Shown here: piece after piece, positions 1-64,000 of the stretch | Position numbering within the stretch: position 1 is the stretch's first letter | How the letters are laid out: the number at the start of each line of letters is the position of its first letter | Origin: Phaeosaccion multiseriatum | Taxonomy: Eukaryota > Protista > Ochrophyta, other classes | Direction of reading: 5' to 3' | Assembly: GCA_965112735.1 (NCBI GenBank) | Contig: OZ218950.1 | Coordinates: 3,224,001-3,288,000 of the forward strand | DNA: 64,000 nt | Notes under the pieces: model-generated | The model's input: only the letters and a program-made list of their open reading frames with translations | What the model was told of the DNA's origin: nothing | Database searches by the model: none | Made by a program: the position numbers and the translations under genes

Positions 1-1193
1 GCCAGAATGTGCTTGACATAGAGCTCCAAATAGGACTGACCCGTGGACACCTTGAGCCGGGGGTTGTTGTTCGTTCGTTTGTCGCAGGAGGGAGAGAGAG
101 AGAGAGTGTGTGTGTGTGTGTAAGATAGACAGATGGAGAGAGAGGCCCAAAAGCACTTTGAGATGGCAGTAGCAGAGCACACTCTTGAGACAACAACGGG
201 CCCACCCCAGCTCCCCCCACAAGAAAGTGTGGGACGACACGCCCTATGCCGTCTCAGGCTTGATAGAACATCGCCATCTCTTCCCTCCTCCTTTCGTGAG
301 CCTTTGGCTCTTGCCCTAACCTCCTCCCCCCCTCCCCCCCCCCCGAGGGCAGAGCAAGCAAAAGGGGTGGACGCTGCAAAGGCTCTCTTGCACCGCCCCA
401 CGAAGGTGTCTATCTCACAGCGAGCCTCCTTTCCTCTATCTGTCTATCTATCTACCTACCCAAGCCAGAGCCCACCTCTCTCCTCTACTCTCCTCTCACT
501 CTCACTCTCCCTCTCCCCCCATAGTCTCACCTCCACGGGCAAGGCAAGTTTGATGCCGTTGAAGCCCAGCCTCTCCCCCAGCCCCCCGGCCACGAGTACG
601 AATCCCATCTTGCCAACCTCTTCCATGCCCTTTTGCTCCAGTTTCTCGAACTCCGCCGTTCCAAAGTTGAGGCGAGTGCCGTCAGGCACCTCGGGAGTGT
701 AACCGTCGAAGGGATTGACGCCCTCGGCAGACTCTTTCAGCAAGGCGCGAGCCTGTTGTGTTGCGCGTGGAGGGGAAAAGAGAGCGCGCACGCAGACAGC
801 AGACAGGAGCCAGCAGCAGCACACACACAACACCTCAGCTGCAAGATGGGTGGTACCCATTTGCTCTATATCAAGACATCAAGAACCCATCGGAGCAAGC
901 AAGCAAGTCTTGGACGCCCCGTCCCCACCTTAGTGATGTAAGCCTCGAGTCCCCCCGGGTAGTTGGCATCGCACGCCTGTAATTGCTCCAGCAGCCCGTG
1001 CTTGGCTTCGTCCTTCTCGCCTGCGGCTGGCCAGTTCTCAAACAAGGCGTCCTGGTCCAGGCTGAGCAGCATGGACACACAACCCTTCTCCTCATCGCTC
1101 AGAATAGCAGCGTTACCCCCTCCAAGCGTAGCTTCCAAGTCTTCACTCATTGGTACAAGTAGACACGATTTTAGGGGAGGACAGGACAGGTGA

Positions 1194-1229
<36 letters not shown>

Positions 1230-1784
1230 AGAAAAGGAGATTAGAGGGGAAGAAGGGGAGAGGGGGAGGGAGTGAGAGAGCAAATGCCAAATGAGAGGGA
1301 AGTCAATTGAGAGAGAGAATGAGCATTATATGTCGTTCTTAGTTCTCTCCATTGCTCACTTATCAAGGTATTACGCACAGCAACGGTCCAAAGCCAACGC
1401 ACCTGAGGAAGACGCTTGCAATGGCAAAGGTGACCTCCTGCCTCCCCCCCTCATCCCGCCCACCCAGGCGGAAGGAGCGACTGCAAACTCACTTCTGCTG
1501 CTACTACTGCTGCTGCTGCTACTGAAGCCGCTGCTCCCTAAGGATGACGAAAAGGGACCTCCTCTAAACCCTTCTACCGCTGTTAGTGATGGAACCGCTG
1601 CAACCCGTCCTGGCAGCACGCTGAAGCACTCTGCAGTATGGAGGTTCAATGTTAACAAGAGGAAGGCGAGGAGCACTTTGCCATTGCTGCTGCAGCTGCT
1701 GCTGCTTCCGCTTCCCCCACTGTTACAATCATCTTCGGAGCATGCTTCGAGCGACCGTGGTGGCGATTGCATGCTTCTCTTCAT
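1..1784 (-). CDS. USP: UDP-sugar pyrophosphorylase (UDP-glucose/galactose pyrophosphorylase family), 5' part; gene runs off the left edge; probable plastid leader exon
   Basis: Exons ~1140/1150-929 (MSEDLE...[14 protein letters not shown]), ~746-531 ([23 protein letters not shown]...[25 protein letters not shown], the nucleotide-binding loop of the USP/UAP family) and 50-1 ([17 protein letters not shown]). Upstream exon 1784-1403 encodes a hydrophobic signal ([17 protein letters not shown]|F) and a Ser/Arg-rich transit-like stretch. Confidence 0.9.
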
Positions 1785-2590
1785 CCTCTGCTGTCCTTTT
1801 TTTTTTCAATTCACACACTCACACATGATATTTTTTTCCCTTCTGGTGCCATCTGGGCTGCCTACTCCCCCTTCACCCTTCACCCCCTCCCCCCCCTCCC
1901 CCCCCTCCTCTTCCTGCTAAATCCTGCTAGAGTCCTACGAGTGAATCCCCTAATCCTGTCCTATGAATGAATGCCCTGCTAGAGTCCTATGCCCCTCCCT
2001 AACAGATAGATCGCATGATCGTATTTCAGTTTCAGTTTCCTTTTCTCCTCCTCTCTTTGACCCTTGACCACTTGAACTCTTGGTCGTTGGTCGGCCAGGC
2101 ATGCTTTCTCTCTCCTGTGGCTTCTCTATGCTCTATACCGTACCCTGACCTCTGGCCCTGGCTTCTCAAGACACACACAACGCACCAACACACGCACACA
2201 CACACACACACCCACCCACCCACACACACACGCACGTTGCTTCTGGCTGGTGGAAGGCCGGCATTTCGTTCCTGGCATTGGCTTCTTGCTTGAGGCCTGA
2301 GAAATCATGCCCCTCCCTGGGACCCTGGGGCCGATCTTGGAGTCCTTGATTCAATGAAGATGAGAACACATAATCGTCTCTCAACCTTCGCCAGGCAGCT
2401 TTCGACTATTAACAAAGCGAGTGCCGTACATTGTTAACCCTCGATCACATCACGCCAGGGTCCTACCTACAAAACCTTCCAACCTGGAAACCAACTTGAA
2501 ACCTAAAGTACCATGTAATGAATAAAACACGCAACAGTGACTCTAGGTCACCTCTCAACATGCCATCCCCTCTCTCTTCCTGCCTCTCCC

Positions 2591-5500
2591 TCAGGGCCCG
2601 ACAATGTCATAGAGCTGTCGTCGCCTCGCCTTCTGCCGCACCCTTCTCGCGACAAGCCCTCCCGCCACCACACCCGCCACTAGCAGACCAGCAACGAGTC
2701 CCGCCACAGCCGACACCCCCCCTCCTGTTCTTTGGCTGCCATTCGTCCTCGGGCTCGCACCCATCGCGTGTAGAAGAACGTCCTTCTTGCGGCTGTGGGG
2801 ACCCGCCTCAGTCGGCGCCCCTCTCCCTCCTTTCCTCAGCATGTCCAGCTCGCCCTCGGCAACGACCGTCCTGACGTTGCCCCAGCTGTCCTCCAACTCC
2901 AGCCCCACGGAGGGGAGGGAGAAGCCCGGCTTGTTCTGCTTGGCCTTGGCGTCGCTGCTGCCGAGGGTCTTCGTTCTCGTCGACTGCACAAGCGTGCTGC
3001 ACACGGCGTTCGGTAGCACCAACGACGCTTGGGACGGACGCGAGGATGGAGCGAAGATCACCGTTGCCTCAGCCAGCACCACACGACTCTTGTCGGCGGC
3101 CCTGTCCTTGCTCTTTGCTTTGTCGGCCTTAGGGGGGTCAGGGCGGGAAGAGGGGGGCGGGGACGAGGACGTGGAGGGCACGAGGCGAAAGGAGCCTTCG
3201 CGAGGTGTCTGCGTGCGTACACTGTTGAACACCTCCGCGGAGAGGATGCACACAGGTTGGTTCTCCGGTGATGCTGCCAGTCGGGCGTCGCCGTCGTCGG
3301 TCTGAGTCTCGATGACGGTGACGGAGACGTGGTGCAGCAGAGGGGCGGTGTAGAAGCGCTCTGCGTTGTAGAGGGCCCAGCCGCACGGGGTGGCGCTGAT
3401 GGCATGAGCACGTTGTATGAGGGTGCACGATGCATCAAGGGGAAGAGTTGGTGAGAGGTATATGGGAGGTAGGAAAGTGACAAACATCCGCATACATACA
3501 CACAACTTACTGGGCTGATCCGGGGTAAGAGTCGCATTTATCGTCAGTGCGCCAAGGTCTCCACGCCGCCTTGAACATCATCGACCACGCCACCTCCCCG
3601 TTAGGGGTCACCTCCATCACTCCGGCCTCATATTGACTGCAGGGCAGAGCACCACCGACCAGGGCAGGATGCGATGCGGGAGCAATGGACAATGGTGGCA
3701 AAGGAGAGAGCGTGCGGAAGGGGGAAGGATGGACACTTAAGCTAGTGAAAGCACGAAGAACCAACGGCACCATATGATCCATTCCTTGACAGCCCAAAGT
3801 ACAAGCGCTGTGCGCCTCGTCCCACGCACCTGCCGTCCTTCGCACAGGGGTAGATCGTGCTTGCTTGCCACGTGGGAACAAGAGTGTTTCCCGCCGGGAC
3901 GGGGTCGGCGTCACCGAAAATGTTGGTTTCTGAGCCGGTGTTCCAATCCACAAGCTTTTGACATTGGGCACGTTGTGAGGAGATGAGGTACAGTACGACA
4001 GGGTGGCAAGGATGAGTTGACTGGAGGAGACTCACTGACATGTGGAAGGACTAAGGACTAAGAAAGAGCAGGGAACGAGAGACTTTGCCAATGCCCAGCA
4101 TAGCTACCATCAAAGTAACCCTTCGGGGCTCGAGCGGAGCTGATGCCAGAGTGAGCCACTTGCACACACACACTAACCATGACACACACACGCACACACA
4201 CAAAAATGCACACACACATACACACGCACGCACAGACGCACGCACACACACACGTACACACACGCACACACACACGCACACACACACGCACACACTCACT
4301 CACATACACGCACACACACACACCTGCGTAGCTGTCTGGCTCTCCTCATCGATGGTAAAGTACATGAAGGAGGAGGACACGGTGGCTCTCGTACCGCCGG
4401 CGTAAGCCCCGTTATTGAAGAGGACCACTGTGTTATCACCAATGTACTCGGCGTTGTGCTGTGAAAAGAAGACGTTGGTGCCCTTGGGCATTTCTGGCGG
4501 GACGTGGAGGAAGGAAAGCGAGGGAGGGAGACGAGAGCGTAAGGGAGGCGAAGCAGGGCGGAGATCGGTATCGTGGACAAGGCGCGACAGGATGGGACGC
4601 CATTGAAAACCTCCTCTTCGGTCCTGGCGCTCGACCAGAGCTTCGACCTAGCTGTGCATTCTTTCGCCTCCCCCCTGCCCCGGCGTTATAGGTCCCTTGG
4701 CGGCAAAACGTTCCTGACTTGACACCAAGCACCCACACGTATTTTGGTCCCTACGTACCCATTCCGTCGAGCAAGGTGATGTCCAGCGTTCCGTACGGTC
4801 CGCCGAGCACCCACACCACCTCCTCCGTCTCTCTGGAGATCTTAAAGAGGCCGTGCAGGTTACGGGCGCTGACGTAGACATCGTTGTCGAATGAGTTGAT
4901 ATGGTTCACATGGACCCATTGCTTTGAGCCTGGACGTGGGGAGGGGGGGTGGGGGTGGGAGGAAGGGTCAGAGGAGGGCAGAGATCGAGTGAGAGTCAGA
5001 AGGGGGGGGGGAGGCAGGGGGGCATTTAAAATGAACATCGAATAGCGAGTGGCAACGTAAACGAGAAAATGACTCTCTGAGTACAATCGCATTTCCCTTC
5101 GCGGTACCAAAGCGGGGTATACACACACTCTCATTCTCTTCCGTCCGTCCGCCCTCTCTCTTCTCCTCCCTCACCTCTCCAATCCCCCACCTCGGCCTTG
5201 TTCACGACCTTGTCGTAGTCGAAGCGTACGTGGTCACTGAAGTCCCACCTCCAGACCTGTAGATAGAGCGGGTAAGGAATGATGTAAGTATGATGACGGG
5301 TCAGCGACGATGGTACCACCAACGCACACACGTATCCACGTATCTTTCAGTCCCCCAACCAGTTCCTCCCGTCAGAGGCATTGGCAGGCAGATCGGCGCT
5401 TGTGCCATTGCCTCAGTCACTCACTCACGCACTCACATACGCACTCACGCACTCACTCACACACTCGCTCACTCGCGCAGTCACTCACTCACTCCCCCAC

Positions 5501-6245
5501 CAACTCACTCACTCACTTATTCGCTCTCTCACTCACCAGTTTTCCATCGACGTCATACTCCAAGATGGACTCATATTTCGCTCTCATTACGCCTTTGCCT
5601 GTATACTCCGTGACCGTCTCCACCTCGACCGTGTCGTCCGAGTTACCCGTGGAGATGAGGTAGGTTTGCTTCTTGGGCAACCAAGCAATGTCGTGCGAAG
5701 AGCCCCAGATGGTCGTGGGTAGCTCCGTGCCCAGGAAGGAGCCATCCTTGGCGCCCGAGCCGTACTTGTAGAAGTAAGAGTCTGCTTCGGAGGCATCATC
5801 ATCGTCATCGCCGCCAGTCTGGTGCCGGCGCAAAGGGAGGAACAGGGCAGGGCGTGGGGGGTCGAACTCATGAGCACAGCAACCGTAGACGGATGCACTC
5901 GTCGGTGGGTGCTTGCTTACCTGTCTGACTGTGTAAATGCCGGCTCCTGGCTCGATAATCTTCGCGGCTTCAATGCGGCTCACAGCTTCTCCGTGGTACT
6001 GCGGAGGGGGTAGCACTGAACTATCTGTTACACATCAGGCAGAGGTAGGGGGCAGTACGTATGGAAGGGTGAGGGAGAAAGAGGCCGTCTCAAACATGCC
6101 CAAGCCCTCGAGCTTGAGTGAGCCCCTGAGAGGGTCGTATAAGCCCCTGCCTCTCTCTTCTCTCTTCTCTTCCTCTCTGACTCTCTCCAACTCTGTGTGT
6201 CTGGACAAAAGCCCCCACTCCCCTCCCCTCAACATGTACGCAAGC

Positions 6246-6290
<45 letters not shown>

Positions 6291-7095
6291 TCCTCTCACC
6301 TTCAAAATCGTCGTATGCACTCACTCCTTCAAAGTCCGTCACTAACACGGAGCTCACGAGCCGACCCTAGTGAGGAGGAGGAGGAGGAGGAGGAGGAGGA
6401 GGAAGCGTTTTCATTTTTTCACCCTCGTGCTCCACGTCCAAAGCGATGCATATCGCTCGTTGGGGCAGGGCCCACTCAGCAGGCTCCCCACGAGCTTGGA
6501 TCACCACCACCACCGCCCACCACCGCCGCCGCAGCCACCATGTTTCAATTAGAACAAACCTTCATGTCAGTGACCGCCATCATACTCGTACATATGGCAT
6601 TACTCGAGTAGATGCCATTGGCCAAGCTTATCTCCACTCGCCCGCTGTCAAGCATCTAGAGAGTGCAGACGGTGGGTCGAGCGTCAATTTCTGTTGGCGG
6701 GCCACGCAGGAGCAAGCCATTCCAACTCACCTGATTGGCAAGCATTTTATCTCCTCCTCCCAGCAGGCTCTCATCATAGTATACGTCCACCGCCTCGGGA
6801 ACAAGATCTGGCTCCCATCCTCCTCGAGCCGTTGATTGCTGTGGTTGGGGGTGATGTGTTGTTTGAGAGTGGCTTGCTAAACATATGAACAACCCGTCTT
6901 CTCGTCGCGCACCTGGATGAAGTCGTTGACGCTAGGGAATGCATGCCACTGACTGGCAGCATTGCCCTCTCTGACCGTCTTCTTCGAAGAAGGGATGCCC
7001 TTCATCACCAATTTCGAAGAAGATAGTGGTAGAAGGAGGAGAAGGCCAAGAGCAGAGCCCCACAAGGAGCAGCGTGGAGCCAGGAGGAGAACCAT
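2591..7095 (-). CDS. Arylsulfotransferase (ASST-like beta-propeller) with N-terminal signal peptide and C-terminal transmembrane anchor; multi-exon
   Basis: Signal peptide MVLLLAPRCSLWGSALGLLLLLPLSSS. ASST-type motifs in successive exons: GSSHDIAW, ESILEYDVDGKL/VWRWDFSDH, KQWVHVNHINS...VSARNLHGLFKISRETEEVVWVLGG, FFSQHNAEY...VVLFNNG, GVMEVTPNGEVAWSM, WALYNAERFY. TM helix GVSAVAGLVAGLLVAGVVAGGLVA followed by RRVRQKARRR. Confidence 0.8.
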
Positions 7096-7378
7096 ACTCG
7101 TTGAAGAGTTCTGTGTCAGCCTTTCCGTTAGCTCCTCTCTATTTCAACTTAGAGATCTTATCTACCGCTTAAGTCGTTTTTTGTTAATTGGAGCTACTCG
7201 TAGTAGGGTGTGTAACGGCCAAATTTGCGTTCCAGTGTGGTGACCCCGAGTTTTAAAATGGAACGATTTTTTGGGCGAAACGGCAAAAATCAACCTTAGA
7301 GATCAATTAGAGAGAGAAAGAGAGAAAGAGGGGATAGAACGATTGTGGTGCTTTGTGGCATCATCACCTCGCTCAGAG

Positions 7379-9722
7379 ATGGACGCTGAATACCTGCAGA
7401 GAACGGTGGGTGCCCCTCTGACCGATGCGCTCACGCAACTGGTCATCGACCAGCCCAAGGACGCGGTGGAGTACCTGGGAGAGTTCTTGCTGGCATACAT
7501 GAGCCGGCAGCAGCTGGCTGTCAAGAGGGAGGCATACAATACGGTGCTGGCGGAGAAGGTGAAGCAGGCCAAGCCGTCCATGGAGGAGGTGGAGGCGGCG
7601 GCAGAGGCAGAGGCGAGGGCTGCGCGGGAGGCCGAGGCCCTTGAGGCGGAGGAGCGAATGCAGGGCACTACTGAGGCCACTGCCATCCTACAGGAGACTG
7701 TTAGCTACCTCAATAAAAGTGTGGAAAGTGCGGCTGGCGTCTACCTTGCTCGAAAGACTTCTGCTGAGGAGCGAAATGTGCTCACCTATGTGACAGCATC
7801 TGAAGGGCAGGAAAAGATGCTCGGGAAGGTGCTAAAAGGAGCCCCAGTCGGAGCAGAGGATGTTGCAGACGATGAAGAGGATCCAGAGAGGAGAGAGGAG
7901 GGGGTCACCTTCCGTCTGTGGAAGAAGACTGAGACACCGCCCCCTCCACCTCCCACCTATGACGAAGATGGAAACGTGCTGGAGCCTGAGGGCGAGCCGG
8001 AGCTCATCCCCCCAGAGCACGTTCTGGTAAGTGTCTCCTGTGGGCCAAAGCAAGGTCTCAGTATAGGTCACGGGCAGGTAGTGCATGGGGAGGCCGAGGC
8101 CGCGTGCCTTCCCTTTCCACCATCCTCTTGGACCGTTCCAGGCTGTAGTCTCATGCGGTCCCTCTCTCTCCCGGTCTCTCCTTCAGGTACCTAATGTTGT
8201 ACGGGAGCCAGCAATAAAGTTCTTTGGCATCCCCAAGATAGGAGCTTATCTCACTGTGCCAGTCACGTACAGCAGCTGGATCCACGCAGGCGGTGAGTGC
8301 TTATTGAGGTGGTTGATGATGCTCCCATCACCTTGGACCGTCTTGGGGCAGCGTCTCTTGGGCACGGTGGGAGAAGCGGTACACAGCAGTGAGGCGCGTT
8401 TGACCAGCTTCGCTGATCGTTCCACCGCTGCGAGAGAGTTCGCGGCAGCAGCAGCAATTCAGTCTCCCTCAGTTCCCTCACCCTGGGACTGTTCCCTTTG
8501 CGTTTTTTCCATACAACGTCACGCCCCTTCTGCGCCCATCAGGTGTGGAGGACAAGCTTCCTCCAGCGCCCGCGGAAGAGACCGAAGAAGGAGAGGAGGG
8601 CGAAGCGAAGGAGGCGGGGGAGCAGGCAGCCGAGGGAGCAGGACCAAAGCAACCCGAAGATGACCTCCTGTTCCAGCCAAATAAGGTTCCCATGACGGCA
8701 GTCTTGTGTGCCGACTCCATGGGCAAGGGCTCGGCCTTTGCCTCCGCCGATGTGCAGCTGTTTAAGGACTGGTCCATCAAGCTGGCAAGCTCTCTGGAGG
8801 CGGCGGAGAAGAAGCTCTTTGAGGCCGAAGCAAAGGCCCTCCCTCTCCTCACGGCCGAGAACCAAGGCGCGCTGCTGTTCTCAAAGAGGGAGGAAGGAGC
8901 AACGGCAGTGGCGGCGGCCGAAGAAGCTGTCAAGGCCTATGAGGCTCTGGGAGAACCCGAGGAAGGCACAGAGGCACCCGTGCAGCCCCCGCCTGTCACC
9001 GAGGTTGCCCATGCTCAGGCGGTGAAGCTGGTGATGGTCTTTGCCGACATTTTCACGGTAAGAGAGAAGGAAAGAGAGGGTAGGAAGGGAGCGGAGATAG
9101 GCCGAGTGGACGCCCCCCCCCGCGCGCTGGTTATACTCTGGCCGTGTGTGCGTCGGCAATACTCTCTGATCGCGGCCTACCCATACCCAACACCTCATAA
9201 ACCATGGACCCATAACACCCATCCACCAACCACACCACCGCACAGGTCATGTCCAAGCTGCTGGTGCCTCCCAAACCCGCGGGCCTCAAGGTACTCCAAA
9301 TGGGTCTGCAGCTGCTCGGCCTCTCGTACACAAGTCCCACCGCGGTCTCGGCCGAGACAGCGACACTGAGCGACGGAATGGCCGAGTGGGTGGGCATGCG
9401 AAGCGTCTTGGCCTCTCTACCGGGTGCTGTGCAGAGCTTCGACCCTAGGGCGGAGGACGCAGGGCAGAGTGCCCCGGCCATGCGCGAGAAGATGGAGGCT
9501 TTGGATGACTCGGAAACCGTCGAGGCGGTCAACCTTCCTGCCGCAGCCCTGCTGGATTGGATCAAGGCGTCCATTGCGCTCTCCGACACGGCTGTGGCCC
9601 AGAGGGCGGCCGAGGCGGAGGCGGCGGCATTGGCATTAGCGGCGGCGGAGGAGGAGGCTGCTGCTGCCGCTGCTGCTGCCGCTGCCGCTGCCGACGCGGA
9701 GGGGGAGGACGGGGAGGAGTAG
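7379..9722 (+). CDS. Dpy-30 motif + GAF-like domain flagellar protein (radial spoke protein 2-like)
   Basis: N-terminal Dpy-30 dimerisation motif MDAEYLQRTVGAPLTDALTQLVIDQPKDAVEYLGEFL. GAF-like pieces: GVYLARK..LTYVTAS..GVTFRLW..VPNVVREPAIKFFGIPKIGAYLTVPV..VLCADSMG..AFASADVQLF. Ala/Glu-rich tail; GT-AG introns near 8027, 8293 and ~9021-9057. Confidence 0.7.
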
Positions 9723-10594
9723 GCAGTAGTTGTGGGTAGTTAATTCGTGTCGGCATGTGCCAATGACCCTCGATACGGCAGCTCCTCCTGTGGCAACCGC
9801 CCGCGCGCGTGCGTGTGTGTGTGTGTACAGGAGAGGTGAGGAGGAGAGGCGCGAGGGGGAGGGAGCAAGAGAGACTCTACGAGTGGAGGAAGCCCTTCGC
9901 CAGCGGAGCATCAAGACTAGTGAAGCTTGAGGAAGAGAAGGGAGGGAGGGAGAGACACAGAGAGAGCAAGTAGAGAGCAGTTGCACACTTGAGCTTAAGC
10001 CTATTCACGAGAGTTCGCTCGGCCCTTCTCTTGCTACAAACCGATTTGACAAGACATGCATGTACTTCCCCCTCTTGCCCCTCTTGGCTCCTCTTTGCTT
10101 GCTATAGCATTCTCCAAGTCCTGGGCCTCATATATAATCACGCAGCATGAGCCGAGCGAGGCGTTGCCCAGGCAATAGGAGAACCTGCTCCCGAGCGAGA
10201 GCTCTTAGCACCCCTGCTGAGCGCCCTCCATACACCCGCTGCTTGCTGGCTGGCTCTTTCTTCTCCTTCTGCCGCACCACCCTTGCTCACCACCCCACCC
10301 CGCCTATTCCAACCCTACGCTGAGCTCTACTCCGTCCTTTATACAGCAAAAATACTACTTCTAGTGTTTTTTTGTATTAAATGAAGACATCGCTCGGTGG
10401 CCAAAATTGCCCATCTCCCCTGGACTGCTTGAAAGCGCATATCAGCTGCCTTCGCTTGCTCACCCTGTGAATCGCTGCTTCCTATACTACATACAACACG
10501 AAGCTCGGCTCGGCTCGCTCGCAGCTGCCAGTCACACACACCGCCTCCCGTCAATAACCCTACTGCCACCCACCACCAGTCCGTCGCTCCCGCT

Positions 10595-12183
10595 TCAAGC
10601 AAAGTTCGCCCTCACGCTGCCACTATCCCACTCGGATCCTTCATTGATGTGTTGCAGCCTGGACCACAGCGAAGTGACGGTTACACAAGAATTGAACTCT
10701 CCGTTCTCTCCCATCGTGTCTACTCCTGCTGGTAATTCCGCTACGAAAGCGGTGTCAAAAAGCTGGCCTTTTTCGATGCAAAAGTGCTGCGTGGGCTGAG
10801 AGTCAATACCAGTAACTTCACCACTGCACCCGGCGTACTCTTCTTTGACTGCAGACACCTCCACCACGACAGTTCCCGCCGCAACCTGTGCCCACAGCTC
10901 CGCCCTCAGCTGCTCGTAGGGTACATTGAAAAGTGGAAACGCCAGCGTGAACTGCTGGCCAAGGGTCTGCTCCCGCCACTTTCTAACATCGGCGAGGTGC
11001 AAATCTCCGAAGCAGAGAGCCGCTACGCGACCACTAGGCCTCGGTGTGTCCTCGCTACTCCTGTCCTCCCTGCCAGTGCCGCCCTCCTCGCTACTACCGT
11101 GCTCCCCCCCCCCCCCTCCTCCTCCTCCTCCTCCTCCTCCTCATCGTCGTCGTCGTCACTCCCCCCGCATTCAGGCAGGTGGTTACGAAGCGCCTCGTTC
11201 ACGGCATCGATGTAGGGTCCGTCTTTGGAAGACGTTTGGCCTCCGACCAGGGGCACCGCGATGAGGTCAAGCTCAAGAGCCTCCGCTTGCTTCTGCACAT
11301 CGCTGATGTGATGGTTTTGGAATGTCACACTGAACGGAGTTCGAAGAGGAGAAGAGGGAAAGGGAAAGGCAAAGGGTAAGTCGGAAGACACTCCAAGGGA
11401 AGCTGCTTCGGGGCGGATGTGGCATTGCTCTCTGCTCCCGTGACGTTCCACTCGGGGAGCCCACCCGCTTGCCCATACTCCCTGCTCATCTCACCTGCCC
11501 GTGGCTCTGTCGTGCGTCGTGAGGAGGACGATTTCGACTTCGCCGTCCGTTAAAGCGTCCCGCAGAGAGCGCTGGAGAGCAAGAAGCGCGAGAAAAGAGT
11601 CTTTTCCCCCGCTCCAAAAGAGCACGTGAAAGCGCACATGTGCTTTACCACCAATAGCTCTCTTTTTGTTGCGCATCAGAGTTGTTGAGGAAAAGGCATG
11701 GCTTGCCGGCTCTGCTTCCACTTTCACGGGAGGGACACATACGTGTTCGTATGGACAGTGTCTTTGGCCATCGCCACGGAGGGAGAGAGAGAACGACGGG
11801 GGATGATGAGAGGGTAGAGCAATGAGGACTAGGGCAATGCCCGTGGATCGGAGAGGGGGACTGGGGGCGGTACGAAAGAGAGAAAAGGGGGAAACCGGGC
11901 AGTTCTGCCTCCAGGGAGGTTGGAATCGACGACAGCCATCAGCGCAAAACGCCTGCTTACCTACAGCCATTGCCGCAACAGCGTCCCCTCTTCTGGTGAG
12001 CGAACGCTGTCATAACCGAATAACCGCTGTGAGGGTCTGGGAAGAGTGGACAAGAGGGGGGGGGGGTTGAGTGCAATACGGCCAACAACACAAGTGTCCT
12101 AGATCCGGAAGCCGTCTCTCACCTTTATAGAAAGACTCTCCTTTCCCGCACGCTGCGGCATGGAGGTCTTCTATATCCCTCAT
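10595..12183 (-). CDS. DUF5522-like Cys-rich domain fused to a Dph6-related (Diphthami_syn_2) PP-loop ATP pyrophosphatase
   Basis: Spliced N-terminus MRDIEDLHAAACGKGESFYK/DPHSGYSVMTAFAHQKRGRCCGNGC/RHCPYEH. PP-loop VLFWSGGKDSFLAL..VLLTT; QAEALELDL; CFGDLHLADVRKWRE; LAFPLF; LPAGVDTMGENGEFNSCV. A one-base frameshift sits at the C13 homopolymer 11104-11116. Confidence 0.8.
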
Positions 12184-12488
12184 GCTTGCACGAAATGGAC
12201 CAGCTTCCTCTTTATGCCTTCTCTGATATCCTTCTCCCTCAAACCTCTCCCCTCCCCTTCCTCCGCGGGCACGGCCGAAAGGACCCCACCACTTTATATT
12301 CTTAAAAAGAGCTTGCCCAGTGCTTCGAGGAGTCTGAAAGGAGTATCCCGATAATCGAAAGGGGAAGGGGAGGAAAGAGGAGAAACGCGCAAAGCAATGA
12401 TGACACGATTGCGACCCCTAAAATAAAAAATCTGTGAACTTGATCACCAACACGCCATGACCAATGGTACCCCGGCATAATTTGATAT

Positions 12489-12941
12489 TCGGCCCCATGC
12501 ATGCCTAGCGGTTTTGCTCTAGGCCGCTAGGCCGCTCGGCCTTCGGCTGATCTAGGCCTAGGCCGGCGGCCTCCGGCCGCTCTAGGCCGCTCACTTTTCA
12601 GTCCTAGGCGGCCTATATAGCCCGCCTCTAGGCAGCCTCCCAGTGGCCGTGGGCGCGTGCGTGGTGCCGCCCAGCCAGTGGGTAGCAGCACACCTGTAGG
12701 TCTGCACTCCTCGTAGGGCCAGCGAGGCGGAAGAGACAACACGAACCAAGACTACTCCTCACTTCCAATCCCATGCAATGAAACTGACTACTCTTTGCAC
12801 TCTGGGCACTCCCACCGTCCGCCTAGTTGGCTGGCGTCTGCCCTAGGCGGCGGCATATAAATAGGCCGAGGGCCTACGGCCCTCGCTAGGCCGGGCAATT
12901 TTCCCAAATAGGCCTAGGCCGCTAGGCGTGCATGGGGCCGA
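12489..12941. mobile_element. Non-autonomous TIR element (MITE family A), uninterrupted copy, 453 bp
   Basis: Termini TCGGCCCCATGCATGCCTAGCGG ... CCGCTAGGCGTGCATGGGGCCGA (23 bp, 1 mismatch). Flanked by direct repeat TGATAT (12483-12488 and 12942-12947). Near-identical inverted copy at 36841-37841. Confidence 0.92.
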
Positions 12942-13419
12942 TGATATCCATATTTTTGATTTTTGTACCATGCACAACGCACAAGGGGCAGGGGTCACTT
13001 GCTATCGCTTTCGACTAGCTGCGGTATTCAAACTGTGCCACCCTGGTCCTACAGGGCATCTCAATTATTATTACATTCTTGTCACGCACTCTGGGGGTGG
13101 ACAAAAATGAGTGCGTGTACCACTGTAAGGCTTATTCCACCGACAAGTAAAAACAAATACAAACCACCACACCCTCCTCTTCCTCACCCTGTCCTCGTCA
13201 CAGCTTTGCATGCGAGTATGTGATGGGCGGGGAAGGAGGAACAGGCCTGGTCCAGAGCCCCTAGTACAACAGCCTTCTCTTGGCAAAGCCTTTCTGCGCC
13301 AGCCATCCCATCACATCATTGTGCAGTACAGACGCGGACTCTCCTCCGCGGGGGGCACCAAAGGACCTTCCTCCTCATCCTCCTTGCTGCTCCTGCTGCA
13401 GCAGCAGCTCCTGCTGCTG

Positions 13420-13661
13420 CTACTTCTGCTTCTGGGCCTGTTGGGCCTGTCGCTTGCGAAGGCGTCGCTCTTTCCACCGCCCCCAAGCACCCCGGACAGA
13501 CCTTGACGGCGTACGGAGAGTGGGCTGGTCTTCTTCCTGCTGCTGCATCTGCTGCTCGACGCGCTGCCTATCCGATTGCTTGTCCTTCTCCTCCTGCCTC
13601 ACTTGCGCCTTCTCCTGCAGCTGCTGTTGCTCCATCCGAGACACTTCCATCTCCTTATCTG

Positions 13662-13705
<44 letters not shown>

Positions 13706-15314
13706 TGCTTCATCTTCTTCTGCCTCTCCTCCTCTTGCTTCTTCTTCTCCTCGTCCAGCTGGACGCGCTCCAGTTCGAGCTGCAGCGCCCAGGTCCTCTC
13801 CTTCTCCTTCTCATCGTCCTCCTGCAGCATCCGCTCGACCGCCTCCTCCCTTCCACTCTTTTTTGCTCTCTCCGTTGCCAGGATTGGCTCCTGCGGCTGT
13901 CGCGGAACCTCGCCATGAGTGGCCACCCTGGGCTTCGCAGAGTCCACGCCCTTCCACGCTGCCGCGAATAGAGCAGCCACCATCACCACGACAAGGACGA
14001 CGGTCAGTCTCCGGAGCAGAGTGCGGTCCTTCCTCGGAGACAGCACCTCAGCCGCCCGATTGTCGACCCTCGTCTCCACCGCCTCCATCTCCACCTTCTC
14101 CTCCCTCCCCCCGCCCTCCTCATCCTCCTCCTCCTCCTCCTCCTCCTCCTCCTCCTCCTCCTCCTCCTTCTCCTCCTCCTCTTCATCCTCTTCCTCCTCA
14201 TCCTGCCAATGCCCCGGCTGCCCGCCCATCTCCGTTCCGCACGGAGACATCTCGCAGGTGTTTCTCCGGGATCTTGTCGGGCTGCTGTCCTTGTCTCCGC
14301 TGCTCACACCCAGAAAGTTCTCCTCCTCCTGCGCCGCCGCGATAGATTCGGTCTCTGCCTGGCCCATCTTCTGTCTCTCCCCACGTTCCACGGCCCGCAT
14401 GAGAAACGCGATGGTCTCCAGCTCAGAGCAAACGTCCATCGGGCGCAGGAAGGGCTTCGTCGGGCCGCCTCTTATGGAAGGGTCCGCGCCTTTCTTAAGT
14501 AGCAGCTCCAGCACCCGCAGCTGCTCATCCTGTTGAACAGAGCAGCACAGGCGTAGAGGAAGAACCAGATCAGTTAACGGTTATCTTTAGCTGCCATCGG
14601 CTAGGGCCTACCTGGCTTGGGCTCAAATGCTACCTACGACGGACCGCTGCAACACAACAGGTCAAGGACCGAACCCAACGCACCTTGTCGTCCCCCATGG
14701 CACCGCAGTGCAGGGCCCCCCAGCCGTGCCAATTCTTCACATCGATCAGCTTGGCACCCACTCGCTCACCCTCTTCCAACAGCCTTTCCACAATGTCCGC
14801 ATGGCCCTGTTGCGCAGCGAGGAGGAGTGCCGTGTTTCCTCGGCAATCCCTCTGCTCGAGCATGCCCTTGACCAACTCGTCGGCCCTGGCCTCAGCAATA
14901 TCCTCAGCGATCATCCTCCGTATGTCGAGCAAGCAGCAGGCAAACATTGTAATGTCTTCCTCCGGGCGAGCAACACTACCCCCAAAGACAAGAGAGGAGC
15001 AAAGAATGTGAGAGTGAGTGAGAGAGAGGGACAGAGGGGGAGAGAGCGAGAGAGATGGAGAGGGAGAAAAGAAAACAAGGAGAGAGAGAGAGAGAGAGAG
15101 AGAGGTCGATAGGTGCATAAGTCTCAGTAGAAAGACGAGAGATACGGTTACAGTACCTGGTGGGCGAAGCGCACACGACCATCAGAGCAGAGCGCTCTTG
15201 ATAGTTTTTTCCAATGAAAATGCCTTCCACACTATCCGGATAGTCGTGGATGATACCTTTTAGCTGATCAAAGCTCGCACGACTGGCGGCTTTGATGGTG
15301 GCGGTCCCAACCAT
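13420..15314 (-). CDS. Ankyrin-repeat protein with acidic stretch, one TM helix and Gln/Glu-rich coiled-coil tail
   Basis: Ankyrin consensus RGNTALLLAAQQGHADIVERLL, HGWGALHCGA, VLELLLKKGADPSI; TM LTVVLVVVMVAALFAAAW; three or more exons with GT-AG boundaries. Confidence 0.8.
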
Positions 15315-15765
15315 CTTCAGCTCACTTTCCTTTTTCCCATTCGAGACTCTATCACAGGACAGACGAGCAAAACAAAAGAGATAGGGCACTTTAGCGAAAG
15401 TAAAGTACTGTATTGAGAGAGGGGTGAAATAGTCACATACCTGGTTAAGGAAGTGTCGCCGCGCGGGGAAGCCGGTGTGCGCAGGGGGGTGCAGCTGCGT
15501 GGGGTGATCCGGCTGCGTGGTGTGGTCCTCTTGGCGCGAGGAAGAGGCGAAGGAGTAGTAGGAGTAGTCATTGCTGTGGTTGCAGCTCTTAATGGCTGGA
15601 GAGGGGGATGAGAAAAGGCCCAACGGGAAAATCGTAAGTCAACAAATTGCCCCCCCTTCTTCGTTACTTTTAGACGATCATTTCTTCCCTCCCCCTTCAC
15701 CGCAGCGAACCCATGGCGCTGTCCTCTTAAAGGGTGTTCTACAATCAGTTCTGCGTCTGTCAAAG

Positions 15766-17410
15766 ATGTCGTCCTCCAACTGCTACCTGCAGCGGGAGCA
15801 GGGCCACCATAAGAACAAGCAGAAACAACAGCAACGACGACGAGCGAAGCGGGAACGTGAGAAGCCCCCTCCTGTGAACATCACGGTCCATTTCCCTGTC
15901 AAGAGGAAGCTGTCGCCCTTGATTCACGGCCAGATGGTCTGCTCGTGGATCAAGCACACTCTGTTTGTGCGCGATCAGCTTCCCCTGGACTTCGACCAAC
16001 TTCGCGACGCCCTCCGGAGTCTGGAGCAGGAGAGGACCTTCCTCAGAGGGGAGAGGGGCTTTGGAAAGAAGGTCAAGCCCTTGAGGTCCGTGGAGAAGAA
16101 GATCTTCCGCCAAATGGCTGTGTTGGAGGCTCTACTCAGCGACGTGGCGGGAGTGTTCGAGGTGCGTCGTTGTGTGACTAGGCACTTCCTCCCGGCACTC
16201 CGGACGTATCTGATACACGTTGCGCTTGTCCTCGGTGCGCTGTGCAGCAGGTGGCGGAGAAAGTGACGCAAGTGACGTTGGTTTTGGGCAGCAGCCCCCA
16301 CAATCCAAAGGAGTTGTATACAATGCACTTCCCCTCCAGTAGCGATGGCCCAGAGGCCTCCGCAGAGTCACCATCGCCTTGCATTCCCTTACCAAAGGCC
16401 CCATCGAGTGCACTCGGGCTGAGCACTCCCGGACATCAGTCGCCCCACCTTCGAATGTAAGTGTGTGGTCATTGAACCCTGAGTACTGGGTTGGAGTGAA
16501 GAGTCAGGCCATGTCAGTATTCGCTCTTGGGGCTCACGCTTCATCTTGCCCTCTCTTTGGAAAAAGTAGGGTAACAAGTAGCAGCGGCGGCAGTAGCAGC
16601 GGTGACAGCTCTGGAGGCAGCCCAGCGCTGGATAGCAAGGCTGGCGAGTACTCCCGGAAGTTTCTGCGAACGTGGATGAGCCAGACGAACGGAGCTGGGC
16701 TCAGACCCGTCCCGGCCTGCAAGCTCAGTGTAAGGTCTTGAAGGGGGGGAGGGGGTGGAAGGGGGTAAGCTCTTTTTTTTAGTATAGTAAGAGTACAAGT
16801 GTACCCCCCAGGGAAACAAACGCCCTCAACTGTTGTGTTGTCTCTATTGGGCACAGGTCTTCATCCGGGCAAGACTGGGCGACAACACGTCCAACGGCCT
16901 CACCACTCTCCCTCAAGGCCTCGTGTAAGTCATCGACACATTTGTACAATATGCAGCTGTGAGACCACACCCAACTGCTGATGCTGCTGCTTAATCTCCT
17001 ACTCTGCCTGCTGCATCTCCGTCTTGTTTGGCAGACCCAAGCCGTCCTTCCGCGTGAGAGTCTCTCGTCGCTGCCGGCCTCCGCCACGGCTCAAGGCGGT
17101 GATATGCGGGCCTGGGACAGCCTTCGCGAGCAGTGCAGAGGGGGCAGCCCCAATGACCCGTCCATCTACCGCACTGAGTGGTGAGACGCACGGCCATGAT
17201 GAGAATGGGAGTGACATCGAGTGCGACAGCGACAGCGACTCGAACAGCGACCTTGAGAGCGACAAGCACGAGTATGAGGAAGAGGACGAGGGGGGGGAGG
17301 AGTGCGCCGGGGGGGGGGGGTGGTTTGCGGTGTCAGGCGAGAGAGGCAACGCGTCGTTCAAGGGCCTGGGCAGGGATGCAGCGCGCGTCGTGGCTGCCAT
17401 GTGCGCATAG
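15766..17410 (+). CDS. p31comet / MAD2L1-binding protein-like HORMA protein
   Basis: Resembles p31comet hallmarks: WIKHTLFVRDQLPLDFDQL, VTLVLGSSPHNPKELYTMHFP, RKFLRTW, and C-terminal GWFAV...FKGL; 3-4 exons. Confidence 0.65.
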
Positions 17411-17978
17411 GTAGGTAGGTACGGAAGAACGGCCTGGGGGCACAAAGAATAATGAATCGAACTCGCATTGGACGGGTGAAACGCAGCTACGTATGTATAC
17501 CTACGTACACGCCAAGCCACCCGATGCACAGCCAGCCACGCTAATGGGCCAGAGGAGGAGGAGGGGGAGGGGGGTGTTGTGCTCACGCTCGCAGTGTCTT
17601 TTGGAAACGGTGAGGGTGTTGGGGGGCGGGGGGGGAGAGTGCAGACCATGAGGTTGGAGGAGCAGTGAGTCGGCCAGGTCAGTGGACAAGGCCTTCCTTC
17701 ACTGATACCGCCACGACGGGTTGCCGCCTCTCTTCGCTCACAGAGGCTTCTCCCGCCGTACACGGGTTGATGATACCCTCCCCATGTACAGATCGCGCAC
17801 AAATGTAGATAAAAAATGAAATAAAAATTGAAGAAGGCTAACTTGCGGAAATGGTGTTCTCTATCTATCTATGTACCTCTCCCTCTCTCTCTCTATGAAC
17901 ATGAATGGTCAGCTTCGATCAACCACACACCTCAAGCAAACCACTCAAATTGAGCTGAGCCAAGACAAAGATGATGGA

Positions 17979-20911
17979 TTAAATGCTGTGCGATTTGATG
18001 CCCACAAGCTTCTCACTCAGCGCCCAAAGCCGCTGCGCCTGGTCAGTGTCCTGCGCCTCCTTGCTCGGGGTGCGAGGAGCGAAGCCGCTCTTGGGTTTTC
18101 CTGCAGGGCCGGGAGAGGAGAGGGGGCCATCCGTCGAAAGGGGGCGGGGAAGCAAGGGGTCACGAATCAATCATCTGGATCACACTTTGGCACAGACTCA
18201 AAATGGAATTGGATTGAATTGGCACGGCATGACGGTGCGTGTGTTCCGGTGTGTGTGTGCGTGTGTGCATGCTTACCCGGTTCTGTGGCGTAGAAGAGGC
18301 CGCTGACGGCGCCGCTCGCCTTGTCCTCCACCATGTACTTGAGAGTGTCTCCGCCCTCGCCCATCGTTGCGGCCACCTATCGTGCGAGACGGGACAGGCG
18401 AAAGGGCGGCGACAAGATGCCAGACTAGGGTCATCCAAAGGCGAGCTCCTGTACCAGGTCAGTAGGTCAGGCCCTATGACTTCTCCCCCGCCGCCATGGA
18501 CACACACACGACCTTCATTTCCCCATCATGATACGATGCTTACCTTGAGGATGTTCGAGGCGGCGAAGCTGAACACGGAGACGAAGAACTTGTTCTGGCT
18601 TCGGAATAAGCCCGACGAGGGAATCAAACCTGTGTGTGCATGAGAGAGAGAGAGAGAGAGAGGCGATGGACGGCAATAGGCACACACATACACACACATA
18701 CACACACATACACGGGGTCAAACGAACGATACTCCGCAGCAGTAGCAGCGACACAGAGGCACCACGCTCGAGGCTTGGACGGGACTTTGACGGGCCTCTG
18801 CGCTGCGGTGCACGGGCAGGCCATCGCTATTCACAGGATGGGGGGCGGAGAGACCCAATACACGAAAGAGGGGGCTGTCATGCCACACTTGGTTTGGGGT
18901 GGGGGGCACGGAATACTTTTTCTGCCCATGCTGCTGTCATCATTATCATCATTGTCACCACAGCATGACCTCACCTGGGGAGAAGCAGTTGACCTGCACC
19001 TTCGACTTCTTGGCCTTGAGACGCCGCGCAGCCTCGAGAGTGAAGAGCACATTACACAGTTTGGAGTCCTTGTAGGCCTATACAAAAGGCATGGGGACAA
19101 GGAGGAAGGCCGCACGGGACACGGTACGGACGGGAGGGGATGGGTTGAGGAGGGAGAGATGAGAGACGTGGTGCTTTCCGCCAGACAAGCCGAGCAAGCA
19201 TGCGACAAAGGGAGCATATCGTCCCTTGAGTGCTGTCTTTGCCTTGCCTGGTTGCCTCGCTGCCTACCCCTGCCTACCCCTTCCTCTTATTCTTCCTCCC
19301 GGCCTCGCCTCACCCACCACCCACCTTGTCGCCGTCGTAAGTACCCCCATCCACCATGTCGAAGGTTCCCTTCTGTGCGTAGTCTTCGAAGCCCTTGAGC
19401 TCGCCCAATGTGGCCTTGCTGCCCACCTGTGATTGATGAGATTGTGGGGGAAAGAGCATAGAGAAGAAATGAGGAAGAAAAAAAGATGAAGAAGCTTAAC
19501 AGGACAGAGCTGGTATGCATGAGCAGGAGGCGAGCGTCTTGCCTGAAGCCTAAAGCCTCGCCGCTAAAGTCGCATTGTCGATTCTAATCGCCTCGCCTGT
19601 CCACCCTTCAAGACTCCAACATTCGCTGTGTACAATGTAGAAATGAGTGTGCCCGGGCGCCATTCACTCTTCATGCACTCACATCGCCTCCTGGTGTGTC
19701 TGGGTCGTGCACAGAACTGGCGGTAACAACGAGTCGAGGGTGCTCCAGAGAGCTAGCGGCCAGGGATCCGTAGAGGCCGTCCGAGAGCAGGAAGTGCCCG
19801 AGGTGGTTGGTGCCTACGGACACTTCGAATCCTTCCTTAGTTCGGCCAGCGTCGCCTATGTGGCAGCCATAAGGAAGGGGAGGGAGGGAAGCAGAGTTGA
19901 GATATGACCCTAGGGGGTGAAAGAGAGGGGATTGTTGCCTTCAGAAACAAAGAGAACAAAGGGCTCACTTCGCGCTGATATTGAAGGCCGCGGAATTAGC
20001 ACCGCTTCTTCTCTCGCTTCACACCTTTTGTCGCAGGGGCCATTCCAGCATTCATGCACAAGGCATCGATAGGCTTCCCGCCCCACGCTTTGACGAAGGA
20101 GCGTACACTGGAGAGAGTAAGGAGAGAGTGAGGAGCCAAGCAAAGAAGACGCGATTAGGCCGTGAGTGAATGCTATAGCCAGTGCCGCGGGGGATTGGGG
20201 GGGGGAAGGGCCACAAGGACAAATGCCGGTGCCCGGGGTCTCACCTATCCAGCGACGACAGATCGCATTCGAAGGCCCCCTGAGCCCCCGTTTCCAGAGC
20301 AGCTTCCTTCGCTTTGGCCTGTCCGAGCAAAATAATGGTGCCAGATTCAGAGAGAGAGAGAGAGAGAGAGAGAGCGGTTGAACAAGAGGCTTCAATCTCA
20401 GATCTGTGCACCGCAGTAGCAACACACCTTTCATCGCGTCTCCCCGCCCTCTCTCCCTCCCTCACACCCCGAGAGGCTCCATTTGCCCCACGGCCTTATT
20501 CACCTCAGTTCTGGCTGCCAAGTAGACATTATGCCCAGCAGCTACAAGCTTGGCAGCAGCATCCTTCCCCAGGCCTGAAGTGGCTCCTGTAATCACGATG
20601 GTCTTGGCCTCCTCTGCCCGCACTGGCGACGGGAGAGCCAACAAGGTGACAAGAGATGCTGCTCTAACAGCGTTCTCACTGAAGAAGTCTCGTCGGCTTT
20701 TACTGCTACTGCCGCCTCTACCATCTCCTCTCTGGCCCGGCGACAGGGACATTGACAGTCTCACCCTCGGAGATCCTCCTCGAGAATGTGACGACAGCTT
20801 CACCCCCTCCAATCCACCTGAAGCAGCGGGGCAATGGAGAAAAGCGACGACATGGCTCATGTGGCCGCAGCAAGCCGCAGCCGCAAGAAGCATTGCGTTC
20901 CCTGCCTTCAT
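17979..20911 (-). CDS. Plastid-targeted protochlorophyllide reductase (POR)-like short-chain dehydrogenase
   Basis: Signal + 'VVAF' leader; Rossmann motif TIVITGATSGLG; CDLSSLD; DALCMNAG; EGFEVSVGTNHLGHFLL; RLVVTASSVHDP; DMVDGGTYDGDK/AYKDSKLCN (YxxxK); PSKEAQD..AQRLWALSEKLVG. About 8 exons. Confidence 0.8.
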
Positions 20912-21010
20912 TTTCCTCTTTTCTCTCTCTCTCTCTCTCTCGCACCAACTTTTTACTATTAGGCGTTCCAAAATCTCCTTCTCCTTCTTAAGAGTGTGAA
21001 AGCTAAAGTA

Positions 21011-23690
21011 ATGGCGACGGCCCACACGCCCATCTGCAGCTTCTGGGAGCGGGGGAGGTGCTCGAAGGGACAGTCTTGCCGGTTCCAGCACGGGTATGGG
21101 GGAGTGCATGATGCCCCTGCTGCGGTAGGAGCAGCTACAGCAAGAAGTGCAGGATCACCTTCAGCTCAGGCTGCTGCGGGAGATGGGCGAGGAAGGGTGG
21201 GTTCGGGTGGGATGCGTCCTCCCGCTTCAATACTTGTTCCCTGCCGCTACTTCCGAGAAGGCGAGCCGAGAAGCTGTGAGAAGGGCGAGCTCTGCGCCTT
21301 TCTGCACCAGCACTCGGGGGGGGGGGGGGATGAGAGACGGCGACGGGGCGCCAGGTCGTCGGCAACAACAGCAGCACCGCCACCAGCACCAGCACCAGCA
21401 CCAGCAGTAGTAGCAGCAGCAGCTACAAGACCAGGAGGGGCAGTAGGACGCGCAGCCTCGGCCTCTCCTCTCTCACCCGACGACACACTGAGTCTGCTCT
21501 CTCATGCTAGTGACTTGGTCTCCCGCCTAAGCCGCGGGGACGACAGACAAGGGGGGGCAAGAGCAGCAGCGCCAGTAGCTACATCACCTCCTCCACGGGT
21601 AGTGTCGCCCTCAGTGAGGATGGTAGGCAGGAATGGAGGGAGGGTGGCGGGGGAGCGAGTCGAAGACGACGAGGAAGAAGAACAAGAACAAGAACGAGGG
21701 AGGAAGAGAGAGGAAGGGGAAGGGGAAGAAGAAGAGGAAGAAGAGGACGTGATCGCTTGGGTACTTCCTGGAGAGGGTCAAGGCTACTTTTACGCTGGGC
21801 AAAGGGCTACCTCTGCTGAGAGGCTCTTGGCGGAGGAGGCCGAAGCTGTTGAGGAGTCTTCTTACAGGGCAGCAGTCGCTCGAAGCATCGAGGACGAGAG
21901 GGAAAGGCGACGAAGGCACAGGAGGGAAAGAGGGGCCAGTAGCGGCGACTCCGATGATGATAATAGTAGCGACCGGGGAGAGACGGGCGGCAAAGCAGCT
22001 GCCGAGCCGGCTGAAGCTGTTGTTGTGGCGCGAAGACCGTGCCTCTTTTTTCAAAAGGGCAATTGCCGCTATGGAGCCTTTTGCCGGAACAGTCACGACG
22101 CCGTCCAACGTTGGGAGCTGGATGAAGGGGCCGACGACAGGTGCGGAGTAGTGGTCTAGCGCAGTCTCTCGGCACTGGAGGGGGGGGGGGAGGAATTATT
22201 GGGGTCAAGGGGGGGTTAGTAGCGCAGGACCAGCTCACAGTGCGTACGCTTGCCGACGTGATCTCTTCGCCCGCCCCCTTCCTTCCAAGCAGGACGGAGG
22301 AGGAGAAGCTCAGGCTGGACGAGGAGGAGAAGAAGGTGTCAGAGGAGTCCACGTGCGGAATTTGCTATGAGAAGGTGCGGCGGTGGAAAGGCGCCAGTGC
22401 CGCGGGGGGCATCTGAGCACTCGGCCTCGCTTGCATGTGCCCCACTCAGTACCCCATTTCCATACCATCACTGCATCTGGCTTCCGTGTTTGAGCCTCTA
22501 CTCACCTCTCCCTCTTTCTCGCTCTCCGCTAAACAACCCCTCCCTCACTCCCTCCCCTTGCCCCCCCCCCCCCCCCCCCTTTAGGTGGATGGCCTGTACG
22601 GGCTGCTCACGAGCTGTGTACATGTTTTCTGCCTGCAATGCATCCGGGAGTGGCGCAGCCAGGGCCTGGAGCAGCAGCATGTAAGAGCTTTCCCACAAGC
22701 CGTATACACGCACTGACACACTGCCTGTTGTCTCTGACTCTTGAGTCTTGCATGCTGCGGTGTGGTGGACGCTGGACGCTATTGTTGACTTGTTTCCTTA
22801 CCCCACCTTGTACGTGTGCTGTGCCTGTCGTGCCCGTCGCACACCCCATCCCGCTCGCCTGACTTGCCCTGTCGCTGGTGCCTGGGTACCGCCATTGGCG
22901 ATCTATATATAAACATACGTCTTTGCTTCCTGCTCTCGTTTGGCATCTAACGTAGCTACGGCCTATCCCCTCCTCGTCCTCCTCATCCTCTTCCCCCGGG
23001 CACCTGGGCGCCTTGTTCTTGCCCCTCTACCGTCCCCCCCCGCCGGCCGCCGCCCGCCCCACAGGCGAGCAGCGTGCGCCAGTGCCCCATCTGCCGCACC
23101 ACTTCGTACTTTATCGTGCCTTCGGGGAGGGTGGTCAAGGACGCGATCCGCAAGGAGAACCTCATCAACAAGTACAAGGTGAGATAGTGATCTTCTCCTC
23201 TCTCTCAAGCTCTGTGTCTTCTCTGTCTCTCTCTCTTCTCTCTCTCTTGGTCTCTATCTATCTCTGTGTCTCTGTTTCTGTTCTCTCGTTGTCTCTCTCC
23301 TACGCTCTCTCTCTTTCTCCCTCCCTGTCCTTTCCCACTCCCTTTAGGAAAAGCGAGAGACCCCTTCATTTGCGCATCAAATCAATGGAATGAACTCGCG
23401 GCACCCCCCACCCCCCCTACCCCCCTTGTCTCAAGCACGCATTCCTGTCCCCCCCCCACATCGATCCTCCATACATCAATGCACCCACTGCGCAGGAGTC
23501 TCTAAGCCACATCCCCTGCAAGCTCTTTGTCTACGGCGAGCGAGAGTGCCCCTTTGGCGCGTCCTGCTTCTACGCGCACCTCATGCCGGACGGCAAGACG
23601 AGGGTCCCCGCGCCGAAGCCTCGCATCATGGTGGGCGGAGACATGGAGCTGGAAGCCATACTGGACATACACCTAAACACCTTTCTCTGA
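21011..23690 (+). CDS. MKRN: Makorin RING-finger E3 ubiquitin ligase
   Basis: Three CCCH fingers (CSFWERGRCSKGQSCRFQH; CRYFREG..C..C..H; CLFFQKGNCRYGAFCRNSH); RING CGICYEK/..YGLLTSCVHVFCLQCIREWR/..CPICRTTSYFIVP; final CCCH IPCKLF..CPFGASCFYAH. Confidence 0.92.
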
Positions 23691-24694
23691 GCGTGCTCGT
23701 GTGTACTGCCGTGGTTGGAAGAGGGTACTGCCGGGGCGTGGGGGTGGGTGGGTGAGTGGGTGGGTGAGTCTCCCTCTCTCTCTTTGGTGGGTGTTTGTAT
23801 TTGTTTATCAGTCACTCGCGTGGCTTTAGGACGGAGGCCTCAGCCGCAGGTGTGTTGGGGGTTGGTTTTTGGTTTGTGTGTTTTGTCGTTTTTGGTATGT
23901 GTGTATTGTCGTTTAGAGGCGCCGCGGAGACGGATGGAGAAATAGAAACAGCGGAGACATGTAACAGTGCAGTCGCTCGTGTTGAGCAGTCTACTCCAGA
24001 ATAAACTGATTTCCTCTACTCTTCTACACTAGGGCCGTTGTTCGAAAAGTGGGAGCGCCCCCCTTTTTGCATGGGAGGCTTGAGAACGCAAAGGGTCTCC
24101 CCTCGCGCGTACACAATTCGCATTCGCACTTTGCTGATAATCTGCTCTGCAGTGATGCATGAGTGGTGTCTCAAGAGGAGATAGGATCAAGCATTCAAGC
24201 GGGCCGGTGCGGTCCTTCACCCAAAGTCTGCCACCCCTCGTCTCTCCCTCTCCTCAATCGCTCCTCTGTTCAAGAAACGGGAGTGCTCCTTCTTGCGGGC
24301 CTTGTCATGCCCTCCTCCGGCGTCCTGCCCTTTGCCCTTCTCCTCAGGCAGCAAGAGCTTTGGACTTGAGTCATCATTCGTCTGTCTCCATGGGCCGCGC
24401 TGGCCATCCAAAGGGGCAGTGATGGACAAGAAAATGAGGGGTCTCCACAGCTCTCTGAGAGGTATCTTCACAGTTCATTTGCGCCGCCCAGGGGAGAGAC
24501 CAACCGTGCGAGACGCACAGGCTACTCAACGACTCTGATAGAGATAGTTGGTGGTCTCCGGTCCCCGAGGAAGTCTGCCGCTTCTCTGTGATGCCGAAGC
24601 AGGCCAACCAACCAAAGGCGTTTGCGGCATGTCGCTTCTGTCAGAGCTGCGCTCTCAGGTTCATTGTCTACTCTCCAATCGATCGGGTCAAAAA

Positions 24695-25924
24695 TCACGT
24701 CTCACTCTCGTCCATAGGTTCAGACCGTTGCTGCATGGGAAGGGTGGTGGAAACGGACAGAAGCTTCGCGATGCCGTTGACCTGCGAACACACGGAAAGA
24801 GAAGAGCCATACATGGACACACACGTAAGGGTCCACCAAAAAACGCCTATTCTTTTTCCTCGCTCACTCACTCACCAGCTTGTGCGTAGCACTGTACTGT
24901 CGTTTGGGATTCGCCAGTACTTCGGCTAAGCGTTGCAGAGTAAAGGGAGCCGCGTCGTACTCACTCAGGCTGTGAATGAGCTCGGCCCTTTTTTTCGTCG
25001 AGACGGGAGAAAGTAAGAGCAAGAAAGAGGAGAGGCGCGGGGCAGGACGTTAGAGACCACTCTGAAGAAGCCCATGGCCATGCCTTTGCCATCCAACCTA
25101 TGAGAGCAAGATTGGCTCACCTCTGCCGTATGTATCCCTTCTCGCCCCCGACCCCTGTCCAGCCTTTCTCATCGTAGCAGGAGTTGACGGCCTCCACCAC
25201 TTTGGCCGCGAGGAGCTCCTTGACGCCCATCTTCCATCTGATGTGTACAGACAACGGAAAAGGGCATGGTGGTGGGTATCATTCGCTGAGCCTCCCCTGC
25301 CCTTGACAAACAAGTCTCACAAACCGCCGCGACACTCAGCAGACAGAAAGCGCCTGGGTCGCAAGGTGAGGGGAGCTGCTCTCACCTATACAAGGGCACG
25401 CCTGTGCGAGTCATCTCCAGAAGCACCTCGTCCAGCTCTGGCGGGACAGGAGGAGGCTTTAACACCGACAAGAAGGCCCCCGGCTGATCCTCCTCGTCCT
25501 CCTCCCCTTCTTCCTCGTCAGCATCGTTACCGCCGTCGTCATCGGTCCCCAGGTCCTTGTCCTTTCCTGCCTTCCCTCCTTCCTCCTCGTCTGGTGTCTC
25601 CTTGGCGGGACCCTCCCCCTCATCGTCCGACCCTGCTCCCTGCCCATCAGCCTTCCTTTTTCTTCTTCTTTTCGGCTGCGGTTGCAACTCTGCTGCTCCC
25701 TTCTCCTTCCGCTTTTCTGATTGCTGCTTCTCTTGCTGCGGCCTAGCCTTCCTTCCTTCCTTGCTGGACATCAGTCTGGGAGCTGATTGAGCCAGTCTGT
25801 ACGCCGTGGTGAACTCTACAGCGTAAGCTTCTAACGCCTTGGCCTTGTCATCAGCAGGGCCATCGGGTTCCTCTATTGCCGCCGTGCGGATCGCGTCCGC
25901 CGCCGCTGAAGCTAACTCGGCCAT
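24695..25924 (-). CDS. PPP4R2: Protein phosphatase 4 regulatory subunit 2-like
   Basis: LDEVLLEMTRTGVPLY/RW..VKELLAAKV and the signature APFTLQRLAEVLANPKRQY...K/VNGIAKLLSVSTT across 4 exons. Confidence 0.85.
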
Positions 25925-26061
25925 GATAGCGGAGACAGAAGAGAAAAGACGTTTGGTTGGTTCGGGGGCCGCCGGGGCGACTCCCAGTGACTTATGACGC
26001 AATTACAAGAGAGAGCAGGTTTGTTGGAAAGAGGAGCGATGGGTTAGCCCGAGAGGTGGAC

Positions 26062-28841
26062 ATGGCCGAGCCATGCATCTCCCTGTCTCTGAAGCAGGGA
26101 TCCTCGCCGCTGCTCCTCCGTCTACTCCTGCTTCTCGGCATCGCTGGTTGCAAGGCCTGGGTGGTTCTCCACCCATCGAGGTGGCAGGGGAGCCGAGAGG
26201 GGGCCCCGGGCTGGTCAGAACGGAGAGGAGGGAGGGGAGGATTCTCAGAAGCAGTTGCATCGGTGACCACCTTGCCGACTCTTGCCCGACGAGGGGCAAG
26301 AGGCAGCACACAGAGCAGTGGCAGCCAAGTGAGTGGGGCTGTGAGTCGTGCCGCTGCGTCCGTCGGGTTCGGTGATAGGGACGATCTATCCGAGCTGTAC
26401 GCGCTCTTCAAAAGGGAGCTAGGGCTCAGCGAGGAAACTGTGAATTCGATTCTCGAGGGAAGGCCGGCAAGGGCAAGGACAAGCAGCAAAGACCAAGAAC
26501 AAGTTGCGGGCAGTGGCGTGAGGAGGGGTCGCAGCGATGACAACAAGGACAATAATGACGATGACGCTGATGATGAAGATGGCCAGCAGGGGCAGGGCGC
26601 GGTCGACGTGGCCGCGGTGCTGCGAGAGCTGCAGAGCACCGAGACGGGGCGAGTGCTTGAGGTCATAGCATGGCTACGGAGCGTCGTGGGGCTGTCAAAA
26701 TTCAACGTCGGGGCGCTAATCCTCACCCACCCGTTCGTGCTCGGCGTGAGAATACAAGAAAATGGAGAGGAGAAGCTGCATCGGCTGGAAAAGCAGCTGG
26801 GAACCAGGTCGGTCCAGGGAGAGAGGCACGTCAAGAAGAGAAACACAACTTGCCAAGAGCGGGAGGTAATTTGCTTCCTCTGACGCCCCCCATCCCCTCC
26901 CCTACTTGTCGACGCCGCCCTTTCTCCCCCGCCTCCCTCCCCTCCTGCCCTCTCAGACGTGCAGTGCTGTTGCGCCTGCTCATGCGCTTCCCCGCCCTCT
27001 TTTCCATGGAGCTGGACAACGACTTACTGCCCAAGATCCAGTGGATGTACAAGGAGCTCTCGCAGTGGTGGGCGAGGAACCTCATTATGCGATGGCCCCA
27101 AATCTTGAGTTACGCGGACGTACAACAGACCTTGGAACCCAAGCTGACCTACCTGGAGACCGAGTTCGGTCTCGTTCGGAAGGAGAGCGCGCGCATCGCC
27201 TCCCTGCACCCCCGCGAGCTTGTCTCTCGCAGCGTCGAGGAGCTGCTGCCTGCGCGAGAGTGGCTGCTGACCGAGTTGGTCATACAGCCTGCAGAGCTCA
27301 CCACGCTGCTGCTGGCCCACCCGCCCCTCCTTTTCGAGGACCTGCACGGGTCATTGGTCCCTAAGCTGGCGTGGGTGCGGGACAATCTCGAGTTCGATTC
27401 CTTACAGGAGGTGGGTGTGGACGGATGCGGCAAAGCTGCTTTGCCCGTGTTGCTCACACGTTGACTGTGCACGCTGACTCACCGTCGCTTCCTGTCTTCG
27501 CACGCTCGCTGCCCGGCCAATCCCTCCTCTCTTATAACCACACCTGTCCTTGTCTCTCTTGCCTCCTCCCCCCCCCTCCTCTCAGGTGGGGCGCTTCATC
27601 CTGAAGCAGCGGCGGCCCTCGTTGCTGAGCGATTCAGTGCAAGACATAACCGCGGAGCTCTCCTTTTACCGCGAGTGGATGGGGGCCTCTTCCCACCAGC
27701 TGCGCACCTCTCCACTTGTGCTGGGGGAGAGCCTGGCGGGGAAGCTCCGACCGAGAGCCGCTGCTCTGCTGCGAGTGGTCGCCACTCCCTATTTGTCTCC
27801 GTCGTCGTCCTCGTCGCCGTCCTTGTCGCCCGCTGCAACAGCGAGCTTGAGAGGAGCCCAAGGGGAGGCGTCCACGGAGGCGCCTGACGGACAGAATGAC
27901 GCCGCCCGTGCTGCTGCCGAGGAGACCGCTGAGGCTGACGCTGGAGGTCGTCACCTTCACCTCGTGTTTGATGACCATAAATCGCTAGTGGCAATGACGA
28001 ACGACGAATTTTTCGAAGACATGCTCGAGGAGTATGAGCGCAAGTGGTCCTACGAGGTGCTGAGGAGAGAACTGGACAGGGCTGCGCAGCAAGGCAGCCT
28101 AGGGCCGTCCCTGGCCATGTCCACTCCTTCTCCTCGTCCTCCTTCTCCACCACCACCACCACCGCCTCCGCGATTGAGCTATGTTGAGTACCTCCAGGTG
28201 TACGAGGGTATGACCGAAGAAGAGGCACGCACGGAGTATCGCAAGCATCCTAAACTGTGGCCGTACCTCGCGCGAGTCGACGAGAAAGCAGCGGTACCAG
28301 CACTCGCAGCAGCACCAACAGCAGTGCCTGTAACCAAGAAGAAGGAAGGAGGAAGGAAGAGCAAGAGGAAAGGCGAGGAACAGCTTGCTGGTGGTGACAG
28401 TGGTGGTGATGAGGATGCAGATTCTCGCGCCATTCGTGGGCTATTGCTGTCCGAGCTGGACATGGGTGACAAGGCTTTCGAGCAGTTGAGGAGCAGCTAC
28501 GCCCCGCTCCGCCGCCGCACAGGGACGGGCGGGCACTACGAGAGGACTTCCTGTCTCGACTTGGGCATGCTGCGCGACACAGTGGGAGAGCTGCTCGGCC
28601 TGCTCAGGGGCCGTCCTGGAGAGGGTTGGGGAGGAGGAGGAGGCGGGGACGGCGGAGAGGGCCTGGGCATGAGCAAGGAGGCAGTGCGGCGGCTCTTGGT
28701 AAAGTACCCGGAGCTGCTGGGTATGGAACCGGATATGGTTCGAGACCTTGTCGAATGGCTGGTGGCCGATGTGGGGATCGGGACGAGAGGAGGAGAGCAG
28801 GGCCGTGGGGAGAAGAAGGGAAGCAGTGGTGGGAGCAGCAC

Positions 28842-28882
<41 letters not shown>

Positions 28883-30091
28883 TTGCAAAGATTATTTGCG
28901 CGTATCCGCAGTTGCTGAGCTTCAATGTGCACACCAGCCTCTCCCCCAAGCTTAGTTTCTACACGGAGGTTCTGGGCCTCAGCGGAGCAGACGCGGCAAA
29001 GATGATCGGCCGACATCCGCGTCTTCTCAGCCACAGCATCTCCAAGGGCGTCGTGCCGAGACTGCGGTGGTTGGAACTAGAGTTTGGCTTCAGCCTTGGT
29101 CAGGTGCGCAAGATCGTCGTGAGCTACCCGCAGCTGTTCGGCCTTGACTTGGAGGGCAACCTGGCAGAGAAGGTGAGTGAAGGAGAGAGAGAGAGATCGT
29201 CGTGTAAAAACAAAACAAATGAGTATTATCTTGAAGTAAAGATTGGGTTGTTTCTCCAAACGTGCAAAGCATCGTTTGTCTTCCCCCCTCCCTCCTCCCC
29301 CATCTGGCCTCGCGATTAACCGCTTCTACCTGAAACCCTCTCTCTGATCTTTTGCTGCCAACTACACCCGAACCGAAAAGGTGCGGTGGATGAAAGAGGA
29401 CTTGGGCCTGTCTCAAGAGGAAGCGGGCAAGATGGTGAGGGCCCTCCCGCAAGTGCTGGGTCTCAGCGTGCAGGGCAACCTCGAGCCCAAGCTGCGGCAC
29501 CTCCAACGAGAGCTCGGCTTTGCGTCTAGCCAGGCTGTGGTGCGCGATTTCTTGCTGCGGCGGCCCTCCCTTTGGGGTATGTCGACGGCCAACCTGGACG
29601 AGAAGCTCCGCTTCTTTAGAGAAAAGATGGGGGCATCGAGTGCGCAGCTGCAGACTGCGGCAACGCTCATGAGTGCAAGCGTGGAGATGGTCCTCCGACC
29701 TCGAGCCGCCGCACTGGAGAGGAGTGGGTGCCTGGGGAACTCGTCGCTGTCCTTTGACAAGCACAAGAGCCTTGTGGCAGCGGGGACGGACGTTGCCTTC
29801 CACCAAAGGCTCCTCCGCATGATTGGCGCGAGAGAGGAGGCAGAGGGAGACGGGCAGCAGGGGGAGGAAAGGGCGTATGCCGATGCTGCTACAGAGGGCA
29901 GCCAGGCGGGGAGAGAAGGGCAGCAGCAGCAAGGCACGATTGCCTTTGCGGCCACTGCGTCTTGTCGGGGCCGCCTCGGATACTTGGAGTATCTGATGGA
30001 CTTCGAAGGCAGGAGCAGAGCGGACGCGGAGAGGGCCTACCGCATGCACCCCACGAGGTGGCCCTATATGGAGAGGGACCTTGACCGGTGA
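26062..30091 (+). CDS. Plastid-targeted mTERF-repeat protein with internally duplicated architecture
   Basis: Signal LLLRLLLLLGIAGCKA|W. Many mTERF repeats: RWPQILSY..QTLEPKLTYL; AYPQLLSFNVHTSLSPKLSFY; RHPRLLSHSISKGVVPRLRWL; SYPQLFGLDLEGNLAEK; ALPQVLGLSVQGNLEPKLRHL. Confidence 0.88.
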
Positions 30092-30338
30092 GAGAGGGGC
30101 GGAAAGAGAGACACACAGGCAGAGGGCAGGGGGCAGACAGGGGCGAAGCTTGTGGCTGGTTGCCCTGGAGACACGCCAAGCCAGGCCAAGCCCTTTAAAA
30201 CCCCTTGCTGAAGAGAGTAAGAACAGGAGGGGGGAGGGATTCCCCCCCCCCCCCCGACTATTTATATGCTATTAACTTCTATTATATTTTTTATGAATTG
30301 ATTGATTGCCTAACAAAGCGGTCCCCAAAGTGTTTGTC

Positions 30339-33300
30339 TCACATTCTGCCGTCTCCCTCGTAGTCGTCTTCCATGAGCTTACTGCTCAGCAGCTCCTGAA
30401 TCTGCGACGCGTTGGCGTCCTTAAATACCCGAATCTCCATGATCCGGGCCCGATTTCGAGCGTGCTCGGCCTTGATGCGTCCGTCCACGAGATCCACCAT
30501 GTCTGTGTGTATACAGATGGTAGGGGATGCACATGGACGCACAAAGCGAGGGGGGGTGGCAGAGCGCGGTACGGGTTGAGCTCTTGATGCGGGTAAGGTA
30601 CGCCACCACCACCACCCACCCCAACCATCCTCTCGCGAAAGCAAGCGAAACGCAGGTGAAAGAGTTCAATAGAGCCCTTGATGCCGCTGCTCCCTTCCCT
30701 TGTCGGACGGGTTCTTTCCTTTCCTTCCCTTTCCTTTCCTTTGCCTTCACTCACTTTTGGCCTCCTTGGCTCTCGCCTCGTCCTCCGCCGCGAGGAGCTT
30801 GCCCACGTGAATGTCGTGGCTGCCCACAACGCTGTTCATGCACGTGTCCCTGTCGATAATGAGACTCGCGAGCTCCTCCATCATATCGTCCGCGAGCTCG
30901 TTCTTCGCAGCCTTCTCGAGCATATCCTGTGAGTGGGAGCATCAGGGTCGGGGTCAGGGTCAGGGCCGGGGCCGGGGTCAGGGTCAGGGTCAGGGTCAGG
31001 ATCAGGAGCAGGGTCAGGGGTCAGGGTCAATCAAGGCCAAGCTGTCAGGATCAGGGCCAGGGCCACCGCACTTCGGTCATAAGCATTGAATTTTAGTCAC
31101 TCACACCCCACGACATCGCCGCACCTGCGCCATCTGCCCCACAGCGGCGAAGTAGCTCTCCTCGTGCTCCTCCACTGCACGAAAGAAGGTCTGTTGCAAC
31201 TCAAGAGAGCGGTTGCGCAGTTGCCCGAACTTGGTCTCGAACTCGCTAATCAGAGCCTCGTGTTGCTCCACCTGAGATGGGATGGCGGCAAGAAGAGGGG
31301 CAAACAAGGGAGGGTGGGGGGGTGAGGGGGTGACGAGGTGAGGTGTTAGCGAACGTCAGTGGAGAATCAACTGACACAACCACTTGTTTCAACAACTGGC
31401 CCATCATCAACTTGCTTGACCACAATGCTTGACAACAAACACTAACCGCACGCACCTGATACATCTCGAGGTCCAGCAGCGCGATCTTGAGCTTCTCAAG
31501 CTCCTCTTTGAGCCCGTCGAGGTCAGAAGGGTTGATGAGGTCCTCGGTCGAAGCCAGGGCGGCGAAGCTCCTCTTTTTGAGCCGGGTAAACACCTCAATC
31601 ATCTGAATGGCTCTCGAGGTGTAGCCCCTTCGCAGCTCCTCGACAGCCGCGTCCAGCAGGTGGATCTGCTCCTCCTTCTTCTTGGACACTTGGAGGCCTG
31701 CAGCCTTGAAGGTGTCTGCCGCGCCTGTTTGGGGCAAGAGAGAGGGGGAGAGAAAAGGAGAGAGAGAGAGAAGAGAGAGAGGAGAGGGAGAGAGAGAGAG
31801 AAAAAGAGGGGAGAGAGACAGAGAGAGAGGGAAAGACAGAGACAAGATAGAGAAAGAGACGGTGACACGAAACGTAACGGGCACCGTGAGTAATGAGGGG
31901 TGAGGCGGGATTCCCCAAGCAAGTGGGCCGCCTTCCTACTTACCCGCCACATGGTTCCTGAACTGCTCCACGATCTCCTCAATGCCCGGCAGGTACTTCA
32001 GTCGGGCCATCTCCGTGTCCGCTTCGAACATGTCACTGAAGAGCGTCTTGACTACGAGCAGGTTGGCGGAGCGAAGTTGCTCCATCTCCTTCTTGCTGGC
32101 CTGATCCCGCGCCTGATAAACAGTAACACAGTTGAGGCCATAGGGAAGGAGATAGAGAGAAAGAAAGGGAGAGAGGAGGGAGGGAGGGAAGGAGGGAGAA
32201 AAAAGTCCACACATTACACTCCCTTCACAGAGGCAAAGAGCCAAGACATGGGGGTGAGATACATCCGTGCTGCCGCTTCGCTGCTCACCTCCTTCTCCTC
32301 CTCAAGTGTCTCCTTCTCCTCCAGCTCCAGCAGCTCGTCCTGAAGGCAACAAAAGCACGCACCCACGCACGCACGCGTACATGCACGTCCGCAAGCAGAG
32401 GAGCGTGAGGCTGCAGTTTCTATGGCTTACCCTTGGCGCTCCCCCCCCCCCCTCCCCGCCCTATCGAATCACCCCCCTCTTGAGAAGGTAGGTCGCTTCG
32501 CTCCGTTACCTGGTAAGTCTCCCTCGCCTGCACGACCTCCTTGGGGTCTACCATGGAGTAGTCGTGAAACTTCACCACCTAGGATAGAGGGCCGGGAAAG
32601 ATAGGCCAATTGGCTCAGGTTAATTCAGACCAAGTGGATCGAGTGGGCGTGATTTGCGCTCGTTTGTTCACCTTGAGGTAGGCCAGCACGGCGAAGCGGT
32701 ACTCCGCCTCCTGGCACACCGGGTTACCCTGTGGAGTGACGTGAAGCATTTGGTTCCGTAGGGCAGACGAAGAGGGGTTAGGGATACACTACGTGTGCAG
32801 CACCGTAGGAAGCCGTAGAGGAATTACGTTGTACCTTGCCCTCGGCCTGTCCACCCTACCTCCAAGTTGACGCTCTTTAGTTTTGGGAATTGTCTGAGCT
32901 TGATGATTTTATCAAGGCTGGATATTTTGTTGTTTCCCAAGCTCAAGCACTGCAGCGCCTTGCAGTTCTCAAAGCCCTCGATCTCCGTGATTTGGTTGTT
33001 GAACAAGCTGAGGTCAGTAAGCTTGGTTAAAGAACCTGCATGGGCAGAGGATGGGAGAGACGGGAGTAAGCAAGTAGGAGAGATACAACAGCAGTAGAAG
33101 CAGGACTAAGCTGCTATTTAAGTCCACCCCCCCTTCCTTACCGAGACCCTCGATGACCATGATATTGTTGAAGCTGAGGTCGAGCCACGTGAGGTTCACC
33201 AAGTGGTCCAAGTTTGATATTCTCTCGATGACATTGTTGTCCAGGCATAATTTGGTTAGCTTGCCGAAGCCATGTAAATGGTCGACGCGAAGAATGTTCT

Positions 33301-33360
33301 TGTATGAGAGGGTGAGCGTGGTCGTCTCCGCAACCTTTTCCGACGTGAGTGAGTGAGAGG

Positions 33361-33422
<62 letters not shown>

Positions 33423-33653
33423 CGATACATAGGAAGGCGTAGCGTAAGGGGGGAAGGAAAGACCAAAGGATTTGGGCTCAGGACACTACTTCACTCTCTC
33501 AGTGCTATACACTGGACCACGTAGAGCTGCTCTTCCCCTCACCAATTGTGCCAGCTCGAAGGTGCCTCCGTTTGCCGCATCTCCCTCCGCCTCCGGCATT
33601 GCGGCTGCGATGAGGTCATCGTCTATCACCGCCGTGTCAATACCCAGCACCAT
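30339..33653 (-). CDS. DRC3: Dynein regulatory complex subunit 3 (LRRC48)
   Basis: LRRs [45 protein letters not shown]; [19 protein letters not shown]; LRR cap [18 protein letters not shown]; coiled-coil C-terminus ending [11 protein letters not shown], typical of DRC3. Confidence 0.9.
30941..31062. repeat. (TCAGGG)n-type hexamer tandem array inside a DRC3 intron
   Basis: Degenerate TCAGGG/CCGGGG/TCAGGA units occupy most of the intron. Confidence 0.85.
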
Positions 33654-33983
33654 CTTTGCTCACAACTCCTGCGCTTCTCTGCTTCTCCTTCTGTTCAGCC
33701 ACCTCGATCAGGGAGATTTATCAGCAGGAAGCGCGTAACGCACGGTATTTGGATTATTTGCGTAGGCTTGGGCCATTGACTTATTGAGAAGCCTCTCAGG
33801 CGAGCCTCCTTCATCGGCTGTCTGCCTGGCTGTGCACCTTGCCTTCCCTATCTGGTGTGTAGATCAGCTTGCCCCTCGCCCATACTCTCTCCCCCCCTCT
33901 CTTCATTCTGTTCTTCGTCATTCAGGCTCCAGCGTCTTCTCGTCAAACTAAGAAGACGATAGTTTGTGCCAACAAGGGAAGAG

Positions 33984-36696
33984 ATGGCTCCTCCAACCCG
34001 CTTGTGGCGCCCAGAGGATCTGAACCGGCTGAAGGAACTCGAGCTTACCAACCAGCATGCCTACATGATGGGCCTAAGGAGCAAGGTGCGTCTGCTGCTG
34101 ATACTCTGCATCCCGCAGAAGAGTGGCAGTTGGTGGTGGATAAACAACGAATGACTGACGAACGAAGTCTCCTCCGTAGGTGATGGGCTTTGAGAGGGAG
34201 AGGGAGCTGTACCTGTCTGCGCTTCGGGAGGGACTCCAGCTGGGGCTCGACTTTCACGTGCCAGGAGGAGGTGAAGAAGAGGCGGGGACCAGCATGGGCA
34301 ATGGGTTGAGAGGAGAGGGGCTTCGCCGCGCATTGGATCAAGACGACGAGGAAGATGGCTGGGCTGGCGAGGAAGAGAGCGACGAAGAAGACGAAGAGAA
34401 GGAGGGCACACGCAGAGGGGAGGTGAAGCAAGGCGGTAAGACTGAGGGAGACACAGGGTCGGCAGGGGCTCCGCGGCCACGACTGGGAAGAGCAGCAGCC
34501 AGTGCACATCAAGGGCAGGCGGCCGCGGAGGCTGCTAGTGCAGAAGCAGGGCTGTCGGAGGTGCTCCTGGAAGGCGTCAGACGCAACAAGATGAAACAGG
34601 TGCAGCAGTCCAGGATCGCTGCCCACGAAAAGTGAGTGACGCAAATGAGCGCTTGGCGAAAGGCCATGGTTTCTTCTGGTGAGAGGGGGGGAGGAGAGTT
34701 GTTTTGCCAGCTCAATAGCAGTGGTGTTGTGTGTGATCCAAATTACGTCAATCTCAGAAGCGGTGTGCACTTACACCTCCTCTCCCTCTCATGAACAACA
34801 AAACAACGCAACAACAACACAATAGAGCGGAAGCACTGTGGCGCCTGCACACGGAGAAGGCGCGACTGACCAACTCCCTCCTCGCCGCCCGCCTCAACAA
34901 CGCCGACCACGCCTACGAGCTGCACACGCTGCGCCTCCTCCGCATCCTGGACAGGGAGAGGATGGAGCAGCTGCTGGAGGCCACGGACCCTGTAGGCAGC
35001 GGGGAGGAGGGAGCAGCAGGGGGGGGGGCGCAGCAGAAGCAGCGGGGGCAGTGGCACGAGGGGGTAGAGGGAGGAGGCGGGGTAGGAGGAAGGAAGGGCC
35101 CCAGATTGGAGCGGGTGTCCCCACGGGTGATTCAGGATTTGGAGAAGGCATTGAAGGCGGCGCAGGAGCACGTGCTGCGGACGACGACCGAGACGAGAGC
35201 CCTGGTGTCCAGCAATCTTTCCGCCAAGACCACGGAGGACAAGGTAAGGAGATTGGGTGGGTGGGTTTGGGGGGGGGATAGATTTTGGTGGCTTAGAGAG
35301 AAGGGGGCACTGTCCTATAGATGCTCACGAATTCTTGATTGTTGCTCGCTCTTCCCCCCACTCGCAGGAGGTAATGTCTGAGGTGGCCGGCCTTCAAACG
35401 GAAGTGCACGCACTCCGAGACAAGGTGGGTCCCATTTCTATCTATTCCATGCGGCTGGTTGGCGTACACGAGGAAGGAATTAGTTGGTTAAGGGGGCTCG
35501 AAACGGGAGAACTGACCACATTGCTTTCGAGTATCAAGCAAAGTCTGGGGTCCAAAGTCGGTCCTTGCTTGCAGCCTGCCGCACCCTCACCCATAGAGTT
35601 CCTCCTCTGCTGCTTTGTTCCCACGGCCCGTGCGAACTCGACTCACGCAACGCGAATGACTCACGACGCAAAGGTGCATGATGCGGAGGATATGCTGTGC
35701 CAAACCGTGCTGGACATCCTCACGCTGAGGCACAACGCCTTCGTCGGGCAGCGCCAAATGTGGGAGGAGAAGGGCATCGTGGAGGACAAGCTCGCTGCCC
35801 TTGAACGGGAAGTCTCCAGGTGGGTGGACATACATAATAACACGTATACAATGTATGATGCATGTCATAAGGCATTGCCCTCCGAAAATGGCGAAGCTTA
35901 GGGAGAGAGGGAGAAGACAACCTCTTTCAATCAATAGTGTCTCACTACCTCCTCCTCCTCCTCCTCCTCCTCCTCCTTCATCATACCCCACTCCCGCAGC
36001 ACTAAAGCCAGGCTTGGCGTGGAGAAGGCGCAGATGGCATCCAAGGTATGAACGAGTTGCTCTATACTCTGGTCCTCGAAACGCGCCACAAGCGTGTGCC
36101 TGTAGCTGCATCGGCGGCGCAGAGAGGGTGTGGGGGGTTGCGAAGTGAAGGACGGACGGGGAGCGGAGCCGTCTTACGTGGTTTGTGGGCTCACAAACAC
36201 GAGAGGGGATAAGAGGGAGGAGACAAGTCTTCTGCTCACGCCGCCTCCCCTCCCCCTACTCCTCACTCCCTCCCTGCGGCAGATCGAGCACACAACGAAA
36301 GGCATGCTGACTGACCTGACCCGAAAGCTGGAGATGAAGACGGTGGCCATGTGCCTCTTGAAGGAGCAGCATGACCAAGCAGAGCGCCTCTTTAAAGAGC
36401 GGAGGGCCAAGCTCGGGCTCAAGCTGGAGCACTGGCGGACGAAGCACAGCAAACTGCGGCGCAGGTGCCGGCTGGAGGTGGAGGGATACAAGACTGCATT
36501 GGCTGAGCTGGCGAGGAGAGTGGAGGCGCGAAAGACCGACCCGCGCAAGGTGCACGTACGCTCTGGCCTCGTGGGCGGACCCCACGAGGGGGTGGGGCTA
36601 TGGGACGACACGAGCAGCGTCAGCGTTAGTTCTGCGGAGGAGGCAGAGGAAGGAGGAGGTCGAGGAGGCGTGGAGTTTCAGCTGCGCAAAGGGTGA
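33984..36696 (+). CDS. Coiled-coil protein, CCDC77-like (centriolar)
   Basis: Multi-exon coiled-coil protein. C-terminal KLRRRCRLEVEGYKTALAELARRV resembles the CCDC77 'RRR.LE.EGF..D' motif; also ILTLRHN. The start is uncertain. Confidence 0.55.
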
Positions 36697-36757
36697 AGAT
36701 TCTTCTCTCTTTGTTTTTTCCCGTTGAGATTTCCTCTCCTTACAGTATTATTGTAAT

Positions 36758-36830
36758 GATAGCGCGCCGGCTGGCGCCGGCGATACAACTGTACACTGTA
36801 GCGGATAGCGGACAGTTTATCAGGGGTTGA
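36758..36830. mobile_element. Truncated right end of a family-B TIR element
   Basis: GATAGCGCGCCGGCTGGCGCCGGCGATA...TAGCGGATAGCGGACAGTTTATCAGGGGTTGA matches the right end of 37205-37436 with mismatches; no left TIR is visible. Confidence 0.7.
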
Positions 36831-37204
36831 ATTACTATCATCGGCCCCGTGCACGCCTAGCGGCCTAGGCCTATTTTGGAAAATTGCCCGGCCTAGCGAG
36901 GGCCGTAGGCCCTCGGCCTATTTATAGGCCGCCTAGGCGGCGGCCTAGGCGGGGGCCGGAGGCCCGCGGCCTAGGGCAGACGCCAACTAGGCGCAGGTCC
37001 AGGGCGGGAATATGCTCATATGCCCCTGGGCTGGCCCGGGACCCGCCCAGTCGTCAGTTTTAAGCAAATGTATTGGGATAAGTGAGGAGTAGACTTGGTT
37101 CGTGTTGTCTCTTTCCGCCTCGCTGGCCCTACGAGGAGTGCAGGCCTACAGGTGTGCTGCTACCCACTGGCTGGGCGGCACCACGCACGCGCCCACGGTC
37201 ACTG

Positions 37205-37436
37205 TCGACCCCTGACACACTATCGCCCACATTCTCGATAGCGCGCTATCGGCCGCGGCCGATAGCGGATAGCGTGCCGGCTGGCGCCGGCCGATAGCGG
37301 ATAGCGCGCCGGCTGGCGGATAGCACGCCCCAACAACCCCCCCCCCCCCCCCAAAGCCGGCTGACGCTGCCGATAGCGGATAGCGCGCCGGCTGGCGCCG
37401 GCGATAGCGGATAGCGGATAGTGTGTCAGGGGTCGA
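37205..37436. mobile_element. Nested MITE family B, 232 bp
   Basis: Perfect 20-bp TIR TCGACCCCTGACACACTATC; TSD TCACTG (37199-37204, 37437-37442); internal GATAGCGGATAGCGCGCCGGCTGGCGCCGG repeats; absent from copy 1. Confidence 0.93.
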
Positions 37437-37443
37437 TCACTGG

Positions 37444-37662
37444 TCGGCCCTGGAAGAGGTTACAGTGTGCGCCGGTCATAATCAGTTATCAGGCCGGGCT
37501 GGTGCCAATAATCAGTAATCAGGCCGGCTAGCGCCCGTCATAATCAGTAATCAGACCCGGCTGGCGCCGGCCATAATCAGTAATCAGGCCCGGCTGGCGC
37601 CATAATCAGTAATCAGGCCGGCTGGCGCCGGCAGTAATCAGTAATCTGAAATTTAGGGACGA
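37444..37662. mobile_element. Nested MITE family C, 219 bp
   Basis: Short imperfect TIR TCGGCCCT...AGGGACGA; TSD CACTGG (37438-37443, 37663-37668); about 5 internal TAATCAGTAATCAGGCCGGCTGGCGCC units; absent from copy 1. Confidence 0.85.
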
Positions 37663-38206
37663 CACTGGGAGGCTGCCTAGAGGCGGGCTATAGGCCGCCT
37701 AGGGCTGAAAAGTGAGCGGCCTATTTCGGCCGGAGGCCGCCGGCCTAGGCCTATTTCGGCCGCCGGCCTAGGCCTATTTCGGCCGAAGGCCGAGCGGCCT
37801 AGCGGCCTATAGCCTAGGCCGCTAGGCGTGCACGGGGCCGACTATCATGTATGGGCCGCTCCTCACGCTCCGCTGAAGAAAGATTACTTTGCCGCTCCGC
37901 TCAATCAAGAAGATCCGAGGCTCCCAGATTCAACCGGTGGAACCCCAAAGTGGGCGATTCAGATCGATTCATTGACATGTGGCAATCTATCTTAGACGTT
38001 CATGCCGGTGTGGGGTCCTCTTTTTTACGCGGGACTTACTACCGGCAGGGCACCTCTTAGAATGGCGGTTGGAATGCCCTGCTGTGGGTAAGTAGAGAGG
38101 ATGTACACTTGGGAAGCGGGAGAAAGGGGGCACATACATTGCATTACAGCGTCTGCAAGAGCAGATCGAGAAGGAAGGCAAGATTACGGTAAATGCGTAG
38201 CAGGAC

Positions 38207-41200
38207 ATGGAAGAGGAAGAGGATCACATTGCTGATTGCTATGCGCCTGATGAAGAAGATGAGCGGCAGCAGTTTTCAGGATCACCCGGCGAGGGCAGTG
38301 TATATGGTGCAGCGAGGCACCAACAAGCTCAAGGTGGATTGCGCCAATCACCATCTGTGCCATCCGCACCAGTGGGGGCAGGGGCACTTGCAGCTGGAAC
38401 AGCAGGGGTGGTGGGCGAGGGAGGGCGGCCAGACGCTGAGAGAGGGGACGGGCGGCCATTGCTGCTAGCAGCGGCAGCGGCAGAAAGTGACAGGGACGGA
38501 AGGCGGGCCAAGGGGAGTTGCGTGCGATGCAAACGCTGGCACCGACGGTGTGACGGCAAGGTGCCATGCGAAGGGTGTGTTTCCAGGGGCTTTACGGAGG
38601 GCTGCATCTACGAGAAGCCTCGCAAGGTGAGAAGTATGCGTCATGTCATCTTATTGCGCTCCTTCCCTCTCAGTCTCACCCACTTGCTCAGCCTTGCATT
38701 TCCTTGTTCTTTGTTGCACCAACTCACTCCTGCGCCTCTCTCTCTCCCGGTTGCTCTTCTCCTATGTGCATAGAGAGGACCAAAGCCTGGTACGGTGCGG
38801 CGAAAGAAGGAGGCGAAGGGCGGTGGGGGAGGAAGCAAACCAGCGGCTCGGAGAGAGCCTCCACGAGAGACCCCTTCTGGGAGACGGGCCACCCCTTCTC
38901 GGCAGGAAGTACACGCCTGGACTGGGGTGGAGGGGAGACAGCAGCAGCAGTACCAGCAGTATCAGCAGCACCAGCAGCAGCACGAGCCGCAGCAGCAGCA
39001 GCAGCCGCGGCAAAACCAGCATAGTCACATAGATACGCTATCAGCCAGGCTTATGTCCACTTCTACGTCTACCCTTGCCCCTTCCGGCCCGGGCGTGAGG
39101 TCAAGACCATGGAGCGCACCGCCAGCAAGGGAACATCATGGGCAGCCCAGAGAGGAGGAGAAGGTGTCCAGCCATTATTTCTCTTCGCCACAGCCTCGAC
39201 CGCCTACGGGTCCGAGCATGTACGTTGAGTCGACAGGTCAACAACGACGGATCAGGGAGCCCCTCTCATCGCCAGACTACTTGAAGCAGCCGCCACAGCC
39301 GCGAAAACGCCAACGACAGGAGCTACCGTACACCCAGGAGCAGATAGACTACGATCATCACTATCCCCAGCCTCGAGGGACACCAGGGGCGGCGCCCTCA
39401 TACGATCAGCACCACCACCACCAGCACATACATCGTCATCATCAGCAGCAGCAACAGCAGCGGCAGCAGCAGCAGCAGCAGCAGTACCCACCGTATCCAT
39501 CCCACCTTAGAGGACCACCACCACAGCATCTGCCACCCCAGCACTGGTATCAGCAGCCTATTGCTCACTCGCACGCGCCTCTCGTATCACCTCCGTCATC
39601 TCTCGAACCAGCCCCGTACCTCCCCCGCCCACCGTACCGACAACCGCAAGAGCAAGAGCAACAGCAACAGCAGCAGAGCCACTACCTTCAGGCGCAAGCT
39701 CCACTTCACCCCGCCCACTTGGTCACCACCAGCAACGAGCGGGAGCGGCGCTCGCATGCCGCCTATCGAGAGCAACCCGCACAGGCGCACTCGGGCTACA
39801 CTCCCTTCTATCAAGTCTGGCGTCAGGGCGGGGGAGACGACGCGTATGGAGAGGTGAGTATGGAGCGGAGAGCAGTGGCCCAGTACGGAGCAGCAGCAGC
39901 AGAGGAAGAAGTCGAGGGGGGTCCACCGCGTACCACCACTGTGCCTGTGGGCGACAGCAGACAGGGCAGCAGTAGTAGCAGCCTTCCTGGCGTCAGAAGT
40001 GGCCAAACCAGCGCCGGTAGCAGCGGTAGTCGACTCAGAGAGCGTGAGGTGGTGGGGCCAGCAGAGGCGATGTCTGCCTCTGCCCACGCCCACCGCCATA
40101 CGCCTCCTCGGCAATCATGGGAGGAGGGGTCGGCTCGTTTTCTCGCCGTCCCGACACCAGCAGTGCCGTTGGGTCGACAGACCTCTCCTCCGACAAGAGG
40201 CCCTCCCTCGTCGCCTGGCCCTTCTGCTGGTGGTGGCGGTGGTGTGAGTGGGGGCAACTGCCCAGAGGTTCGTTTCTTGGCCCACTTTGCCGAGGAGATG
40301 GGGCCTGCAGGCACCTTCCTGCCTCTCTTCTCGTCCAACGGTGCCGTAAGTTTCGGAGACAGTGACAATGGCGGCCTCACCATGCAGGGCTTGGTATCGT
40401 CCCTCAGGGCCGTGAGCCCTCAGCGCTTGGAGCGCGTCTTTGCTGCTGGCTCGACCCGTGCATCAGCGGAGGGTAGGGGCGGGGGGAGGCTGCAAGTGGT
40501 GGAGCGGGCCGCTCTCGTCCCTGCGTTTCCCGCGGCGGAGGAGAACTGCGTGCTGTGGGGATGTGTGGCTCTCGGCGCCGTGAGATGCGGTCATCCTGCC
40601 TGGACCCTGTATCTTTCGCATGCGCTAATGTGGTCGGAGATGAGCGTCTCTTGGGGCCCGGGCGAGGCAGCTGTGGAAGGAGCAGCGCCACCAGTAGCAG
40701 CAGCAGCAGCAGCAGGACGGTCAGCCGGACGATACAGCAGTGGTCGTAGTAGGAGGAGCGGCAGCGGCAGTGGCGGCAGTAGCAGTGGCAGTGGCAGTGC
40801 GACCAGGCTGTTGAGTCATGTGCTGTTGGCCGAGGGGCTGTACGTCGCTTCTCTCCACAGCCACACCAGAGCCCACCTTGTTGAGTGCGAGAGGCTCTAC
40901 GACGAGATGGAGAGCCAACGGCATCAGCAACAGGCGGCAGGAGCAGGAGGGGAACAGGCCCCGCCCACCAGCCGCGTGTACCAGCTATCAGAGGTGCCAC
41001 CAGGAGTTCGGGCGCTCATGACCTTCCTGGCCGTACTTACCGCCTCTGTCATCACCGCACCCGATGCTGATGCCGCGACAGACAGCGGCAGCAGCAGCGC
41101 CGCCCCGCCCCTCCTGGCGCCCATCTCCGAGCCCGTCAAAAGCGACACCCCTCCACCCCTCCTGCCTCCCGTAACGGAGGTCGGGCAGCGCAGCAGCAGG

Positions 41201-42298
41201 AGGCACGGGCAGCAGAGTAGCGGAAAGACTCTCGTGGTCGTGCATCATCTTCCTCCTCCTCCGGGGCAGGACGGGAACGCAGAGGCAGCAGCAGTAGCCG
41301 CAGCAGCAGCAGAGAGCACCGCAACTTGTTGCTCGCCAGAAGGTTTACGCCAGCGCGTCGCCACTGACCTTGGGGCTTTCCCTGTGCCTCGAGCACTCGT
41401 GGAGCTCTATCTCTCTGCCATGATCGATCGGCACAACGACCACCTCAAAAGGGAGATTGCGGAGCGAGCGCTGGAAGCATCAGGTGGAGAGGAAGGTGGT
41501 GGTGGTGGTGGAGGAGGAGGAGGAGGAGGAGGAGGAGGAGGAGGAGGAGGAGGAGGAGGAGGAGGAGGAGGAGGAGGAGGAGAGGAAGGGGGTGGGAGCA
41601 GCAGGTCCGGAGAGGGAGCAGTGGCCATAGCGGCGGAGGGCACGTGGGCTGGCATTGCACGCATGGAAGCGACTCTGCAGAGTATGAAGCCTGTTCTCCC
41701 AGGACGGCCCCGGCCCATTTTGGGTGCTCCCTCATCAGCACCCTCCGGGATCAGTAGTACCGCCACCGCGACAACAACAGCAGCAGCGGTTGGTGGTACA
41801 GGGAGCGAGGCGGTGGGCCCGGGGCAGGGGAGCAGCACCCTTATGGAGGCTATGACTCTTCATCTCAACGGTGTAGTGCAACTGTACCAGTCGAGAGACG
41901 TGCAGAGATTTCTGCAAGAGGTGCGAGACCTCGTCTCTCTCTTGGACGACCATGGGACACCGGGCTGCCTGCTACTCTTCGCTCCTCATGCGGTACATCA
42001 GCACCTCTTTCTGCTACGCCAGTTGGGAGCCAGGCGTGAGTATGACCAGTTGAGAAGCCTCCTCTTGCCGTGCCACCTTCCCGTGGTGCCCGACTTCGAC
42101 TCCTACTCGACGAGAAGTGCTCTTCCTGCTGGAGATGCCTGCCTCGAAGGGCTGGAGGAGCACTTCCCTGGCGTTGGCGCAGGAGGCCAAGATCAAGGGG
42201 CTCATGCGGGGGGGCGTTGCCCCCCTCGGCCTTCAAGAAGCGAAGTCAGCCCATCTCCTGGGCTGAGTAGTGACAGTGACCCCGACGACGGGCAGTAG
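38207..42298 (+). CDS. Zn(II)2Cys6 binuclear-cluster transcription factor with long low-complexity region
   Basis: SCVRCKRWHRRCDGKVPCEGCVSRGFTEGCIY fits C-x2-C-x6-C-x5-C-x2-C-x7-C. Intron ~38627-38773, then a long exon with polyQ/polyG and a helical C-terminal region. The true start may be upstream. Confidence 0.85.
41495..41585 (+). repeat. (GGT)(GGA)n coding polyglycine tract
   Basis: Encodes about 29 consecutive Gly in the Zn2Cys6 TF ORF. Confidence 0.9.
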
Positions 42299-42729
42299 TT
42301 GGCAGTAGTTGGATAAGCCGACGACGGAGGCGGGGGGGCGAGAGAGGGTTTGATTTATTGGATAGATTCTTCCTTAGGTAATGGCGGTGAGTAGTAGGAC
42401 GAGTGAGATGGAAAAGTGTCGTGTAAAACCAGCTCACACACTGTGGGAGACATGGAGTTTTTTTTTCCCCCCCCCTTCAGTCTGAGTATCTGAGTTGTAG
42501 CACATGACAAAAATAAAGGGAAGTAATCAAATGACAGAACAGACAAAACTGCGCGGCGCGAGAGACTATGATTGTACATATATGGCTGGGACGAGGAGAT
42601 AGGACAGGGGCAACAGGAGAGTATATATATATTTTATGGGAAAGGGTATAATTGATGATCGTTCTTTCCATTACACAGGACCTTTTTTTCCGACGGCGGT
42701 TCTTTACTTGGCAAGTGAAAACAGAGGAA

Positions 42730-43921
42730 ATGGAGGGGGGTGCCTCCGCTGTGCCGCTAAGAGAAGCAGCAGAAGCAGTAGATCGGGTGCGGCAGGCGGA
42801 GGCGACTACGGCCGATGCAGCTTTGGTGCTCCAGGACGAGCACGAGGTAGAGGAGGAAGATGAGAGGGAGGAGGAGGGGGAGGAGGAGGAGCAGGAGGGC
42901 CTGCTTCTTGCTGCGGAGGAAGCGCTGGACAGCGATGCTATCATCGCCCAGACCGTGAGGAGGGTATCCGCCGCTCTTCTGAAGAGTCGAAAGGGAAATC
43001 GCAAGGAGGAGGAAGTTGTGAAGGCCTTTTTGCGGAAGCTGGAGGAGTCTTGGACAATGAGGGCTGCGAGACTGCGGAAAGAGGGGAAAAATGCAGGGGA
43101 GAGGCGCATGGAGGAAGAAGACCGGCAGCTCGAGAAGGCGAGAAGACAGAGAGAGCTGGGTGAGTGAACTCGGCTTGGCCGGACCGTGGATGAGGGGAAC
43201 GATATTTTCCCCAGAGCATGCCCGAAATAACTCCTTCCTCGTCCCTCCTCCACTATTTTTGCCTCTTCCACAGAGAGAGAGGTTGAGTTTGAGCAAGAGG
43301 ACCAAGAGTTGGAGGAGAATCAGGTCGTGGGCCAGTTGCTCTACTCGGAAGCCAGCGAGCAGGAGGAGGAGGGGCGGAGGAGGGCTGTCAGACCCCGCCT
43401 GGTCGTCGGAACAGCACCCCTCGTCCTGCCCCTCGGGTGTACGCTGGTGGGCGGTCGGCCAAGGGCCCTTCTCAAGGCCCCAAAGGCCCCATGGGCTCCC
43501 ACAGCCTCTCCGCGCCCGGTGCCCTGGAGGGAAAGAGATCTACTTGGCGTTACGTGGGCGGCTGTGGGCTTGAATGTTGACGGGGAAGGGGAAGCGCGGC
43601 AGGAGGAGAGGAGCAGCAGCGAGGTCGACGCCGTTGCCAGGGGCCATGCTTTGGATGTTTCTAGAGACGCAGAGAGGGATGCGTCTGCAGATGCCACGGG
43701 GCCGTCGCACCTGCCGGCAGATGGCGTAACCCCATTGGCATCAGCCCCTGTCCCCTCAGCTGCTCCGACAGAGGTAGGAGCGGCAAGAGGATCGGCAGCA
43801 GCAATTCCAGCAGCGACAGCAGGAGTAGCAGCAGCAGCGGCTGAAGGGGCGGTAAATACAGAGGAAGGAAATTCGGCCCAGACGGCTGCAGTCGAAGGGC
43901 GAGGTAGTGAAGAACGGAACG

Positions 43922-43954
<33 letters not shown>

Positions 43955-44253
43955 CTCGCGCAGAAGCCCCCACTACCGAGGATGGACATGATAAAGCTGC
44001 GGCGCAAGTGCCCATCGGCAGAGCAGAGCAGAACAATGACAGTGAGGATGTCGAGATGGAAGAGGTGGAAGAAGATGGGCTTTTCGACGACGCCTGGGGA
44101 GGCAATCGCCTCGTCGCTGTGTATCACTCAGGCCTCAAGAAGACGGTGGGCGACAAGTGGAAGCTGCGGCTGAATGGCGTCGTAATCTCCGCGGACGGGA
44201 AAGAGTACTTGCTCGACAAATGCGCGTGCAGCATGCCCCTCGACATCACTTGA
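42730..44253 (+). CDS. Divergent TFIIA large (alpha/beta) subunit-like protein
   Basis: N-terminal helices DAIIAQTVRRVSAAL...FLRKLEESW; C-terminal barrel NRLVAVYH..KKTVGDKWKLRLNGVVISADGKEYLLDK preceded by an acidic run; NVDG resembles the QVDG cleavage motif; one intron ~43160-43272. Confidence 0.6.
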
Positions 44254-45052
44254 CCCTTTAAACCTTGACCTCCGGACTCACTCACTCAGAGCTGCGGCCC
44301 GCCGTTCAGCTGCAAAGCACGCACACTGTTGTTCGTCGGCTCTTGTCGCAGCAAGCTGAATTCAAACAGGGGGGGGGCATCTTGAGGAGCGAAGGCGGAA
44401 ACTCTCGACTTGGGGCACATGGGCAGTCGTCATTGCGCGCTGTCTTGTCCCATCCGTGAAGGCACGGGGGGCTCGGGGGGAGCGACTTGGCACTGCCGAG
44501 CAGTTCCCTCCTCGCCCGGAATGTACGCTGCCTACGTAATACCAAGGTGCCTCCAGTCCAGTGAGGGACGGCATGACCAACGCCGGCCGCGAAGCCGCTG
44601 CTCGTCTGCCAGCGTGGTCTTTCACTCGTCCGCCAGCTCTACGCACCCTCGCTTTGGACGGTGTGGTCGCGCGGAGCGTAAGAGGGGCTCGAGTAGCGGT
44701 CAACGGTCTTGATGAACAGTAAAGTAAGCACGACTACACTGAGGAGCGCGCAGGGACACACGCACGTGGATCTTTTCTTTGGGGGGCGCTGAAGAAGGGA
44801 AGGGCACCTCTACCTTTCGGAGCGGATACCCTCCCCACCGGAACATCAAGACCAAGACATGGTGAGAAGGGGTGGTCCGGGCACAGGACGAAGGGTCGTT
44901 CGTTGGGTATTCGAAGTCCAATGCAAGCCGCAGGGTGATGCCCAAACGAGTGTTCAGGCTTGCTTTGCTTCCAACAAATACATACAATAGTGAGATGGCA
45001 ACAGAGGTTTTTACGACAGAGCGCCTCCCGCCCTACCCTCTACCCTCCTTCC

Positions 45053-46421
45053 TTATCCATCGGTCCAGCCCTTACCCCTCTTTCCTTTTGACTTGACGCG
45101 ACCCCTGCTGCCTCCGTCCCACTCTGGCTTCAGGTTTTCGACAATGAATTTTTCGCCCTTTGTGGCGGCAACCCTGCCGTCCCTGTACCTGAGGCCTGAA
45201 GCGCCCTTCTTGTCCGGGTACGCCACGAGAATGCCGCCTTCCTTCTTCTTGCCACCCTTCCCCGCGGCCGCGCTTGAGTCTGCTTGCGGGCGGATGACCT
45301 GGTCAGCGAACTTTTCGACAATGCCTGCTTTCAACTCCCTTTTCTCTCTAGCTTCTTCATCCTCCCGCTGCAGCAGAGGGCACGGACGGGCATTGATGTT
45401 CATCATGAGAAATGTGCAATGGAGAGGGGCGGGGAGCGAGACCGATGGTAAGAGTGGACCGGGAAGACGGGGGGACCAAAGCGATGAGGGAAGCAGAGGA
45501 TTCCCCCCCTGATGACATGCAGCTGTTCTCGCTACTACTGTACACTCGCTACTGCCCGCTCTCACTCTCACCTCCCGCTTCTCCCCCGCCCAGGCCTCTG
45601 CTTTGCGAGTGAGTGTCTCCAGCCGTTGGGTGGAGCTCGTCTCCTCCAGCAGGAAATCCACGGCTGCTTTTCGGCTCAAGCGCTGTGCAAGCAGTACGTA
45701 TCTAATCACCTGCACGCACGCACGCACGCACGCACACAGCCAGCGGGACGACGGAGGTAGGGAAAGCACAGCAGCAAAGAGAATGAAAAGTGCAATGTCT
45801 AATCGCAGGCGAGAAGGCAAGGGCTGAGGCTGCAACTCAAACCGTCGATCCTCCCCCCCCCCCCACACACACATCAAAAATTTGAATCCGCGACCGCCTT
45901 TCTCTCTCAAGTTTTTCATCTTACCTCCGAGGGAATCTGAGGCATTACCTCGCGTAGAAAGCCTTCGTCTTGCGTCTCTGATGAGTCACCCATGTCTGCT
46001 GCCAAGGCGCATGCGATGGCTCGTTGGCCTACTCGCGCAGCTGTTTCTTCGTGATCTGTATTTGGCGGGGCCCCGACGATTCCTCCCCCCGAGCGAACGC
46101 TGTTAACGAAGCTCTCCACACGGCATCCCCAATCTTCACCCTGTTGGGGAGCACATGGCAGCAGTGGCAGCAGTGTGTGGTGTTGTTAGACCCGTTGAAC
46201 AGTTGGAAAGCCTTCATCCTTCAAACCACAGGGCTCACATCGTCGAGTTGCAGGTGCGACAAGAGCACCTCAGATATTACGTCAGCCTCCACGTCCTCGT
46301 CCGCCGCCAATGCCAACACGTAGTCTCTGGTGGGTTCGTCTAGCTCATCCTGAGGGACGCCAAGTCCAATAAGGAAGGTGGAAAGTCTAGCCCCTCCAGG
46401 ATCAGCTGGAGGAGGAGTCAT
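45053..46421 (-). CDS. CUE-domain protein, CUEDC2-like
   Basis: N-terminal LDEPTRDYVLAL; CUE-like EVIRYVL..KAAVDFLLE; C-terminal LKAGIVEKF...LRYRDGRVAATKGEKF resembling the CUEDC2 IRY.D..VVSTKGERF motif. Confidence 0.6.
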
Positions 46422-46718
46422 ACCCTGTCCAGGGCTTGGGGCTACAAAACGCCCACCCTTTGCTTGGAATCGACAGCTGAGCTGCGTTTGGGATATACTT
46501 TGAACTTCTCAACGGGGCCTGGATCGGCTTGGCCTGGGTGCACCTGCGTCGCCAAACTATGACCAACTGCTGAACCTGCCCTGCAACGGTCCATCCGATC
46601 ATCATTGATAAGGCGGATCATAAAAGTGTGAACAACCCTTCGTGTACAGCACCAGAACTATATACCGGCAGCAGTAGCAGCAGCGACAGGCTGGGAAGCA
46701 TCGGCGGGCTGGGAAGCC

Positions 46719-49510
46719 ATGGATTCCGGCTTGGGCCCTCACCAGTTCTGGAGCTTCTCCCCTGCCATCAATCTTTTGGAGTGTGATGGCAGCGGTGGCA
46801 CGAGCAGCAGCAGTTCCAGTAGTGGTAGTAAGAGTGGAAAGCAGGTAGGAGGTGGAGGGCATGATGCCGCTTGGGAGAAGCTTGAGGAAGTGAACATCTT
46901 GGTGTTGCAGCCAGGCGATGTGGGCCATATCGTCAAGACTATTTGCTCTCGCAGACGCCATCCTCAGCAGCGGATCAATGTGAGTGAGGGGATCACCTGC
47001 TGGACTTGTCACACTCCTCTTTCGCGTGTGTAGGAGACGGGAGGAGGACGGTGAGGTTGTTTCTTTTAGCTTGTGGGCTCTTGAAAGGGTTGGGTAAGAA
47101 AGGGAGGTGTTGTCGGGAGAGGGCTGCGTGCGCACGCTACGATAGCACAGCCGCCTTCCCGGTCGAAGCTGCTGTGTCGCGAATCATGAACCTTATTGTT
47201 CAGCAGCAGCTCACTTCCTTCCCCTCTCTCTCGCCCTCCAGATCTACCTGTGGGATCAGCCCGTAGAGGCCTTGGCGCGGCACATACTCCTGCTGCAAGT
47301 GCTGCATGACTGGGAGCTTCCGGTCAGACAGAGAGCCAACGTGTTTCTAGAGATCCACGGCAACATCAAAGTGCAGGTGAGGACGGGAGAGAGGGCACGT
47401 CTTGAACCCTCGAATGCAGAGCGGGGCCAGCAGTAGGACTTGGCTCCCAGCGTGCTGTGTGCTTTCCTCAAAGAGAGACATAGAGGCTGACAGTTACAGA
47501 CCTCCTCCCACCTCCCCTTATCTCCATTCCCTCCTCTCCCCTCCCCTCCCCTCCCCTCCCTTCGAGCAGGAGCGTACTTCCAAGTACATCGAGCGGCTCG
47601 GAAAGGAGCTCATCACGCTCGTGTGCGACGGAAAGGGCGCCATGGAGGACCTGCTGGACCTATCTCTGCTCAAGTTCAGAGAGAGGGACATGCTGGAAGG
47701 AGTGTTTCAGTCGTGGCGGCACGACGTGCCCTACGACATAGACGGGCTCAGGGACCAAAGACTCAGGCACTACTATGGCAAGCGCTACGACGCCCGAAAG
47801 CAGGTGAGTGAGCGCCCCCGGCTTGTGAGGGCGTGAGTGCCTTTCCTTCATAGGCCAGGCAGGGTAGGCCACACGAGAGCTCTCTTTGGTCCTGTCAGCT
47901 CTGCTCAGTTGAGTCAGTGCATGGCCTGGCGGCGGCAGGAGCAGCAAGCAACAAAGCACCCTCACCTTTCCCTTGGGTGTTAAAAGGGAATGTCTCATCT
48001 ACACACACCCAACCTCGGCACCATCTAAATGCTGCGGCCCTCTTGCGCGGCCCTCTTGGTTTAGGTGTCGGACTGGGACTACCACCAACGAGTCAAGCCC
48101 ACTGCCAGCATCATCCACATCAGGCAGTTTCGCGGCTGGAGGGAGCGCGGAATCGCTTTTGAGTTTGGAGATCAGGTCGGTGTAGCTAGGGGCAGGGGCA
48201 AGGCACTTTAGGGGGAAATGGGTTGTGGTCTGCATGGACCAGAAGGTCAGGCGCAGCCGGGAGAAAGACGCGGGAGTCTTTTTTTCCTCCTCCGTGTGTA
48301 TCGCCGGTCCCCACCACCTACCGGCCTGCCTGCCCCCACTCTCGTCAGTCAGTCGGGTCAACTCATCCCCCATCCTCATCTATCCGATTGTCCTTGATGA
48401 TGGGTCCCTCACAGGTGTACGATCACCCCAACCGCAGCGTGGCCAGCTACACAGAGGGGATGATGAAGAAGGGCGCCCACCGGGGGCACAAGAAAGAGGT
48501 GCGTCCCGAGCCCACGTGCGTTCATTTCATACACACATATACGTTGAACAGAGCCAGAGATACCTCTGCCGCTGGTTCGTTCGTCCGTCTGCCCCGTTAG
48601 TACAAAGCCTGCGGCATGCACTCCGTTAGACTTGCGCTGCTGCCTCCGTTCCTGTCCAGTGCGAGTGGAGTGGAGTGAAACAGGGGGATGAGAAGACGAT
48701 CACTTACCTTACCACTGTGCATGTTGGTGTGCATGCACCTACGGTTGCAGCAACACGTCCTGCTGTGTGATCGCTGTGTGTGGTGCTCCCCTCGTCCAGT
48801 TTCAGTTTCAGCTTGGCAGCCTCTAATCTCTCCCTCAACGGACTTGTCAATCTGTCTGCGGTGCTGTCTCCACTCCAGGTGCGGGGCTTTTGGGGTGACA
48901 TTCGTGTGGGCCCATTTGTCACATTCGGAGTGGACTGCGATCAACCGAACCCGTTCGCGCGAGACCTGTTCTACATTGTGAACAAGGTCAGTCAGAACCC
49001 CCCCTGGAAGACGAAAGAAAGTACCTGCCCCTCTCTTTCGAAAGCAAGCCTGCCTCAGGGCCCGTAGGCTTCTCTCTCCCCGCTCTCAAATGGCGTTCGA
49101 ATCCCGACCCTTCCTCGTCCTCCATCTCACCACACAACACAACAGGGTACCGGCTCGGAGCAGCACCGACACAACTTTGCTGAAGTGGCGGTGTACAATC
49201 TGTTGAGCTTCTTGTGGGAAGTGGAGACGGGGCAGGAGTATCGTATGACGAAGAAGCACGACATCTACAGCGGGCTGGGGGAGGACGAGCAAGGCAAGAA
49301 GGGGGGTAAGGAGGAAGAGGAGAAGGGGGAGGAAAGTTTAGTGAAGAAGGAAGGGGACGGGGAGGAGGAGCAGGAGGAGGAGGAGGAGGAAGGTTCGCGG
49401 TTCGAGGAGCTGGACACTGTAGAGGAGGAACAAGTAGAAGGAGAAGAGAAGGGCAAGACAGAAGGTACAAGTAGCACTGACAAGGGAGAAGGAGCAGAAG
49501 AGGGGGTAGA

Positions 49511-49544
<34 letters not shown>

Positions 49545-50042
49545 GCCGCGGAGGCCGAGGGTTTGAAGAGAGCTCAGACCATCGTGGAGACAATGGAGGG
49601 GGTGCGGCTCATCCCACTGAGCGGGGACAAGCTCGAGGCGTGTTGCCTGGGCAAGGGCCGCTTCCAGAGGGCCTTCCACCGCGTGCACGTGTCGCTGTTC
49701 GCGGCACACCAGGTAGGGCTGGAGGGGTTTAACGATGTGCTGCAGGACGACGCGCTGGTCACGGTGGAGACGGGCAAGCACTGCGTTCCCTTAGGGGAGG
49801 AGCAGCAGCTGGCCCTGCTGGATAGAGTGGCCATCATGGCTGCCCAGCGTAAGTGGGACCCTTGCTTCCCGGCTACGCTCAAGAAGCCGACGACGGGAGG
49901 GGCAGGTGGGGGCGACAAACAGGAGCAGGAGCAGCACGAGCAGCTGCCGCCCTCGTCCTATTCGTTTCCCTCGGGGAGTACAGAGGAGGTGCTCGATTTG
50001 GAGAGGCTGGCCTTCCGCTTCCGGAGGGGCCCGGCCTCGTGA
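46719..50042 (+). CDS. DNAAF3: Dynein axonemal assembly factor 3 (PF22)
   Basis: GLGPHQFWSFSPA; GDVGHIVKT; EALARHILLL; FLEIHGN; LSLLKFRERDMLE; RLRHYYGKRYDARK..DWDY; FRGWRERGIAFE; PNRSVAS; RGFWGDIRVGPFVTFG. Confidence 0.93.
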
Positions 50043-50192
50043 TAAAATGAAGTAACACACTCGAAGTCAGTCAGCGATGATTTGTCGATGTCGTCGAATG
50101 TCGACGTCGATATCGAGGTAGATTGTCGAGATCAATCAAGCTGAAACTGAAAATCTGCTCCTCCCTCCTCTTCCTCTTTCTCCACGAGGCTT

Positions 50193-51692
50193 ATGCTTTG
50201 GTCTCTGCTAGTCGCAGCAGCGTTATGCACAGCCCATGCCTTCGTGCATCCCACGCTGCATTGCAAACTCTGTCGTCCCCGAGGGCTTCGTGCCCACAGC
50301 GAGGCCACCCCGAGAATAGGCAGTAGCAGCAGTACCAGATTAAGCAACAGCGCTCCCACCAGTGCCAGACGTGGGTTTCGCAACGTATTCGAGTCTCGAA
50401 CTCGACCGCTTTCCTCAGCGTCAGTGGGCCCATTAGCAGCCAAGAACGGGGCAGCTGGAGCTGATGATGATGCCCCCAAGGGGAGGATAGGGAAGATGCT
50501 GCTTAAGCTGAAGAACTACGGTCAGGCAGGCATTCTCGCTTACGGGGTGCTCAACGGGGCATACTATACCACCGCCTTCTTCTTGGCATGGTTTGGGCTG
50601 GCCGCTCGCTTCGGAGCCCCCGCACTGACCAGCGGTGGCGGCACTTCACACGTCCTGCAGCGCTTCCTGAAGACCATGGGAGTCGTGTACGCGGGGAGCC
50701 AGGTCACAAAGATCTTTAGGTGAGGCATGTGTGTATACATATATACATGTGTGTGTGCGGTGTGGGTATGTGTGTGTGTGGAAACTGTTTTGTTTGTATG
50801 CCACTCAGAGCAGCAAGCAACGAGACGAAGAGGAAGTTAGTTAGTTAGTTAGTTAGTCCCTCGTCTTTTTCTTTCTTCCCCTCTCGCTCGCTCCCACTGA
50901 TTCCTTCACTCATCCACTCTCCATCACTTCTCCTACATCGCATCGCAAGAGCAGAGTGGGAGGAGCCGTGTTCTTGGCCCCCGCCGCAGAGCGGGTGCTG
51001 ACGGGCACAGCGAAGAAACTGGACGTTGACGAGGGAAAGGCCTTTGCCATTCTCGCGGGCCTGTTGCTGGGGAGTGTGTTCATGTAAGTGGCGCGAGTGG
51101 CGGGTCGGGGGGGGGGGGGGAGTGGGTGCTACACGAATTTGTTTTCCCCGAACCGTCGTTATAGCTGGGGCTTGGGGAAAGCACGGGCTGCTGCTTGCCA
51201 CTGCTGCTTGACGCTGCTGCTTGCCGCCGCCGCTGCTGCTGCTGCTATTGTTTATGCGTACCTTTCTCTGATACACTCTGCCCTCACCTACTGCTCTATT
51301 GTTCTACTGTACTGAGATACTGATGGCTCACTTTCTATGACATCGTCGCCCTTCACATAACATGCAGAGCATGGGCCGTCATGGTATCCTTCAGTACAGT
51401 TTTTCTGGACGGTGGAGGTGAGTGAGTGAGTGGGTGAGTGGGTGAGTGAGGGAGGGAAGGAGGAAGTGAGTGAGTGAGTGAGTGAGTGAGTTAGTTAGTG
51501 GGTGAGAGGAAAGAAGGAAGTGAGCGAGGGAAGGAGGGAGTGAGGGAGGGAGGGAAGGGGGGAGTGAATGAGTGAGGGATTGAGTAAGCGAGAGCGAGCT
51601 CAATAGTCAGCACTCTTGAGCGTGTACCACTCAGAGACGCATTGGCAGCAGCCCTGCTCAGCTGGTCCCTCCCTCCCCTGGCTCTCTCCTAG
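50193..51692 (+). CDS. Plastid-targeted small membrane protein (DUF1279/FAM210-like)
   Basis: Leader MLWSLLVAAALCTAHA|FVHP; KLKNYGQAGILAYGVLNGAYY; GVVYAGSQVTKIFR/VGGAVFLAP. The 3' exons (~51367-51417, ~51607-51692) are tentative. Confidence 0.65.
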
Positions 51693-51967
51693 AGACCCAG
51701 ACTCGCTCTCTTTGCGTCTTGCGCTGCCAAACGCAGACCCACTCAGGAGCGTGCCAGTGCCCTCACCACCTTCCCCCTCTCCCCCCCCACATCGTGACGA
51801 AAGGTGCAAAGAGCGCGCTGTTATTAACCGGGCCTCTCTCTTGTCTGTCCCCTCTCGAGGCTGAGGGCGACGCAGGCAAGAGGAGGAGCGCGGCTTGTGG
51901 TGGAGGGGCAGGAGGCAGGCGCGGGAGGAGAGGCGATGCCGCAACCTCAATTGGCCGCCTTGGAGGA

Positions 51968-52184
51968 ATGATGAGGGGCATGGGATCGAGCGTGCTTGAA
52001 ACATGTAGCAGGAGCAGGAGCGGCAGCGGCAGGAGGGGGGTGTCCGAGTCTAGGGGGAGGCGGAGGAGGAGGAGGGGCCAGCAGCTCCGTCCGGGGGGTG
52101 CTGATTACAGCAACACACACGGGAGTAGTCTCAGCAGTAGCAGCAGCAGCAGTAGTAGTAGTAGTAGTAGTGGTTGTAGTAGTG

Positions 52185-52226
<42 letters not shown>

Positions 52227-53793
52227 CCGGGGATAGGCCTCCTAAGAGCGATAAGAAGGCAATTGCCAACTGGAAGGGGAAGAGCGCGGAGCAGAGGAGA
52301 GTCGAGGCCGAGCTGAAGGGGGGGGAGGGGACGGACGAAGGGGAGCCGCTGATCGACGTGGACAGCTGGGAGTACTATGGGTCCCTCCCGTCCCCTTGGG
52401 TAAACCCCGGGGGGAAGCCGCACGAGCTGGTGCGTAGGCGCGACGAGCAGGGCAACAAGATCAAGAGGGCAAAGCCTCCGCCTCCCCCGGGGGGCTACAA
52501 GGACGCCAACGGAAAGACGGTAGGTAGGTAGGTAGGTAGGTAGGTAGGTAGGTAGGTAGGTGAGTCGGGAGGGGAGTGTGTGTGAATCAATGAGTGGATA
52601 AGCTCATCACGACATACTTTCTTTGTGCTGTACTCAGACTTCCAGCACCAGAGCACCGGAGGTCTCAGAGACCCCACCCCCTTACCCTCCCCTCCATCTC
52701 TCTTTTCTTTCTCTCCTCTCTCTCTCGGCCTCCCCTTAACAGGTAAGCCGCACCCGTTGGCTGGATCTCAACCAACCGCCCAACCCCAACAAACACGGCT
52801 GGAACGAGCACCCTGACTTCCTCAAGGGCTACTGGATAGTCACAGAGACGGACTTCAACAAGGACCCCAGCCCGAGGGACATGGACCTTTTCAGGAACAT
52901 GACTATTGCTACTGCTGCCGTAGATGGAGGACGGGGTGGGGATATTGCTGTACAAGGAGGAGGGGAGGAGCGGGGAAGGAAGGGAGGAGATGCAGCAGCA
53001 GGGGGTGCAGCAGAAAGGGGCACGGGAGGGGGAGACTTGGAAGGTTGGAATGCCCTGCAGGAGCACAACATTGACTATGTGGTGTTGAAGAGTGGGGGCA
53101 AGCTCAAGGTCGGGCCACCGGAGAAGGGGGTCGAGCCCAGGGGGTGGAGATTCACGCCCGCCAACAGGAGGATACTAATAGAGGTGAGGGGAGAGGAGGG
53201 GGAGGCGAGGGGGGGGAGGGGGCAGGTCTTGAGAGCAGCTGTGGATTCGATTGGATCCATTTCATCGAGATGAGAGACAAATGAAGGGTGGGGGCGAAAC
53301 TATTTACTGACTTATAAAGGACTCAACCAAAGAGGGGGTGGGGGCTGAGGCCGGGCCCCGGGAGGGCGGGACAGACTCGATGGAATCATGATGCTTTTGT
53401 TCGTAGTCCCCCTCCCTTGCCGGCCCTCCAACCCGCCCACCTCTCCTGCCTGCCCCTGCCCTTGGTGTTGGTGTTGCTGCTGCTGCCCCTGCTGTATCAT
53501 ATTACCAACCGCTTGTTGCTTTTGTGATGCTCTCTCTCTCTCCTTGCAAGGTGGACGTACCTGCCAAGGCCGTGACTCTCCGCTATAGCCTGGAGCTGAG
53601 CCGCCTCGCCAAGGTGTTCACTCGAGCCAAGGGGGGCATCAAGCTCAGAGCGCTGCAGCCGGAGAAGGCCGTTTTGGCAAGCTCCAAACAGTCGCGAGAG
53701 TGGCCGCGCTGGGCGATCATTGGCATGGAAAAACCGGTCAAGAACAAGAAGGATAAGGAGGAGGAGGAGCACGAGGACCAACAGCAGCAGTAG
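51968..53793 (+). CDS. Hypothetical protein (3 exons), possible Arg/Ser-rich organellar presequence
   Basis: In-frame exons 51968-52519, ~52743-53183 and ~53551-53793 with GT-AG borders and protein-like composition (WEYYGSLPSPW, FLKGYWIVTETDF, GWRFTPANRRILIE/VDVP). No family recognised. Confidence 0.55.
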
Positions 53794-54595
53794 AAAGTGG
53801 ACCAGGAAGCAGGAGCAGCAGCAGTAAGTAGCAGGGCAAAGGGCGCGGCTCGGGCAGAGGATTTCATTTGTGTATTTTTACTTTTACCTCCTCCTCGGCA
53901 GAGCGCCCGCCAATCGCTGTCTCGTCCAGGAGGGGCCTACCGGTGGTGGAGGAAAGCCGCCCGTTGAGGATAATTGGCACGCCTTTTCACCCCGCTGGAG
54001 GCCTTCCTCACCAACTGTGGGCCCCTCCGGGACGAGACAGCGATTGGCGGGCGCTCTGCCGATCTGCCGAGGAGCAACTCGCGCAAAGGCTGACGGAAGA
54101 GTTGATATTTTTGATTTTTTTTACTTCGAAGTAAGATCTTACATCATTAAAAGAAAAATAGCGACTGCTACAATGGTAGATTGATGAGGGGCGCATCGCC
54201 CCCCTTGGCTGCGAAGAGGCGAAAGCTGTCGCGCCTTCACACAATAATTAACTTACTACGCAGTTAGTATGACATTTTCCCAGGAAGACATTGTGCTCTG
54301 GGCAGCGCCGTCCAACACGACGCTGCTATGTTGATGTACATACACATACACATGTATATGTGTGTAGTGTAGCTCGAAGCCAGATGAGACAACTAAATCG
54401 CTCTAGCTCTCTCAGGCCAGGCAAGCTCAAGAGCTTTGTCTGGAGCTTGTTCGCGGCATTGTAACAGTACTTACTTGACGGTCACGTAAAAGTCGCGCAC
54501 ACGCAGCACAAATGCGGCGTGTCTCTTGTGTCTCTCTCCCTCTCTCCCTCTCTCCCCCCCGCCCCCCTCTCCCTCTCTTCTTTCTCTCCCCTCTA

Positions 54596-64000
<9,405 letters not shown>

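What the first reader, a model, noticed from the sequence alone, without database searches (positions are those of the whole stretch)
36841..37841. Three related TIR families with TCG.CCC termini and 6-bp TSDs, nested inside one another: possible unclassified DNA-transposon lineage
Seen: families A (TCGGCCCC...GGGGCCGA), B (TCGACCCC...GGGGTCGA) and C (TCGGCCCT...AGGGACGA) each have exact 6-bp duplications. Four independent TSDs are visible: TGATAT, CTATCA, TCACTG and CACTGG. Removing B and C from this copy regenerates the empty site CCACGGYCACTGGGAGG seen in the copy at 12489-12941. Known: most TIR superfamilies make 2-5 or 8-10 bp TSDs, and the 6-bp makers I know (Polintons, IS3EU, Dada) have different termini or no TIRs. 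Inference: these are non-autonomous members of one transposase system that I cannot assign to a known superfamily. Perfect TIRs and TSDs in A copy 2 and B suggest recent activity.
Basis: partly seen in the sequence, partly recalled or inferred. Interest (0 to 1): 0.85.

Follow-up and report, generated by a model that had tools for sequence, protein, structure and literature searches.

The report
Nested algal mini-transposons with six-base footprints
Three short non-coding DNA elements, two of them sitting inside the third, each flanked by a six-base duplication and sharing unusual TCG ends, are real repeats in what is likely a heterokont alga; they likely move by cut-and-paste using an enzyme that was not found, most likely a hAT-like one, though an undescribed lineage is not excluded.

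Summary
Four of four complete elements (A1 12489-12941, A2 36841-37841, B 37205-37436, C 37444-37662) have TCG...CGA ends and an exact 6-bp duplication. Removing B and C restores the A1-type site, and contigs with that empty site occur in 3 of 4 runs laid. Summed contig depth is hundreds of times the flanks, so all three are multi-copy families. They are non-coding MITE-like TIR elements in a likely ochrophyte genome. No transposase lies in the window, no genome was held and no autonomous partner was found, so the superfamily stays open. Corrections: B and C lie side by side, one base apart, not inside one another; C has only an 8-bp imperfect TIR; the families differ at 3-5 of the first 11 bases and in subterminal motifs, so 'one transposase' is not shown; hAT6, GingerRoot and Ginger2 also make 6-bp TSDs. 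Short TIRs, subterminal motif arrays, hAT's shifting TSD length and a brown-algal hAT with TTGGC ends favour a hAT-like lineage (about 0.4). A new superfamily remains possible (about 0.17). Interest moderate.

The parts
36841..37841 (.). Family A copy 2: non-coding TIR element, 30-bp perfect TIR, 14 CCTAG/CTAGG subterminal motifs; hosts B and C
   Evidence: contig depth and empty-site joint
36835..36840 (+). Left TSD of A2 (CTATCA); right copy at 37842-37847
37205..37436 (.). Family B: 232-bp element, 20-bp perfect TIR, 11 GATAGC motifs (10 in one orientation); TSD TCACTG at 37199-37204 and 37437-37442
   Evidence: 17 contigs with dissimilar loose ends behind 37436 in run X4
37444..37662 (.). 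Family C: 219-bp element, 8-bp imperfect TIR, 10 TAATCAG motifs in one orientation; TSD CACTGG at 37438-37443 and 37663-37668; shares a 14-16-bp GC-rich motif with B
   Evidence: a second A-to-C junction (36988 to 37444) in run X5
36758..36830 (.).
12489..12941 (.). Family A copy 1, opposite orientation to A2, no inserts; TSD TGATAT at 12483-12488 and 12942-12947
36283..36696 (+). Last coding exon of the upstream host gene (coiled-coil protein, no Pfam hit); a spliced contig runs from it through the B-like remnant into the A2 left end, placing the nest in or at its likely 3' UTR
   Evidence: X1 record 1; GT-AG introns, 47 intervening letters reproduced

Best explanation
These are three families of short non-coding elements with terminal inverted repeats and 6-bp target duplications, likely moved by cut-and-paste in trans by related DDE transposases encoded elsewhere in the genome, most likely a hAT-like lineage whose target stagger would have shifted from 8 to 6 bp. 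Shown: ends, TSDs, nesting, lack of coding capacity, multi-copy status. Inferred from established DDE chemistry: the enzyme cuts at the TCG...CGA tips, joins them to a target with a 6-nt stagger, and gap repair makes the TSD. Inferred: the family-specific subterminal arrays (CCTAG in A, GATAGC in B, TAATCAG in C) are binding sites for the transposase's DNA-binding domain, so A probably uses a different partner from B and C. B and C inserted separately, one base apart, into this A copy; their order cannot be read from the sequence. I put about 0.95 on the MITE/cut-and-paste reading and about 0.4 on the hAT-like identity.
For: Structure and TSDs. Longest ATG ORFs 9-48 aa; 0 Rfam matches. Summed contig depth over the elements is about 280-3300 times the flanks in runs X4-X7 (a rough proxy, not a copy number). 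Termini are boundaries in other copies: 10 contigs with dissimilar loose ends behind 12941 (X6), 17 behind 37436 (X4), and X3 contigs stop within 1-2 letters of 12489 and 12941. For hAT: TIRs of 10-25 bp are typical (PMC3942097); short oriented subterminal repeats bound by BED domains are described for Hermes (PMC10368747); hAT TSD length has shifted to 5, 6 and 7 bp (PMC12730594) and 8-9 bp (PMC6004678); the brown-algal hAT-1_Ec32 has non-canonical TTGGC ends and a 23-bp TIR, one base from family A's TCGGC (PMC12477816 supplement).
Against: No transposase was found: 0 of 108 window ORFs scanned (of 188 listed) hit a transposase family, no further ends exist in the window, no genome was held. 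The usual 8-bp hAT TSD is not met, hAT-1_Ec32 itself makes 8 bp, and described hAT6 elements fall in an animal Blackjack-like lineage. A 4-of-5 match in terminal bases is weak. Subterminal arrays also occur in MULE, CACTA and KDZ elements (KDZ; others recalled). The 6-bp length rests on 4 insertions at 3 sites.
Confidence: 0.42

Rival explanations
1. The partner is an integrase-type transposase (IS3EU/GingerRoot/Ginger2 group) whose terminal dinucleotide drifted from TA/TG to TC.
For: 6-bp TSDs are the norm in IS3EU, GingerRoot and Ginger2; all share the terminal 5'-T...A-3' seen here; GingerRoot varies at the second base (TA in 72, TG in 5 of 77).
Against: IS3EU ends are TAYGG with TIRs over 30 bp, GingerRoot TIRs are 100-150 bp; here TIRs are 8-30 bp and start TCG. 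No such family is in the curated Ectocarpus table.
Confidence: 0.2
2. The partner belongs to an undescribed superfamily of cut-and-paste transposases with TCG...CGA ends and a 6-bp stagger.
For: The combination was not found in 10 paper searches nor among the class II rows of the Ectocarpus table, which lists no 6-bp TSD. Three divergent families share the same 7-base end pattern. Ochrophyte TEs are poorly curated and that table flags another likely new clade (P-1_Ec32).
Against: Absence from a Creative Commons full-text library is weak: Repbase Reports and Dfam were not searchable. TSD length and end motifs shift within known superfamilies. Orphan non-autonomous families with odd TSDs, 6 bp included, have been noted before (PMC2817418).
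Confidence: 0.17
3. The partner is a KDZ (Kyakuja-Dileera-Zisupton) transposase.
For: KDZ is abundant in Ectocarpus, with complex tandem-repeat ends and poor TIRs, like family C; KDZ TSDs vary: 7 bp in Kyakuja, 4-8 bp for Cryptococcus KDZ2/3.
Against: All Ectocarpus KDZ rows give 8 bp and G-rich or CAGTA starts; Dileera and Zisupton give 8 bp; A and B have clean short TIRs.
Confidence: 0.12
4. Non-autonomous derivatives of Cryptons, Polintons, Dada or MULEs.
For: Cryptons have 5-6-bp terminal direct repeats and occur in stramenopiles; Polintons make 6-bp TSDs.
Against: Cryptons lack TIRs and CryptonS mostly share TATGG ends, whereas here four different hexamers flank TIR elements; Polinton ends are AG; MULE TSDs are 8-11 bp with long TIRs; Dada lacks TIRs and targets small-RNA genes (listing; TIR absence recalled).
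Confidence: 0.07

Closest known systems
hAT superfamily MITEs, in particular hAT6 (6-bp TSD) and Ectocarpus hAT-1_Ec32/hAT-N1_Ec32
   Same: Short TIRs, arrays of short oriented subterminal motifs, small non-coding multi-copy elements; 6-bp TSD as in hAT6; first five bases TCGGC versus TTGGC in hAT-1_Ec32
   Different: hAT-1_Ec32 makes 8-bp TSDs; hAT6 is placed among animal Blackjack-like hATs; hAT6 termini were not seen in any call; no transposase here to compare
IS3EU and GingerRoot
   Same: TIR elements with 6-bp TSDs and terminal T...A
   Different: Ends TAYGG / TA or TG, TIRs over 30 or 100-150 bp, versus TCG and 8-30 bp here
KDZ elements of Ectocarpus and fungi
   Same: Repeat-rich ends, weak TIR (family C), nested insertions, related host group
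   Different: Mostly 8-bp (Kyakuja 7-bp) TSDs, G-rich ends, kilobase sizes

Membership tests
Non-autonomous TIR DNA transposon (MITE) | Short, TIR-bounded, TSD-flanked | tested here: met
   219-538 bp without inserts; 4 of 4 with 6-bp TSD; C's TIR is only 7 of 8
Non-autonomous TIR DNA transposon (MITE) | No coding capacity | tested here: met
   Longest ATG ORF 9-48 aa
Non-autonomous TIR DNA transposon (MITE) | Many dispersed copies and empty sites | tested here: met
   Depth hundreds of times flank, dissimilar flanks at the termini, empty A site in 3 of 4 runs; exact copy number not obtained
hAT | hAT-type DDE transposase in an autonomous partner | not testable with these tools
   No genome held; no partner in window or searched collections
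hAT | 8-bp TSD (canonical) | tested here: not met
   6 bp in 4 of 4; 5-, 6- and 7-bp hAT groups exist
hAT | Short TIRs with subterminal repeats | tested here: met
   not specific to hAT
hAT6 | Termini matching described hAT6 families | not testable with these tools
   hAT6 ends are in Repbase Reports, not readable here
IS3EU | 6-bp TSD | tested here: met
IS3EU | TAYGG..CCRTA ends, TIR over 30 bp | tested here: not met
   TCG.CCC ends, TIR 8-30 bp versus Pucciniales IS3EU
GingerRoot / Ginger2 | TA..TA or TG..CA ends; 100-150-bp TIR (GingerRoot) | tested here: not met
KDZ | 7-8-bp TSD | tested here: not met
   6 bp here; 8 bp, 7 bp, but 4-8 bp reported for KDZ2/3
KDZ | KDZ transposase domain | not testable with these tools
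   No partner found
Crypton | No TIRs; short direct repeats as recombination cores | tested here: not met
   A and B have 20-30-bp TIRs
Polinton/Maverick | AG termini | tested here: not met
   TCG ends
One superfamily for A, B and C by Repbase's working rule | Same TSD length and at most 1 mismatch in the first 11 bases | tested here: not met
   TSD length shared, but 3-5 mismatches between families (rule in PMC4455052)

The most novel reading that the evidence does not exclude
The ochrophyte host carries a radiation of an undescribed cut-and-paste transposase superfamily defined by TCG.CCC ends and 6-bp TSDs, with several sub-lineages reading different subterminal motifs and a tendency to insert next to the ends of related elements.
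Probability: 0.17. Interest if true: 0.8.

Novelty: new variant of a known kind. Interest (0 to 1): 0.45.

Why it matters
Termini and TSD length are the main handles for classifying non-coding DNA transposons, and this pair fits no family I could read about. The ends give a ready probe to pull the autonomous partner out of the assembly. If it is a hAT, it is a further independent shift of target stagger in an under-curated eukaryotic group, useful for asking what sets TSD length. If it is unclassifiable, it is a new eukaryotic transposase lineage and a possible tagging tool for these algae. Without the enzyme it is a clean but ordinary MITE nest.

Tried and rejected
Whole-genome search: none held. 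Terminal pattern of B and the B-like remnant in metagenome contigs: 3 matches, all without further similarity, chance. A end in prokaryotic genomes: 1 match, no second end, chance. Four patterns in viral contigs: 0 matches each. Pfam on 108 of 188 ORFs of 120 aa or more: no transposase; the 80 left out were mostly short or overlapping frames. Rfam: 0. Earlier findings of the scan: nothing by place or sequence; two unrelated notes by words. A second host-lineage search found nothing. Rejected: an 8-bp TSD (fits A2 only); an 'inside-out' reading in which the B ends are ends of Buster-like hATs pointing outward (the would-be 8-bp flanks are inverted, not direct, and depth lies on the B body; Buster end motif recalled); a Harbinger reading of the GACCC..GGGTC core (no TNA duplication; compare). 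Insertion polymorphism was not testable: X4-X7 are one sample and X1 looks like spliced RNA with patchy cover. The A1 fold z-score of -7.2 only reflects its TIRs and palindromes. The FASTA supplements of PMC12477816 could not be read; uncurated 'DNA/Unknown' models there might hold a 6-bp family.

Full report
Setting. The window is eukaryotic, 57% GC and microsatellite-rich, with intron-split genes carrying Dpy-30, ankyrin, p31comet, CCCH, mTERF, LRR, Zn2Cys6 and DUF4470/4471 domains (108 of the 188 ORFs were scanned). The DUF4471 piece has Tribonema minus as best hit at 40% identity among 19 hits, so the host is likely an ochrophyte; a finer placement was not obtained (one search found nothing). 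No genome was held.

Observation. All four elements are at the stated places: A1 12489-12941, A2 36841-37841, B 37205-37436, C 37444-37662, each with TCG...CGA ends and an exact 6-bp flanking duplication (TGATAT, CTATCA, TCACTG, CACTGG). TIRs are 22 of 23, 30 perfect, 20 perfect and only 7 of 8. Six is the only TSD length common to all; A2 alone also reads as 8. Two random window hexamers agree with probability 5.3e-4, and 30 simulated windows gave 4 perfect 10-bp TIR plus 6-bp TSD hits in all, against 13 in the window, of which 3 are A1, A2 and B, 2 are re-readings inside A2 and 8 come from one CAG microsatellite. A2 without B and C aligns end to end with A1 (403 of 451 ungapped columns). B and C sit side by side, 7 bp apart, with overlapping TSDs; either could have come first. 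A one-ended B-like remnant (36758-36830) ends 10 bp before A2.

Evidence from other copies. Seven public runs hold the stretch: five of one organism label (two samples) and two plant metagenomes with a small share. Laying contigs shows flat depth on the flanks and about 280-3300 times that over A, B and C in X4-X7; the tool warns that this is a sum and no copy number, so I take it only as 'many copies'. Contigs that join 37199 to 37663, i.e. A without B and C, occur in X1, X4 and X5 but not X2, which confirms the nest independently. Dissimilar loose ends start at the termini (17 contigs behind 37436 in X4, 10 behind 12941 in X6, 4 before 36841 in X1), and X5 has a second A-to-C junction at another place in A. 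Both TSD copies of these other insertions could not be seen, so the 6-bp rule rests on the four window copies. One X1 contig is spliced at two GT-AG introns and runs from the upstream gene's last exon into the A2 left end, so the nest lies in or at a likely 3' UTR. In X3, A-family contigs are about 97% identical to A1 and stop within 1-2 letters of both termini at depth 83-93, while a single-copy host piece differs at 15 of 144 letters at depth 2.8; this may be the same organism at trace abundance or a relative with a shared young family.

Anatomy and mechanism. None of the elements codes (longest ATG ORF 9-48 aa; no Rfam match). Each has its own subterminal array: 13-14 CCTAG motifs in A, 11 GATAGC in B, 10 TAATCAG in C; B and C share a 14-16-bp GC-rich motif, A shares no 10-mer with either. 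The first 11 bases differ at 3-5 positions between families, outside Repbase's working rule for grouping (PMC4455052, passages). A fixed-length duplication of unrelated targets outside inverted ends is the established signature of a DDE transposase that integrates with a staggered cut. I infer cut-and-paste in trans by a clade of related enzymes sharing a TCG.CCC tip and a 6-nt stagger but reading different internal motifs, as the Hermes BED domain reads oriented subterminal repeats (PMC10368747, passages). The two A TSDs agree at 5 of 6 bases in element orientation (chance 0.003-0.006), but flanks of other copies agree poorly (0.41-0.46), so strict targeting is not supported. Two insertions within 10 bp of an existing end hint at end-proximal integration; two cases are not proof.

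Search for the partner. No transposase family in the scanned ORFs, no other ends in the window, only chance or no matches in metagenome, genome and viral collections (21, 45, 71, 72), and no earlier finding. The superfamily therefore cannot be tested.

Comparison with known families. PMC12730594 (passages and section 3.1.1): hAT5, hAT6 and hAT7 make 5-, 6- and 7-bp TSDs; IS3EU makes 6 bp with TAYGG ends and TIRs over 30 bp; Dileera and Zisupton 8 bp; Kyakuja 7 bp. PMC6839031 (passages): GingerRoot 6 bp, TA or TG ends, 100-150-bp TIRs; Ginger2 6 bp, TG..CA; Polinton 6 bp, AG. PMC3212892 (passages): Cryptons lack TIRs. PMC6446971 (passages): MULE 8-11 bp. bioRxiv 10.1101/2024.08.15.608186 and 10.1101/2025.05.19.654958 (passages): KDZ1 8 bp, KDZ2/3 4-8 bp. 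PMC12477816 (passages, part of section 5, whole annotation table): no curated Ectocarpus DNA transposon has a 6-bp TSD or TCG start, but hAT-1_Ec32 has TTGGC ends, a 23-bp TIR and an 8-bp TSD; its FASTA supplements were unreadable. PMC3942097 and PMC6004678 (passages): hAT TIRs 10-25 bp, TSDs 8-9 bp. PMC2817418 (passages): orphan families with odd TSDs, including 6 bp, were already noted in C. elegans. PMC3627910, PMC12973397 and PMC5718144 (passages) added nothing. Ten searches showed no TCG-ended 6-bp family, but Repbase Reports and Dfam are outside the library and hAT6 ends were never seen.

Verdict. It works like a MITE system of a cut-and-paste DDE transposon (about 0.95). It is not filed as a member of any superfamily: IS3EU, GingerRoot, Crypton, Polinton and canonical hAT or KDZ each fail a tested feature. 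Best guess for the partner: hAT-like 0.42, integrase-type 0.2, new superfamily 0.17, KDZ 0.12, other 0.07. Novelty: new variant of a known kind. Interest 0.45.

Noticed in passing
window 12411-12998: A1 sits inside an AT-rich stretch bounded by a 9-bp inverted pair with one mismatch that resembles the B end (YGACCCCT core); no 6-bp TSD, single-copy depth. Possibly a decayed older element of the same kind, or chance.
   Followed up: partly
window 36758-36841: One-ended B-like remnant ending 10 bp before A2; with B and C 7 bp apart, two cases of insertion right beside an existing end.
   Followed up: partly
window 12483-12488 and 36835-36840: The two family A TSDs match at 5 of 6 bases in element orientation (chance 0.003-0.006); other copies' flanks do not show a strong consensus.
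   Followed up: partly
window 35671-36867: A spliced contig of run X1 reads from the upstream coiled-coil gene through its stop into the B-like remnant and the A2 left end.
   Followed up: yes
window 36975-37686: Run X1 holds a high-depth internally deleted A variant joining 36975 to 37686, not listed for X4 or X5.
   Followed up: no
window 12489-12941 (run X3): A plant metagenome holds A-family contigs about 97% identical to A1 beside a host piece only about 90% identical: trace amounts of the same organism, or a relative sharing a young family.
   Followed up: partly
window 38201-42298: Downstream gene with a fungal-type Zn2Cys6 cluster followed by a 1174-aa low-complexity open frame without Pfam hit.
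   Followed up: no
window 26661-30091: Three mTERF-matching frames in a row, one gene with introns or a small cluster.
   Followed up: no
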